The notes under the pieces are model-generated. The model ran no database searches. It was not told where the DNA came from and saw only the letters and a list, made by a program, of their open reading frames with translations. This document shows positions 1-64,000 of a stretch of DNA of 64,000 bases, one piece after another. Position 1 is the stretch's first letter. Each line of letters starts with the position of its first letter. A program made the translations under genes and the position numbers. The stretch is taken from positions 1,364,001 through 1,428,000 of the forward strand of contig CP075493.1 of assembly GCA_021613535.1 (NCBI GenBank). Direction: 5' to 3'. Source of the stretch: Adineta vaga (Eukaryota; Animalia; Rotifera).

Positions 1-2141
1 CTTCCGATATATGCGAGCTTCAACGAAAGACGGCGAAATGAATTTGTAAACACAAAGAGTGTTTCATGTTTACATAGTGACCCGTACTTATATTCCCTTC
101 CTATTCATTATCATTCTGAGAATTACAAGAGTATGATTAATTCGCGAGTGGTAAAGTCGTTCTGTCTTGAGTTTACACATATTTCTTTTTGAATATATTC
201 ATCATCGGTGTCGATGAAACCGAGTATACTAGATCTATCGAAATTTTTCATGCTATGCATTCAAATAATTACACATGATAATGAACATTTAGTTGTTGAA
301 TGTACATCCAAAATAGTTTTTTTTTATCTAATATGACGATTTTGTTTATTTGAGAAATCAATGTGAACTGCCTTTCTGAATTCATCGATTGTGATGAACA
401 TTGTTCTAAAATATACCATCGACGCATGTATCATGACATTTGTTTCATTGAACCAATGGCATATTGATCACTGACTTTTTAACTAGGAATATATTGATGA
501 AGTATATAATTGTCATATTTACACTGAATGGAAATTTTCTTTCATATAATATTGGTATTTTAACAAAGATGGGATTATATCTGACATGAATTAACAAATA
601 ATATCTAACATTAGTCGAAAAGAGATAAAAAAATTAAGGATAAACTTTGTTTGGTTTGATTTAATCAATTTTGATTGCAATGCTCTAAATATATTTGTAA
701 AAAATATCGAATTCATATAATAGTTACCTATAACCTTTGAACAATTTCACAGCATCCAAACAACGAGAATTCAAACGAGTGTTGCATCATAACCAAGATA
801 AAAATGAAGACATTATCAAACGTAATTCGAAAGACGAGCTTGTGAATTTTAAAATAATCGATTGTGAACGGATATTATCCACTGTCATAATTAGGTAAAT
901 AACTATTGAATCCATACAAAAAATTCAATAAACTCTTTTTCTTTATTTTTTAATACTTGATGTTTCCAGATAAAAACTTTCTCTTCCATCAGAAAACATA
1001 TACATTTTGACCAAAATTATAGAGTATATGATTGTTCGTTCTTTTTTCAATGTTTTAAATTCTAATGAAAACAAATAATAATGTTGATGTCTTGCGTAGA
1101 AGAAGTTTTTCTTTTCTACTTTCATGGCAAAAGAGATAAAAACTTCCATATTTAGACATGCGAAATGAGAACAAAATTAAAAATGAACATTCCGTAAATC
1201 TCATCTATATTTCTACTCATTTTGTTTCTTATTTATAGACAAGCAGTAATTTATTAGAGCAACTCTATTTTCATTTAATTACCATAAGTGTTCTAATCTT
1301 TTTTGATCATTGTCTTTGAAGGTAATATTTGTTTAAAGCATCATATGATATATGCTTCTCATTATCGTCTTTCGATATATCCCTATTATTTTATTCTTCT
1401 ATAGAATAATGTTGTCTATTGATTTATGTAAATCTAGGTTTACAATAGAAAATCTTCTGGAATACTCGACTGTTTTTTTCGAAACCTATTTAATTCTCAT
1501 TTGATCGTATCTTACGTTAATATTACGAGAAACTATGTTTTATTTCAGATTCTCTCAACATTAAAAATCTATTGTGGAACACTTTCATATTATTTTCCTT
1601 CGACACAATTTGAGATCAATTGCCTCTATACTTTCCGAAATATACACAATACATTATGACTTTCTCATATAGCTGAATGGAATATTTACTCGTTGATAAT
1701 TCAATATATTGTAATCAATTGATTTGTTTATTATCGTGTGTTCCATAATTTCGTTATTTATCAGCAAATTTATTACGTCAATATGATCCTACACAACCAA
1801 ATTTATATGACATGATGTTGATTAATTTGACATATGCATCTTTTAAATTCAAATCCGAAGCAGTTGATATTTTTGAACAATTTTTTATCAATCATTTTCC
1901 TTCTATTGAAATTTTATTCATCGCATCAGATATTAGATGCATGAAAGCCAACTCTGAAAATAAAAAAGGAGTTTTCCAGAACCTTTTTGGGGGTTCGGCC
2001 CGCTGGTAAAATTCAGAACCCACAAAAAGGTTCTGGTTCATAGAGGGTTCTGTTAAAACCTAACAGAACTCTTCATTATTCTATACAAAAATAAGGTTTA
2101 GTCTGACATAAAAGGTGTGTTAAATGGTTTTTCAGAAAATT

Positions 2142-2397
2142 ATTTTCTCTTTATTTCTATATTGATTTATACACATATTCCAGTGTTGCAAGTGCGTCTG
2201 TTTATGTTAAGCTCTCAAATAGACCGAAAAAGTGAATTAAGCGACAGTCGAATCACGCTTTTTTCTTGCTGTCGATTGGCTCAATTCAGCCCTAACCTAA
2301 TTCACTTTCTCAGTCTGTTTTTGACCTTGTAATATAAACAGACACACTTGCAGTACTTGAATACGTGTACAAATCAACCTAGATAGAAAAAGAAAAT
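2142..2397. repeat. Long imperfect inverted repeat (~100 bp arms) inside the TIR element
   Basis: TTGATTTATACACATATTCCAGTGTTGCAAGTGCGTCTGTTTATGTTA (from 2162) matches the reverse complement of 2330-2377, TTGATTTGTACACGTATTCAAGTACTGCAAGTGTGTCTGTTTATATTA. Pairing continues inward (AAAGTGAATTA/TAATTCACTTT). Confidence 0.85.
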
Positions 2398-3747
2398 CAT
2401 TCTACTTTTGTTTCTAATATCCCACTTACCATTTCTCTGCAATATAGATCGGTCTAAATATAAAAGAAGAAAATATTTAGTTTTCTATATAAAATATAAC
2501 TCACATTTCGTTAGACTTCGATCTGAATCTAAATGAAAATAGAAAATATTCAATCTAAAATTCAAAATATCACTCAACTTTAGTCAGATATGGCTATGAA
2601 CCGAAATGATAACAATAAATATTTAACATATTGTTTTGAAAATAACTCATTTTTACCCACATATCTATACAAACCTAAATGATAATAGAGAATGTTTCAT
2701 TTCGTATTTAAAATATTACTTACTCTTAATCAGATATCGATATGTACCTATACAACAATAAGAAATATTTCATATCATATTTCAAATACAACTCACCTTT
2801 ACTCACACATCAATATGAACCTAAATGATAACACAATATTTAGTTTTTCATTTTAAATATAATAACATAAACATTCTCGCTAAAAGCTATGACCTTCTCA
2901 ATATCTGCTGCTATCAGGGACTGATATTTAGTTTCGAAAGCTGTCCGAATAGAAAGTGGGATTGAACAAGTCGTATTGAATATATCTCTTGATAGCTTCT
3001 GAAAGCCTTGAAATCTGTGGATGAAATTCGATGTAGATTTCGATAAAATTCTAAGAATCTGAGTACTGCTTAAACCAGAAACAAAAGTTGGGTGTAGCAA
3101 TTAAAAGAATTTTTTTCGCAAACTTCAATCACAAAATGTTTTTGGTAAAAAGTCACCATTTGGGTCACTTATCATCTTTCATAAGTTTCATACGGGACCC
3201 ATGCTTTGAAGTTAAGTTTTCGAGTATTATAGAATCCTCAGCCCGTTCCTGTCTACTAGTCTCATTATATAAAGATATCTTCTATGCTCAAGGGTATGCA
3301 AATACCCCTACATACTATCAGTTGATGACTGCGTGATATCTCTACATAATCGAATAGAGGAACCGCTGAAAAAGATCATTTTATTTGTAAAGAATATTTT
3401 CAAAAGATTAAGCTCGGTGAAATGATAAACTATTTAATAGTTCTTTAGTTCATTTCATCAGAGTTCATGGACTTGAGCTGATCAATTCCTACCCTCTATT
3501 GTTGACATAACATATAAGATAGTTTGAGCTATATTAGAGTCGTTCTCTATTAACTTGTAACTGGCCTGAACATAATTTTGTTACATGTAAGTAATAAGAG
3601 AAAAACCTCTCTCAGATTTGGAGGACTGAAAAATTGCTTGGAATAATCATATACTGATAGTGGACTCTCACCATCGTCGATGCAAAACATTAAGTTGTTC
3701 AGTTCATACCTAAGATCGTTATCGACAACTTGAAATGGCCAAAGCAT
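2374..3747 (-). pseudogene. Decayed cargo gene of the TIR element: large disrupted 5' region plus six 24-nt microexons
   Basis: ORF pieces 3550-3747 and 2840-3100. Then 24-nt units at 2797-2820, 2724-2747, 2651-2674, 2578-2601, 2505-2528 and 2430-2453, bounded by AG acceptors and GTRAG donors (three sites mutated) with 49-51 nt introns. Last exon GT-TGA at 2378-2374. Confidence 0.6.
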
Positions 3748-4595
3748 TTCCGTTTTTTGTTATGACAAAACTCAAAGAGAAAAGAAAGTTATTAAATTGT
3801 TGTTGACTTGCATGAACAAACGAACGTATATACATTTTTTGAGTGTGTGACTCTCTTCTTCAGTTGAGGAAACTTACGATACTCCAACATTCACTGAGGC
3901 AGCTATATCAGTTTGCGGATTTTAGAGAAGAAACTTTACATTTAGTAACGTCAAAGGAAAAAATCTCTATGATTCAATATTATCAGACCGAACCCTTTCA
4001 AACTGAGTATTTTTGGGCAGAACCCTTTTGGTTCAAAATAAATAAAACAGAACTTTTTAGGGTTCGAGATTTAATAGGCAGAACCTTTTCAGTTTCTTGC
4101 AAGCCTGTTCATAAGCTTACATGGTTTCGGATTGGTACACAGAACTTTTTAAAGTTCTGCAGTTGTACTACCGAACCAACTGGATTCAGTTTCGTCTCAC
4201 GAAGGAGTTTTCAAGGTTCAGTAGAAAAATAACTAAACCTTCTGTAGTTTAAGGGATGATTGACAGAACTCTTCATAGTTTAGAATTATCGAACAAAACC
4301 CTTTGTAGTTCATAATTGTTGTCCATAACCTTTCTTGGTTTCTCATATGTCATACAGAACTTTTTCTTGTTCTGGAGATGTTGCAGAACCGAAAAAGGTT
4401 TTGGAACACTCCTTTTCTTCTTTCAGAGGATAGATAAAAACAATTAATATCATTATATTTATCAAATTTACGTATTTTTAATGTTCGACTAGTACCGATC
4501 GGTCCTCAGAAAGAGAATATCTAAATAGAGGATTTTGTTCGGTTTTCGATGCTGTATCTTTTAGTACATTAAACGAATAGTTTCATAAAGCTCTT

Positions 4596-4858
4596 CCCAG
4601 GTCGACAAATCCGATATTGGATCCGGTAGGGCCTTATAGGATCCAACGTTCCGACAAAATCCTATCGGATTCCGTCAGTAGAATTTCTGTCGGAAGCTGC
4701 AAATTTTATGAGGGTTCCTTTTAGCTATATTTTATTGCGGTCTTATGGCAACCTGTCGGATCCATCGAAATCGGATAGAATATTGTCGGATCATCGGATT
4801 CCGATAGAATCTGGCATGGGATCCGATCGGATTCGAGTATCCGATTAGTCGACCTGGG
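4596..4858. mobile_element. MITE, 263 bp, CCCAG...CTGGG termini, 2-bp TT target duplication (CMC/EnSpm-type ends)
   Basis: TIRs CCCAGGTCGACAAATCCGATA and CCCAGGTCGACTAATCGGATA (reverse complement of right end). Flanked by TT on both sides. Internal repeated ATCCGA/TCGGAT motifs; GC-rich relative to flanks. Confidence 0.85.
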
Positions 4859-4867
4859 TTAGAATCT

Positions 4868-5117
4868 TGAGGATGGGTGTGGGTGAGGGTGTTGGTACGC
4901 CAAGAGCAAAATGAGGGCACTTTGGACTAGTTTGTAACACTGGACACACGAAAAGCCTTCTCAGCGTGAGAGACACCGATGTACGACAGTCAGCGAAGCA
5001 TTTACAGCATATTACTTAAAAGCACAGTTACAATAGTCGACGCTACCGTACGTTAGCATACTTGCAGAATTTATTAGTTTAAAACTCGAATCGATTTAAC
5101 GATTTCTACACTACTCA
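4868..5117 (-). mobile_element. Interspersed repeat copy 1; candidate 3' end (pLTR) of an Athena/Terminon Penelope-like retroelement
   Basis: Begins on + with TGAGGA-TGGG-TGTGGG-TGAGGG-TGTTGG, then ~230 bp homologous to 10856-11149 and, inverted, to 18291-18465 (shared core ACACTGGACACACGAAAAGC). Repeat status is seen directly; the class is inferred from the telomeric hexamers. Confidence 0.6.
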
Positions 5118-5918
5118 TTCATGGGGGAAAAATTACTGAAATTCATATTCAAGCGAATAATGTTCGCGAAGCCAAGAACAGAAGTATTCAAAGAGCAAAA
5201 AATAAAATAAAAAGATTAAGTTTATCGATAACGTAAGAATAAAGCAATAAACAATTTCATTAATTATTATTACTTTTCTTAGATTTATTTCCCATCCTCC
5301 AACATATTAAAAGCAATTAAAATGTATTCGAATGAACATTGATCATTTAACAAAAAAAAATAATTGTAATTATTTCTTTTAAATCAATATATTTTCTTTA
5401 TTAACGCTACATCTACTAGAATAAAAGTATCATAATGATGCTTATTTTCATCTGAAATCTATAACTATTTTAATATTTGAAAAGATATCATTGATAATAA
5501 TCAATTGCAAAAGGATTTTAATTATAAATAAAGATTAATTCAAATATTCGAATTAATTAAGTAGTATTATTTGTACACATTTTCTTTTAAGCACTAACCA
5601 AATTCCTCAGAAAAGGTACAAAATCATTTGCAACTATAAATTCTGTTTCCACCAAATTTCATGTAGAAAATCATATTTATTAAATGGTTTATAAGTCTTA
5701 TATTTATTGTGTTTTAAAAATGAAATAAAATAATTTCCAAAATAGAAATCATCCTATCACATAAGAACAATATAGAAAAAATAATCTTAATGATCATTGT
5801 TTGTTGGTGAGAATTGTTTATCAGCTATTTATTCTAATATTGATATTACACATGAGATGAAATGACACGAACGTTTATCATGAGTGAAAGAAATACATGA
5901 AAATATTCGGAATATATG

Positions 5919-6720
5919 TCAGTCAAAACTATAAAAAAGTCCACAACCATCATTTTCTTCGCAAACATACGGTTCTACATTTGATGATAAATCAAGAAGA
6001 CGTTTTTTTAATTGTTTGATGAATAACCAATGTTTCTTGTATGTTGAATACATATCATACTTATGTGTATTATACATATGTCGAAAAAAGAAAGAGAAAT
6101 TCGATAACATTGATGCTGTTTCTGCAATGATTTGACAACTTGTATCATCTGGAGGAATACGCATATCATATAACAGTATACGGAAAGACTTCAATAACGG
6201 TAAAGTTGAGAGTGCACGTAAAGTAGTCCAATCTACAGGTGCAAAACAAAGACATTCATAATGAAGAATAATTTGAACAGATCGAATGTTTAATGAAAAT
6301 AAATTACAATGTAATGAATCCAAACTATCAATAAGATTAAGATGAGAAACATTCGGTAAATCTATCGATGTTTCTCTATTACATCGAAATAAATGAAGTT
6401 CGACAATGTTATTTGAAGACATTATTTGAAAGAAAAAGTAGTAGATGATGGAAGATTATCTGACATATGTAGTTCAATAATTTGCGAAGAATAACTTTTA
6501 ATTATGGAAGTGGCTATATGCATCCAGCGACATATAATAGACTGGTCAGCATAAATCAAGCATTATAATAAAATTAGTATAAAGAAATCAACTTAATTTA
6601 AATAAGGAACAACTATTTTGCAAAAAATTTCTAGTATAATCTGTCCAAAAAGTTCGTTTGTGTGAATGTTTTGTTTTATAAATAATTCGAGAACGCAAAC
6701 AACTAGAGATCTGCAGGTTC
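5919..6720 (-). pseudogene. C-terminal remnant of a bdelloid F-box-associated/unknown family gene
   Basis: 167-aa open 3' part (5919-6422). Upstream coding-like text (SQIIELHMSDNLPSSTTFSF) is broken by frameshifts and no start is recognisable. Confidence 0.45.
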
Positions 6721-6830
6721 CATCAAATGAAAGAGGAAATTATGATATCTTTTTCCATGATATTGTGTAAGATAAAGTCCTTTTGAAATTTATCATTGCC
6801 GAAAAACATGAAAAAAGAATGCATCTAAGT

Positions 6831-7049
6831 GACTTGTAATCTATGATTCAGGATATAATGCGCTTTCTCACCTTTCACAACATTTTCATTGGAATATTCA
6901 CTTGTTACAATAAAAAATGTGAAAATGTGATGAAATATCAGTCAAAATCCCTATTATTTATGTATCCACATACGCGATTTTGTTTGGTCAACCTTACGTT
7001 GCAATAAGAGAAGCATTTGTATTGTATCCTGAATCATAGATTTCAAATC
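6831..7049. mobile_element. MITE-like element (~220 bp) with ~29-bp TIRs
   Basis: GACTTGTAATCTATGATTCAGGATATAAT at 6831 versus the reverse complement of 7021-7049, GATTTGAAATCTATGATTCAGGATACAAT. No TSD identified. Confidence 0.6.
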
Positions 7050-7376
7050 TGTCTCTCTATTTATCTACACATTTGACCATAATTCTTATTTCTGTAAAGA
7101 CAATATTCAAATATACAATTTCATCAAGCAGTTTTGCAGATCAAGATTTATGTTTAGCAGTATAAATTCGATAATTGATTTCAATCATATTATTCTGATA
7201 AAATTAATCGTTGAAAGTTTTTGTTCATATTTTACATTTCAATAAACTCATTGCGAATGTGTATCTTCTCGTACCGAGAACAGGATTGTTTTATTAAATC
7301 GAAGTAAAACACAAAGTTTATTATTTACATATTTCCAAAAAAAAGAATATTAATAAAGAACATGACTAACAACAGT

Positions 7377-9767
7377 TCATTGTTGATTATCAACCAAAAT
7401 ATTCAAAGCATTGACAATCTAAAAAAATTTGAATAAATAGAAAAGTAATTTATTTATATTAAAAAACTTTTCTCTTACTTCTTTTTTTGTCATCGAATTT
7501 ATATCAACATTTCGATCAAACTTTTCTATTGCATTCATCCATGCTGATGAACTCATTCTCACATTCAGATTTAATTCATTTGAATAAACTACGATTTCAT
7601 TTTCATTCGTTATCTACAACAACAAATGAGTAGAAAATAGATCAAATCGAAATGAATCAAAGCTTCTTACTGAGTAATCATCTGTAACATAACTAAGAAT
7701 GGTTCCTAATCGTCGATGTAACATTGTATCATCAATCTTTCGAACTTTCGCTAAAACGAAAGAAGAAAAATAGAATAAAAACAAGTATAATCGAAAAAAA
7801 TAAACCGATTTCATGAAGTGGTTGTTCAGATAATCTTTGACGTTTTGGTCGACGACATTGATTTTCAATTTGAGCAAGAATCTAAACATTCAGATATTTA
7901 TGAAAAATGATTTAATAAAAGAAATTACTTCTTCATCAACAATGTCAAGTTTTTCGTCATCATTATCGAGTTTTTCGTCTGATACTGATTTTGATTTTGA
8001 TTCAGCAAAGAAACTTGTTTGTATAGATTCATCAATACTTGTTAATGATGTTTTACTAATTGTTGCTAATGATGAATGTATTGATGGCATTGATTTTGAT
8101 TTCACAAGAAATAATTCTTGTTTGAGACGAGCATTTTCTTCACGTAATTCATCGATTTCATGTCTTAAATGTGGTGTTTTAATTCGTGGAACATTTGTTA
8201 TTGTTGCAGCAAGACCAGCATATCTTAATGTATTGATTGTTTCATCAATAACTGTTGATGATGGACTAATTGTTGCTAACATATATGTTTTTGCATCACC
8301 ACCAAGACTATTTTTGAGAAGATATGTTAAACTTGAATCTCGATATGGTATATGATGTTGTTGACGAGATAAAGCATCAATTACATTTCGAAGAGTTGAT
8401 AATGATTGATTGATATGAACACTTTCCTAAGAAAAGAAGAATTCATATTGAAATAACGCAAACATTTCGAAATAACACTTACTGCAAATCGATCATTTTT
8501 TGCTTTTGATCCATGAAATTGTTGTGATTTTTCACTACCAGCTAAATCAACAAAATTTAAACGTACAGCTTGTTCTTCTAATTCATCTAATGCTTGTTGT
8601 TTAACATTTTTTTTAGTATTTGAATTTGACAACATTGAACTTTTGTTATTCGTAGTAGAATTTGATTCAAATAAAAGACGTTTTGTTGCTGATTGTGGCA
8701 CATCATTTCGACTGATTTTAATAGTAAATATTGCATGGGATCTTGATGATCGTTGATTAGCATTGGTTGATGCGACTGAACGTTGTTGATTACCTAAATT
8801 TAATACATTTTGAAAATCTTCTTTTGTTTTCACTTGAATATATTTCAAATCGGGAACATATGGACCAAGTATGGGATGTTCACGAATTTCCAATGCTCGT
8901 GTCGAATTACAAGCAAATTTGTTTAGGATATGTGTACGAGCAGTTTTCGAAAAGGACGAAGATTTCGTTGTTGATTGTTGTTCATTTGAAGTTGAAGGTG
9001 TTGCAAGAAGATCTGTTACTTTTTCATTATAAATTTCAAGAAAACTTAATTCAAATTTTAAATGATGATTAGCGTTCATTGTAATCAAATGATCAATACT
9101 TAATGAAAGAATTCCTTCTTCACTAGATGAACCAAAAATTGAATGAGATTTTCCTATCAAAAACATAATATTCAATCATTTTGATTTTTACTTTTTTTTC
9201 TGAAAATATGAATACCTGAAGCTGTCTGTCCATAAGCTAAGACAGTTGTGTTGTAACCTTGTAAAGAAGCAAGTACAGCCGATCGAATCATTCCATCATA
9301 AACATCTTTCTATAGAAAAAAAAGAACGAATAGATCTTCCACTGATATTGTCATATATAATTACATTATTAGCTAATGAATCAAAACAATTTGTAAATTT
9401 AAATATTTGTGGTCGACCATTTTGTGTACAAATAACATTAGTTTCGAAGATTTGTACTGCTGGTGTATCATCAATCGAAGATTCTCTAGGAAAAGAAAAG
9501 AAACATGGACAATAATCCTTTAACTTTCATTCGAATTCTCACCGATCAAGAAATGGACGCAGTCGAATACCAGTGATAATTGGATCACCTTTAATTCCTT
9601 TCTTTCCAGGTGTGCGAGGTGATGATGTAGAGAGAATACTTGATGAACATGTTAAATGATCATCTATAGAAAAATTAATAGCTGAGAATAAGAAAGTCGT
9701 TTATGAAAATATGCGACATACGAGTAGAAAGAGTAGATTTTCTTAATTGATTTAAACGACGAGCCAT
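7377..9767 (-). CDS. N-terminal-motor kinesin (kinesin-3-like motor), 10 exons
   Basis: Spliced frame [10 protein letters not shown]... through GIRLRP, P-loop [24 protein letters not shown], switch I NQRSSRSH, switch [35 protein letters not shown] and a short coiled coil, ending LVDNQQ-TGA at 7377. All introns GT-AG and phase-consistent. Confidence 0.92.
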
Positions 9768-10855
9768 GGATGACTACTACTACTACTACTACTTGTACAG
9801 AGAAACGAGGAAGAAAACAGATAAAGATCGACGATGATGTTCGTTTGTTTTGTTTCGTTTCATATATATGTATGTGTACGTGTGATTCCGAAAAGACAAG
9901 ATAGATGTCGGTTATCATCAAGTATGCATATATCTGAAACGTACATGTATGTACATTAGATTTAAGGAAAATCAAATTCTATTTCAAGAATGATTTTCGA
10001 ATAGAAGAAAAAACCATATAACTTTACTTAAATACCAAAAGTGTAGAGGGAAAAGTTAAAAAAAGACCGATCATATAATTTAATATCCAAAAGTCGCGAT
10101 GTTCTTGATATGAGAAACATTGTAGATTTTCTTTTCTTTTCTTTTTCGTTATCTGTTGAAAATTTAGATAAATATAGAATGGATAATCGTTTCATTCATA
10201 TAACTATACCTATATAGAACAATGCAGAATGGTTAATAAGAAAAACAACCGACATTATTATTCATTTTAAGCATGATTTTTCATTAAATAATATATTTCA
10301 ATCCATTTTAGATATTTTGATATTTAGATATGTATTTCTTCAAAACATGGTGCAACTAAATCATTCTAGCTCATCATCTTGAAGATATAGAATCAAGGAA
10401 CAAACCATAAAATTATTTGCATATTGACTTCCTACAGACTCAAGTTCATGGAGGTTATGGACTACCTTTAAACATAACATTAACTCATTATTTGTTTTTC
10501 CTTCTAGGTATTTCGTTGTATTCGTTTGACTGCAGAAGATACAACATTATACGAGTACCTCATGAAACAAAGCTGCTTTTTTTTCTTATCTAAAATTCTG
10601 TCTTGTGTGCATTTTACTTTATAATCATACAAACTTGAACATTTTAGATATAATTAAAAAGTTAATTATCATATCGTTTCAGTCGTATAGATGACACAAC
10701 AAAACGTGTAAGTTTATCATAAGAAGCTTTATAACAGAGGAGAAAAAATACGCAACTTCTAATGTCTTTCTTTTACACAAACACGAGTATATCTACATGT
10801 TTTGTTTTGTTTCCATTTACATGTGCATGCTCAGTTGACTATCCTGTCATTGAAA

Positions 10856-11149
10856 TGTGGGTGAGGGTGTTGGAAGGCAAAGAGCAAAGTGAGATTGCCT
10901 TGGACCCTTCTGTCACACTGGACACACGAAAAGCGTTCTCAGCGGGAAAGACATCGATTGATAACGGTCTGCAAAGCATTTACACCATATAACTTAAATG
11001 CATATTTAAAATAGTCGACGATACCATATGTTAGGATACTTATGGAATTCAATACTTTAAAATTCGAGTACTCGAATTCTAAACTGAAACTTCAGAAGTT
11101 GAAGAAGAAGTTTATTACTCGAATCGAATTAACGATTTCTATACTACTC
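10856..11149 (-). mobile_element. Interspersed repeat copy 2; candidate Athena/Terminon 3' end
   Basis: Starts TGTGGG-TGAGGG-TGTTGG on +. Highly similar to the inverted copy at 18291-18465 and shares the distal segment ACTCGAATCGA-TTAACGATTTCTA-ACTACTC with copy 1. Confidence 0.6.
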
Positions 11150-12171
11150 TCTAGAGAGTGAGTTTGGATGAATTGATTGTGAACCATCCACAGGCAATAT
11201 ATTAAAATATTTGAAATATCAATTAAGAAAAAAGAGATCAATTTCATATCTCTATAGACAATGATGAAGCAGAACATAACCCATATACAACAACATGGTT
11301 ATCATTCATCGACTCAGTAGAAGAAAGATTAACAGATAAAATATGCATGCAGATATGTATACATGTATGATACCATCTTGTATCTCTGTTCTATGTATCC
11401 ATCCAAGAGACAAAATGTAGATATAGAAATAAAGTAGATCTCAAAAAGCTCAAAACAGTTATATAGTCTCTGAAGCAATATCAGAACACTTTTAACTTCA
11501 AATACATTAGCAACATAAACTTACATATAAGAATATGAAACGACTTCTCAACCACATTATGCTATGTACAATGTGCATAATATGGAGTGCAGGTGTATCT
11601 CTTTTCGATCACGAGAAAACTTGCAAAGTACAAATTGATAGCCACCAGGCTGAAATAAAGAACATGTTAGAGAAAAAAAGCAATTTAATTTGAACAATTG
11701 GTCATACGTATCTGTTGTCGTAATAATCTGCCTTCTTGAACTATTGATATTTATTGCATGTTGTCATATTCGCACTAAATACTAGAGGATGGTGAAAAAA
11801 TTGCAGCATCTAAATGTAAATGATCCTACTCAAACGTCTCAAGTAGACGATAAAGGACCGTTTATTCTGTGTACAAAAGATAGAAACAAACAACATGCAA
11901 GGGAAATCGAGCAAGATGTTTAGGTATCTTTTCATCTTGTCTCTTTTTCTTGCTCTTTTACTATTTTTTTATTAATTCCATTCTTCTATCTACATAGTGC
12001 TTATATTCTTGTAGCAATGGTTGTAACAATTTTCTCTCTCTATCTTAACTCTCATTCTTCAAATGCATATAATCATGTATGTCACTAGCTACACAAAATA
12101 CTCCAGAGTCGTAAACGCTTCCGAGAAAAACGACTATTAAGTAAAAGCATAATAAAAAAATAATATACCAA

Positions 12172-13089
12172 GTGTTCGTCGACCAAGTATTGTCATTCGT
12201 GAGCATCAATTAGCAAAATATCCAGTTAATTATGATCCAGCACCTCAAATTATTCGTAAAACAGTAGATCCTAATCATCAAACTATTGTTTATAAGCAAC
12301 AAATTGCTGTTCGATATTTGTGTCCACCCACACCTCCACCACCAGCTCCATTAATCATTCGAGAAGTTCGAGGTCCTGAACCATCACCACTACCACCGAG
12401 TTAGATGACGAATTCGTTTTTCATGAATCTGATAATTAAATCTCTATTTTAGTTATTATTCGACAACGGCCTCCAGCACCACCTACACCACCACCTATTA
12501 TTATTCGAGAACGACCACCAACTCCACCAGCTTATACTACACCAAAGGTAATAAATCAAAAGATATTTCTAGATTTAAAAATTAGCAAGACATATTCATG
12601 AAAACTCATAGATCATTTATAAACAAGTCTCGTCTGCTCAACAACAAGCAACACGTCGTGTTATTATCGAACGTTTACCGCCGATGCCTGCTAAACCACC
12701 TGATATTATTGTTGAACGTTGGCTTCCATACAAACAACAAAAACGTCAGGTTATTTATGAAAAAGCCATGACAAACAATGATAATTCAATATCTAATTTC
12801 GATGAACAACTTCCAAATAATGTTATTATTCAATATGCAAATCCATCGGTTCGAATAGAAAAGCAAATGCGTTCATTAGGTATAGTACGATGTGATCCAT
12901 ATGGAAAAACTGCAAGTTCAACTGCATCTTCTCCTAACTTTGATGGTAAAAATACTTTATTTCATTGTTTGTTTTGCTTTTGAGATTCATTTTCAATATT
13001 TGTAGAACCGATCTATCATAATTTCTCATCTTCAAACTATGAACATCTTCATCCAATGTCAAAATAAAATATTCACTTTTTTTTTCATC
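12172..13089 (+). pseudogene. 5'-truncated inverted duplicate of the proline-rich gene at 19876-21038
   Basis: Reverse complement of 19853-20777, introns included. About 14 substitutions and one 5-nt intronic indel by eye. Lacks exon 1 and the exon 2 acceptor; stop at 13065-13067. Confidence 0.85.
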
Positions 13090-13500
13090 ATGGTAAACTC
13101 TATGAATTCATATCATTTTCAGACTGATTTGTTCAAAAAAACTGAATCATAATAATGACGACTGTATTCAAGTAGATCCATTTATTATGGTTTATACTAT
13201 CAGAACAAACAAAACAGAAAGCGAAGAAAGAAGAGAGTAATAACTGTTTTTGTAAAACACTCACACAGAAAAAAGACGAGAAAATACTATGTAGAACAAG
13301 TAGAGATTATAATAATAATAATAATAATAATAGTATAAAAAAAGGAAAACTGATTGTTGAAAGAATGAGTTCAAGTATGATTTTGTTTTCATATAAATAA
13401 ATATATACAAAGAATACATATGTAAAGTTAATACGCGGAAAAACGAAACTTTCTTTTAGATAGAATAATTGATATACAGAAGAAGAGGAAGAAAAAAAAA

Positions 13501-16122
13501 TTACGTGATTGTACAACATGAACGAATACAAGATGAACACGGTGTACAATAACAACAGCAACAAACTGAACAAGATGCCGATTGCTGAATGAAAGGTGGA
13601 GGTGTTCGAGGAGCAAAATAAGCATGAATATTTAAATCAGGATAACGTATCTAAATCATCAATATTCAATTCAATTGAAATTGCAATAGCGAAAATACCT
13701 GAATTTTTTTTACGGCATTTTTCGTTATCTGTTGACAATCAAATATATCTAGACGTCGAAGATTTTGACAAGCAAGTAGATGATCAATTGATGTATCGGT
13801 GATCGTTGGACAATTATCCAGCTCAAGTATTCGAAGATTTTCTTGTGCACTAACACTCGAACCAATATAACGAACACCTTCATCAGTTATCTGTTCACAT
13901 CGAGAAAGAGTCTAGGAAGAGAAAAATTACACAATTCAAATTAATTCTAATAATCAAATCGATCATTTACTAGTATACGAATATTAGGGCAATTATCAGC
14001 TAAATGTCGTAATGTTTCATCAGTAATCTAGAAAATGTTTTGAAAAGAAAACTAAGATTCTAAATCGAATCTTAAATTCTTACAGCTGTACAATCTTCCA
14101 GATCGATTCGTTGCAATAAATGACATCCCTACAAAGTGTACTTTTATACGCAAAACAAATTCAATCAATACAAAATCTTACTTGAGCCATTGCTAAAAAT
14201 CCTGCATCACTAAATTGTGAACATAAAGTTGCATCTAGTTTTCTTAAAGATAAACAAAAAAAACAAATTCTTTTTTCCTATACTCATTTGCATCTCATAC
14301 TTCAATTGATGACAATATTTGCCCAATGCTATCAATGTACTATCTGTTAAACTTGAACAATTAGCGATAATTAATGTTTCAAGTAATGAGCAATATTGTG
14401 TTAAAGTAACAAGTCCATCATCAGTCAAGGACTAAAAATTAAAAAGAACAAAGTAAAATTATTAAACGACTTTTTCAACTTACAGAACATCGATTCAGAT
14501 CAAGAAATAATAAATTTGAACAATTTTTTCCCAAATACATAGCCGCATTATTTGTCATCTAAATAATTTTCTTATCAAAACTCTTTTTTTCAAAAAACAG
14601 TCTTTCCTATCATACATGTGTACATCCTTCAGCTTTAAATGTTGTTAATTTAGGACAAGATTCTGCGAGTATTCGAATACCATTCTCAGTAATATTCATA
14701 CACCATGAAATATCCCACCATTCCAAATGAGAACAATTGGAACTAAAGAAAAACACGAATAGAAAAAAAACTCATTTTCTAGGAAAAAGTATTCTACCTG
14801 ATCATTTTAACTCCTTGATCGTCAATATTTGAACATGATGAAATATTAATTGAATTTAAATATGAACAATGTTTACTCAAATAAAGTAAAGTACTATAAA
14901 AAAATACAATATTGATTTTTCATTTCGAAAGTTATTTAGTTACGTATTAGTTAATTTGTCACAATGTTTGATAATTAATCGTTCTAAATTTGGACAATGA
15001 CTTGCGAGAATTCTAATTAAAAAGAAAGACATATTCGGAATTCTTTTCTTTAGGAAATACGAGTCATTTACCGCATATTATTATCTGTGATAAATTTACA
15101 ATTTTCAATATTTAATTTTTTCAAAAATTTTCCACAACGTTCACTTAAATTTTCTAGAACAGTTCCCTAAAACGAAACGAAAAAAGAAATAACAAGAGTA
15201 TAGAAGGAAATCTCTTGTTTATACATCAATATCACGTTGAAAGTTTTTTAAATTAATACTTTGCCAATTGGAACCATCTAATGCCAATGTATTCCAATAC
15301 TATGAAAACAGAAATAGAAAGAATAGATTTACAATCGAAATCTATACTTTGGACACTTGTGCACATCGACATAGAGATTGATAATCGAGAAAAGAGAAGA
15401 TTCTAAAAATGAAAATATACAAATATAAAATTGATTCTATTATTATATATATATGAAATGTTTTCATAGGACTAGTACTTGAAATGATAGGAAAACGATT
15501 TCCGGTTTCGTTCTTATATATAACTTTTATTAAGTTATTCAGTCCTTATGATAGATATTTGTTTTCTGGAAGTAAACTTTTATTATTATTTGATAAATAT
15601 TCTTTTCAATTAGATTTTTGATGTAGAAGAGAAGTAGTGAATACATTTAATACAGACTGAAAATAATTTACAAGAAATGCATCTCATATTACACATCTGT
15701 TTCTCAATGGAATTGCATTTATATTTTTCTTTTATTCGAATAATTGATTATTTTTACCTTAAAACTAATTCTTTTGGTAATTTTTTATCGAGTAAACAAA
15801 AATTTTCATCTGGAATTGTTTCTAGTTGTGTATTCGTTTTTGCTGAATTATTGATTAAATCAAATAAAAGTCGTCGTGAACGTTGTGCTGATGAAATATT
15901 TAATAAAGGATGTAATGAATCATCATTAGGTTGACTTAAAATTCCTGTTGTAGATGAATCATTTGAACTATCATTTGTTGATTTATTAATATGTCCATTT
16001 GCTGTTGCTAATGATGATGAAGTATGACTTGATGAATCTGTTGGAGATCCAAGATTTAAATGATTATTATCTGAAGAATTTTGACCGACAGTACGTTTGA
16101 AAAATGTACGTATAGCAGCCAT
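13501..16122 (-). CDS. FBXL20: F-box/LRR-repeat protein 20/2
   Basis: F-box LLDKKLPKELVLRIFSFLDYQSLCRCAQVSK-YWNTLALDGSNWQ, then multiple Cys-containing LRR exons, LELDNCPTITD, and C-terminal HAYFAPRTPP...SCCTIT* (CaaX-like). FBXL2 versus FBXL20 is not resolvable by eye. Confidence 0.9.
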
Positions 16123-17234
16123 TGAAAATAAACGAATGATAATGACTTAAAACGAACAGTTAAAAATAATTTTCTTTAAACATGAATTTACCTCCTCATG
16201 AACAAGATCGAATGTGATTAGAATGTAATCAAACTTCGTAAATAATCACATTGTTTTATTCGGAATATATTCGATGCATTGCTCACGCGCTTCAAGCGCG
16301 AGCAGATGGTTTAAATAAGATTTTAGTCTAAAATATTAGAAATATTTCATGGTATTGAAAAAACGAAATTAATCTTCTTCTCAATAACGCATCTCATTTA
16401 TTTTAATTATGAGAAAAATCACATGCCTATTTATTTTTTTCTCTATTCTATTCTATTCTATTCCCATCAGTCAGGTATTTGTTCTGTTCTGTTTTGATTA
16501 TATTGTTTACAATTGTCAAAAATGTGTATTTTATCGTTGCAATTTAAGTTTTTTAAAATTCTTTTCGAAGAAAAAAATCGCAATTTTTTTCGCTTTTGTT
16601 AAGTGATCTTTATCAAATGTACAGATGGCGCTAGTGAAAGAGTAAACTATGGATTGGTATGTTCAATCATTGACACAAAACTAAACAGACAGTTGAGTTA
16701 TGACGGAAGTCAGCGTGATCATATCTGATTAGAAAATATATTATAGAATGAGAATCTTTTACAAATATGATTATCAAATGTTATTAAGATATGAACCGTC
16801 TATTATGATTTTATGTCAAGATAAATTTGAGTTCATATATATATAATGACTTCGTATTTGGTTGGAAACAAAGAAAAGCAATCTGCATCGTGTTTTCCTC
16901 TTAGAAAATATGATGTTGTTTCAAGTCTCTAGATACTCTCAAAATATTAATTTTCATTGTCTTATCGTGTACAAGATGGAACTCTAAAAAAATGAAAGAA
17001 TTCTACTTGAATACAGATTGAATAGTTTAATAGTTTGGGTGCAAACATGAATTGAATTAGCACATACGTGTGAATAATGTAAGATGAATGAGACCGCTTC
17101 AGATATGTGTAATTTTCATATATCTAAAGAAATCATTTAAAATTCGTTCGACTGTATTGAAAATAACACAATGGATTCTGATACTCTAAACTAGCGTTAA
17201 GACGATGAAGATCACCTTCTATATATTGTTTTTC

Positions 17235-17905
17235 CTGAATAAATTAAGAAAATCCGCTCTTTCTACTCATATGTCACAGTTTCGCATTATCATCTCTGGA
17301 TTTTTGTATAGATGAACAATTGATATGTTCAGCAAGTATTCTTTCTTCATCATCATCTCGAACAACTGGAAAGAAAGGCATCAAAGGTGATCCAATCGTT
17401 ACTGGAATTCGACTTCGTCCATTCTTCGAACGGTAACAATTTAAAGTTAAGCAAAGATTATTTAGATTTATTCTACTATCTCTAGAGAATCTTCAATTGA
17501 TGATATACCAGCTGTTCAAATATTCGAGACAAATGTTATTTGCACGCAAAATGGTCGACCACAAATATTTAAATTTACAAATTGTTTTGATTCATTAGCT
17601 AATAATGTAATTATATATGACAATATCAGCGGAAGGTCTATTCGTTCTTTTTTTCCTATAGAAAGATGTTTATGATGGAATGATTCGATCGGCTGTACTT
17701 GCTTCTTTACAAGGTTACAACACAACTGTCTTAGCTTATGGTCAAACAGCATCAGGTGATTTATATTTTGAAGAAATCCAAACGGTTTACTATTATTATT
17801 TTTTCAAAAGGAAAATCTCATTCAATCTTGAGTTGATCAAATGTAAAGAAGGAACTCTTTCATTAAGTGTCGATTGTTCGACAATGAATGCCAGTGATAA
17901 CTAAA
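17235..17905 (+). pseudogene. Inverted partial paralog of the kinesin 5' region (exons 1-5 start)
   Basis: Homologous to ~9060-9755. Start codon lost, first donor GT>AT (CTC|ATATG), frameshifts after GKSHS. Central 195 bp (17547-17741) are nearly identical to 9230-9424. Confidence 0.88.
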
Positions 17906-18290
17906 ATTCTCTGAAAGAATTTGTAAAAAGTACAGGTCATATGATCACAAAAAAACGAATTATACTTGTTATCCTGGATGCTTTTATTCAGTAACAATCA
18001 TAGTTCAATATAAATAACATAGCATGTAGAAGAAAAACGAAACATATAGAATGTCGATAGAAAAGGTAAGTGTATCCATGTAGCGTTATTCTCCGTGAAC
18101 GCCATCTAAATGAAAAATGAATTCGCAACACAAATCGAGATTTAATAGCTGTTGTTTAATCTAATATGAATTTTATTAACTTACTATTATCACGAATGCG
18201 ACGGAGATCCTCTAATTCAGCATTCTTGAGGCATATCTCATGCATTTTCATGGTAAGCAAAGCTACATGTCGAAATGACCGATTGTCAGC

Positions 18291-18465
18291 AACATATGGT
18301 ATCGTCGACTATTTTAAATGTGCATTTAAGTTATATGGTGTAAATGCTTTGCATACCGTTATCAATCGGTGTCGTTCCCACTGAGAACGCTTTTCGTGTG
18401 TCCAGTGTGACAGAGGGGTCCAAGGCAATCTCACTTTGCTCTTTACCTTCCAACACCCACCCTCA
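18291..18465 (+). mobile_element. Interspersed repeat copy 3 (inverted relative to copies 1 and 2); candidate Athena/Terminon 3' end
   Basis: Ends CCAACA-CCCA-CCCTCA (reverse complement TGAGGG-TGGG-TGTTGG). Adjacent antisense spliced mini-ORF 18251-18086: MKMHEICLKNAELEDLRRIRDN|NGVHGE*. Confidence 0.6.
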
Positions 18466-19875
18466 AGATGAGAATGAATTATTTGTCAAGCTTGATGAAA
18501 ATGAAGAAAACAAATTACAAAAAGTCTTTGATAAGCTGTACTGTAGTTTGAATAAATCAAGGTATGTAATATCAATCTACACATACGTATAGGAAGGACA
18601 AAGTATCGTTTCTTTATAAACTAGAAATTTCTAAACCTGTCTTTTATAGTCAATCGGTAGAAGCGGAATTACATCGTACATTGTACCCGCAAGAACGTGT
18701 CCGTATCGTATATGATGGCGGGAAGGTATTCTTGAATCTTCATCTTCCAAATTCAACAATTTTCCTATGTTTTTTTTTTCAGTTTTACGACGCGCAATTA
18801 ATACGTTTTGCCACAGAAACTCAAAACTGGTAATGAAATCCAAGCACAAACGATATGCGCCAATGTGGACTACTATTTCGCGTATTTTTACGATAGACCA
18901 GTGATTTTTTTAATAAATGTTCTTACTAGAAAAAGTGTTACATTCATTATTACTAAAAATATAATTTGACAAGCGGAATAAGAATGTCATGATCTTAGTA
19001 GTAACATTGAAGTAGAAATTATTTAATCAATTGTTCTCGAGGAAAATAGTGTGTTGAATAATGTAAAAGTATACAAAAGTGCAATTACATGCTGACGTAT
19101 CACATGTGAAAAAAAGAAAACAAACAAATACATCAGTCCTATCTTATCTTATAATGAATGTTGTGAATAAAGTATTGGCTTTTTGACTTTAGAAGCATGA
19201 ATTAGGTCTAATGTTACGTATAAAGATCAAATGAAGTTGTTAAAGAAAATATTACTAGTATTTGCTGGTTATTTTTTAACATGAAAGTATTTAAAACTGG
19301 TACAAATTGAAAAATTTTCTCAGAATCAAAGACAACTTTTTTCACCAAACTTGTTTTCTGAGAATATCTCTGAATGGCAAACTAAAACAAATACCAGAAA
19401 AGTCGAAATCGACTATGATGAATATAAATAGTATGAAAGATTGTACGAATATCATAGTTAATAAAATTTATTATTCTGTGTAATTTTTTTTGTTTTATCA
19501 GAAATCACGAAAACATTGCCGTTCTTTTTCTTACACAACAAATCGCTATTGTATGTTATAACAGCATAGACATACAACTGTTTATTAGTACTAATAATCT
19601 ACGTGTAAAAGTATATATTGAAAACAGGATTAATGGTTTTGTGATAGTTTTATACTTACATTTCTGGTTCGCAAAGAAAAATTTTTGCTGAGATATCTTT
19701 ATGAATATCGGAAAATAAATCCGGATAGAGATTTCTAGTATCGATATTATAACGGAAAGAAAATGAATTTTATTAAACATGAATAACAAATATGCATGAC
19801 AATGTTATGTTTCATATGAAATTCAGTTTGGTAAAAGCAGTAAATGATTGATTGATGAAAAAAAAAGTGAATATT

Positions 19876-21038
19876 TTATTTTGACATTGGATGAAGATGT
19901 TCATAGTTTGAAGATGAGAAATTATGATAGATCGGTTCTACAAATATTGAAAATGAATCTCAAAAGCAAAACAAACAATGAAATAAAGTATTTTTACCAT
20001 CAAAGTTAGGAGAAGATGCAGTTGAACTTGCAGTTTTTCCATATGGATCACATCGTACTATACCTAATGAACGCATTTGCTTTTCTATTCGAACAGATGG
20101 ATTTGCATATTGAATAATAACATTATTTGGAAGTTGTTCATCGAAATTAGATATTGAATTATCATTGTTTGTCATGGCTTTTTCATAAATAACTTGACGT
20201 TTTTGTTGTTTGTATGGAAGCCAACGTTCAACTATAATATCAGGTGGTTTAGCAGGCATCGGCGGTAAACGTTCAATAATAACGCGGCGTGTTGTTTGTT
20301 GTTGAGCAGACGAGACTTGTTTATAAATGATCTATGAGTTTTCATGAATATGTCTTGCTAATTTTTAAATCTAGAAATATCTTTTGATTTATTACCTTTG
20401 GTGTAGTATAAGCTGGTGGAGTTGGTGGTCGTTCTCGAATAATAATAGGTGGTGGTGTAGGTGGTGCTGGAGGCCGTTGTCGAATAATAACTAAAATAGA
20501 GATTTGATTATCAGATTCTTGAAAAACGAATTCTTCATCTAATCTAACTCGGTGGTAGTGGTGATGGTTCACGACCTCGAACTTCTCGAATGATTAATGG
20601 AGCTGGTGGTGGTGGTGTGGGTGGACACAAATATCGAACAGCAATTTGTTGTTTATAAACAATAGTTTGATGATTAGGATCTACTGTTTTACGAATAATT
20701 TGAGGTGCTGGATCATAATTAACTGGATATTGTGCTAATTGATGCTCACGAATGACAATACTTGGTCGACGAACACGTGGAATATGTTCTTCTTCATCTT
20801 GATCTATACATCGAAAATGACTTCCATCATATCTTTACTTCTCATTGAAATTATCTCATATGTTACCTGCTGATGGTTCTCGATCAATTTTCGTTCGTTG
20901 ATCTGCAAGATTTTCATATGTCTTCGTTCCCGAGACTGGTTTCAGCATCATTGATTGACTCTTCTGAACATAAAAACTCGCATCATCACCTGCTTCTTCT
21001 TCGTTCAACATTTGTTTTCGGTCAACCATTTCGTTCAT
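19876..21038 (-). CDS. Proline-rich protein of the rotifer-expanded DPxPQIIR / PPTPPPP-PLIIRE / PPDIIVERWLPY family, 5 exons
   Basis: Spliced open frame MNEMVDRK...YDPAPQIIRK...YKQQIAVRYLCPPTPPPPAPLIIREVR...KPPDIIVERWLPY...HPMSK*, with GT-AG introns. Confidence 0.85.
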
Positions 21039-23891
21039 TTTGACCTTGTTCTCTCATTCAGACATGGTCAACAAAAAGCATTCATCCGTAACCTTTCCCA
21101 TCATTGATAATTTCAATATTCTCTTTCTTTTTTCTCTTTCATTTTCTCACACATGTTTAATAAAAATATAATCACTCAACATTTTATCGACGAATAATTT
21201 TATTTCATCAAACATACGAAAAACTTTATTATCATATATGAATGTGATCTCATTTGCAAATTCTTTTCCTAATTAAAATAAAACTAAATTTGATAGTAGT
21301 ATACACGTATTATTCTATAGTCGTTTGAGAGAATTAGAGAAACAGGTGCTTCAGTAGGATGACCTTTTGTTATACGTTTTATTGCCTCTTTAGAAAAGAA
21401 TGATGAATTGTTAGGAGGGATGTCGTCAATGATCTTTAGCTAAAATGGGAATAGAATGATCTACTTAATGTTTTTTCAGCATCGTGTCAAAAATATCGGA
21501 TGCAAAATGATCAATATTCAAATACAACGGAAATGTCTTCGTTCACAAATATATCATTACAACGTCAAGTATAATTATATAATAATGATGAAGAATAACC
21601 AACTATCTCTGATTCTAATATAATCTCAAAATCTGCCGATACGATTGACAACATATGCATGTTATTTCTACTCGCCAGATCGACTAGATTATCATTACAG
21701 TTGAATTCTTCTGTAAAAACAAGTTCGAATACCAATCATACCTTGACTAGTAGCGATAAGAACAAATCTATTCTATTTGATAAAAATACTCGTTTGAATA
21801 CATTACCTATCTCTTATAGAACGTATCTATCTACTAGTATCGACCTAATGATGTTTCTTTTTTTTATATCTTTTAGTGTAGAATAAATTAACTGCAACGA
21901 ATAGAAAATCTATTTGCTAGAAGTATTGAATTAAAGAGAAACATCGATGATTTTTATCGGCATCTATCATACTGGCATATAACATCAAAAAATTTCTTGG
22001 ACAATAGTTTGAATTTAATTCATATACAGAAATGGTCTTTCTGAAGTATTAATAAACAGTTTATTTATAGAATTTTACAAATCGAAGGAAATACAAAGGG
22101 ACGTTTTAGTTCAGCACCTTGCATAAAAGAAGGTCAGATTTGTGGAACTTTCTTTTCGAAATATTTCTCGACTTCGAATACCTTTTGGTTAAGTTTTGTG
22201 AAAAATATTTTCTTTTACTTTTACGTATCGAAATATTTCTGTTTTGGATGAAAATAGACATGTTGTTGTCATATATAGAACATTGATAAATGTTCTGTGA
22301 AGCGTTATGTTCGATGTTAGTTATAATTAGATAGTTTAGATATTTTTCTCGACAGTCGATTATCATAAATGTGTTACTACAATTTCATTCCGCACAGTAG
22401 ATTTTCAACATTATTCAATATAAAAATCTATCAGAGGAAAAATATCTTCATTTAGATTTTGTTCTTTCTCATTTCTATTAATTCATTCACGTTCTCTCTA
22501 GGTTAATAAATATCTGTATATCAATATGTCTCTATTACAGTTATCGAGGAAACGGTATAATTAGAAGAAGAAATTGAATATAGAATAGTAATTTATATTT
22601 CTGGTTTATTTTTGTAATCAAACTAATGTCAATTATAAAAGAAACCTCGTATTGTGATTTAAGTCAACATTGTTGTGCTTCATCGAATAGTCTAGTTAAG
22701 AAGTGTAATAGTCATTGGCTCTATTCTGTTCTTTCTATCGTCGTTGATGAATATAAGCGATAGAGTATTTTCACATGATTAGACTAAACCGATTATTGCG
22801 AGTGTAGATGTAAGTGTGAGTATATGTGCAGAGATATAGTCTTCTTTTACTCGAGAGTTCGGAATGAATAAGTAAAAGAGAAGAAAACAGTTAAATAGAA
22901 TCGGAGAAGGAAACAGAGAACAACAAATCTTCTTCTTTGATTATTATAAATTTTCTTTTCGGAACATCATTTGTTTTTATAAGGAAAATTCGCCGTTCGA
23001 AGTCATCGATTTCTTTTTGTCTATACTCAATGACTTCGAGAATTTTTCACATATGTTTTCATCTTTTAATCAAGAATTCTTCAATCAGTTGAGTTTATTA
23101 TCTACAATTGAATTCTACGTTCTATTAAACTTTTCCGATTTTATAAATAAATATGAACAATATTTGAATAAACATTCATTCAAATGGCCTAGAAGGTATA
23201 GTCGGTTAAGTGCTACCATCCATATCAACTAAAGTTCATGCGACGAAAAGAAATTATTGACTATATGAGAATAGAACTGAATTGTATATATTGAACTTTA
23301 GTGATTATTTAATGTAGAAAGATTCTCTTACTAATGATGATGATAATTAATGTTAAAATTAGTTTTCTATCATTTAAAAGAGTAAGTATTGCGTGTATAT
23401 ATGTGAATGAGTCGTCGAGCTCGACTCGACAAGTACTACAGTATTTAGAACATAGAGAAAATGATAAAAAGAAAGTTTTCTCGTCATTGCGTTCGCTTAC
23501 TGTTGTTGTCGGTGACGAAAATTGTTTGAACATCCTTATTTAATCATCATCATCATCATCCTCATCATCATCATCGTTCTTATCCGAAAGAAAGAATCGT
23601 TCGACGTAACAAAAAGAAAAAAAGAATCTGTCTTATATGTATTGACTCGTTCTTTCTTATTTAACTGCTGTGATTGCTTCCATATATATATTTATAGGTT
23701 TCTCTCCGTCATAAATTGAGGACATAGGAAGAAATCGAAGAAAAGAAAAGGTGAGAAAATCTTTGCCGTATATAAATAATAAAACTTAATGACAATTGTT
23801 AGATAGTCGTTCTAAATAAGTTAATTTAGAAATATTTCTTTTACTTTTTGATCAATAATAAGAAACTATTGGTTATTGCACATGGTGACCA

Positions 23892-26800
23892 ATGATGAAA
23901 TTATTATTTATTCTGTTTATTATTCTTATCTATCTTTTCATCTTTATTCCCACATATTTTTGTTCAATATCCGATATTGTACAAAGAAAATCAATCAATT
24001 CATCAGTCACAACAATTCGCAAACCTAACATTACGATTTTAATGATGTTTCCTGATATTGATGATTTTATACCCAATTTAAAATCTTTATTATTTGTTTA
24101 TGAATATATTGTTCATCGTCATCAAATATCAAATTGGTTAAATATTAATTTACAAGTTAAAGATTCTAAATGTTCAATATCATTAGCTCCACATATGCTT
24201 GTCACAACAATGCTTTCAGCAATTCCTGATGTTGTTTTTGGACCATTTTGTGGTAAAAGAAAATTCATTAGATTATTTTCTTAAAATAAAAGAGATTTTC
24301 TTGAAATTTAAAGACTTAGCCGTAGCACCTGTTGCACGTTTACTTCATTTTCAAAATATTCCTGTGATTACGATGGGAGCCGTTTCAAATGAATTTACAT
24401 TACAAAGACAAACAATGTATTCAACATTATTTCGATTTGGATATCGAACAGATGAACTTGGTAAGATGTCAAATGAAAATGTAGGAAGAAAAATATATAT
24501 GACTTAATTTAATTTACTTGAAGATTATTTAAGAATGAAACTTGTGGCCTTTCGATACGATCGGCACTCAACATCCGGAAAGAGAAAAAAAGATTTATCT
24601 ATGATTGACTCTTCAGATAGAACGAGAAACTTTCTCTTTTCTTTATTCGATTCATCTTAAGTTATTCTATATGATAATCGATTTCTTTCTCTTCTATTTT
24701 TTCGAATTCACTTTCATCGAGTCAGTTCGTTTGAAAAAAAAGAAACACATGAACTCAATCATAGAAGAAAGAAAGTTAACAAATCAATTGAATTATAAAT
24801 CGAATAGCACCATTCGTTTTTCGATTATTTTATCAAAACAAAACACAAAATTGTTAATCGAATAAAAACTTTTTTCTCGTACATTTATAAACGAAAATGA
24901 CGAAAATATTCATTTTCGAATAATGAAATACTTGAAGATTTATTAGAAAATGATCACTTCATCATAATAACTCTTCTTTTTGTTTCATATGTCTAAATAT
25001 CTTTGGTTTCCGTTGAATGAATGATCAAATTTCAAGAAGACTTAACATTTGTTATTGTTATTTCCGTTATTAGATTCTGAAGATGAAATCATGTCTGTTA
25101 CAAAATAGAAATAGAAAACAAAGATTGATGTATATTACTCAATTCTTAATAGAATTGATGTAAAAGACTAAAATATAACGATGTTTGCATTCTACTAAGC
25201 AAGGAAAGAAATAGAATTTTTTTTCAGTAACAAATGAATGTATCGGAGCATAAATAGTATCCGAACAATCGTTAATCAAAAAGGGATATTTTTGAATAAC
25301 ATTATTAATCGACTACATCATTCGTTCACCTTCCTTTTTTCACAATAAAATAAACGTTAAAATATATTGCATCCGATTGCTACGAATCTAAGCATTTGTA
25401 TTGTCTTTTTCTTAGGTTCATTACTTGTGAAATTATTTCAATATTATAAATGGTCATTTGTTAAATTTCTCTATGAAGATAATCCAAAACCTTGGCATGA
25501 ATGTCAAGTTTTATTACGGCCAATCGCTCATACATTTGCATCCAATCAAATTCGTTCGGATAATCGAAAAGTGACAAGTCATGATTTGAAAGATGATTTC
25601 AAATCAATATTTGTTGATTTTATTAGTAATAATGCATCAGGTAGAATCTTGTCAAAGGGAAATTATTGAGTTAAAAAAAAAGAAGAAATTTCGCTTATTT
25701 TTAGTCTCATTATGGTGTGTTAATCCACGAACATTTCGTAAAGCTGTTTTAACAGCTCAAAAACATGGATTTGTTAATGGAGAATATGTATTTATATATC
25801 TTGATACAGTTCTTACACCAGAAAAGTAATTAGACGAAGTTTTTTTTACTTAAATTTTTCTATATTTTGTTATTCTATTTAAGTACGGATGAAAAAAGTC
25901 TAGCTGTACGAAAACCTTGGTATGATCCTGCTGAAATCGATAATAAAATCAATGAAAATGCTCAGCGTGCATTTGAAGCTGTTCTTTATGTTCGACAACG
26001 TCTGTATGCCGATGAAATTTATCGTCGTTTTGCTGATAATATTGTTGATTTTGCAAATAAAACAAATCGAACTGAACATTTAATGCATGGAACTGTAAGT
26101 AAACTTTTTTCATTTAATTTTCTTTCTTTCTTTCAATTGATTTCTTCCATCATAGAAATTCGCCATAAGAGTGAGTAGGTGATTGAATTTGACTTACGTT
26201 ATTTACTTACATACGCATGAGTTTCATCTCTGCATGTTGAATAACATTTGTTTTCTTCTTCTTGTTAAAGAAAATCTTTGAATTCTTGAATAGAACAAAG
26301 AAAACAATGGAAATCATTTTCTTTGATTTAGATTGGAACAGATGAAACAAATTTTTATGATGCAGTTGTTACGTATTTCAAAGCTTTAGAAACACATTAT
26401 AAAAATATGAATTTTCAAGAAATATCGACAAATAATGGATCGATTATATATCCATCGTTAGATGCAAAAACATTTAAATCAATGATTTGTAATCGATCAA
26501 TTGAAGGTGCAAATAAAAATATAACAATGAATCAGATTTGTGATCGAATTGATATTGGTTATACAATTTATGATATGAATCCAGATACAGGAGAATTAGA
26601 AGTAAATTTTTAGAATCAACCATTTTCTATGTTAAATATTGATGATTTTGATTTTTAGGCTGTAGTTGCTTATCCAACTGAACCATTTCAAACAGATAAT
26701 AAACAATTACAATGGTTAAATGAATCTCGTTTTATATATTTTATTGATAAAAATTCAACTTCTATTTCGGATTCTCCACGATGTGGTTTTAATAATCTTA

Positions 26801-29646
26801 AATGTCCTAAAAAGAGTTCGTTTATGAGTCACTTTGAATTATATTTTTATTCTTCTTATTTTTAGCCCTTATACCAATTTGGGGTTGGATTATTATTAGT
26901 CTATCATCAATAATTGTCATTCTTCTAATTGTTGGTTTTATTTTATATCGGTAAAAGTCATTTGAAATGAAAATCTTTGATTTTATTCGATAAAAATATT
27001 TCAGTCGAGCAAAATTTGAAGCCGAATTGAAAGCAATGCAATGGTTAATTAAATGGGAAGAATTATCTAGTCGAACATTATTACATAACAATGTTGCAAC
27101 ACCTTCTTTTCATAAACTTTCACTTTCCCAAAAAGTAAATTTCAATTTGTTTTTTTTACAATTGAAATTTAATTCTTCTTTGTTTATTTTTAGGAATTAT
27201 CAATCGGAAAGTCAGTAAGTATTGTTCGTTTATATAAAAACACCTGAAAATAACGAATCGTTTACTTTCCTTTTTTAAGCGAAGTTCTATTGCCAGTCAT
27301 CATTCTCATGATAGTGAAACAGATGGACCAGCAAAACAAACATTTACTAAAACAGCTATTTATAAAGTAAAGAAACAACGGCTTTTTTTTCATAGAATTG
27401 AATCTTTAATTTTTCACATTTTCAAGGCATCGGTTGTTGCATTGAAACGTTTCCATAAAACTAAACTTGAAACAACACGTGCATTACAATTAGAAGTTAA
27501 AACAGTTAAGTAACACGAAATAAATATAAATAAACTTTGTATTTATCAAGATTTTCTAAATGAAATCGTTACATTTAGATGCAAGACTTAACACATGATC
27601 ATATTGCTCGATTTATTGGCATTTGTATCGATCCAAAACATCAATATATAGTTACAGAATATTGTCCAAAAGGAAGTTTACAAGTAAAGAATTTTCTTGA
27701 AAAGTTGATTTCTATGATTTGATCAATTGATTGAATAGGATATATTACAAAATGAGGAAATAAAACTTGATACAATGTTTAAACATTCCATTATGCATGA
27801 TATTGTTAAAGTAAAACATAATCATAAGATTTCGTTTGATTCGAATTCGTGTTGATTTTCTTTTTAGGGCATGCAACATCTTCATAACAGCCCAATTGAA
27901 TCACATGGAAATTTAAAAAGTTCAAATTGTGTTGTTGATAGTCGATTTGTTTGTAAAATAACTGATTTTGGTTTACCAACATTACGATCAAATACAAATA
28001 AAGATTCACCACCACCTGGAACTGTAAAAGATCTTGCATTCTATAAAAGTAAGATTTCTTTCAAATGAAGATTAGTTTATTTCGTTTTTTTTTTCTATTG
28101 AATAGATCGTTTATGGACAGCACCGGAATTGTTAAGAGATCCACATCCACCTGCTGCTGGTACAGTCAAAGGTGATGTGTATAGTTATGGAATTATTTTA
28201 CAAGAAATTCAATTACGTAATGGACCTTTTTATTTACGAGATCGTGAATTAAGACCTGATGGTAAGATACTTTTCGTGATTAATTATTTTAAATGAGATT
28301 TGTTTTTCTATAGAAATTGTTGAGAGTGTGAAATCGGGTAGTTTACTTCGTCCAACTATTGAAGCAGGTGAATGTAATATTGAAATTGGTCAATTAATGA
28401 AACGTTGTTGGTTAGAAGATCCGAATGAAAGACCAGATTTTACTGATATTCGACACATAATGCGTAGAATAAATAAGTATGATTAATTCATTGAATTTCA
28501 AACTGATAATTATTTATTAAAAATTATCTATCTAGGGATGGAGATAGTGGAAATATTCTTGATAATTTACTTAAACGTATGGAACAATATGCGAATAATC
28601 TTGAAGTAAATTTGAATTTTAAGAAAATAAATTTCAGTGAAAAATCTTTTGATCTTTTATAGGGACTCGTTGAAGAACGTACAGGTGATTATTTAGCTGA
28701 AAAGAAAAAAGCTGAAGCATTACTTTATCAATTATTACCAGCGTAAGTAATATATATATATATATTATTTGAGATTCATGAATGAATTCTTCATTTTATT
28801 AGACCTGTTGCTTCTCAATTGATGGGTGGTCAACCGGTAACAGCTGAAACATTTGAAAGTGTGACAATTTATTTTTCCGATATTGTTGGTTTTACTTCTT
28901 TATCATCGGAAAGTACTCCATTACAAGTTGTTGATCTTTTAAATGATCTATATTCTGTATTTGATGCTGTCTCAGAAAACTATGATGTTTATAAAGTAGA
29001 AACAATTGGTGATGCTTATGTAAGTATAAATTATCATTCTGTAAAAGAAGATTATGTATGTTTTCAATAGATGGTTGTTTCTGGACTTCCAACACCGAAT
29101 GGAGATTTACATGCACGAGAAATAGCTCGTCTTTCTTTAGCTCTTCTTAATGCTGTTCTCAATTTTCGTATTCGACATCGACCGGATAAGAAATTATTAT
29201 TACGTATTGGAATGCATTCCGGTCCTTGTGTAGCTGGTGTAGTTGGTTTACGAATGCCTCGATATTGTTTATTTGGTGATACTGTAAGTTGATTGGTTTG
29301 TTTTTTACTGGTAAATTAGTGTTATATTTTCGATGATTCATTTAAGGTGAATACTGCATCTCGAATGGAATCCAATGGTAAAGCATTACGTATTCATCTC
29401 TCATCAAGTACAAAAGTTATTTTGGAAAAATTTGGAACATTTGAATTGAAGTTTCGTGGTGAGATTGAAATGAAGGTTGGTGAAAATTGAATTCGTTGTT
29501 TTTATTGGGATAGTTTTTCATTCTTTTTTTTATTGCTTTAGGGTAAAGGAAAACAGCGAACATATTGGTTACTTGGCGAACAAGGTGGTTTAAGTGCTCA
29601 ACATAGTTTAGTGAATTGGGATGATGAAACTGTTGATGAGCATTAA
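23892..29646 (+). CDS. Receptor (membrane) guanylyl cyclase, natriuretic-peptide-receptor type
   Basis: Signal peptide, ANF-receptor ectodomain (DSKCS...FGPFCD), one TM (IWGWIIISL...), kinase-homology domain ([30 protein letters not shown]), coiled coil ([10 protein letters not shown]), and cyclase domain ([46 protein letters not shown]). Confidence 0.95.
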
Positions 29647-29819
29647 TATATATTTCTTTTTCTTTCTCTTCTCTTTCCATATATATATATATCTATATAT
29701 AGTTTGTGTTTTTATCTTTTCTGTACTCGAGTTATTGAAATGAATGACATTAGATATAAAATCAAACATAAAACGAATGTTTCTCCGTTCTTGAATTCTC
29801 TAAAAACATGAAGAACAAG

Positions 29820-30360
29820 AAGATATTTCCAAAATACCGATACCATGTGCAGCATAAAATTTGAATAGGTTTCGAACATCATACAATCATTATTGTCTTC
29901 ATAAATACAACGTAATATAAAAAAAGTAAATGAAATGTCAATAGGTATACAACCTATCCAACAATTTCAGCAGTATCATCATCATCATCATCTGGAAGAT
30001 TTTTAAATAAAACGAGTTCTTCATCACTATGTTATCTATGAAGATAATGTAGAAGTGATATACATTCAAATACTATTCAAAAGAACTTACAATGATAGTT
30101 TTTCTCTAATCTTAAATGCAATTAATCCTGTTAACCATCTAGCTGTAATATATCTTAGAAATTCAAAGAAGATTGAACAAACTATTCGTGCCATGGCGCT
30201 AACAAAAAATGTAGAATCAGCGATAATTCCTGCAATTGACATTTCAAATTCTAGTTGAATCATTTTTTGTACATAATCTTCAGGTTGTATCGCATATCTT
30301 CTTTATACTAATAATAGACAAATACACGAACAGATAATATTAATACTGCTGAGATATTTC
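29820..30360 (-). pseudogene. Possible decayed membrane-protein gene fragment
   Basis: Minus frame SSINIICSCICLLLV*RRYAIQPEDYVQKMIQLEFEMSIAGIIADSTFFVSAMARIVCSIFFEFLRYITARWLTGL, followed by a GTAAG...TAG intron. In-frame stops; family not recognised. Confidence 0.3.
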
Positions 30361-32720
30361 CTAAAAATAATTGTTGTTTGAACAGTTTTACTTCGAAGAC
30401 ATCTGACTTATGCTCTGAGAATTACCTTTAATAATCATTTCTACCGAAATTCTCGAAATAATTTGTTCAGAAAAATCTAAAAGATAAAAAAATTCTTTGG
30501 GAAAAGTTTTAAAGAAGATCATCTTTTGTAACAACAATTCCATAGTGTTGATATATTTGAATTTTATGCCATACATATAAATGATCAGCACGATGTGAAA
30601 TGTAATCCGTCATTATAACGGCTTTTTAGTTTTGTTTCGAGAAAAAAAAACATATCAGCCAAATCATCGATCAGTTTTCCTCACTCTTGCATTCTTAAAA
30701 ATGACATCAATACGATTGATGTTTCTCATCGTTTTTAAAGAAGAGATACATTTTTTCTGCTCGTTAACCTTATTATGTGCGTGATGAACAAAAGACGTAA
30801 ATACGCTACGTCATAATTAAATAATATTGATAGATTATAATCATTGTATTTTGGTTTCCTATACTGTCAAAGGATCGTTTGTAGGCAAAACGAATACGCT
30901 ATAAATAGTATTCCCTTTTTCAATGAATATATAAATAGAATATGCAATGTATACTTTAATTGCCTCTATAATATCATAGTGATGCAGAATTTCAGTAACA
31001 AAATCATAACAAAAAATGAAATTGCATCTAAGTTTTCATTTAGATCAAATGAATCGACTTTTTCATCGAGCTCAGTATTCGTTCCTTAAAATCGATGATT
31101 AAAACGAACTCATTCATTATCTAAGGAGATTCGTAATAAAACGATGGTGATCATCAACTCTGGAACAATACATGATCATATCCATATTGTACGAAATTCG
31201 AACTTATTCTAAATATCCTTAGAGTTTGCAACCAGATATAAGGTTATTTTTTTTTACCTACAGTGAACAATCTGAAAAGGATCGATATTTATCACCTCTT
31301 AGTTGATGAAATACTCTTTGTATCATATTTTCATTTAGTCTTAAAGTGAGAAATGTTTATTAATATCGCGAATGAATAATTATCACCATATTAGAACTTA
31401 TTTTCTCTCCAGTCGTCTAGTACCAGTTTGAAATACGCATTGTGTCAATATGAAAACTACTCATTGTTATTTTCGAATATGAAATGGGCATATGATCATA
31501 TTCATTTTTTTGTTATTCTTCTCCTGCCCTGGGACACCAGACGCATTGCCAATCAGTGAGTGATCAACAGTACGTTGAAAAAAATACGATGAATAAAATC
31601 TGAATAATTAATAAGAAATATTTTGAACTCGGTATCTTTTCTTAATACTCATCAATCTAACGGAACACTTAGACTGTTTAACTAATGTCCTACAACAGCA
31701 TTAATTATTCTGATAAACATAATCTTAAATGTTCTCTATCTGAAGTCTTTCTACTTTAGATTTGTTTTTAATCTTAAAGCTTGAACGATTTATTTTCTTT
31801 TTGAAATAAACATATTTGATGAATAATATAAATTCATCATCGTAAAATGTATATTGACTTATATATTTCATACTCAATAGAAATCTATTGAGAGATTTAT
31901 GTCCCTGTAGCAAACGATTTTCTTTGTCGTATAGATTAATATAAAAAGATCGACGAAATAGATTTATGTTTATTCATTCTCTCAATTTTGCTTGCTCCTT
32001 CTTACGACATTGATGGATTTTTACATGAAGAAACAATCTTCACGATGGTTTTCTCTAATCTTGAAGTTTCTAAATATCTACAGAGAATATAAAGAACATG
32101 ACAAGCTATCAATTTAGATCAGTAACTTACGACTAAACTGAGCAAAATTGTTGCCTTCTTTCTTTGTCTCATCTGCTTTTTTTCTCATGTGACATTATTT
32201 TTTCTGAGAAAGAAGAGAAACGAAGCAGCATAAAAAGACATCGCTGTTTTTTTTCTATCAGTAAACAAAATTCCTTACAATGCTTAGTTTTTCACATCGA
32301 TACTTTTCTTTTACACAGATCATTCATCAAACTTATGAGATGTCGATGACTATAGTTTCATATGGTATCATTTCTCATTAGATTGAGCTCGGTGAATTAA
32401 GCGTAGAAAAACAACATTTTATGAACTATACTTGCGATATGTTTTCTATTCTCTTTAGAAGAATTCAACTGAAAAAAAAGAAGTTCACTCTTAATTAGTA
32501 CAGTCGATGTCTGATTATATTATTTATGATCTCATTAGAATTGAACCTACATAAAAGATAATTTCTTTAACAAGAGTTGAATACTTTCATATAATCATAT
32601 ATATTCATTCTTTTTCATCGATCTTTAAAATATTTATTATTGTAGAAATTTACAAAGGTCGTTTAATCAAATCTTCTAGTCATACAACAAGGTGTTTGCT
32701 TCGAAGTGAGTTAAACAACA

Positions 32721-33821
32721 ATGTCAAATTTATTACGAAACAATTCATATGATGATAAAGTAACATTTGAAAATATTCAAACAATATTTGGTTTCTATCT
32801 CATTCCAATCATATGTATACCTGGTCTTATAGGTAATATTCTTTGTATAATTGTTTTTATTACAAATACAATGCAACGACTTTTAACAACACAATTTCTT
32901 CTTTATCTTGCTATATCAGATACAATCAAATTATCAAATGATTTACTTTATTCATTTGTTATAATTATTCAAATCTTTAATCAACAATTTGGCAAGAAAT
33001 TATTTCTTATTCTTTATCGTTATTGTCATTATATTAATACAGTTTCAACATTATCAACAGCATGGTTTACATTAATTGTAGCTATTGAAAGGTTCGTATG
33101 ATATTCTTTTTGTCTTTTATTTTCAAATTTTCTTTTCTTATTTAGATATATTCTTTGTAGTACAAATAGTCATCGTCGAATTTGTATTCAAAAGAATTCT
33201 CGAACTATATGTAATTTGATACTATTTTTCAGTCTTCTTATTGCTTTACCCGTTTCATTTCGATATGAAATTATTCCAATATCATTTCTTGACCTAACAA
33301 ATCAATCGACATTATCATCATCAATTCGTTTATCAAAATTTGGTAGTTCACGTTCATTTCGTCTATATTCAAATCTTGTTGATTTGATTCGTGCAATTTT
33401 TCCGTCGTTCTTATTATTTTATCTAAATACACGTATTGTTTATTTACTCTCTCGAATGAAATCTTCAACTGGTTCAGCATTTCCTCGTTTAACATTGAGT
33501 CTGATAATAATTATTGGTTTTTTCATTTGTTGTTCTTTTCCTGACGCACTTTTATCACTTATATTAAATATGGGTTACATTGATGAAACATATCGTCGAC
33601 GAACAATAAGAGAAATAACAGACTTTTTAGTGACATTGAATTCAGCTACTAATTTTGGGATTTATTTTTCTATTTCATATACATTTCGACGTTCAATGTT
33701 TCGTTTATTTAAACGACAAAAAAAAAGTTATTATCCTACAACATATGAAGATCTTATTCATCGACAAAGGTTACAACAACATCAAAACCAACCATTAAAT
33801 CATCCTAGAGATATGCTGTAA
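32721..33821 (+). CDS. Class A GPCR, FMRFamide/peptide-receptor-like, 2 exons
   Basis: TM1 PGLIGNILC, TM2 YLAISD, TM3 VAIER|Y across a ~55-nt intron near 33092-33147, TM6 FFICCSFPD, TM7 NSATNFGIYF. Confidence 0.9.
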
Positions 33822-34787
33822 TACGCATTAATAATGATTGATATCTTTTACATAATTAATAAATAATATGAAGTAAAAAATCCTCAAATGGATGTTCACA
33901 AATGAATGTTGTATTAGCGAGAAAATGTTCTTGCATTAAACTCGACATCATGTCATGTCTCGTCATATATTTCCCATATGAAAAATTTTGAAGATAAACC
34001 TGTTTTATTCTTCGTGTGTAAATTTAACATACATTATTGAACACAATATTTGAAGGAAAACTCCTTGATTCATGTCACTTTGATCTATCATTTCCTCTGT
34101 GAATTAAATGGTAGTTTCCGAAACTTTTTCTCTTTAATATAAAAATTATTGATGCAGAAGATTTTCTATGATGAAACCCCTCTGTGACTAATCTATTATC
34201 CAACATGATTCGTTATTGATAATCTTATGTTCTGCTTGTTCAGAAACTATTTCTATTTATACAAGTCTAGTTGAAATATTTATATTAATGGTACTAATTA
34301 AAGGACAGTTCTTGACTGATAGAGTTCCTTTTCCTATCAAAGAATGCTGTTTATTATCAGAGTAAAAGGAGGAACTTTAACATCAAAAGTTTGTGATGAT
34401 GAATGTTACTGTTTCTAATAAACAGACATAGATGTCTGCTGTTGATAAAGAGAGAGAGAGAGGACACGAAGACAGTATGAGAAGATTTTTTTGAATAAGA
34501 ATATAAAAAATATCATTCTTGAAAGTATTTTGTAAATGTAATCAAACCGATTAAAATTTTGATGTACGTGTCATTTTTCTCATTTAAATTCGCGGATTAT
34601 CACAGAAGATAATCACTTAAAAGATTTTAAAAAAAGAAGTCAAGTATCTTTCCAAATGAATAATAGGAGACAAAATGTGCAAAGAGTAATTTTATTCATT
34701 TTTGACATTATTAATTTGAATTTAATTTATCCTTACCTTAAGGACAACGACGTCAAATGATAATAAGCATACTATGAAAATGTATTG

Positions 34788-35676
34788 TGGTTCAAAACAA
34801 GCTGTTGAATATATTCCAACCTGTCGATAACATTTCTGTAAGAAGAGTTATTGGATGTAAGTAATTGAACATTTGGATTATATAAACTTGATTGAATGAT
34901 AACAGCTCGTGTACGATAATAAATCCATTCTAATTGATGAAGTTGAGACACGTTATTTCGAAGTGGAGCTGAACAACTACGAAAATCACAGGAAAGTTAA
35001 ATGACATGTGTGGCAGAACAGAAAGAAAATAATTGTTGATATTACTAGACCACAATGTCTATGAGTGGTCACTCAAAATTCCAATATGATGTATCGAAAA
35101 ATGATATGACAAGCCAAATCAGTCAGATAATTTCATCTGAAATTTGAATTGAAAAGTTTCAACTGAAAGGAGAATTTTCAATTGAGTTCAAGGTTCAAGT
35201 TTGACACTACTGCTAACACTTCCTGCGACAATGCTTATTGTGTTGGAAATATCATTCAATGAACAATAGATTGTATTGGCAATATCAACAAAAAGACTGT
35301 AAAAATTTGAACCGGTATACATTACAGGATTATCGAATGTTAAATTTGATGTCCACTTTCCAACTTGACCCGTTGAATCAAAACTATCGATATAAATATC
35401 ATTCGACGTTGTCACAAAGCTACTATATGGTTGACTAAGATTGCCCGTAATATAACCTATTGGTATAGGACTATCTTCATTCCATATGACAATCTTACTT
35501 TGATGTTGATCCGTAACAAAAATTGTATTGGTAGTATTAACAAATACACCTTGAGGATACGATCCAATGGTATTCACATCAGCGAATGTTGAAGCATCTG
35601 GATGCCATGTTGCAACTGAACAAAATTTCGGTTGATTATAAGAAATCGCTAAATACAAGATTACATTTTTATACAT
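34788..35676 (-). pseudogene. Internally deleted remnant of an NHL-polycystin-1-like gene
   Basis: 35188-35676 encodes the NHL N-terminus (ISYNQPKFCSVATWHPDASTFAD). 34965-34788 reads LRNNVSQLHQLEWIYYRTRAVIIQSSLYNPNVQLL, matching LQSNLSQLHQLQWIDNRTQAVMIQLTLYNPNVQLF at ~54290-54390, with frameshifts. Confidence 0.8.
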
Positions 35677-36767
35677 TCATCGAAAGATATGATATGTGAT
35701 TGAGAACTTGTGTGATTTAAAAAAAATGAAACTAAAAGCAGTTATTAGTGGAAACATACTTCAAATTTGATGAGTCTCATACAAAACATTATCTTCTTCA
35801 ATCAACTATCCCAATTCATGATAACTTTCTGTTTTAAGTATTGATATTTTTTTCAAATAGTATTCTTTGATAAGACAAACTTAATGTTAAATTAAATAAA
35901 ATAGATTACTTAACAGTATAGAATACACATTAGCCCCTCAATATAGTATTTTTTCAAACCTTCGTTAACGTCATAAAGTCCGTTGGACTCACATTAAAAT
36001 TTTGTTTTATGTTTTCCTTCATTAGAGCACATTAATTATCTACTGGCTCATGATTTCTAACAGTTATATATTAAGCTGAAATGAGAAACAAAAGAATTCG
36101 TTCTATTCTAAATCGTTTATCAAAACTAAGAACGATAACAGAATGTTAATCATAGTTTTATACAAATTTTCGGTGAATTATTCAAAGTTTCTATCGAATC
36201 TCTACTCCGAATAACTCACAAAGAATAACTTTTACTAAATAAATATTTACCAAATCCTTTTCCGATGATCAATAACATTATGAACAAATAAAATCGCCTT
36301 TTATCTTCGATTCTTGTTCACCGATGACAACAAAAACTTAGAACAGACAATTTGTAATGAAGCACTGTTCCCAATGAAACAATTGTTTTCTCTTCTGTAT
36401 ATTTCTCTCTTTTTCAAGCGTTTTCTTCTGACTTATGAACCCACAAATGTGGAAATCGATAAGTAAAGTTACTAACTCATTAGACATTTATACAAAAGGA
36501 ATTTCGCCACATGATTTGAAAACTTTTTCTCGAAAAAAAACAAAACAAAAATACAAATTGCACAAATGACAATACAAATCAAACAAAAAGAAGAGAATTT
36601 TATACATTAACAAAAGCATTAAATTTTTGAATAATTTCTTCGAATAAAAAGAAAGAATGTTGTTCGATGAATAAGAGAAATAAATTTCAATAAAAATAGA
36701 ACATAGTAATACAGCACCGGATATCTACGAGAGATACAAAAAGTAAATGAATCGTCGAGAAAGAATT

Positions 36768-37768
36768 TTATCTGAAAGATGGATAATATTTTTGTGAGAA
36801 AGATGATTGTCGATAATATGATGAAGTTCCTGGTTCATTTGTTAACATTGATAGATTGGAATTTTCTTGTGGAGAATTATACATTTGAGACATTTGATAT
36901 GGCTACAAAAGATAAAATAATAAAAAAATGATTTTCTGAACGAAAGATTCTCTCATTTACTGGATATGAATGTTGCTGATGATACGAAGGTGTTTGAGGA
37001 TAATTATAAATTTGTTGCATAGGATATTTCAATTGATTTGAAGTATGTTTATCTGACATTAGAAATGTTAATAAACCATCAACTGTTAAATAATCTTGAG
37101 GATTTGGACATGTTGGTAAGATAAATCGATCAAGTGTGGATAAATCAATATCTTTTAAATATAGAGAAAAATTTGAATCCGAATAAGGGATTAAATCCGA
37201 CGATTTCATTGGATTTTGTTGATGAGATGATGAAGGAAGTTTTTGTGATTGACCATTAACACTTACATTAATAACGGTACTTAATGTAAAATGATGAGTA
37301 GGAGGATGAATTGTTTGACCAGATGTATTGTTATTACTAGCACATTCGATATCAATTTTTTGAGTTAATTCAGCTTGAAATGGATAACATGATTGAAGAT
37401 GATTTTGTTCATTTTTAGAATTTAATAATAATGAATCTGTTTCATTGAGTTTTTGTTTTTTACGAATATGATTATTCGATGAATTTAATGAAGAAGTAAT
37501 TATAGTTTGATTTTCATTGAATTGATAATCTTCTAATGAACATTTTTCATCATAATACGCTTTTCGATTTGTATAGGACATTGATGGATGAACGTAATTT
37601 GTTTGTTGTTGTTGTTGTTGTTGTTGTTTTGACCATTCAAAATAATGATGATCAACAGGTGCTAATTGCTGTTGTGGAGGTGCTGTCATATTTCTAAAAA
37701 AGAAACAAAAATGATCAGTTTATTTCTTGAAAAATTTGATTTATTTAATAATAAACTTACATGGACAT
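36768..37768 (-). CDS. Uncharacterised Q/S/N/P-rich low-complexity protein, 3 exons
   Basis: ATG TCC AT|intron|A AAT ATG..., then the 270-aa ORF with poly-Q and a basic patch IRKKQK. A further intron joins the last exon PYQMSQMY...KYYPSFR*. Confidence 0.7.
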
Positions 37769-39339
37769 TTTTAATTAGTTGATCATTGATAGTGAAGGTG
37801 GTCAACCCACCATCACTTACAAAACGCTATTTTATTTGTATATGAGTATGTGTGTGTGTGTATATGCTGTTGTATGTGTATGTCGCGTTCAATCGATCAG
37901 TCACTCAGTCAGTCAGTCAATGAGTGTTTGTTGCTTCTTCTTCTTGTTCTTTCTTGGTGCGTCTCTTCTTTTTCTTATTCAGTCCGACAGAATAGTAATA
38001 GTAGTCATTGAAGAGGAGGGGTAGAAGACGCATTTTTTCGCTTCTCGCCACCATCCTCATGATCATGTGTATGTGAATGTATGTTGCCTCGTTGTCGACG
38101 AAAGATTTCAATATATTTATTTATTTATTTATATTGTCGTTGAATGGTTATAGTTCAATTTCTCCTTTTCTTTTTCTTTTAACGCCGACGTTTGCGTTTG
38201 TTTGATCAAAAGGAAGAGTACAGAAATGAGGAGAAGAAAAAAATCTATATATACATACAGTATGTTTGGAGTGGAGTGTCGCCTGAAGGGAAGAAAAAAA
38301 AGTCGCTCTGTATGTATGTACCCACGGATAGATAGATGAGAGAGGAACAAATCGTGTGAGAGCAGTGAACAAGAAAAGAGAAGTCGAGAGAGAGAGGTCT
38401 AGGACACCGGCGCAACTTCGGTAGATCTATTTTTATATATTAATATGCGTACACTACCCCTATCATATATATATAAGAACGCAAAAGGAATGAGACCGAT
38501 AGAGAGAAGGAAAAGAAGAAAAAAAAAGAAACAGATTTCTATATGTTTATAGACTATACAGCTCAATTCACAAAACGAGCTGGATGTATATTCTGTTCGC
38601 AGTATATAGAAAGTGTAGTGTCACCGATTTTTTTGTCGACAATAACAACAACAGCAAAACGAAGAAGGAGAAAAGAAGAAGGAGAATAAGAAAGACTATA
38701 CGAGCCACTATCAAGCTATCAAAAAAGAGCAAAGAAGAGAAAACTGATGATTATTGTCATAAGTTCTACTCGCACTTTTCTATCCTAATGTTCGCATATC
38801 TATTGATGAGGCAGATCGTGTGCTTTTTTTTTCTTCTCTTAACACGCAATAGATTTACTCATATGAAAGAAAAAAAACACATCCGAATGACTATGATTTT
38901 CTCACATAGATATTCAAGAAGAAAACTCAAACTATATAAAACTTATTTGTTATGAAAACGTTGATTTCCAGTTGATAAATATTAATTTTTCTGGAACAAT
39001 ACACATGTCAAAGTTAAATAAATATATGCATAAAAATAATTTCAAATGACAAGAAAATGATTAGAGACTTGTTCGATACTAATGATAATTATTTCATTCA
39101 TATATAATTTAAATCTAAAATGAAAAAAGAAATCTATTCATAAATAAAATAAGATTACAGGTGAACTAAATGTTATTCTTTTCATTATCATCGCTTCATG
39201 CTTCTCAATTAAACTTCTATGACATGTCTTCTTACTTTTTCTTCTATTTGCATTCGAGTTATTTCATTTGATGCAGATGTAAGTAACCAACCGGCAGTTC
39301 TCTTGGTATTTCTTGTTTGTTGCTTCTATACACTAAAAT

Positions 39340-40405
39340 ATGTTGTACAAAATAACAGTTTTTCGATATGTTATGATCATTCTTTCATATTTGATGATTC
39401 ACCAAACGAACGGTGAAAATTCGAGTAAGTTATTTTTAAAAGAATTCCCATTCGAAAAATATCAATTGAATATGAATAGATAAACAAGCTTTTACAAATT
39501 GTATTCAATCAAATATTAATGAGAATATTTATGATTATTCATCATATGATATTCAAGATGAGAAAAAAGAAGATCAAATTTCATTAGAGAAATATCAAGG
39601 TGAAATTTGAAGATATTTCTAACGAAAAAACTTCTCTTGTTTTCTTTAGGAAAAGTTTTATTAATTGTTATAACAGCAACCTATTGTCAATATACTCTTC
39701 AATATCCATATTTAAATCAGTTGAAAACCTATTATAAATCGACTAATTTTGAAATACTTGCATTTCCTTGTAATCAATTTGGTTTAGTAAGATTGAATTT
39801 TTTTGAAAATATAACTTTGATCTTTTGTGTTTGATCTTAAAGCAAGAACCGGGTGTAACAGGTGAAGAAATTCTCAATGGTATTCGATTTATTCGACGTA
39901 AGTTCTATCGAATTGGATTTCAAATACAATTTGATTTATTTTTTAGCTGGAAATAATTATATACCGAATTTTCCCATGTTTGAAAGATCTGATGTAAATG
40001 GATATGATGAACGTCCATTATTTACCTATTTAAAAGTAAGTTTCTCTAAGAAATACAGTTGAAATATATGTACATGTTCGGTTTTAAAGAAACAATGTCC
40101 ATCACCTATTGATGAATTTCATCCTTGGCCGAATATTACTTATGCACCAATACGTTCAAACGATTTACGATGGAATTTTGAAAAGGTATTTAATATGATT
40201 GATGTATTCGAAATTTTGTTTTTTTTATTCTTAGTTTTTAATTGATCAAAATGGTCGTCCGATAAAACGATTTGCATCAAATGTTACTCCGTTAGAATTG
40301 ATTCCTTATATTGATGAAGTCATAACAATAAAACATCGACATAATCAAGCATCATTATTATCTCGACAGTTAAATGAATTGCTCATCGATGAAAATGATT
40401 TCTAA
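39340..40405 (+). CDS. Secreted Cys-type glutathione peroxidase (GPx3/5/6-like)
   Basis: Signal-like exon MLYKITVFRYVMIILSYLMIHQTNG, then GKVLLIVITATYCQYT (TGT at the catalytic position), LAFPCNQFGLQEPG, RWNFEKFLI; stop at 40403-40405. Confidence 0.92.
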
Positions 40406-41354
40406 ATATTTATATATCGATACAAGAAATTTTCTTTTTTGAAAATAAACTAACAAAATATGATATCAATCTGTTATTTATAAGAATAATGTCAAATTAT
40501 TGATAGAGACGATTTGAAAGATATCATCTTTTAGACATCCTGAAGTTTGCTTTACAAAGGAAACGAAAACTTGTATTTCGTTCTATCAATATCATTGAGT
40601 ACTTCACATAAGCCTCGTTTATCAAACTATACGTTCGTGAAGAGAAAAAATAGAAGTATAGTCTTCCGTCATTCATCAAATATATTTTCTTTTAATTTCT
40701 GTCTCATGTTAAATCAATCAATAGATATTAACAATCATTTAAAATACATTACCTGTAATCGAAGCAATCAATTATTGTTTGATGCGCAAATTTAGGTAAA
40801 CATCGATTGAGAAGTTAAAGAATGTTTGATAAGTTTTTAACTAAATAACACAATTTTCTTTACAATTTTATCAGTTAGTATGACAGACAAACTGCGAAGT
40901 AATTCTGGGCGAGTGTACTATTCGTCAAAGAAATGAAAAAATTGATATAATAAAAAATATTCCTACTTTTTCTTTGCTGACTTTTACCTTGATAAGTGTT
41001 TTTCATGTGCTATTTATACTATTTGACTTGTTTCTGTAGACCATTGCCGAGGAGATTTAGTTAAAGCAAATTATAGTTCAGAAGATCAGTCATGACTTCA
41101 AGTTAAAATATTAGAGTTTGTAGACAACATTCTCCAAGGAAGGCAAAGGTAAATTTTATTTTCTTAAATGAATCTATTTTTGAACAAATTGTAAGTTTCC
41201 CATGATTTGTTTACAACGTTTGTTATAAATCGATGATAGATATAAAAGTAGAAAGTTATGAAACTATTTTATTACGATAGGATTAAACTGAATTTCAGTA
41301 TCAATTTTTATTTATTGATTACCTATGGTAGTTTTGTTATAATACGAATTGTAG

Positions 41355-44069
41355 ATGTTTATTCTAAAGATGTACCAATGGATTCTACTGTACGTTTTAT
41401 TTAGTCCATTATGGTTTCAATATAGTGGAGCAACTTGGCCTCAATCTAATTCATCAAATATTCAATTACTTGGTCTATTTTCAGATTCACCAAATGCATC
41501 AGAAGCTGAAATAACTCTATTATCCGTACATTCTCGAGCGATGTTTCAAGCAGCAATGGTACTTGCTCAACGGTATAATATAACTGTTGATAAACAACTT
41601 ATTGGATGGCAAACAACACAAACTAGAAGCAATGCTATATATGCTCTAAGTAGTGTCTGTCAAGGTGTATCTATATCGAACACAATTGGTATTGTAGGTC
41701 CAGAATTATCCAGTGAAGCACATACGATTGGTGCTTTTGCGAAAACAATCGGTATACCAGTTATATCTTATTCTGCAACTGATCCGACTTTATCCGATCG
41801 AATTATTTATCCTACTTTTCATCGGACAGTTCCTTCAGATACTACAATAGCATTAGCAATCGTACAATTATTTGTTCGATTTGGTTGGACATCATGTATT
41901 ATTATTTATCAAAATGACGCATTTGGATCGAATGGTGCAGATGTAATTAGTGATGCATTTAATGAAAATAATTTATCAGTTGTTCAAACATTAGTATTTG
42001 ATATTGCTACACAACAAATTCGAGGTAACTTAAAAGATATTTTAACTAGTAGTCCAAGTCGAATCGTATTACTATGGGCAGTATCTTCACATACATCTTT
42101 AATTTTACAAAATGCACTTGATAATAATCTACTTGGTCCGCAATTTCTTTGGATTTTAAGCTCACCTATAGTGTTGAATACATTCAATCAAACATTTCAT
42201 CCGAATTTAATCGGAATACTCACTGTTGAACCTGCTGTTGGAACTATGGTTGATGCATCAGTCAATACTACACTATTGAATTCTGCATACGATATTTGGC
42301 AACAATATGAACCTGAAACGTTCCCTGGAGCAGCGAACGTTGATAATTATGCACTCTTCGCATTTGATGCTGCTTGGTCATTAATTCAATCATTGCAAAA
42401 CTATTGCTCATCATTAACTAATATATCTTCTTCTTCATCTTGTTTGCCAGTTATTACCTCGACATTCTGTTTTGATTATCGTTTTGTTAATCCTGATGGA
42501 TTTCTCAGTACAATCGATGCTACTAGCTTTCTTGGAGTATCGGGTTTAGTACGATACAGTAATAAAGTAACCAATAGAATCGATGGTAATTTTTTTATGA
42601 TACGAAATATTCAACCTTCTTCGGATGGTATTGATTATATATCGGTTTTGAAATGGGTTGATACAACGGGATGGAAAACGTATACAAAAACAAATGCTAT
42701 TGTATGGCCTAATAATACATTGATCCCACCTACTGGTTTTCCAAAACTTTCTGGAGTTAAATTACGAATTGGTGTTATACGATCACCTCCATTTCTCATG
42801 ATGAAAAATTTAATCGATGCATCGGGAAAGAATGTAATACAAATGGTTGGTTTTATTCCTGATCTTATTGATCGTTTACAAAGTACTACAGGACTCATTC
42901 CTGAAATCATATTAGCTCCATTAAATCAAACATATGGAGGAATGATTCAAGCAGTAATCAATGATGTTTATGATATTGTCGTAGGAGATGTGACTGTAAC
43001 TGCTGCACGAAGGGAAATTGTCGATTTTTCAACAACAATCTACGATAATACTTTTAGTGTCATTGTTCGACAAACTTCATCTGTCGAACTGGACTATTTC
43101 TCCTATTTGCGACCATTTTCACTTAATCTTTGGTTAACACTATTAGTGGCTTGTATCTATGCTGCTGTTTTGTTCTGGATATTAGAACGAAAAGTGAATG
43201 ATGCATTACGAGACAAATCAATTCTTTCATCAATATCACTGAGTATCTGGTATTCTTTAGGTACCGTTTTTGGTTATGGTGTAGAATTTGCTGTACAAAC
43301 AGCTGCTGGACGTTTATTAACACTCGGTTTATATATGTTAAGTATGATTTTAGTAGCAACATATACTGCAAATTTAGCATCTGATTTAACATTATTAAAA
43401 TCCAAGGGCATTATTTCTGGTATTGATGATGTGAAGAATGGAAAAGTTCCATTTAGTCGTGTAGGTATTCTTGTAAACTCCTCGTTTGAAGATTACTTTT
43501 TACGTGAAGTTTCTTCGGGAAGTCGAAATTATTATCCAATAAAAACACAAGACGAAATCTATACTAGTTTATTTTACAATTATATTGATGCATCAATTAT
43601 GGATACGGGACTTTTACAATATGCTACGAATACATTATATTGTAATTTATCATTAGCTGGAACAACTTTTAATCCGAATTCGTATGCTATTGTAATTCCG
43701 AAACAATGGTTGTACACAAGAACACTTGATGTAAGTATTTTATCTCTGAAGGAATTCGGCGTGTTAGATGAATTGAAGACGAAATGGTTTGCAGGAAGTA
43801 CTTGTTCAGATTCGTCATCCTCGAATGAATCTACTGGTATTAGTATTGAAACAGTATGTGGTTTATTTCTTACTTTTGCGATTATTAGTATACTATCATT
43901 ATTATTATTCGTATGGACGAAACGATTAAGTTTGAAAGATCATTTATTACAAGTTACACATCGGAAAAATTTAGAAAGGAAAAATGCAGATCTGGTTGCT
44001 GTTGGAACAGTTTCAAATCGAATTCGTAGTCAATCCTTTCAAGAATCGATTTTTAATATACGCATGTAA
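41355..44069 (+). CDS. Ionotropic glutamate receptor with K+-channel-like pore motif (AvGluR1-like), intronless, 904 aa
   Basis: Signal peptide, ANF/LIVBP N-terminal domain, S1 (VGDVTVTAARREIVDFS), M1, pore loop SLGTVFGYG, M3 ATYTANLAS, S2, M4. Confidence 0.93.
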   Translation: MFILKMYQWILLYVLFSPLWFQYSGATWPQSNSSNIQLLGLFSDSPNASEAEITLLSVHSRAMFQAAMVLAQRYNITVDKQLIGWQTTQTRSNAIYALSSVCQGVSISNTIGIVGPELSSEAHTIGAFAKTIGIPVISYSATDPTLSDRIIYPTFHRTVPSDTTIALAIVQLFVRFGWTSCIIIYQNDAFGSNGADVISDAFNENNLSVVQTLVFDIATQQIRGNLKDILTSSPSRIVLLWAVSSHTSLILQNALDNNLLGPQFLWILSSPIVLNTFNQTFHPNLIGILTVEPAVGTMVDASVNTTLLNSAYDIWQQYEPETFPGAANVDNYALFAFDAAWSLIQSLQNYCSSLTNISSSSSCLPVITSTFCFDYRFVNPDGFLSTIDATSFLGVSGLVRYSNKVTNRIDGNFFMIRNIQPSSDGIDYISVLKWVDTTGWKTYTKTNAIVWPNNTLIPPTGFPKLSGVKLRIGVIRSPPFLMMKNLIDASGKNVIQMVGFIPDLIDRLQSTTGLIPEIILAPLNQTYGGMIQAVINDVYDIVVGDVTVTAARREIVDFSTTIYDNTFSVIVRQTSSVELDYFSYLRPFSLNLWLTLLVACIYAAVLFWILERKVNDALRDKSILSSISLSIWYSLGTVFGYGVEFAVQTAAGRLLTLGLYMLSMILVATYTANLASDLTLLKSKGIISGIDDVKNGKVPFSRVGILVNSSFEDYFLREVSSGSRNYYPIKTQDEIYTSLFYNYIDASIMDTGLLQYATNTLYCNLSLAGTTFNPNSYAIVIPKQWLYTRTLDVSILSLKEFGVLDELKTKWFAGSTCSDSSSSNESTGISIETVCGLFLTFAIISILSLLLFVWTKRLSLKDHLLQVTHRKNLERKNADLVAVGTVSNRIRSQSFQESIFNIRM

Positions 44070-44335
44070 AATTATTTGTATTTTAAAACGGATTTAAATA
44101 TATTATAGAAGTTTGAAAAAAAGTTTTTTCAGAATTAGATTTTGAAGATAATGAAGTATAGGTTCTAGTTTGGAAAAAAAAATCGAATATGAGAAGATCA
44201 AATTTATTTTATCTAAAATATAAGTGTTTTACATATAACTAAACCTTATACAGATGAAAAAATTATAACAAATATAGAAAAAAAACGGAAGAATTTGATG
44301 TAATGAGTGTTATTATCATTATTGATATACATGTT

Positions 44336-45972
44336 CTAATTTGCATGATAGATAACTCGTTCGTATGTACTGCCAGTAGCAGTAACACTGCCACATCTGT
44401 ATCCACCACTTGATTGTGTATGCCAACATAATCGATAATTCGAATTTATCCCTGCCGTATCACAGCTACTACGAGTTACTGAATCAGTATTATTAACAAA
44501 ACCCCACGAATACGAATCAGAATAATACCATCCAACACCATTAGCCACATGTGTACAACTTGAAATTGTACTACAATTATAAAGAACATCATTGCGAAGA
44601 CCCATTGCAGCTACTGACAGATTTTGGCCAATTGGACGACAACCTAACATCAGTTTTGCTTTGTAACATGTGCTTAAAATTGTGATAATTAAACTTGAAT
44701 TTAATCCAATACTATAATTTCCATTATAGCACAGAGACCAATCATTGGATAATGTTCTTGGATCAAAATTAATTTTCACGCCAGTTATCAATGTGGCTAC
44801 AATAAAGAAAAATATCCGATTATAGTTAGGAACAAATCTTTCAGTACTATTTTATTCTGTATTGAACTTACCATTACTAGCAGAAAAATCGAATTTTTGA
44901 ATTCGATTATTTCCTCGATCACTAATAAACATATTTCCATCACTATCAAAACTCATACTCCATGGATTCGATAATTGACTAGCTGTTGAGCCCGACAATC
45001 CAGAACATCCAACTAAACATATAAGAGCATTTGATCCCGATCGAACAATACGATGATTACCAGAATCGACAATATATAAATTTTTGTTTCCATCTAAAAC
45101 AATACCAGTTGGACAATGCAACGTTGTTGTCATATTTAATGATCCATTTCCAACGATCGTTATTGCATTCAATTTTTCATATCGAAATAATTGAATTCGA
45201 TTATTTCCACAATCTGCAACATATAAATCCAAAGTAGTATCCACAAATATTCCATGCGGATTGTTAAGTGTATATGAACTTGAACCAGGACTGCCTGTTC
45301 CACCAACAATAGTTAATCGATCAAATGTACGATTTAAACTTTTAGCAACAATTTGATGACGTTCATTTAAAGAACAATGAAGTATATTATTAATACTAAC
45401 AAATATATCTATACATTGTTGACACATATTCATTTCTGGTACTCGGTTTGTTGAATTTAATATAATTTCACTCACTCCACCGATTGAATGAAAAGTTTCA
45501 ACATATATTTCACCTGATGTTGTTTGAAAAAGACTTGATGAATTCACTAAATTAGTGGATATATTATGTATCAATGTAGAATTTTCTAAAGACCAGAAAA
45601 TAATTTGACCATTATTTTGATTCGAAACATAAATTGTATTATTTTGATTGATAAAAATATCATATGGTAATGGACCAATCATATTTATATCAGCAACTGT
45701 CGTAGCACTCACATTCCATATTGAATCCGAATATAATAACGGTTGAATAAGAAACGGCTAAAAAAACAAGAAAGAAATGCATTATAAGATATCTCGTCGA
45801 TAGAGAGTTATTTCAGACTTCTCGGAAAGTAGAGCATTTAATTTTCTTTGATTGGTTATTCTAACTTTCCTCGGTATCTGAGATTTTATTATAAAAAGTT
45901 AAATTCTTTACCTAAAACTTGTTCTATAATCATAAAAATGACCCATATGTTGAAACTATTAATAAATAACAT
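44336..45972 (-). CDS. Secreted NHL-repeat protein with a Cys/Trp-rich C-terminal domain; possible frameshift at the start of exon 2
   Basis: Signal exon MLFINSFNIWVIFMIIEQVL, NHL repeats (LYVADCGNNRIQ, LYIVDSGNHRI, ISDRGNNRIQKF), last exon with GWYYSDSYSWGF...RLCWH...GGYRCG. Exon 1-2 junction is out of frame by 2 nt. Confidence 0.75.
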
Positions 45973-46164
45973 TATTAAGTTGAAGTGTTCAATGTAAACG
46001 ATCAAATAGAGAAATGAAATGAAAATAATATTTGTGTAAATTTTGACCTATTATTTTGCTCACTATTTATGAACAAAACAATTAATGATTTTCAGGAGAA
46101 TTGATCAAAAATCATAAATATTAGAACATAGGATTTGTTTGTATGTAAGTCATAATTTTTCTGT

Positions 46165-46211
46165 GTAAACAATCGAGAAAAAAGTTAGAATGATTTTTCT
46201 CGATTGTTTAC
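46165..46211. repeat. Perfect 18-bp inverted repeat, 11-nt loop
   Basis: GTAAACAATCGAGAAAAA ... TTTTTCTCGATTGTTTAC. Confidence 0.85.
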
Positions 46212-46541
46212 TAAGAAAATCGTTTTGTAAAGAAAAGAAAATACATGACTTGTATTGATATCAGTATTCTTTCAATGAAATCTTTTTCTGAACAAGAAAA
46301 TTCAATAATAAAAAGTCACAGTTTAATGTTGATCGATGATTGACGTCAATGTCTAATAGATTGAATTAATGGTTATATCAACAAACTTATCCATTGTTGA
46401 TGTGCTTCTCCGTAAGAGAATTAATTATTGACTATTGTTTCTACAAAAGCTTCCTTCGCGAAAGAAATAAAAGTTTGTTTTACCTGAATTTTTCCTACTC
46501 AGTTTCTCACCAACATTGTCTCCTATTTCTTATTCGATACA

Positions 46542-46598
46542 TTCATGTCTTTCAGAAATATTTTGATGAAAATCATAAAAATTTCTGAAAGACATGAA
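46542..46598. repeat. Perfect 18-bp inverted repeat with partly paired spacer
   Basis: TTCATGTCTTTCAGAAAT ... ATTTCTGAAAGACATGAA. Confidence 0.85.
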
Positions 46599-46736
46599 AA
46601 AATGGACAAATAGAAAGATCGAAAGAAATATAAAGAAGATGTAAAAATCATATTAAAGTCATTTATTCTTCTTAACTTGTTTGATTACATGTCTTTATTG
46701 TGTACGTTACAAGTTGAAGAGTTTTAGTTCTTCACA

Positions 46737-49700
46737 ATGATTTACATGAATTATCTCAATTTTGGGATATTCTTCTTATTCATTGGACAAATCTCTGCTA
46801 GTAAGTATCTCAGTACACTTTCAAAGAAAATTCTATTGATTTAAAGAGTATTAATTGTACTCAGCGAACAAAAGTCTCTATCAATTGTAGATTCTTTAGA
46901 ATTCTTGTTTTTTCTTCACATCTTCTAAGAAATTTTACTATTTAGTTGTTTCATTCAATCGACCAAAATTCAATGAATGTACAAGTTGGAATCCTGATGC
47001 CATTACTTTTGCAACAAATTATACAATTGGTACTCATCCATATGATATTTTCATTGATTCAAATAATACCATCTACGGTGCTGATGAACGGAATCGACTC
47101 TTAGTTTGGTTCAGTAATAATACTAATCTAACAATAACGATGACAAGTAATTCCATAAATCCATATTCGATTTTTGTTACAACTCAAAATTATATTTATA
47201 TCAATAATGATAATTCAACTGGTGAAGTTAATAAAAGAACATTAACTACAAATACTATTGATGTGGCAATGCGAGTCGGTCAAGTATGTTATGGTCTATT
47301 TATAACTTTAAATAATACAATATATTGTTCAATGCGTGATCTTCATCAAATTGTTAGCAAACCATTGAAGAATAATTCGGATATATTAACGATTATTGCT
47401 GGAACAGGTTGTCGAGGATCAGATGTAGATAAGCTTGATTCACCATATGGAATTTATGTTACTGAAAATTTGACTTTATATGTAGCCGATTATGGAAATA
47501 GTCGAATTCAATTATTTCAAGCAAATCAAACCAATGGAACAACTATCATCGGAAATTCCTCACTTAGCCGTCCTACAGGAATTGTTCTTGATGAAGATGA
47601 TAATCTTTATATTGTTGATAGTGGACGTCATTGTATTTTTAAATTTTCATTCAATCAAACTAAATGTTTGGTTGGATGTACATACAACGGTGGATCCTCT
47701 GTTCGTCAGTTATCCTCACCACAACATATGGCATTTGATAACGAAGGGAATATCTACGTTACCGATCAAAACAACGATCGAATTCAAAAATTTATTATAA
47801 ATGGTGTTTGTGGTAAAATACGTTTTTAATTATAAAGACTGAATCCTTTTCAAGTCTATCGTTTTTTTAGAACAAACAACCATAGCTCCAACTACAATGA
47901 TGGTAACGATAAATAAAAGTAAAGAATTCTTCATAATGTCTATCACTAAATCTTCGACTGACAATCGATTTTAAATTTCACAAAGTTCGTTTTCTTTTGA
48001 GAATAACATGAAGGATACATTTCATCGATCGGTCTTTGAATTTGCAATCATGAAACTGAATATAAAGTGAAGTTTTTCTTATTTCTCTTTAGCATGTGTC
48101 CCACCGACAGTAACACTTATTCCCAATGCTCCAATATCATCATCTCCAGTACAATTTCGTCGAAGTCAAGATTTTACAATTGTTTCATTGATCCAATTAA
48201 ATTGTAATGAATCATTGGCATTTACAACTCAATGGATAATAAAGAATTGTAGTTCAAATTGTTTACATCAAATTCTTTTAGATTCATCAATAATAACAAC
48301 ATCAACTGAAATGTATATTCCTGGACGAACTTTACAATATGGTTTGTATGAAATGACATTAACAGTTACAATGACTCAAATGCCAAGTTTAAGCGTATCA
48401 AAAACTATTTATATACAAATAACTCCATCAGGTATCACAGCAAATTTAATTCCATATGGAACATCTTCCATTACTCGTGGAGATCAACAATATTTGCAAC
48501 TCAATCCAGGAAGTTATTCGGTAGATCCAGATGCCGATACTTTTAATGCTTCTGTAAGTAGATTTTGATTGAAACACAAGTGAACATGAAAAGTTAATAT
48601 CTTCCTTTTTTTTCATTGATAGATTTGGAAATATACATATTATTGTCGAATATATGGTTTATCGAAATTTCCAAGTTATCAAAGTTCATTGTTATCAATT
48701 GATGATATGAGAAATGATCCATTAAATCCATCATGTTTATTGAATCGTACCGGATGGCAATTTGATAACGCAATTAATTCATCATTTACAATTCTTTCTG
48801 ATTCTCTTCAACCTAATCGAACTTATCAATTTATGGCTCAAATGCAAAATATTCGAAATTCATCTGTTCAAGCAACTGGTTATGTTCTTGTTAAAGTAGT
48901 TGAAACTCGTCCACAAATGATTCTCATTGGGTAAATGGTCGTTTTGTTTCTGATTAATAGACGCAGTTTTTATAAATTCTCTATAGTTGTGTTATATGGA
49001 CAATGTGTGAACCAAATCTTGAATTTCAACTTGTCAATCCAACAACTCAAGTTGCTTTATTTTCAGAATGTTCAGGAGATTGTACAACACTTCGAAGTAT
49101 CATATGGAATATTTATCAAGGTGAAATGAATTCGTCATCAAACTTTACTCAATGGGTCTTATTTACTCAAAATACAACATATCAAAATATTTGGCTTTTT
49201 GGTAATGAGATGAGTTTTGAATAAAAACAAAGCGATGAAAAGATTTCATGGTTTGCTTTAGGTACAAATACAACCAATTTTACTGCAATCAATCAATTAT
49301 TCCTATCTAATCCACAGATTGATCTTTGGCGATTTGAAGTTGTTTATACATTTCAAAATGAAACAAGTTCAAGTTCATTGAATTTTATAATTAATCGACC
49401 GCCTTCGAATGGTTCATGTTCAATTAATCCTTTGAATGGAACAACAAGTAGTTTATTTGATATTTCATGTTCAAATTGGTTTGATGACGATGGAATCAAA
49501 GATTATATTGTTTACAGTAAGTTCAAACATTTCTTTCATGATTGATAAAATGAAATGGTTTCTGTTTCTGATCAGGTTGGACAACTAATCGAACAAAGAA
49601 AGCGATTGTTAGTTATTTCACCGTACCAGTATTTCAAATTCAACTATCAAGTGGAGATAATCAAACGTCATTACTCAATTTAATTGTTCATATTCGAGAT

Positions 49701-52700
49701 CAATTAGATTGTGTTACTGAAACGAATATTTCATCAGTTCATGTCACGGTAGATACAGTAGCAATGAATAATTTACTGAGTGATATTCAAAATTCTTCGG
49801 GAATTGGAGCAAATCCAATTGCTAAATTACTTACTAGTGGAAATCAAAATTTAGTTGGCCAAGTATTGACATCTGTTTCTCAACAATTTAATCAAATGAA
49901 TAGTGAAAATGCCAATAAAGCTGTTTCAAGTAAATTTTCATACGACACATTTGACATTGATTTTGATTGTTTGTTTCTTCTATAGATGGTATTCCAGCAG
50001 CGAGTATTTCAATCTCATCATTGGATAGTTCAAGTGGACAACAGGTAATTTTACCAATTGTGTATGTTTGACTTTTTTTCTTATTTGAAAATGCTAGACA
50101 TCAATACCATTGAATCAAACAGCATTGGACGAATATCAACAAGATTTAAATTCTTTTGCAACTGTTCGTGATTATCTCATTACATTTACATCAAATCTTT
50201 TGATAACATCAGTAAATAGTATTAAATTACAAGCATCATCATTAGCTCAATTAACAAAATCAACCAATGAATTAACACGAAAAACTTCCGTAAAATTTTC
50301 TTCATATATATATATATTTCTTTTTAAAACGAATTTTATTCTAGACGATTGCATCGGATCGATGTTATCAATTGGGAAAAGCTTTATATTCAATGAGAAC
50401 AAAAGTTGCATTTGAAGATGTTCAAATGGCAGCAACTGATCTTCTTCAATGTGCAACTAATCTTTTGAGTGTAAATCAGTTTTCATCAAATTTTATTTAG
50501 ATATATATATATTGTATGTATTTAGGCTACAAATGGACCATTACAACAACGAACCACTATTTTGGATTTAGATTCAATACGTGCTACAAAATTTCCAGAT
50601 GATTATGATACTGATCTTGAATTTGAATGGTCTAATCCAAGTAAGTCTTGATCAATCAGACGAAAATGATTATTATGATTTTCAAACTGTAGATTTATTT
50701 GCGGATGATAATGATTTTTCTTGGGAAACAATACAAAAGAATCGTAATGGTTATTATCAAAAGAAAATAGCAAATGAACTCAATACTAAAATGACTGAAT
50801 TGATTTCATTATTAACTTCAACATTAAATCTTCATTTAAATATTGGACAAGATTTCAATATTGATACACCACAAGTTCTAATGACTTTAGAAACAAAATC
50901 GAGTCAATTTCTTTCTACTCAATTTACCAAACAAGTCGGAAGTGGACAAGTTCAACTTCCAAACAATTTTAATTCTAATCTAAATAATCAAGACAAGATC
51001 TCCATTCGAGTAAGACTACTATTCCTTTTTTTTTGAAAAATTTATAGATGATTTTGTGTTTTTCAGTCTGTAATAGAACCATTAGCTTCATTTGGTAATT
51101 CAAAAGTATCATCAAACACAAATCTTTCGAGAACAATTTCATTTTCTATTCTTGATCAAAATCATAATGAAATTCCTATTCAAACGAGTCTTAATCAATC
51201 AATTGAAATTATCATTCCTCGTGATCCAAATCTGTAATTCCATCGATGACTTTACAAAATGTAACATCCATGAATTCGACACCTCATAATCTTTTATTTC
51301 ATTTGCATTATATGGACTTGAATACGGCACTTCCAATTTCAATTCATTGGGAAATTCAAACATTAAATATAAATCTTGCGTATTTATTTATTTATCGATT
51401 CGATCAAATTCCACAATTGAATAGTTCAATCTATCAAATCGATGGATGGGCAGTGTTTTGTCCTGCAAGTAAGTTTTCTTCGACTAATTAATCATATATT
51501 CTTCATTTTAATTCAATATAGATTTGAGTAATCAAAGTATCTATAAATATTTTCTTGATAATCAACGTACAACTGGTCATCAATCAATTATTTATGGTTT
51601 ACGAGAACTTAATTCTACCGAGATCAATCAAGCATGTTCGACTTCTTCAATAAATTCTCTTCCAATTACGGACAAACCATATAATTTTACCAACGATTAT
51701 GGATTAAGAATATATACATCAGGTTGTTATTATTTTGATAGTAATAATCAATGGAAAGCAGATGGATTAACTGTAAGTAAACGATTTTTATTCTTAAACG
51801 AAGAGAATATTAGATTGTAGGTGGGTCCATTAACAAATCATATTCAAACTCAATGTTTTTCGAATCATTTAACAACTTTTACAGGTGGCTTTGCTATTTT
51901 ACCTAAACCAGTCGATTGGAGTTATGTTTTTGCCAATGCTGATTTTATGAAAAATAAAACGGTTTATTTAACTGTCATTTGTGTTACAGTCATTTATATT
52001 ATTCTGATGCTCTATGCACGTTTTTTTGATAAAATAGATTTACAAAAATTAGGAGTCACAGTCTTACCTGATAATCATAAAGATGATCAATATTATTATC
52101 AAATTATTGTTTTTACTGGTCAACGAAAAGGTGCTGGAACAAAATCGAATGTAAGAGAATGAGAAATAAGAAGATGATCTCTATTTTTTCTTTATGATAG
52201 GTTCATTTTGTTATCCATGGTGATGATAATGATACATTGATTCGAACATTGGCTGATCCTCATCGGCGAATTCTTCAGCGTGGTGGTGTTGATGCATTTC
52301 TTATGAGTGTACCAAAATCTTTGGGATTATTGAATTGTATTCGTATTTGGCATGATAATAGTGGAAAAGGTTCATCATCATCATGGTTTTTGAAATATTT
52401 AATCATTCGTGATTTACAAACCATGGAAAAATCACATTTTATTTGTCAACGATGGTTAGCTGTCGAAAAAGATGATGGAAAAGTAAATGATTTCGTTCCT
52501 AACAGCACTATTTATCTGAGTTTTTTTTTAATAGATTGAACGGCTACTACCGGTTGCAAATGAATTTGAAAAACGTCGATTTTCATACGTATTAACCAAA
52601 CGAACTTATCATAGTGTATCTGATGGTCATTTATGGTTTTCGATCTTTTCTCGTCCACCTTCGAATCAATTTACACGTGTCCAACGATGTACATGCTGTT

Positions 52701-55540
52701 TTGTTCTATTACTTGTGTCAATGTTTCTGAATATTATGTATTATGATTTATCAAATGAAGCAAAAGCAGCTAATTCAGCAGAACAAAACAGTTTATCTTT
52801 TGGTGGTCTTTACATCAGTCCTCAACAAGTATGTTTGAATATTTCTTCTTTATTGATAATTTTTTCTTTCGTATATATGTATATTAAAAGATAATCATTG
52901 GTATAGTTGTCGAACTATTTGCATTGATACCAAGTTTGTTACTTGTACAAATGTTTCGACGTCTTCGTCCTCGTCGAAAACAATTATCACCATTACGGAA
53001 AGCTTTGTATCAAGTTAAACCAATTTCAGAAATGTTTGTAGAAAAGATAAGATGATGAATATATTCACCTAGCTATTCTTTTTTGTTTAGTAAAACTGAT
53101 GATGTTGATGAAAAGAAAAGTACTAGAAAATCTACATTTATGTTTCCATGGTGGTGTATCTTTATTGCATATGGATTATGTATACTTTTTGTTGGTCTTT
53201 CGATTTTATTTATCATTGCTCGTGGAATTGAATTTGGTGATGAAAAAACTCAAAAATGGTTAGCATCGATTCTTAGTAGTTTCTTCTCATCAATTCTTTT
53301 CACTCAACCGATTAAAGTAATATTTATTATCTTATGAAATTACATATGAACTCTCGATTTTATCATAGATTGTAGCATTGGCAATTTTCTTTGCTTGTTT
53401 TTGTTCAAAATCTAATGATGATGATAAAGAAGCAAATGAATTGTTAGATGAGAATCAAATTGATTTGGATCATGATGAAGAATATCTTCATAAAGTTGAG
53501 GTTTGTTTACAAGATATAATTTTAAGTTTAACAAAAACAAAATGTATATTTATAGAATAAATCTTTGTTCACGTATCGATCTCCGATTCGTGCAAATCGT
53601 TTGAATGCAAATGAAATTGTTTATCTTCGTCAAAAACGTTTAAAAGAAATTCAAATGTGGACCATTATTCGAGAAATCTCTATTTATGTTTGTTTTCTAT
53701 CGTTTCTCTATATATTAATCTATACTAATCGTGATTCGAATTCATTTTTACAAGTTGATCATTTACGAAAATATTTTCTCAATACAAGACAAACCAATTT
53801 AGATTATACAAAAGTGAGTTGATAATATCTTTTCTTGTTTTGAATAGAGTCAAGATCAATGCTTTTCAGATTGCAACTGTTGATCAATATTGGAATTGGT
53901 TGGAGAATAGTTTTTCAACAAATCTTCGTGCACAACAATGGTATAATGGTGAAGTACCTCGAAATTTAAGTGGTTTTATCGATGATAAATCGAATCGATT
54001 GATTGGTTGGGCAACTATGAGACAATTGCGAGTGAAAACAAGATTATGTTCATATCGCAGTTCATTATCTTTGACATGTCGAGATGATTACAGTTTCTCA
54101 AAAGTAGATAAACAATCCTATCAACCAGGATGGACTAATATCACATCAAATAATTATAATTCCTTCATTCAAGAAGCATTTAAATATAAATCAAGTGATG
54201 AATTTGATAGTTATGTATATGTTGGTGATCATGGAAGTTATGGAGGTGGTGGTTATGTTTATGAATTTCGTGGTCGATTAACTGATCTTCAAAGTAATTT
54301 ATCCCAACTTCATCAATTACAATGGATTGATAATCGAACACAAGCTGTGATGATTCAATTAACTTTATATAATCCAAATGTTCAATTATTTACTGCTGTT
54401 ACATTTCTTGTCGAATTCTTATCATCGAGTGGAGTTTTTCCTTCAGTTCGTTTTGAACCAATTAGTTTCTACGGTAATTTCAATTTTTGTTTTCTATTAG
54501 AAGAATCAAAAAATATTCGTCTGTATTTTTAGTATTTACATCAATTTATCAATTAGTTTGTACAATTATTTACATGTTATTAATCGTGTATTTCATGTTG
54601 ATTGAATTTCAATCTTTTTGTGATTTAAAATGGAGATATTTTCGAAAGTTTTGGTCCTATATTGAAATTGGAATAATTGCTTGTTCATGGTCAAGTATTG
54701 GAGTTTATATTTGGCGTTTTAGAGAATGTCAACGAATTGGAGATTTATTTAAAGAAACAAATGGATATGTTTATATTAATTTACAATTAACAACATATAT
54801 AAATGATATTTTATCATTTCTCTTGAGTTTTTGTTGCTTTTTTGGTACAATTAAAATGGTGAAAATTTGTCGTTTTAGTCAACGTGTTTATTTATTTATT
54901 CAAACTCTTCAATATTCTGCAAAAGAATTATTCTCATTTTTAACGATGTTTACCATTATTTTCATGTCGTTTCTTTGTTTATTTTATTTTCTATTTATTT
55001 CCAAATTATCCGAATGTTCAAGTCTATTAGGTACAGCAAGTATGTTATTTGAAATGACCTTAATGAAATTCGATGCACACGAATTAACTGCAGCTTCAGC
55101 ATTTCTCGGACCATTGTCATTCAGTTTATTTATGATTATAGTGGTGTTTATTTGTATGAGTATGTTTATTTCGATAATTAGTGATAATTTTCGTCGAGCA
55201 AGAGAAAATATTACGGGAAAGAATCAAGAAATGTTATCATTTATGTTAAAAACATTTATGCAATGGACCGGTAGGAAAGATTGATCAACTTAAATGAATT
55301 GTATAATTTTATTGTTTAGGATTGAAAAAAATCACAGAAGAAGATGTCCAAACACAAAAAGATGAACGAATGCGTTCGGAATATTATGATCCAATTGAAA
55401 AATTTCCCGACAAAATCGATCAATTATTAGATGCATTGAATAAAGTATGTTGATAGATTTTCGTAAGATTTATTCTTATGGCTCATTTCTAGATTTATGT
55501 CAATCAAACGAAAGATAACCCAAAATTAAAACAAGCATAA
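46737..55540 (+). CDS. Polycystin-1-like (PKD1L/REJ) protein with N-terminal NHL beta-propeller; one apparent -1 frameshift at ~51234
   Basis: Signal exon, NHL exon (46946-47812), Thr-rich linker exon, REJ exons (LNPGSYSVDPD), GPS (TSGCYYF...W...G...TQCFSNHLTTF), TM1, PLAT (CIRIWHDNSGKGSSSSWFL), HLWFSIF...FTRVQRCTCC, polycystin channel domain (WIDNRTQAVMIQLTLYNPN); stop at 55538-55540. Confidence 0.9.
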
Positions 55541-56339
55541 TCATCGGATGATTATGAACAACAAAATCAAGTTTATAAAATAAATAAATATTATTCTTCG
55601 TTTGTGCCGTTTTGTTAGATATTTAAAATACATATTAATCACGCTTATAATAATCACTTAAATCATACTATTTCTACGGCATGTCACACTCGAATGTTGG
55701 AAATAAAAATTTTATGAAAAAGAAACACAATGACGATTTTATTGATCTCTAAATCTTTTTCTGATCAATCTGATATAGATAGAAATATCTTCAATTCCAA
55801 AATAAAATTCATTGACTACAGAAAAAATAAAGAAAAGATTATAATCTAAATAACTGTTGCTGTCCATTCACTAATATTTGAAGAAATGAACTGTAGAAAA
55901 AATTCTTGTGTTTGTAACACTTACAATATATCTAGACTATTCTATATAACACTGCAATAAACAAGTCAAAAGATATATAGAAAAAGAGAGAGAGAGTAAA
56001 TAGAATGATAAGTGGAGAAGATATTCAAGCAAACCACAAGATAACATCAAATAATAGGTATATTCTATGAGATCAACAACGGCACTTTTATCTTTATCAG
56101 AAACAAACTCGACACATCTTGATTAAAAAAACGAAAGAAAAACATCGAAGAAAACAATTCATCACTACCTTCGATTACATCAAATGTTTCTTTTTTTAGT
56201 CCTCTCCGTTACCAACATTCTATACAGATAAACATACAGAGCATGATTTGATCCGACTTAAATAGCTCATCACACATTTGACAGACACAGAAAATGAAAA
56301 AAAGAATTGATTGTTTTGAAGAAGAAAAAGAGAAAATAA

Positions 56340-57899
56340 TCAAGAACTTGATGGTTCAACAACAGAAACAGTCGTCATCAATTTGGGTAAAACATCTTGA
56401 CAAAGAGATGACATACTATTTGAATTGCTATTATTGTTCTTGTCATTTCTAATAATATTACTACGAAATCGTTTGACAGCTAGAATAAAAAAAGATTTGT
56501 TTCTTTTTTCAAGAAAAATTCAATCAAAAGAAGACAAAACATACTCGGCGATGGGACTGATTCAATATCGATTTCTACATCATCATCATCTTCACTTAAC
56601 CGACGTGTTAAAGGTGAATTTCGATGATCTGATAAAACCGGTGATCGACTCAAATCAACGGAATGTTGTCGAATAATTGGTATTAACGGTACAAAAGCAC
56701 TTGGTGAATGATTTGGATTGACTAGTAAAGGTGTTGTTGTTAATGAAGGTGTTGAAAATGATCGAAGCGGATGAATATTGGGAAATCCATTTGATGATGA
56801 TGATGATGACATTGGAGCATTAGGATGATAAAATGGAAAAATAGGTGATGTTGGTGGAACATAATCAAAACGTCGTTGATAATAATCAGCAAGAAATGGA
56901 AGTGCAGCTGCATGAGGAAATGTCGCCATTGAACCAACAAAACGATTCATTGGTTCACGCATTTGCGATAAATGTTTTGAACAAAATCCATGTCGTTGTG
57001 ATTCTTTTTGACATTGATTCATTCCACATAAACGACGCCATTGTTTTCCATTGAATTTTTTTCGTATACCGGTATTTCTATAATAGAAAGTAGAAGAAGA
57101 AGAAAATGATCGGAAGGAAAGAAAGAAATGTTTTTTTTCCTTACCCCATTGTAAAAATATCTCCTTTTTTAACTCCTTCAAGTTTATTCATCGTTTGTTG
57201 TTGTTGTTGTTGTTGTTGTTGTTCACATTTTTCTAATTCTCGTTCGACTTCTTCATCATCTTCATCTTTCTGTTCCGCTGGTGGTGTTGGATATACATTT
57301 TTTTGATTATTTACTGGTAATTCAATCGAAATTGGTCGAAAGATGGAGAGATTTTGTTGATACAGACGTAATTCTTCATGCCATGGTTCAATTAATAAAC
57401 GAATATTTTGTCGGGTAAACCAAATATTTTCATTATTTTCTTGATGATCTTCTCGATTACTATTTTCATCTTTAAAATCAATTGAAAATTCTAATCGTGT
57501 CGGATGTTTTGATCGTATTCGTCCACAAAAGAATTCATTTGTATTTTCACTTTTTATTTGACGAACACATACAGGTGTATTAGTCACAAGATCTTGACAC
57601 GCTGGAATATTATCAATAATAATCGATGGATATTGTTTCGATATTAATTGATGAATATCAATAGTTATTGGTGATGATTGTTCATCACGTAAAGATATTT
57701 TAACAAGATGAGAATCGATAACATCAAGAATAATACCAAGATGATAATGATTTGGATTAGTTTTATCAATTACTAAGATACTTTGTTGACGCCATTGATT
57801 TGCATCTAATACAAACGATGATGATGAAGATGAAGGTGTCGGTGAACAACCTTGTTGTTGCCAACGTTTTTTCGGAGGAGAGACATCGTCATATGCCAT
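56340..57899 (-). CDS. Capicua-L N-terminal-module protein without HMG box, 3 coding exons
   Basis: Spliced [10 protein letters not shown][37 protein letters not shown] is the hallmark of the CIC long-isoform N-terminus. It is preceded by a Tudor-like region ending [15 protein letters not shown]. The last exon ends VVEPSSS*. Confidence 0.82.
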
Positions 57900-60404
57900 G
57901 TAATATCAACCTGAAATGAGAATACTCTACATATTTATATAGGTTATAAGTTAGGAAGAAAAAACAAGTGTGTATATGTCCACGGAATGTGACATCCGAA
58001 CGTGAGAGTAAACGGAGAACGCAAATTTTTCAGTTATTTATCGTCCATGGAATCCATAGTATGTCATTTATATCTCGCTTTCGTTTCGAGAAAAAAAAGA
58101 AAGCAATCTGCAGAGAGAGAGAGAGAAATCTATCGAACAATTATTAATAACTTATGATTGATGAAGCAAAAATGTATGGATTAAAAATTAGTAAAAAAAG
58201 GAAAATCTTTTTATCAGCTGACTAAGATTTGTCGATTTTAATGTAATTCGTAGGAAAAGTTTGTTGTCGAAAAAAATCGTTTTACAAAACATAGATTTCT
58301 CACTATAGAACGTACGATGTATTAGTCGTACGTTAAAAACAACATCTGTCTGTTTCTTTTCATCTAACATACGCAGGGCGTGTGTAAAAACCAGTTCTCT
58401 TTCTACTCACTTGAGCAACAATGAAAAGAAAATAAGAATAATATTCTTCTTGAAAAAAAAATTCAAAAACAATCGTCTTAGAAAGAAAAAGAAATGCTTC
58501 GTCAGTAGTTCTAATCTTTTAACAGAAATGAAATATTCATCATAATATAGCTATGAAATAAACAAAAAGATCTATCGTCAATTTATTAATCATATCTTTT
58601 TTCCCGTGCTCTTGTTTTCTCTATTACACGAATATCTTACAAAAGACGCAAAAACACAAACACTACTCATTAGTTTTCTTATCGTTAAAAACAGCAAACA
58701 ACTATGAAATTAAAGAAGATATATGAAACAAATAATGATAATGTGTGTCAAAGTGCAAAGCAATATTTTCTATTACTTACCTTTAGCTTTATCTTTGTCA
58801 ATAAAAAGAAAAACTAAGAGAAAGAAAAAAAAATGAAGTTGTTAGCTAAAAGAAATACTCGAAGAAAAAAGGACTATTTTCTTCTTTCAAAATGAACATT
58901 AAAATTAATATTTGAGCTTATATAACTATTTATAGAAACAAAGCATCTGATGATAGGATCTCTGACAAAAGAAGAAGGACAAAAAAAAACTACAACTGAC
59001 AATCAACTGTCGAAGATGTAAAATGTCTTCTTTCTTCTCTCGGTTTCTGTCGGGTTTTTTAGCACACATACACACACACAATATGATCAACTATCGGTTC
59101 TTTTTCTCTCTCTCTCTGTTTCTCTCATTATGTATTTTTGTCGCATTCTTCTCCTTTCTTTTTCTTCCAAAACACATACACTCGCATAAAAATCTCAGTT
59201 TATGGACATATTATAAGTTGCGCAAGGGGGTGGATGGAGTATACAACGAGTAGGTTCTTCGATTTACACATACACACGTAGTTGCGTACGTACACATACT
59301 GTTAATAATTACGTTCTTTTTCTGTTTTTCCTTGGATATATATTTTTTTCTTTTCTTCTTTCTTTTCTTGCTGTCGATATAATGTTGTTGTTAATAGTAT
59401 ACTGATGTGTACGTGACACAAAAACGCGACATATCATTCTTCGATTAATTTCATGTCTTTTTCTTCTGCAGATGATTAATTTATTTATTTAATGTAACTT
59501 TGATAAAGGACGAAAATTCGCATTTATTTTCAGTAAAAAGAAACAACACTAATCATAAGTTATTCCAATGCATTTTTAATAAATGTACTATTCTTCAAGT
59601 TCATAATGGAATTGTTTAATGCTATGATTGTGAACATGTTCTTATCAGTTCTTTATTCTCGATAGATACAAAGATAAAAATAACTTACATGAAAAAGAAT
59701 TCTATACTTAGATTTATTATTAATGATTGATGTTTGAAAAACATTTAATCCTTGAAACTTACCTATTACTAGAAAAAATAATATAGGAAATATTTTGTAG
59801 AAACTCGATTTTAGCTATGAAAAGATAGTTAAAATCTATACTAAGACAAACAGATTTAAAATTACGTTGAAAATTAAATGATGAAAAACAAGAATATTTT
59901 CCAGTTCTTCTTATTGTACTTCAGAAGTATAATTTTAACGGGTTCTTTTTTCATCACATGAATTTTATTGTTTTGTAGGAGGAATAACAGGTTTCATAAT
60001 AGCATTTTTGTTTTTTAGAAAAGTTATTGAAGAAGAACTTCTAATGTCATAATTACAATGGCTCTACATAAAAAAATATCTATTCCATTTCATATATGAA
60101 ACGTATTTACTTTCATTCTTTATAGACAATCTGTGTAAAGTATTCAATCTTATAATTAATTTCAGAATTACCTGCAAATCGTATCCTATGAAGGACAACA
60201 TTTTTTAAAGTCAATTAAATATTCTTAGGAAAAAGAACCCTTCTCATTCTAACGTTCATTTCACTCTTGCATGTCACTTTAAAGTATTCTTGGATCCTAC
60301 TTTCATTATTATTATAATACAGACAAGTTAACAAACAAAATAAAGCAACAGAATACTTCTTTGATGTATAAAAATAGTTAATAAGAAAAAATTCCGTAGA
60401 AATA

Positions 60405-60670
60405 AATATAGGATGAAGAAAAATGAAATGCAATGCTTTTCTTAAATGGAAAGGTATCATTGAAAGAAATACTCACTCTTGTTTAAGCATAGAATTTGTT
60501 ATTTTGAAAGATTTGTAGTATTAGCAGCACTCTTTGGTTTGATATCATCGTGTGACGTTTGTTGTTGGGTTTTATGTGGAAGTTTTTCTCTAAAGAAAAT
60601 AATGAAAATATCATAAAAACGTTTTATCAATCGAATAATTCACAGGAAAATCCTATAATTTTGTTGTTCA
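60405..60670 (-). pseudogene. Deleted tandem remnant of TBC1D24
   Basis: TTAAGCATAGAATTTGTT, GAAAGATTTG, ATATCATC and AAGTTTTTCT match 61830-62000. GATGAAGAAAAAT-AAATGCAAT matches the last codons at 61169-61191. The intervening TLDc sequence is missing. Confidence 0.7.
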
Positions 60671-61164
60671 CAATCATAGCGGTTAATAAGAGTCTAGAAG
60701 GATGTCTTAGAAGGTCACTAGCAATTTAATAGTTGGCAAGTAAAAATCTTAATGCGTCAGAAAAATAACAAACTTTTACTACACTATTCATAGATGAGAT
60801 ACTAATTTTTGACCAAAGGCTTTCCGATAAAGTCCAAGACTAATGATCACAAGATAACTAATTGTTCTTGTCGGGTTCTATCTGAATTCAAAATGAAAAA
60901 AAACAACGATAGTTTTGACACAATCTTGGGTACATGTGTCTAAACAAAACTAAGATTTTTATTCAATACAGACAGTCAATGATGTATACATCTGATACCA
61001 CTTAACATCATTATAATTTTATCTCAAGATTCACAAATACTTTTGTACTATTCGAACTTTATTTAGTCAATTAAATATTCTTGAATTTTTATTGTAATAT
61101 AAGACAAATCAACATACAAAACAAAAATAAATTCTTTTGTCCATATAAATATCTGATAATAAAA

Positions 61165-63263
61165 TTATGATGAAGAAAAATCAAATGCAATCATTTCCAA
61201 AGTTGAAATAGAAAAATATGTTTGAGAACAAAGTGGTTGATTATCAAATGTGTCACAATGTGTTGTAAGACCTTCACATAAATTTTGATCAATACATAAA
61301 CCATCACCATTTCTATAAGAAATAAAGAGAATACAATACAATCAATTCTATTTCATTACCCTCCACCAATAATTAATTTTTCGTTATTAACAAATAAAAA
61401 CATTTCACGTTTAGCTTGATTTTGACGATTGCTATCATTAGATTGTTGTCCCACCCATGGATATCGAGTTTCTTTTGGTACAAGTGTAAATAGAAATGAT
61501 TCACCAAAACCAAAATATGTTCGTTTATGACGATCAGACCATTGACCAGCACAAAATGCACCAAAAATCTATTCAAATCAAGTCATTTGTTTGCTTTCCT
61601 CGAAACAATCAACTTACTTCGCCATTTGTTGCTTTAACAATTAACAATGAATATTCGAGTTCATCAATTTTATTTAATAAAGTTTGTAAACGAAATCCAT
61701 GTTCTTCAGTTGTAAATACTAACATGGGTTGAGATATACTCAATCGTACTGGTAGCCAATTCCATAATATAAGAAACTAAATAAGAAAATGATTGTAATC
61801 TTATACGAAAATATATGTCATTAAGAGAAATACTTGTTCTTGATTAAGCATAGAATTTGTTGGTATGTTGATTTGATGTTGTGGTGTTATTGTTAGAATT
61901 TGTTGATTGAAAAGATTTGAAGTAGTATTGCTATTCTTTGATTTAATATCATCATGTAATGTTTGTTGACGAGTTCCACGTAAAAGTTTTTCTTCTTGTT
62001 CAATTAATTGTTCAATGGTACGTCGTTTAAAATTTCGAATATGAAATGCAATCTAATGAAAAGATGACCAGAAAAATAATCACAATTCTGTTTCTAAAAT
62101 TATTTACACGTAAAATTTGATCAATTGGTATAGAAATTTGTTGACAAAAATTAGTCATTGTCAAATGATTCTCATTCGATTGACGTTTGATTCCTTTTGA
62201 TCGACAAATGCATAGAAAATGAAAGAAATGAATCTTCTCTTTTTTTTCTACATACTTTTTGTATATAAATGAACAAGTGTTAAACTAACACGAAATAATA
62301 ATTTTGGTCCTTCCATAAGAAAACAATCGATTATCTTTACCTAAAATCAGTAGAATATGTCGATATAATTGAAATGAAATAGCTTGGAATTATATACAAT
62401 ATAGAAAAATGGTAAATAACGAAATATCCACCAAAACCATTCTTGATAAAAATCTTTTGAATATCGCGAATCAATAATATCAGCAGCAGATTTCTAGAGT
62501 AGAGACGAAGAAAAAAATTGATATAAATATTTAATAAAATTCAACATACATAATGTAGTCTTAATAACTTTTGAAATACATTACAATAAGCTTCCCATTG
62601 TAAATGTGTTTCTCCACAGAGCCAATTCTTTACTAATAAACGATTAATTAAATATAAAACTTCATATTCATTATGATAATGTAATAGTAATGCAGAAAAT
62701 GGTTGTAATGTTGGACAATAGGTGACATCAGGATGTTGTAAAGCAAATGTTGAAATAATTCGATGTAATATTGAACGACCTCTTGTTTCATTTAAATGAT
62801 AAAAACATAAATTGGTTGTATCAACAAATTTTGGCCATTGTGTATTAATAAAAGAAACTGAATTGAGATTATTTTCAACAATCATTGTTGATGTTGTTAA
62901 ACCTGTTTGCGATACATGACGACGTTGTTTTGATCTACTAACACGATTTATTGTTGATATATTCATCCATAATTGTCGACGTATACGATGATCAATAGGC
63001 CATAAAACTGAACGTATGAGATATTTTAAACGATAGAAATCATCATTTGGTACGGAATGTGATGTGACACTCAATGATGAATCAGTTGAATGGAATATAT
63101 GACTATTGGTATCATTCCAAGAAAGAAGATCAATAAGATCTTGATGATGATGATGTTTTTGAAGATTTTGTTGTTGTTGCGAAGTTAATGGTTTTCGAAT
63201 TTCGATTAAGAGATTATCAACAATAACATCATGATAGAATGGATGATTTATATCATTTGCCAT
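61165..63263 (-). CDS. TBC1D24: TBC domain + TLDc domain protein (TBC1D24/skywalker)
   Basis: TBC N-terminus (WPIDHRIRRQLW, HPDVTYCPTLQP...LLHY), DCFLMEGPKLLFRVSL, TLDc domain (FTTEEHGFRLQTL, GAFCAGQWSDR, FGFGESFLF, IIGGG, FSISTLEMIAF), stop at 61165. Confidence 0.9.
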
Positions 63264-64000
63264 ATCTACATTTAATTGAATTCAGTTATGTTTCAGTAAA
63301 ATGAAAATAAAAGAGTAGACAGACAAACTTGAAGAACTAAAACAAGTAAAGAATATGTTATTCCTTCTTTTTTTTCTTCGTTTCTTCTTCTTCTTCTTCT
63401 CCTTCAACAGTCTCGTTCATTCGTCTCTTTCTATACTATTAGATAAGTGTGACAAAAACTCCCGTTTTCTAGATTTTTTTCTATAGCGAGTCAAGTAGCT
63501 GAATAAACAAAAATGATCGATCGACATAAGAGAGAAAGAAAAACAAATTTTTGACGACTTCTATTCTCTCTAAGAGTATTGTTGTTAATTTATACTCCTC
63601 TACTTTCTTGTTTTATTCTTTCTTTTCCATCAAACTCTCCGATTGCGCACGAGATCGAATGAATCAATCTGTTCATGCAAACTAATTTTCGCATCACTTA
63701 GTAATCGTTCTATGTCGATGTCTAATTGTATATGGCACTCAACATCTCAAGGACAATAGTGATATGAGATTATTTCTTATGTAAAATTAGAACGAAAGAG
63801 AAAAAGAAATCGTCATCATCGACAACATAACAGAAAAAGAACGAGAAGATGAGAAAAATCTTAATCTACGAGCAAAACAAGAAATTAATTAGTACTTATC
63901 TTACTTTTAATCTCCTTTCGGATCTTAAATCATATATGAGCTGTTCATTTCAATTATATGAGAAGAAAATCATGTCTATAAGGCAACTGAATTAGTTGAC

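Follow-up and report, generated by a model that had tools for sequence, protein, structure and literature searches.

Bdelloid rotifers survive massive DNA breakage, which raises the question of how the broken ends are protected and joined again. Morrish and co-workers reportedly described, in 2002 and 2007, an endonuclease-independent insertion of LINE-1 at lesions in DNA and at dysfunctional telomeres: reverse transcription is said to be primed by a 3' end already present in the DNA, to leave no target-site duplication (TSD) and to be associated with deletions or rearrangements. Closer to the present case are the Athena/Terminon retroelements (Gladyshev & Arkhipova 2007; Arkhipova et al. 2017; via PMC6431247, PMC8557442). 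Their RNA 3' end carries a stretch that is the reverse complement of telomeric repeats and is able to anneal to 3' ends that are G-rich or exposed, and at the published Terminon 3' end a hammerhead precedes (ACACCC)n or (TCACCC)n; the elements have a subtelomere bias and no TSDs, are 5'-truncated and capped by telomeric repeats, and are arranged in head-to-tail chains. The hexamers TGAGGG and TGTGGG are of the bdelloid telomeric type (PMC7943196, PMC8494291). In experimental lines of A. vaga, telomeric repeats and Athena fragments were reported in 2026 at deletion breakpoints, a signal given in the discussion and a supplementary figure, and transient neotelomeres built of both were proposed (PMC13564844). 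Mammalian telomerase leaves short interstitial telomeric runs at double-strand breaks, with microhomology and a fixed non-telomeric lead-in (PMC2246262), and the Penelope inserts of A. vaga have 8-10 bp TSDs and inverted pLTRs with unrelated sequence between them, solo pLTRs being without TSDs (PMC3846280).

The locus considered here lies in a 64-kb window (the whole stretch of A. vaga DNA that was analysed) and carries three copies of one short unit (Table 1). A sequence-only reading of the window had described three copies of about 180-290 bp, each starting at 2-4 TGTGGG/TGAGGG hexamers that were taken for bdelloid telomeric repeats; the copies were confirmed, with lengths of 249, 294 and 175 bp, and the literature cited above supports the nature of the hexamers. 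A core 19-mer of the unit has exactly three matches in the window, as compared to none in 100 shuffles, and a scan of both strands found TGAGGG/TGTGGG-type runs only at the three unit sites, namely, TGAGGA-TGGG-TGTGGG-TGAGGG at copy 1, TGTGGG-TGAGGG at copy 2 and TGAGGG-TGGG at copy 3. Copy 1 belongs to a different subfamily, being 80% identical to copy 2 and 88.5% identical to copies on contigs 5 and 4; copy 3, which is cut at unit position 177, is 95.8% identical to copy 2. Neither an inverted arm nor a TSD was found at any of the three window copies.

Table 1. Features of the window around the three unit copies (positions within the 64-kb window).
Feature	Position	Strand	Remarks
Dispersed F-box/LRR-gene repeat, right part	1..4867	+	dozens of copies, 90-97% identity; cut at 4867
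Unit copy 1	4868..5116	+ (G-rich strand shown; putative RNA sense minus)	full-length to fixed terminus
Kinesin gene 5' part (segment b)	9054..9752	-	Pfam Kinesin; partial inverted duplicate (80%) at 17238-17908
Junction DNA Z1	9753..10855	+	no counterpart in outgroup contig or contig 4
Unit copy 2	10856..11149	+	full-length: two hexamers, then body, fixed terminus (here CTATACTACTC)
Junction DNA Y1	11150..12162	+	right part resembles upstream exons of the plus-strand gene continuing in E'
Segment E'	12163..13090	+	inverted duplicate (98%) of 19853-20785
Inverted-block core	13091..17910	+	F-box/LRR gene region and kinesin duplicate A'
Junction DNA Y2	17911..18290	-	minus-strand gene tail (F3)
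Unit copy 3	18291..18465	-	hexamers face right; full lead-in ATCTTGAGGG at 18469-18460
Junction DNA Z2	18466..19852	+	plus-strand gene tail (F4), unique in genome
Segment E	19853..20785	-	partner of E'; rightwards, window collinear with outgroup and contig 4

Genome-wide, the unit is a discrete non-coding element of ~295 bp with ~17 copies. It is the distal end (…CTACACTACTC) that is fixed, with the same last nucleotide in most copies, and not the hexamer end, which is present in every copy of the subfamily and varies from about 1.5 to 5 hexamers per copy; the hexamer block adjoining the body is conserved within the subfamily. Only two copies are truncated, namely, copy 3 and L015 on contig 6 (cut at position 118), and both lack the distal end, as compared to no copy without the hexamer end; such distal-only truncation is expected if synthesis starts at the hexamers. 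Among the window copies, the earlier reading has to be corrected in that distal truncation applies to copy 3 but not to copies 1 and 2, which are full-length with the fixed distal end. In the RNA sense proposed below, the two truncated copies lack their 5' parts and are joined there to unrelated DNA rather than to hexamers. At L015, there is a clear discontinuity, where the truncated unit and another segment led by hexamers face each other head-on. No TSD was seen by eye at about 15 unit copies, in line with the lack of TSDs that the earlier reading had predicted, and no head-to-tail chains of the unit were seen among the ~17 copies. The 'gene-rich interior' setting suggested for the unit was overstated, as 13 of the 17 copies are no more than 1.7 Mb away from a chromosome end; the copies also cluster regionally, and there are three in 14 kb in the window and four in a 200-kb stretch of contig 6.

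The unit contains no ORF, and its three window copies have no hammerhead core (CTGANGA…GAAA) on either strand. Rfam searches, the sensitivity of which for the hammerheads of this genome is doubtful, found no hammerhead or other family in the window at the gathering threshold or on copy 2 at E values up to 10, and on 30 fetched loci returned one tRNA only; in a whole-genome search with RF00163, none of the 73 candidates scored out of about 10,000 exceeded the cut-off, so that this search provides no positive control. The unit body matches longer elements only in a ~100-bp distal module and a 40-bp tip-proximal unit. These long relatives are tandem arrays, and the ORFs near them encode a GPCR, a MYND finger, a BLIP-like protein, a weak GDSL lipase match and a 772-aa product with no Pfam match; no reverse transcriptase (RT) domain was found among the ORFs within 10 kb, and the Athena RT that longer copies had been expected to carry was, hence, not found. 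Exact-pattern scans of metagenome contigs gave 0 matches to the element, and no hexamer junctions were found on related rotifer contigs. Several other classes were considered and rejected: a plain tandem repeat; a tRNA-derived, Pol III-transcribed SINE, there being no tRNA-like head (ARAGORN found nothing in 4700-18700, and Rfam no tRNA there); and a Helitron, given the distal end …CTACACTACTC, a next flank base that is not consistently T, and the variable hexamer end.

With a hammerhead core lacking in the unit and no RT found beside its long relatives, the link to Athena/Terminon rests on the shared tip. A pattern search for a hammerhead-type core followed by 20-50 nt and CCCTCAAGAT returned 11 genomic matches, known from pattern matches only, as compared to 0 for the control. 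These sites read CTGATGAG…CGAAAC…(CACCCA)n CACCCTCAAGAT, that is, they have the Athena/Terminon geometry and match the layout published for the Terminon 3' end (PMC6431247, PMC8557442); since they end in CACCCTCAAGAT, the polarity of the tip is fixed. Reverse-complemented, these hammerhead-type 3' tips give the G-rich start of the unit together with its fixed lead-in ATCTTGAGGG, with ATCT-TGAGGG-(TGTGGG)n corresponding to …CACCCTCAAGAT. The 12-mer lead-in ATCTTGAGGGTG occurs 1,152 times in the genome (581+571), as compared to 2 occurrences for the control; the first hexamer is always TGAGGG and the next TGTGGG, and at many genomic sites the hexamers are accompanied by only a few bases of filler. 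By eye, the 20-30 nt beside the tip show a weak likeness (TTTGCT…TTTG) between the unit and the hammerhead-type ends. The unit has in common with the Athena/Terminon elements an RNA 3' end complementary to telomeric repeats and able to anneal to 3' ends that are G-rich or exposed, the lack of TSDs, the subtelomere bias and a terminal motif …CACCCTCAAGAT that occurs in this genome. It differs from them in its length of ~295 nt, in lacking an RT, any other ORF and a hammerhead core beside the tip, in its fixed rather than truncated and telomere-capped 5' end, and in its arrangement as single copies rather than chains.

At copy 1, the sequence that was interrupted can be recognized. Nine other genomic copies of the F-box repeat, the ends of which are known from pattern matches only, run past the equivalent of position 4867 with TAAATAAATCTCGAT, a continuation that is absent from the window; in the window copy, a shared TCT leads straight into the unit. 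The ATCT lead-in of copy 1 (4864-4867) overlaps this TCT of the F-box repeat, and the junction has 3-4 nt of microhomology. The proposal that copy 1 sits where an F-box sequence is cut off was, therefore, borne out.

Copies 2 and 3 are mutually inverted, with their hexamers outward, and lie one in each junction zone of a block (~12138-17910) whose orientation is reversed with respect to both flanks, as judged from the contig-4 ohnolog and a related rotifer outgroup contig; the core of the block is collinear with both comparators, its orientation being opposite to both flanks. They had been placed at the two outer flanks of an 11-18 kb block. Their position in the junction zones stands, but each is separated from the conserved flank by the junction DNA around it, ~2 kb for which the comparators have no equivalent. 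This DNA contains exon-like sequences that abut the units. The pieces in Z1 (F1) read rightwards into copy 2, and the last of them, LTILSLK (10835-10855), breaks off at the hexamers; in F3, an exon starts exactly at the truncated end of copy 3 and is followed by one intron, a stop codon and an AATAAA signal; and in F4, an exon starts at the hexamer junction, with two introns and a stop at 18829-18831. No homologues of the F3 exon were found in 1.84 billion representative proteins and no paralogue of the right-flank exon in the genome, and in an exon-continuity test across the junctions the joins A|B and A|D were both in frame, so that neither is favoured as the ancestral one. The inverted duplicates that surround the block are of widely different ages: the kinesin segment has a partial duplicate A' at 17238-17910 that is 80% identical, as compared to 98% for E and E'. 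Since each unit is only ~2% from the family consensus, the history of the block cannot be reduced to one event, and a single capping event for copies 2 and 3 would be no more than a possibility. An alignment of these two copies revealed neither shared private substitutions nor a visible chimeric pattern, a result that neither supports nor excludes recombination.

The copies look like products of RT priming on exposed ends, as already proposed for telomere-attaching retroelements of A. vaga. We argue that the unit is, with somewhat better than even confidence, a short (~295 nt), non-coding, non-autonomous retroelement which spreads by endonuclease-independent reverse transcription primed on DNA 3' ends, followed by end joining. 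The RNA sense would be the C-rich strand, 5' GAGTAGTGTAG… body …CCAACACCCTCACCCACACCCTCAAGAT 3', with expected ends 5' GAGUAGUGUAG and 3' …CCCUCAAGAU. A DNA 3' end exposed by a double-strand break, or free for some other reason, would pair over a few bases with the RNA tip, often at ATCT or TCT; an RT supplied in trans, presumably of the Athena type, would copy the RNA, usually to its 5' end; and the cDNA end would then be joined to another DNA end without a TSD. As with LINE-1 in the process mentioned above, a pre-existing DNA 3' end would serve as primer, with no TSD and with deletions or rearrangements; the unit would differ from LINE-1 in the enzyme family, in having no poly(A) and in its telomere-complementary tip, which would provide the pairing. 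The patching of broken ends from an RNA template, put forward in the sequence-only reading, is supported in this respect by the G-rich tip shared across a family with one fixed and one variable end, by the lack of TSDs, by the distal truncation and by the discontinuities directly seen at copy 1 and L015, from which we infer an RNA intermediate and an enzyme; the attribution of the copies to autonomous Athena/Terminon cDNA does not stand. Copies 2 and 3 may have capped both chromosome-side ends of the break or breaks that inverted the 7-kb block, and the head-on meeting at L015 has the same convergent geometry. That they are two faces of one repair event, in which gene-bearing DNA broke, reverse transcription of one and the same short telomere-tipped RNA capped both chromosome-side 3' ends, and the 7-kb fragment was religated between the caps in inverted orientation, is a tentative suggestion to which we give rather less than even weight.

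Other origins of the units can be envisaged. It is most improbable that the copies are aborted cDNAs from autonomous Athena/Terminon elements: the 3' tip common to hammerhead-type 3' ends and the weak by-eye likeness beside it would fit, but the unit is a dedicated ~295 bp element with a mostly fixed distal end, no hammerhead core, only partial matches to longer elements, and no RT near these. Far less remote, although still unlikely in our view, is a scenario, given in passing in the sequence-only reading, in which telomerase acted first, so that breaks were healed by short neotelomeres, to the G-rich tails of which the unit RNA annealed by its C-rich tail and was copied; the ATCT-TGAGGG lead-in would then be a copy of template-adjacent nucleotides of the telomerase RNA. 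The microhomology at copy 1 and the fixed lead-in have parallels in telomerase-type interstitial insertions. In favour of this scenario are the variation of hexamer number between copies, the invariable order of TGAGGG before TGTGGG and the many sites with hexamers and little filler; rodent interstitial telomeric repeats at repaired breaks begin with template-adjacent nucleotides (PMC2246262), and neotelomere formation at breaks was proposed for A. vaga (PMC13564844). However, hammerhead-type sequences end in the identical tip, including AAGAT, so that element RNA alone can template it, and the hexamer block beside the body is conserved within the subfamily.

Quite unlikely, too, is an ordinary transposable element (Penelope-like with an endonuclease, foldback or TIR-bearing) with internal hexamers, combined with ectopic recombination. 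Copies 2 and 3 would then be separate earlier insertions in opposite orientations, and recombination between them, or between other inverted repeats, would have flipped the block; the link to breakpoints would reflect a TE-rich subtelomeric zone. In its favour are composite relatives in which the distal module of the unit forms both inverted ends. Three of the eight are flanked by exact TSDs of 8-9 bp (ACTTAATT, TTATTGAT and TGTGAACAT), and the composites resemble the endonuclease-containing Penelope pLTR inserts and solo pLTRs of A. vaga (PMC3846280). These TSDs fit endonuclease- or transposase-mediated insertion, and because the distal module frames TSD-bearing composites, the distal end of the unit could correspond to an integration end instead of the 5' end of an RNA. 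The regional clustering and the proximity to chromosome ends, the absence of private substitutions shared by copies 2 and 3, and the A/A' duplicates, far older than the units, also agree with this account. Unlike Penelope pLTR inserts, the window copies have neither an inverted arm nor a TSD, start with a telomeric tip and, in copy 3, show truncation of the distal end; the framing by inverted arms with 8-10 bp TSDs is likewise absent from the other arm-less copies. No hammerhead and no GIY-YIG/RT ORF was found, and the likeness to Penelope is one of structure. Further, no copy lacks the hexamer end as compared to two without the distal end, the composites do not encode the ATCT lead-in, the polarity given by the hammerhead-type sequences is opposite to that which such an element needs, and copy 1 and L015 are left unexplained by recombination between units.

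The scars in the window thus share with those in the experimental lines (PMC13564844) the type of organism and the idea of telomeric repeats or Athena-derived sequence at broken ends; they differ in being fixed in the reference genome, in having a specific short element as template and, in one case, in lying at an inversion. As compared to the mammalian interstitial repeats (PMC2246262), they have in addition a 175-295 nt mobile-element copy after the hexamers, and their lead-in is the 3' tip of a retroelement. The locus is a concrete, fixed example at nucleotide resolution: both the short template and the start motif are defined, the latter with microhomology to the broken end, the truncation polarity is consistent with reverse transcription from a DNA end, and a dispersed repeat and exon-like sequences are disrupted. 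With 1,152 occurrences of the start motif in the genome, the record that the pathway has left, whichever enzyme it uses, is large and easy to score, and it lends itself to comparison with synteny breaks, islands of horizontal gene transfer and experimental break sites. If copies 2 and 3 do stem from one repair event, a dedicated family of small 'capping RNAs', beyond stray Athena pieces, would take part in double-strand break repair and produce structural rearrangements in a bdelloid rotifer, and the 1,152 lead-in sites would be its genome-wide record.

Each of the three window copies of the repeat unit, when the sites are read and aligned, begins with telomere-type hexamers followed by a conserved GTGTTGGAAGGCAAAGAGC…. 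A 19-mer from the unit core has exactly three perfect matches in the window (none in 100 shuffles), and the only hexamer runs found upon scanning both strands of the 64 kb are those of the three copies. The sequence-only reading, which posited one unit with three hexamer-led copies, was correct in this respect, and also in taking TGTGGG for a bdelloid telomeric repeat, published as that of A. vaga (PMC7943196, PMC8494291). Copy 1 belongs to a different subfamily from copy 2 (80% identity), and copies 2 and 3 are mutual closest relatives at 95.8%, though by a slight margin only; these two share no private substitutions.

Features of the window and of loci fetched from elsewhere in the genome (L-numbers)
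Feature	Coordinates	Strand or orientation	Remark
Unit copy 1	4868-5116	+	site read and aligned
Unit copy 2	10856-11149	+	site read and aligned
Unit copy 3	18291-18465	-	site read and aligned
Inverted duplicate pair	9054-9752 with 17908-17238	inverted	80% identity
Inverted duplicate pair	12163-13090 with 20785-19853	inverted	98% identity
Orphan gene tail 1 beside copy 3	18186-18290 with 17990-18107	-	
Orphan gene tail 2 beside copy 3	18467-18831	+	
Tiny head-to-head structures	L046:6048-6090 and 8384-8440; L029:1722-1753; L050:5883-5929 and 9296-9352; L052:4981-5040; L061:914-956		

When the whole genome (100.8 Mb in six contigs, with the window at contig 1:1,364,001-1,428,000) was searched, the hexamer-proximal 178 bp proved to be present in ~15 copies and the full-length unit in ~12. 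The full-length copies share one terminal nucleotide (…CGAATTAACGATTTCTACACTACTC), whereas the hexamer end varies from ~1.5 to 5 hexamers, with the lead-in ATCTTGAGGG opening six copies. Only two copies are shortened, copy 3 (to unit position 177) and a contig 6 copy, L015 (to 118), and both lack the hexamer-distal end. The fixed distal end and the variable hexamer end indicate that the unit is not a variable distal truncation of a long template, as had been anticipated; it is a discrete element of ~295 bp. No target-site duplication (TSD) was seen by eye at ~15 copies, in keeping with the earlier expectation; nor were a tRNA-like head, a matching Rfam family or a hammerhead core on either strand found in the unit. 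Since 13 of 17 copies lie less than 1.7 Mb from a chromosome end, their setting is the subtelomeric zone rather than the gene-rich interior first proposed. At one locus (L006, contig 2:9,478,300), the unit begins twice, hexamers and the first ~20 nt being followed by hexamers again and then the full unit, a pattern suggestive of an aborted start with a second attempt, or of a seed for the 40-bp arrays. One copy with identical flanks is found near the left end of contig 5 (L010, 180,965) and near the right end of contig 4 (L011, 15,218,580), a segmental duplication between subtelomeres.

The 3' end of Terminons, endonuclease-deficient Penelope-like elements of the Athena group, carries a hammerhead ribozyme directly upstream of a short run of (ACACCC)n or (TCACCC)n (PMC6431247, PMC8557442), unlike the unit with its missing hammerhead core. 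A genome pattern search for a hammerhead-type core followed by CCCTCAAGAT at 20-50 nt gave 11 matches, as against 0 for the reversed pattern, in the form CTGATGAG…CGAAAC…(CACCCA)n CACCCTCAAGAT. Once reverse-complemented, the tip of these sequences matches the unit lead-in, ATCTTGAGGG(TGTGGG)n, exactly. By analogy, the sense strand of the unit would be the C-rich one, so that the hexamers would mark the 3' end of the RNA and the fixed end its 5' end; this polarity agrees with the truncation pattern, hexamers being present in every copy and the distal end sometimes missing. The 12-mer lead-in ATCTTGAGGGTG occurs 1,152 times in the genome (581 and 571 on the two strands) versus 2 for its reversed control. 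The process behind it is therefore very common, and the unit is one among its many templates or among its many products. In the first 100 sites listed for contig 1 (to 15.2 Mb), the 12-mer is dense at 0.15-1.6 Mb and from ~9 Mb, and sparse at 2.4-9 Mb. The fetched loci also contain short head-to-head structures, in which 10-35 bp of filler separate a G-run from a C-run; they often have ATCT…/…AGAT lead-ins, and one of them lies in the contig 4 ohnolog region of the window.

The junction of copy 1 can be read at base level. Window positions 1-4867 are a portion of a dispersed repeat with dozens of genomic copies, nine of which run on into TAAATAAATCTCGAT beyond the position corresponding to 4867; the copy in the window switches after the shared TCT to TGAGGA…, and TAAATAAATCTCGAT is absent across the window. 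Thus, the repeat is truncated exactly at the hexamer junction, which bears out the claim that copy 1 sits where F-box-bearing sequence is cut off. Repeat and lead-in overlap here by 3-4 nt, the outcome expected if a DNA 3' end paired with an RNA whose last bases were …AGAU. At L015, the shortened unit abuts a second hexamer-led segment from the opposite side, a convergent pair at one site. Elsewhere in the window, 6495-7059 is a ~550-bp repeat with at least five other copies (93-94% identity), each followed by an inverted partial self-copy, a layout like that of foldback elements or MITEs.

Copies 2 and 3 are associated with an inversion. In a related rotifer, an outgroup contig recovered via the neighbouring kinesin gene has the order kinesin, F-box gene, segment E, downstream genes. 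With a for the rest of the kinesin gene, b for its 5' part (A), c for the F-box gene region, e for segment E and f for the downstream genes, the segment order in the window is a-b / junction 1 / inverted (b-c-e) / junction 2 / e-f, and the contig 4 ohnolog supports the same segment orientations. The two copies occupy the junction zones (9753-12162 and 17909-19852), for which, units aside, neither the outgroup contig nor the contig 4 loci have a counterpart; their placement at the edges of a rearranged block is thereby upheld, and their hexamers face outward. An exon-like piece (…LTILSLK) is interrupted where the copy 2 hexamers begin; at copy 3, exon-like pieces start at the junction on either side and run outward into two gene tails, both of which have a stop codon and an AATAAA signal. 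Neither tail has a paralogue in the genome, and tail 1 (17990-18290, -) has no homologue among 1.84 billion representative proteins. A single gene head is in frame with either tail; searches with single exons found no homologue to choose between the two joins.

The last ~100 bp of the unit are common to sister families with differing bodies, and of six arm-less sister-family loci examined, five have hexamers at their start. The same distal module is present in composites of 1.4-2.9 kb, in which an inverted array of 52-bp units is followed by a hexamer run, then by arrayed 40/120-bp units and last by 52-bp units in direct array; they start with CATACATGTA…, an inverted-orientation variant of the module, and each 40-mer comprises three telomere-like hexamers and the same ~22 nt as stand directly after the hexamers of the unit itself. 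Of eight composites, three have exact flanking duplications of 8 or 9 bp. In arrangement, these resemble A. vaga Penelope inserts, which have inverted pLTRs, 8-10 bp TSDs and unrelated sequence caught between pLTRs, and which also occur as solo pLTRs without TSDs (PMC3846280). The TSD-flanked composites fit mobility of unit relatives via a cut-dependent route as well. A search of the 10 kb around the composites revealed no RT, which gives no support to the proposed link of longer copies to an Athena RT; together with the fixed distal end and the missing hammerhead core, this argues against the view of the unit as an aborted cDNA of a long template. Composites L050-L055 lie on contigs 1, 2, 3 and 5, 0.7-1.6 Mb from chromosome ends. 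Locus L050 carries a 196-aa ORF (5122-5712, -) matching the bacterial beta-lactamase inhibitor protein domain (BLIP, E 4e-7) and BamE; this subtelomeric ORF is a candidate for horizontal acquisition. In L051, a 772-aa ORF without any Pfam match (5829-8147, -) lies near a weak GDSL-lipase-like ORF (9362-9973, -); accessory ORFs of Terminons include GDSL lipases.

On balance, the most likely reading, somewhat more probable than not, is that the unit is a non-autonomous retroelement copied in trans from DNA 3' ends. A DNA 3' end would prime copying of the unit RNA, an Athena-type RT supplied in trans would make the copy with no need for an endonuclease, and the copied end would then be joined to another DNA end. 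Alternatively, telomerase may lay down the first hexamers before the unit is copied; in mammals, there is a precedent for telomerase acting at breaks, with template-adjacent nucleotides included (PMC2246262).

If copying in trans is applied to the inversion, copies 2 and 3 would be two chromosome-side ends capped by one RNA, which would explain the presence of a ~17-copy family at both junctions; L015 and the small head-to-head scars show the same convergent geometry. The block-flanking duplicates are far apart in age (80% vs 98% identity), and yet the units each differ by ~2% from the family consensus; the unequal ages imply that the block history had more than one step. It is also possible that two separate insertions in a regional hotspot were followed by recombination between them, in line with the regional clustering of the unit, which has three copies in 14 kb of the window and four in a 200-kb stretch of contig 6.

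The concept of retroelement or telomeric patching of DNA ends is already published: Terminons attach to G-rich overhangs, and telomeric repeats with Athena fragments were reported in 2026 at deletion breakpoints in A. vaga lines (PMC13564844). What this locus adds is a specific short template family without hammerhead or RT, base-level junctions with microhomology, and a case located at an inversion, with exon-like sequence disrupted.
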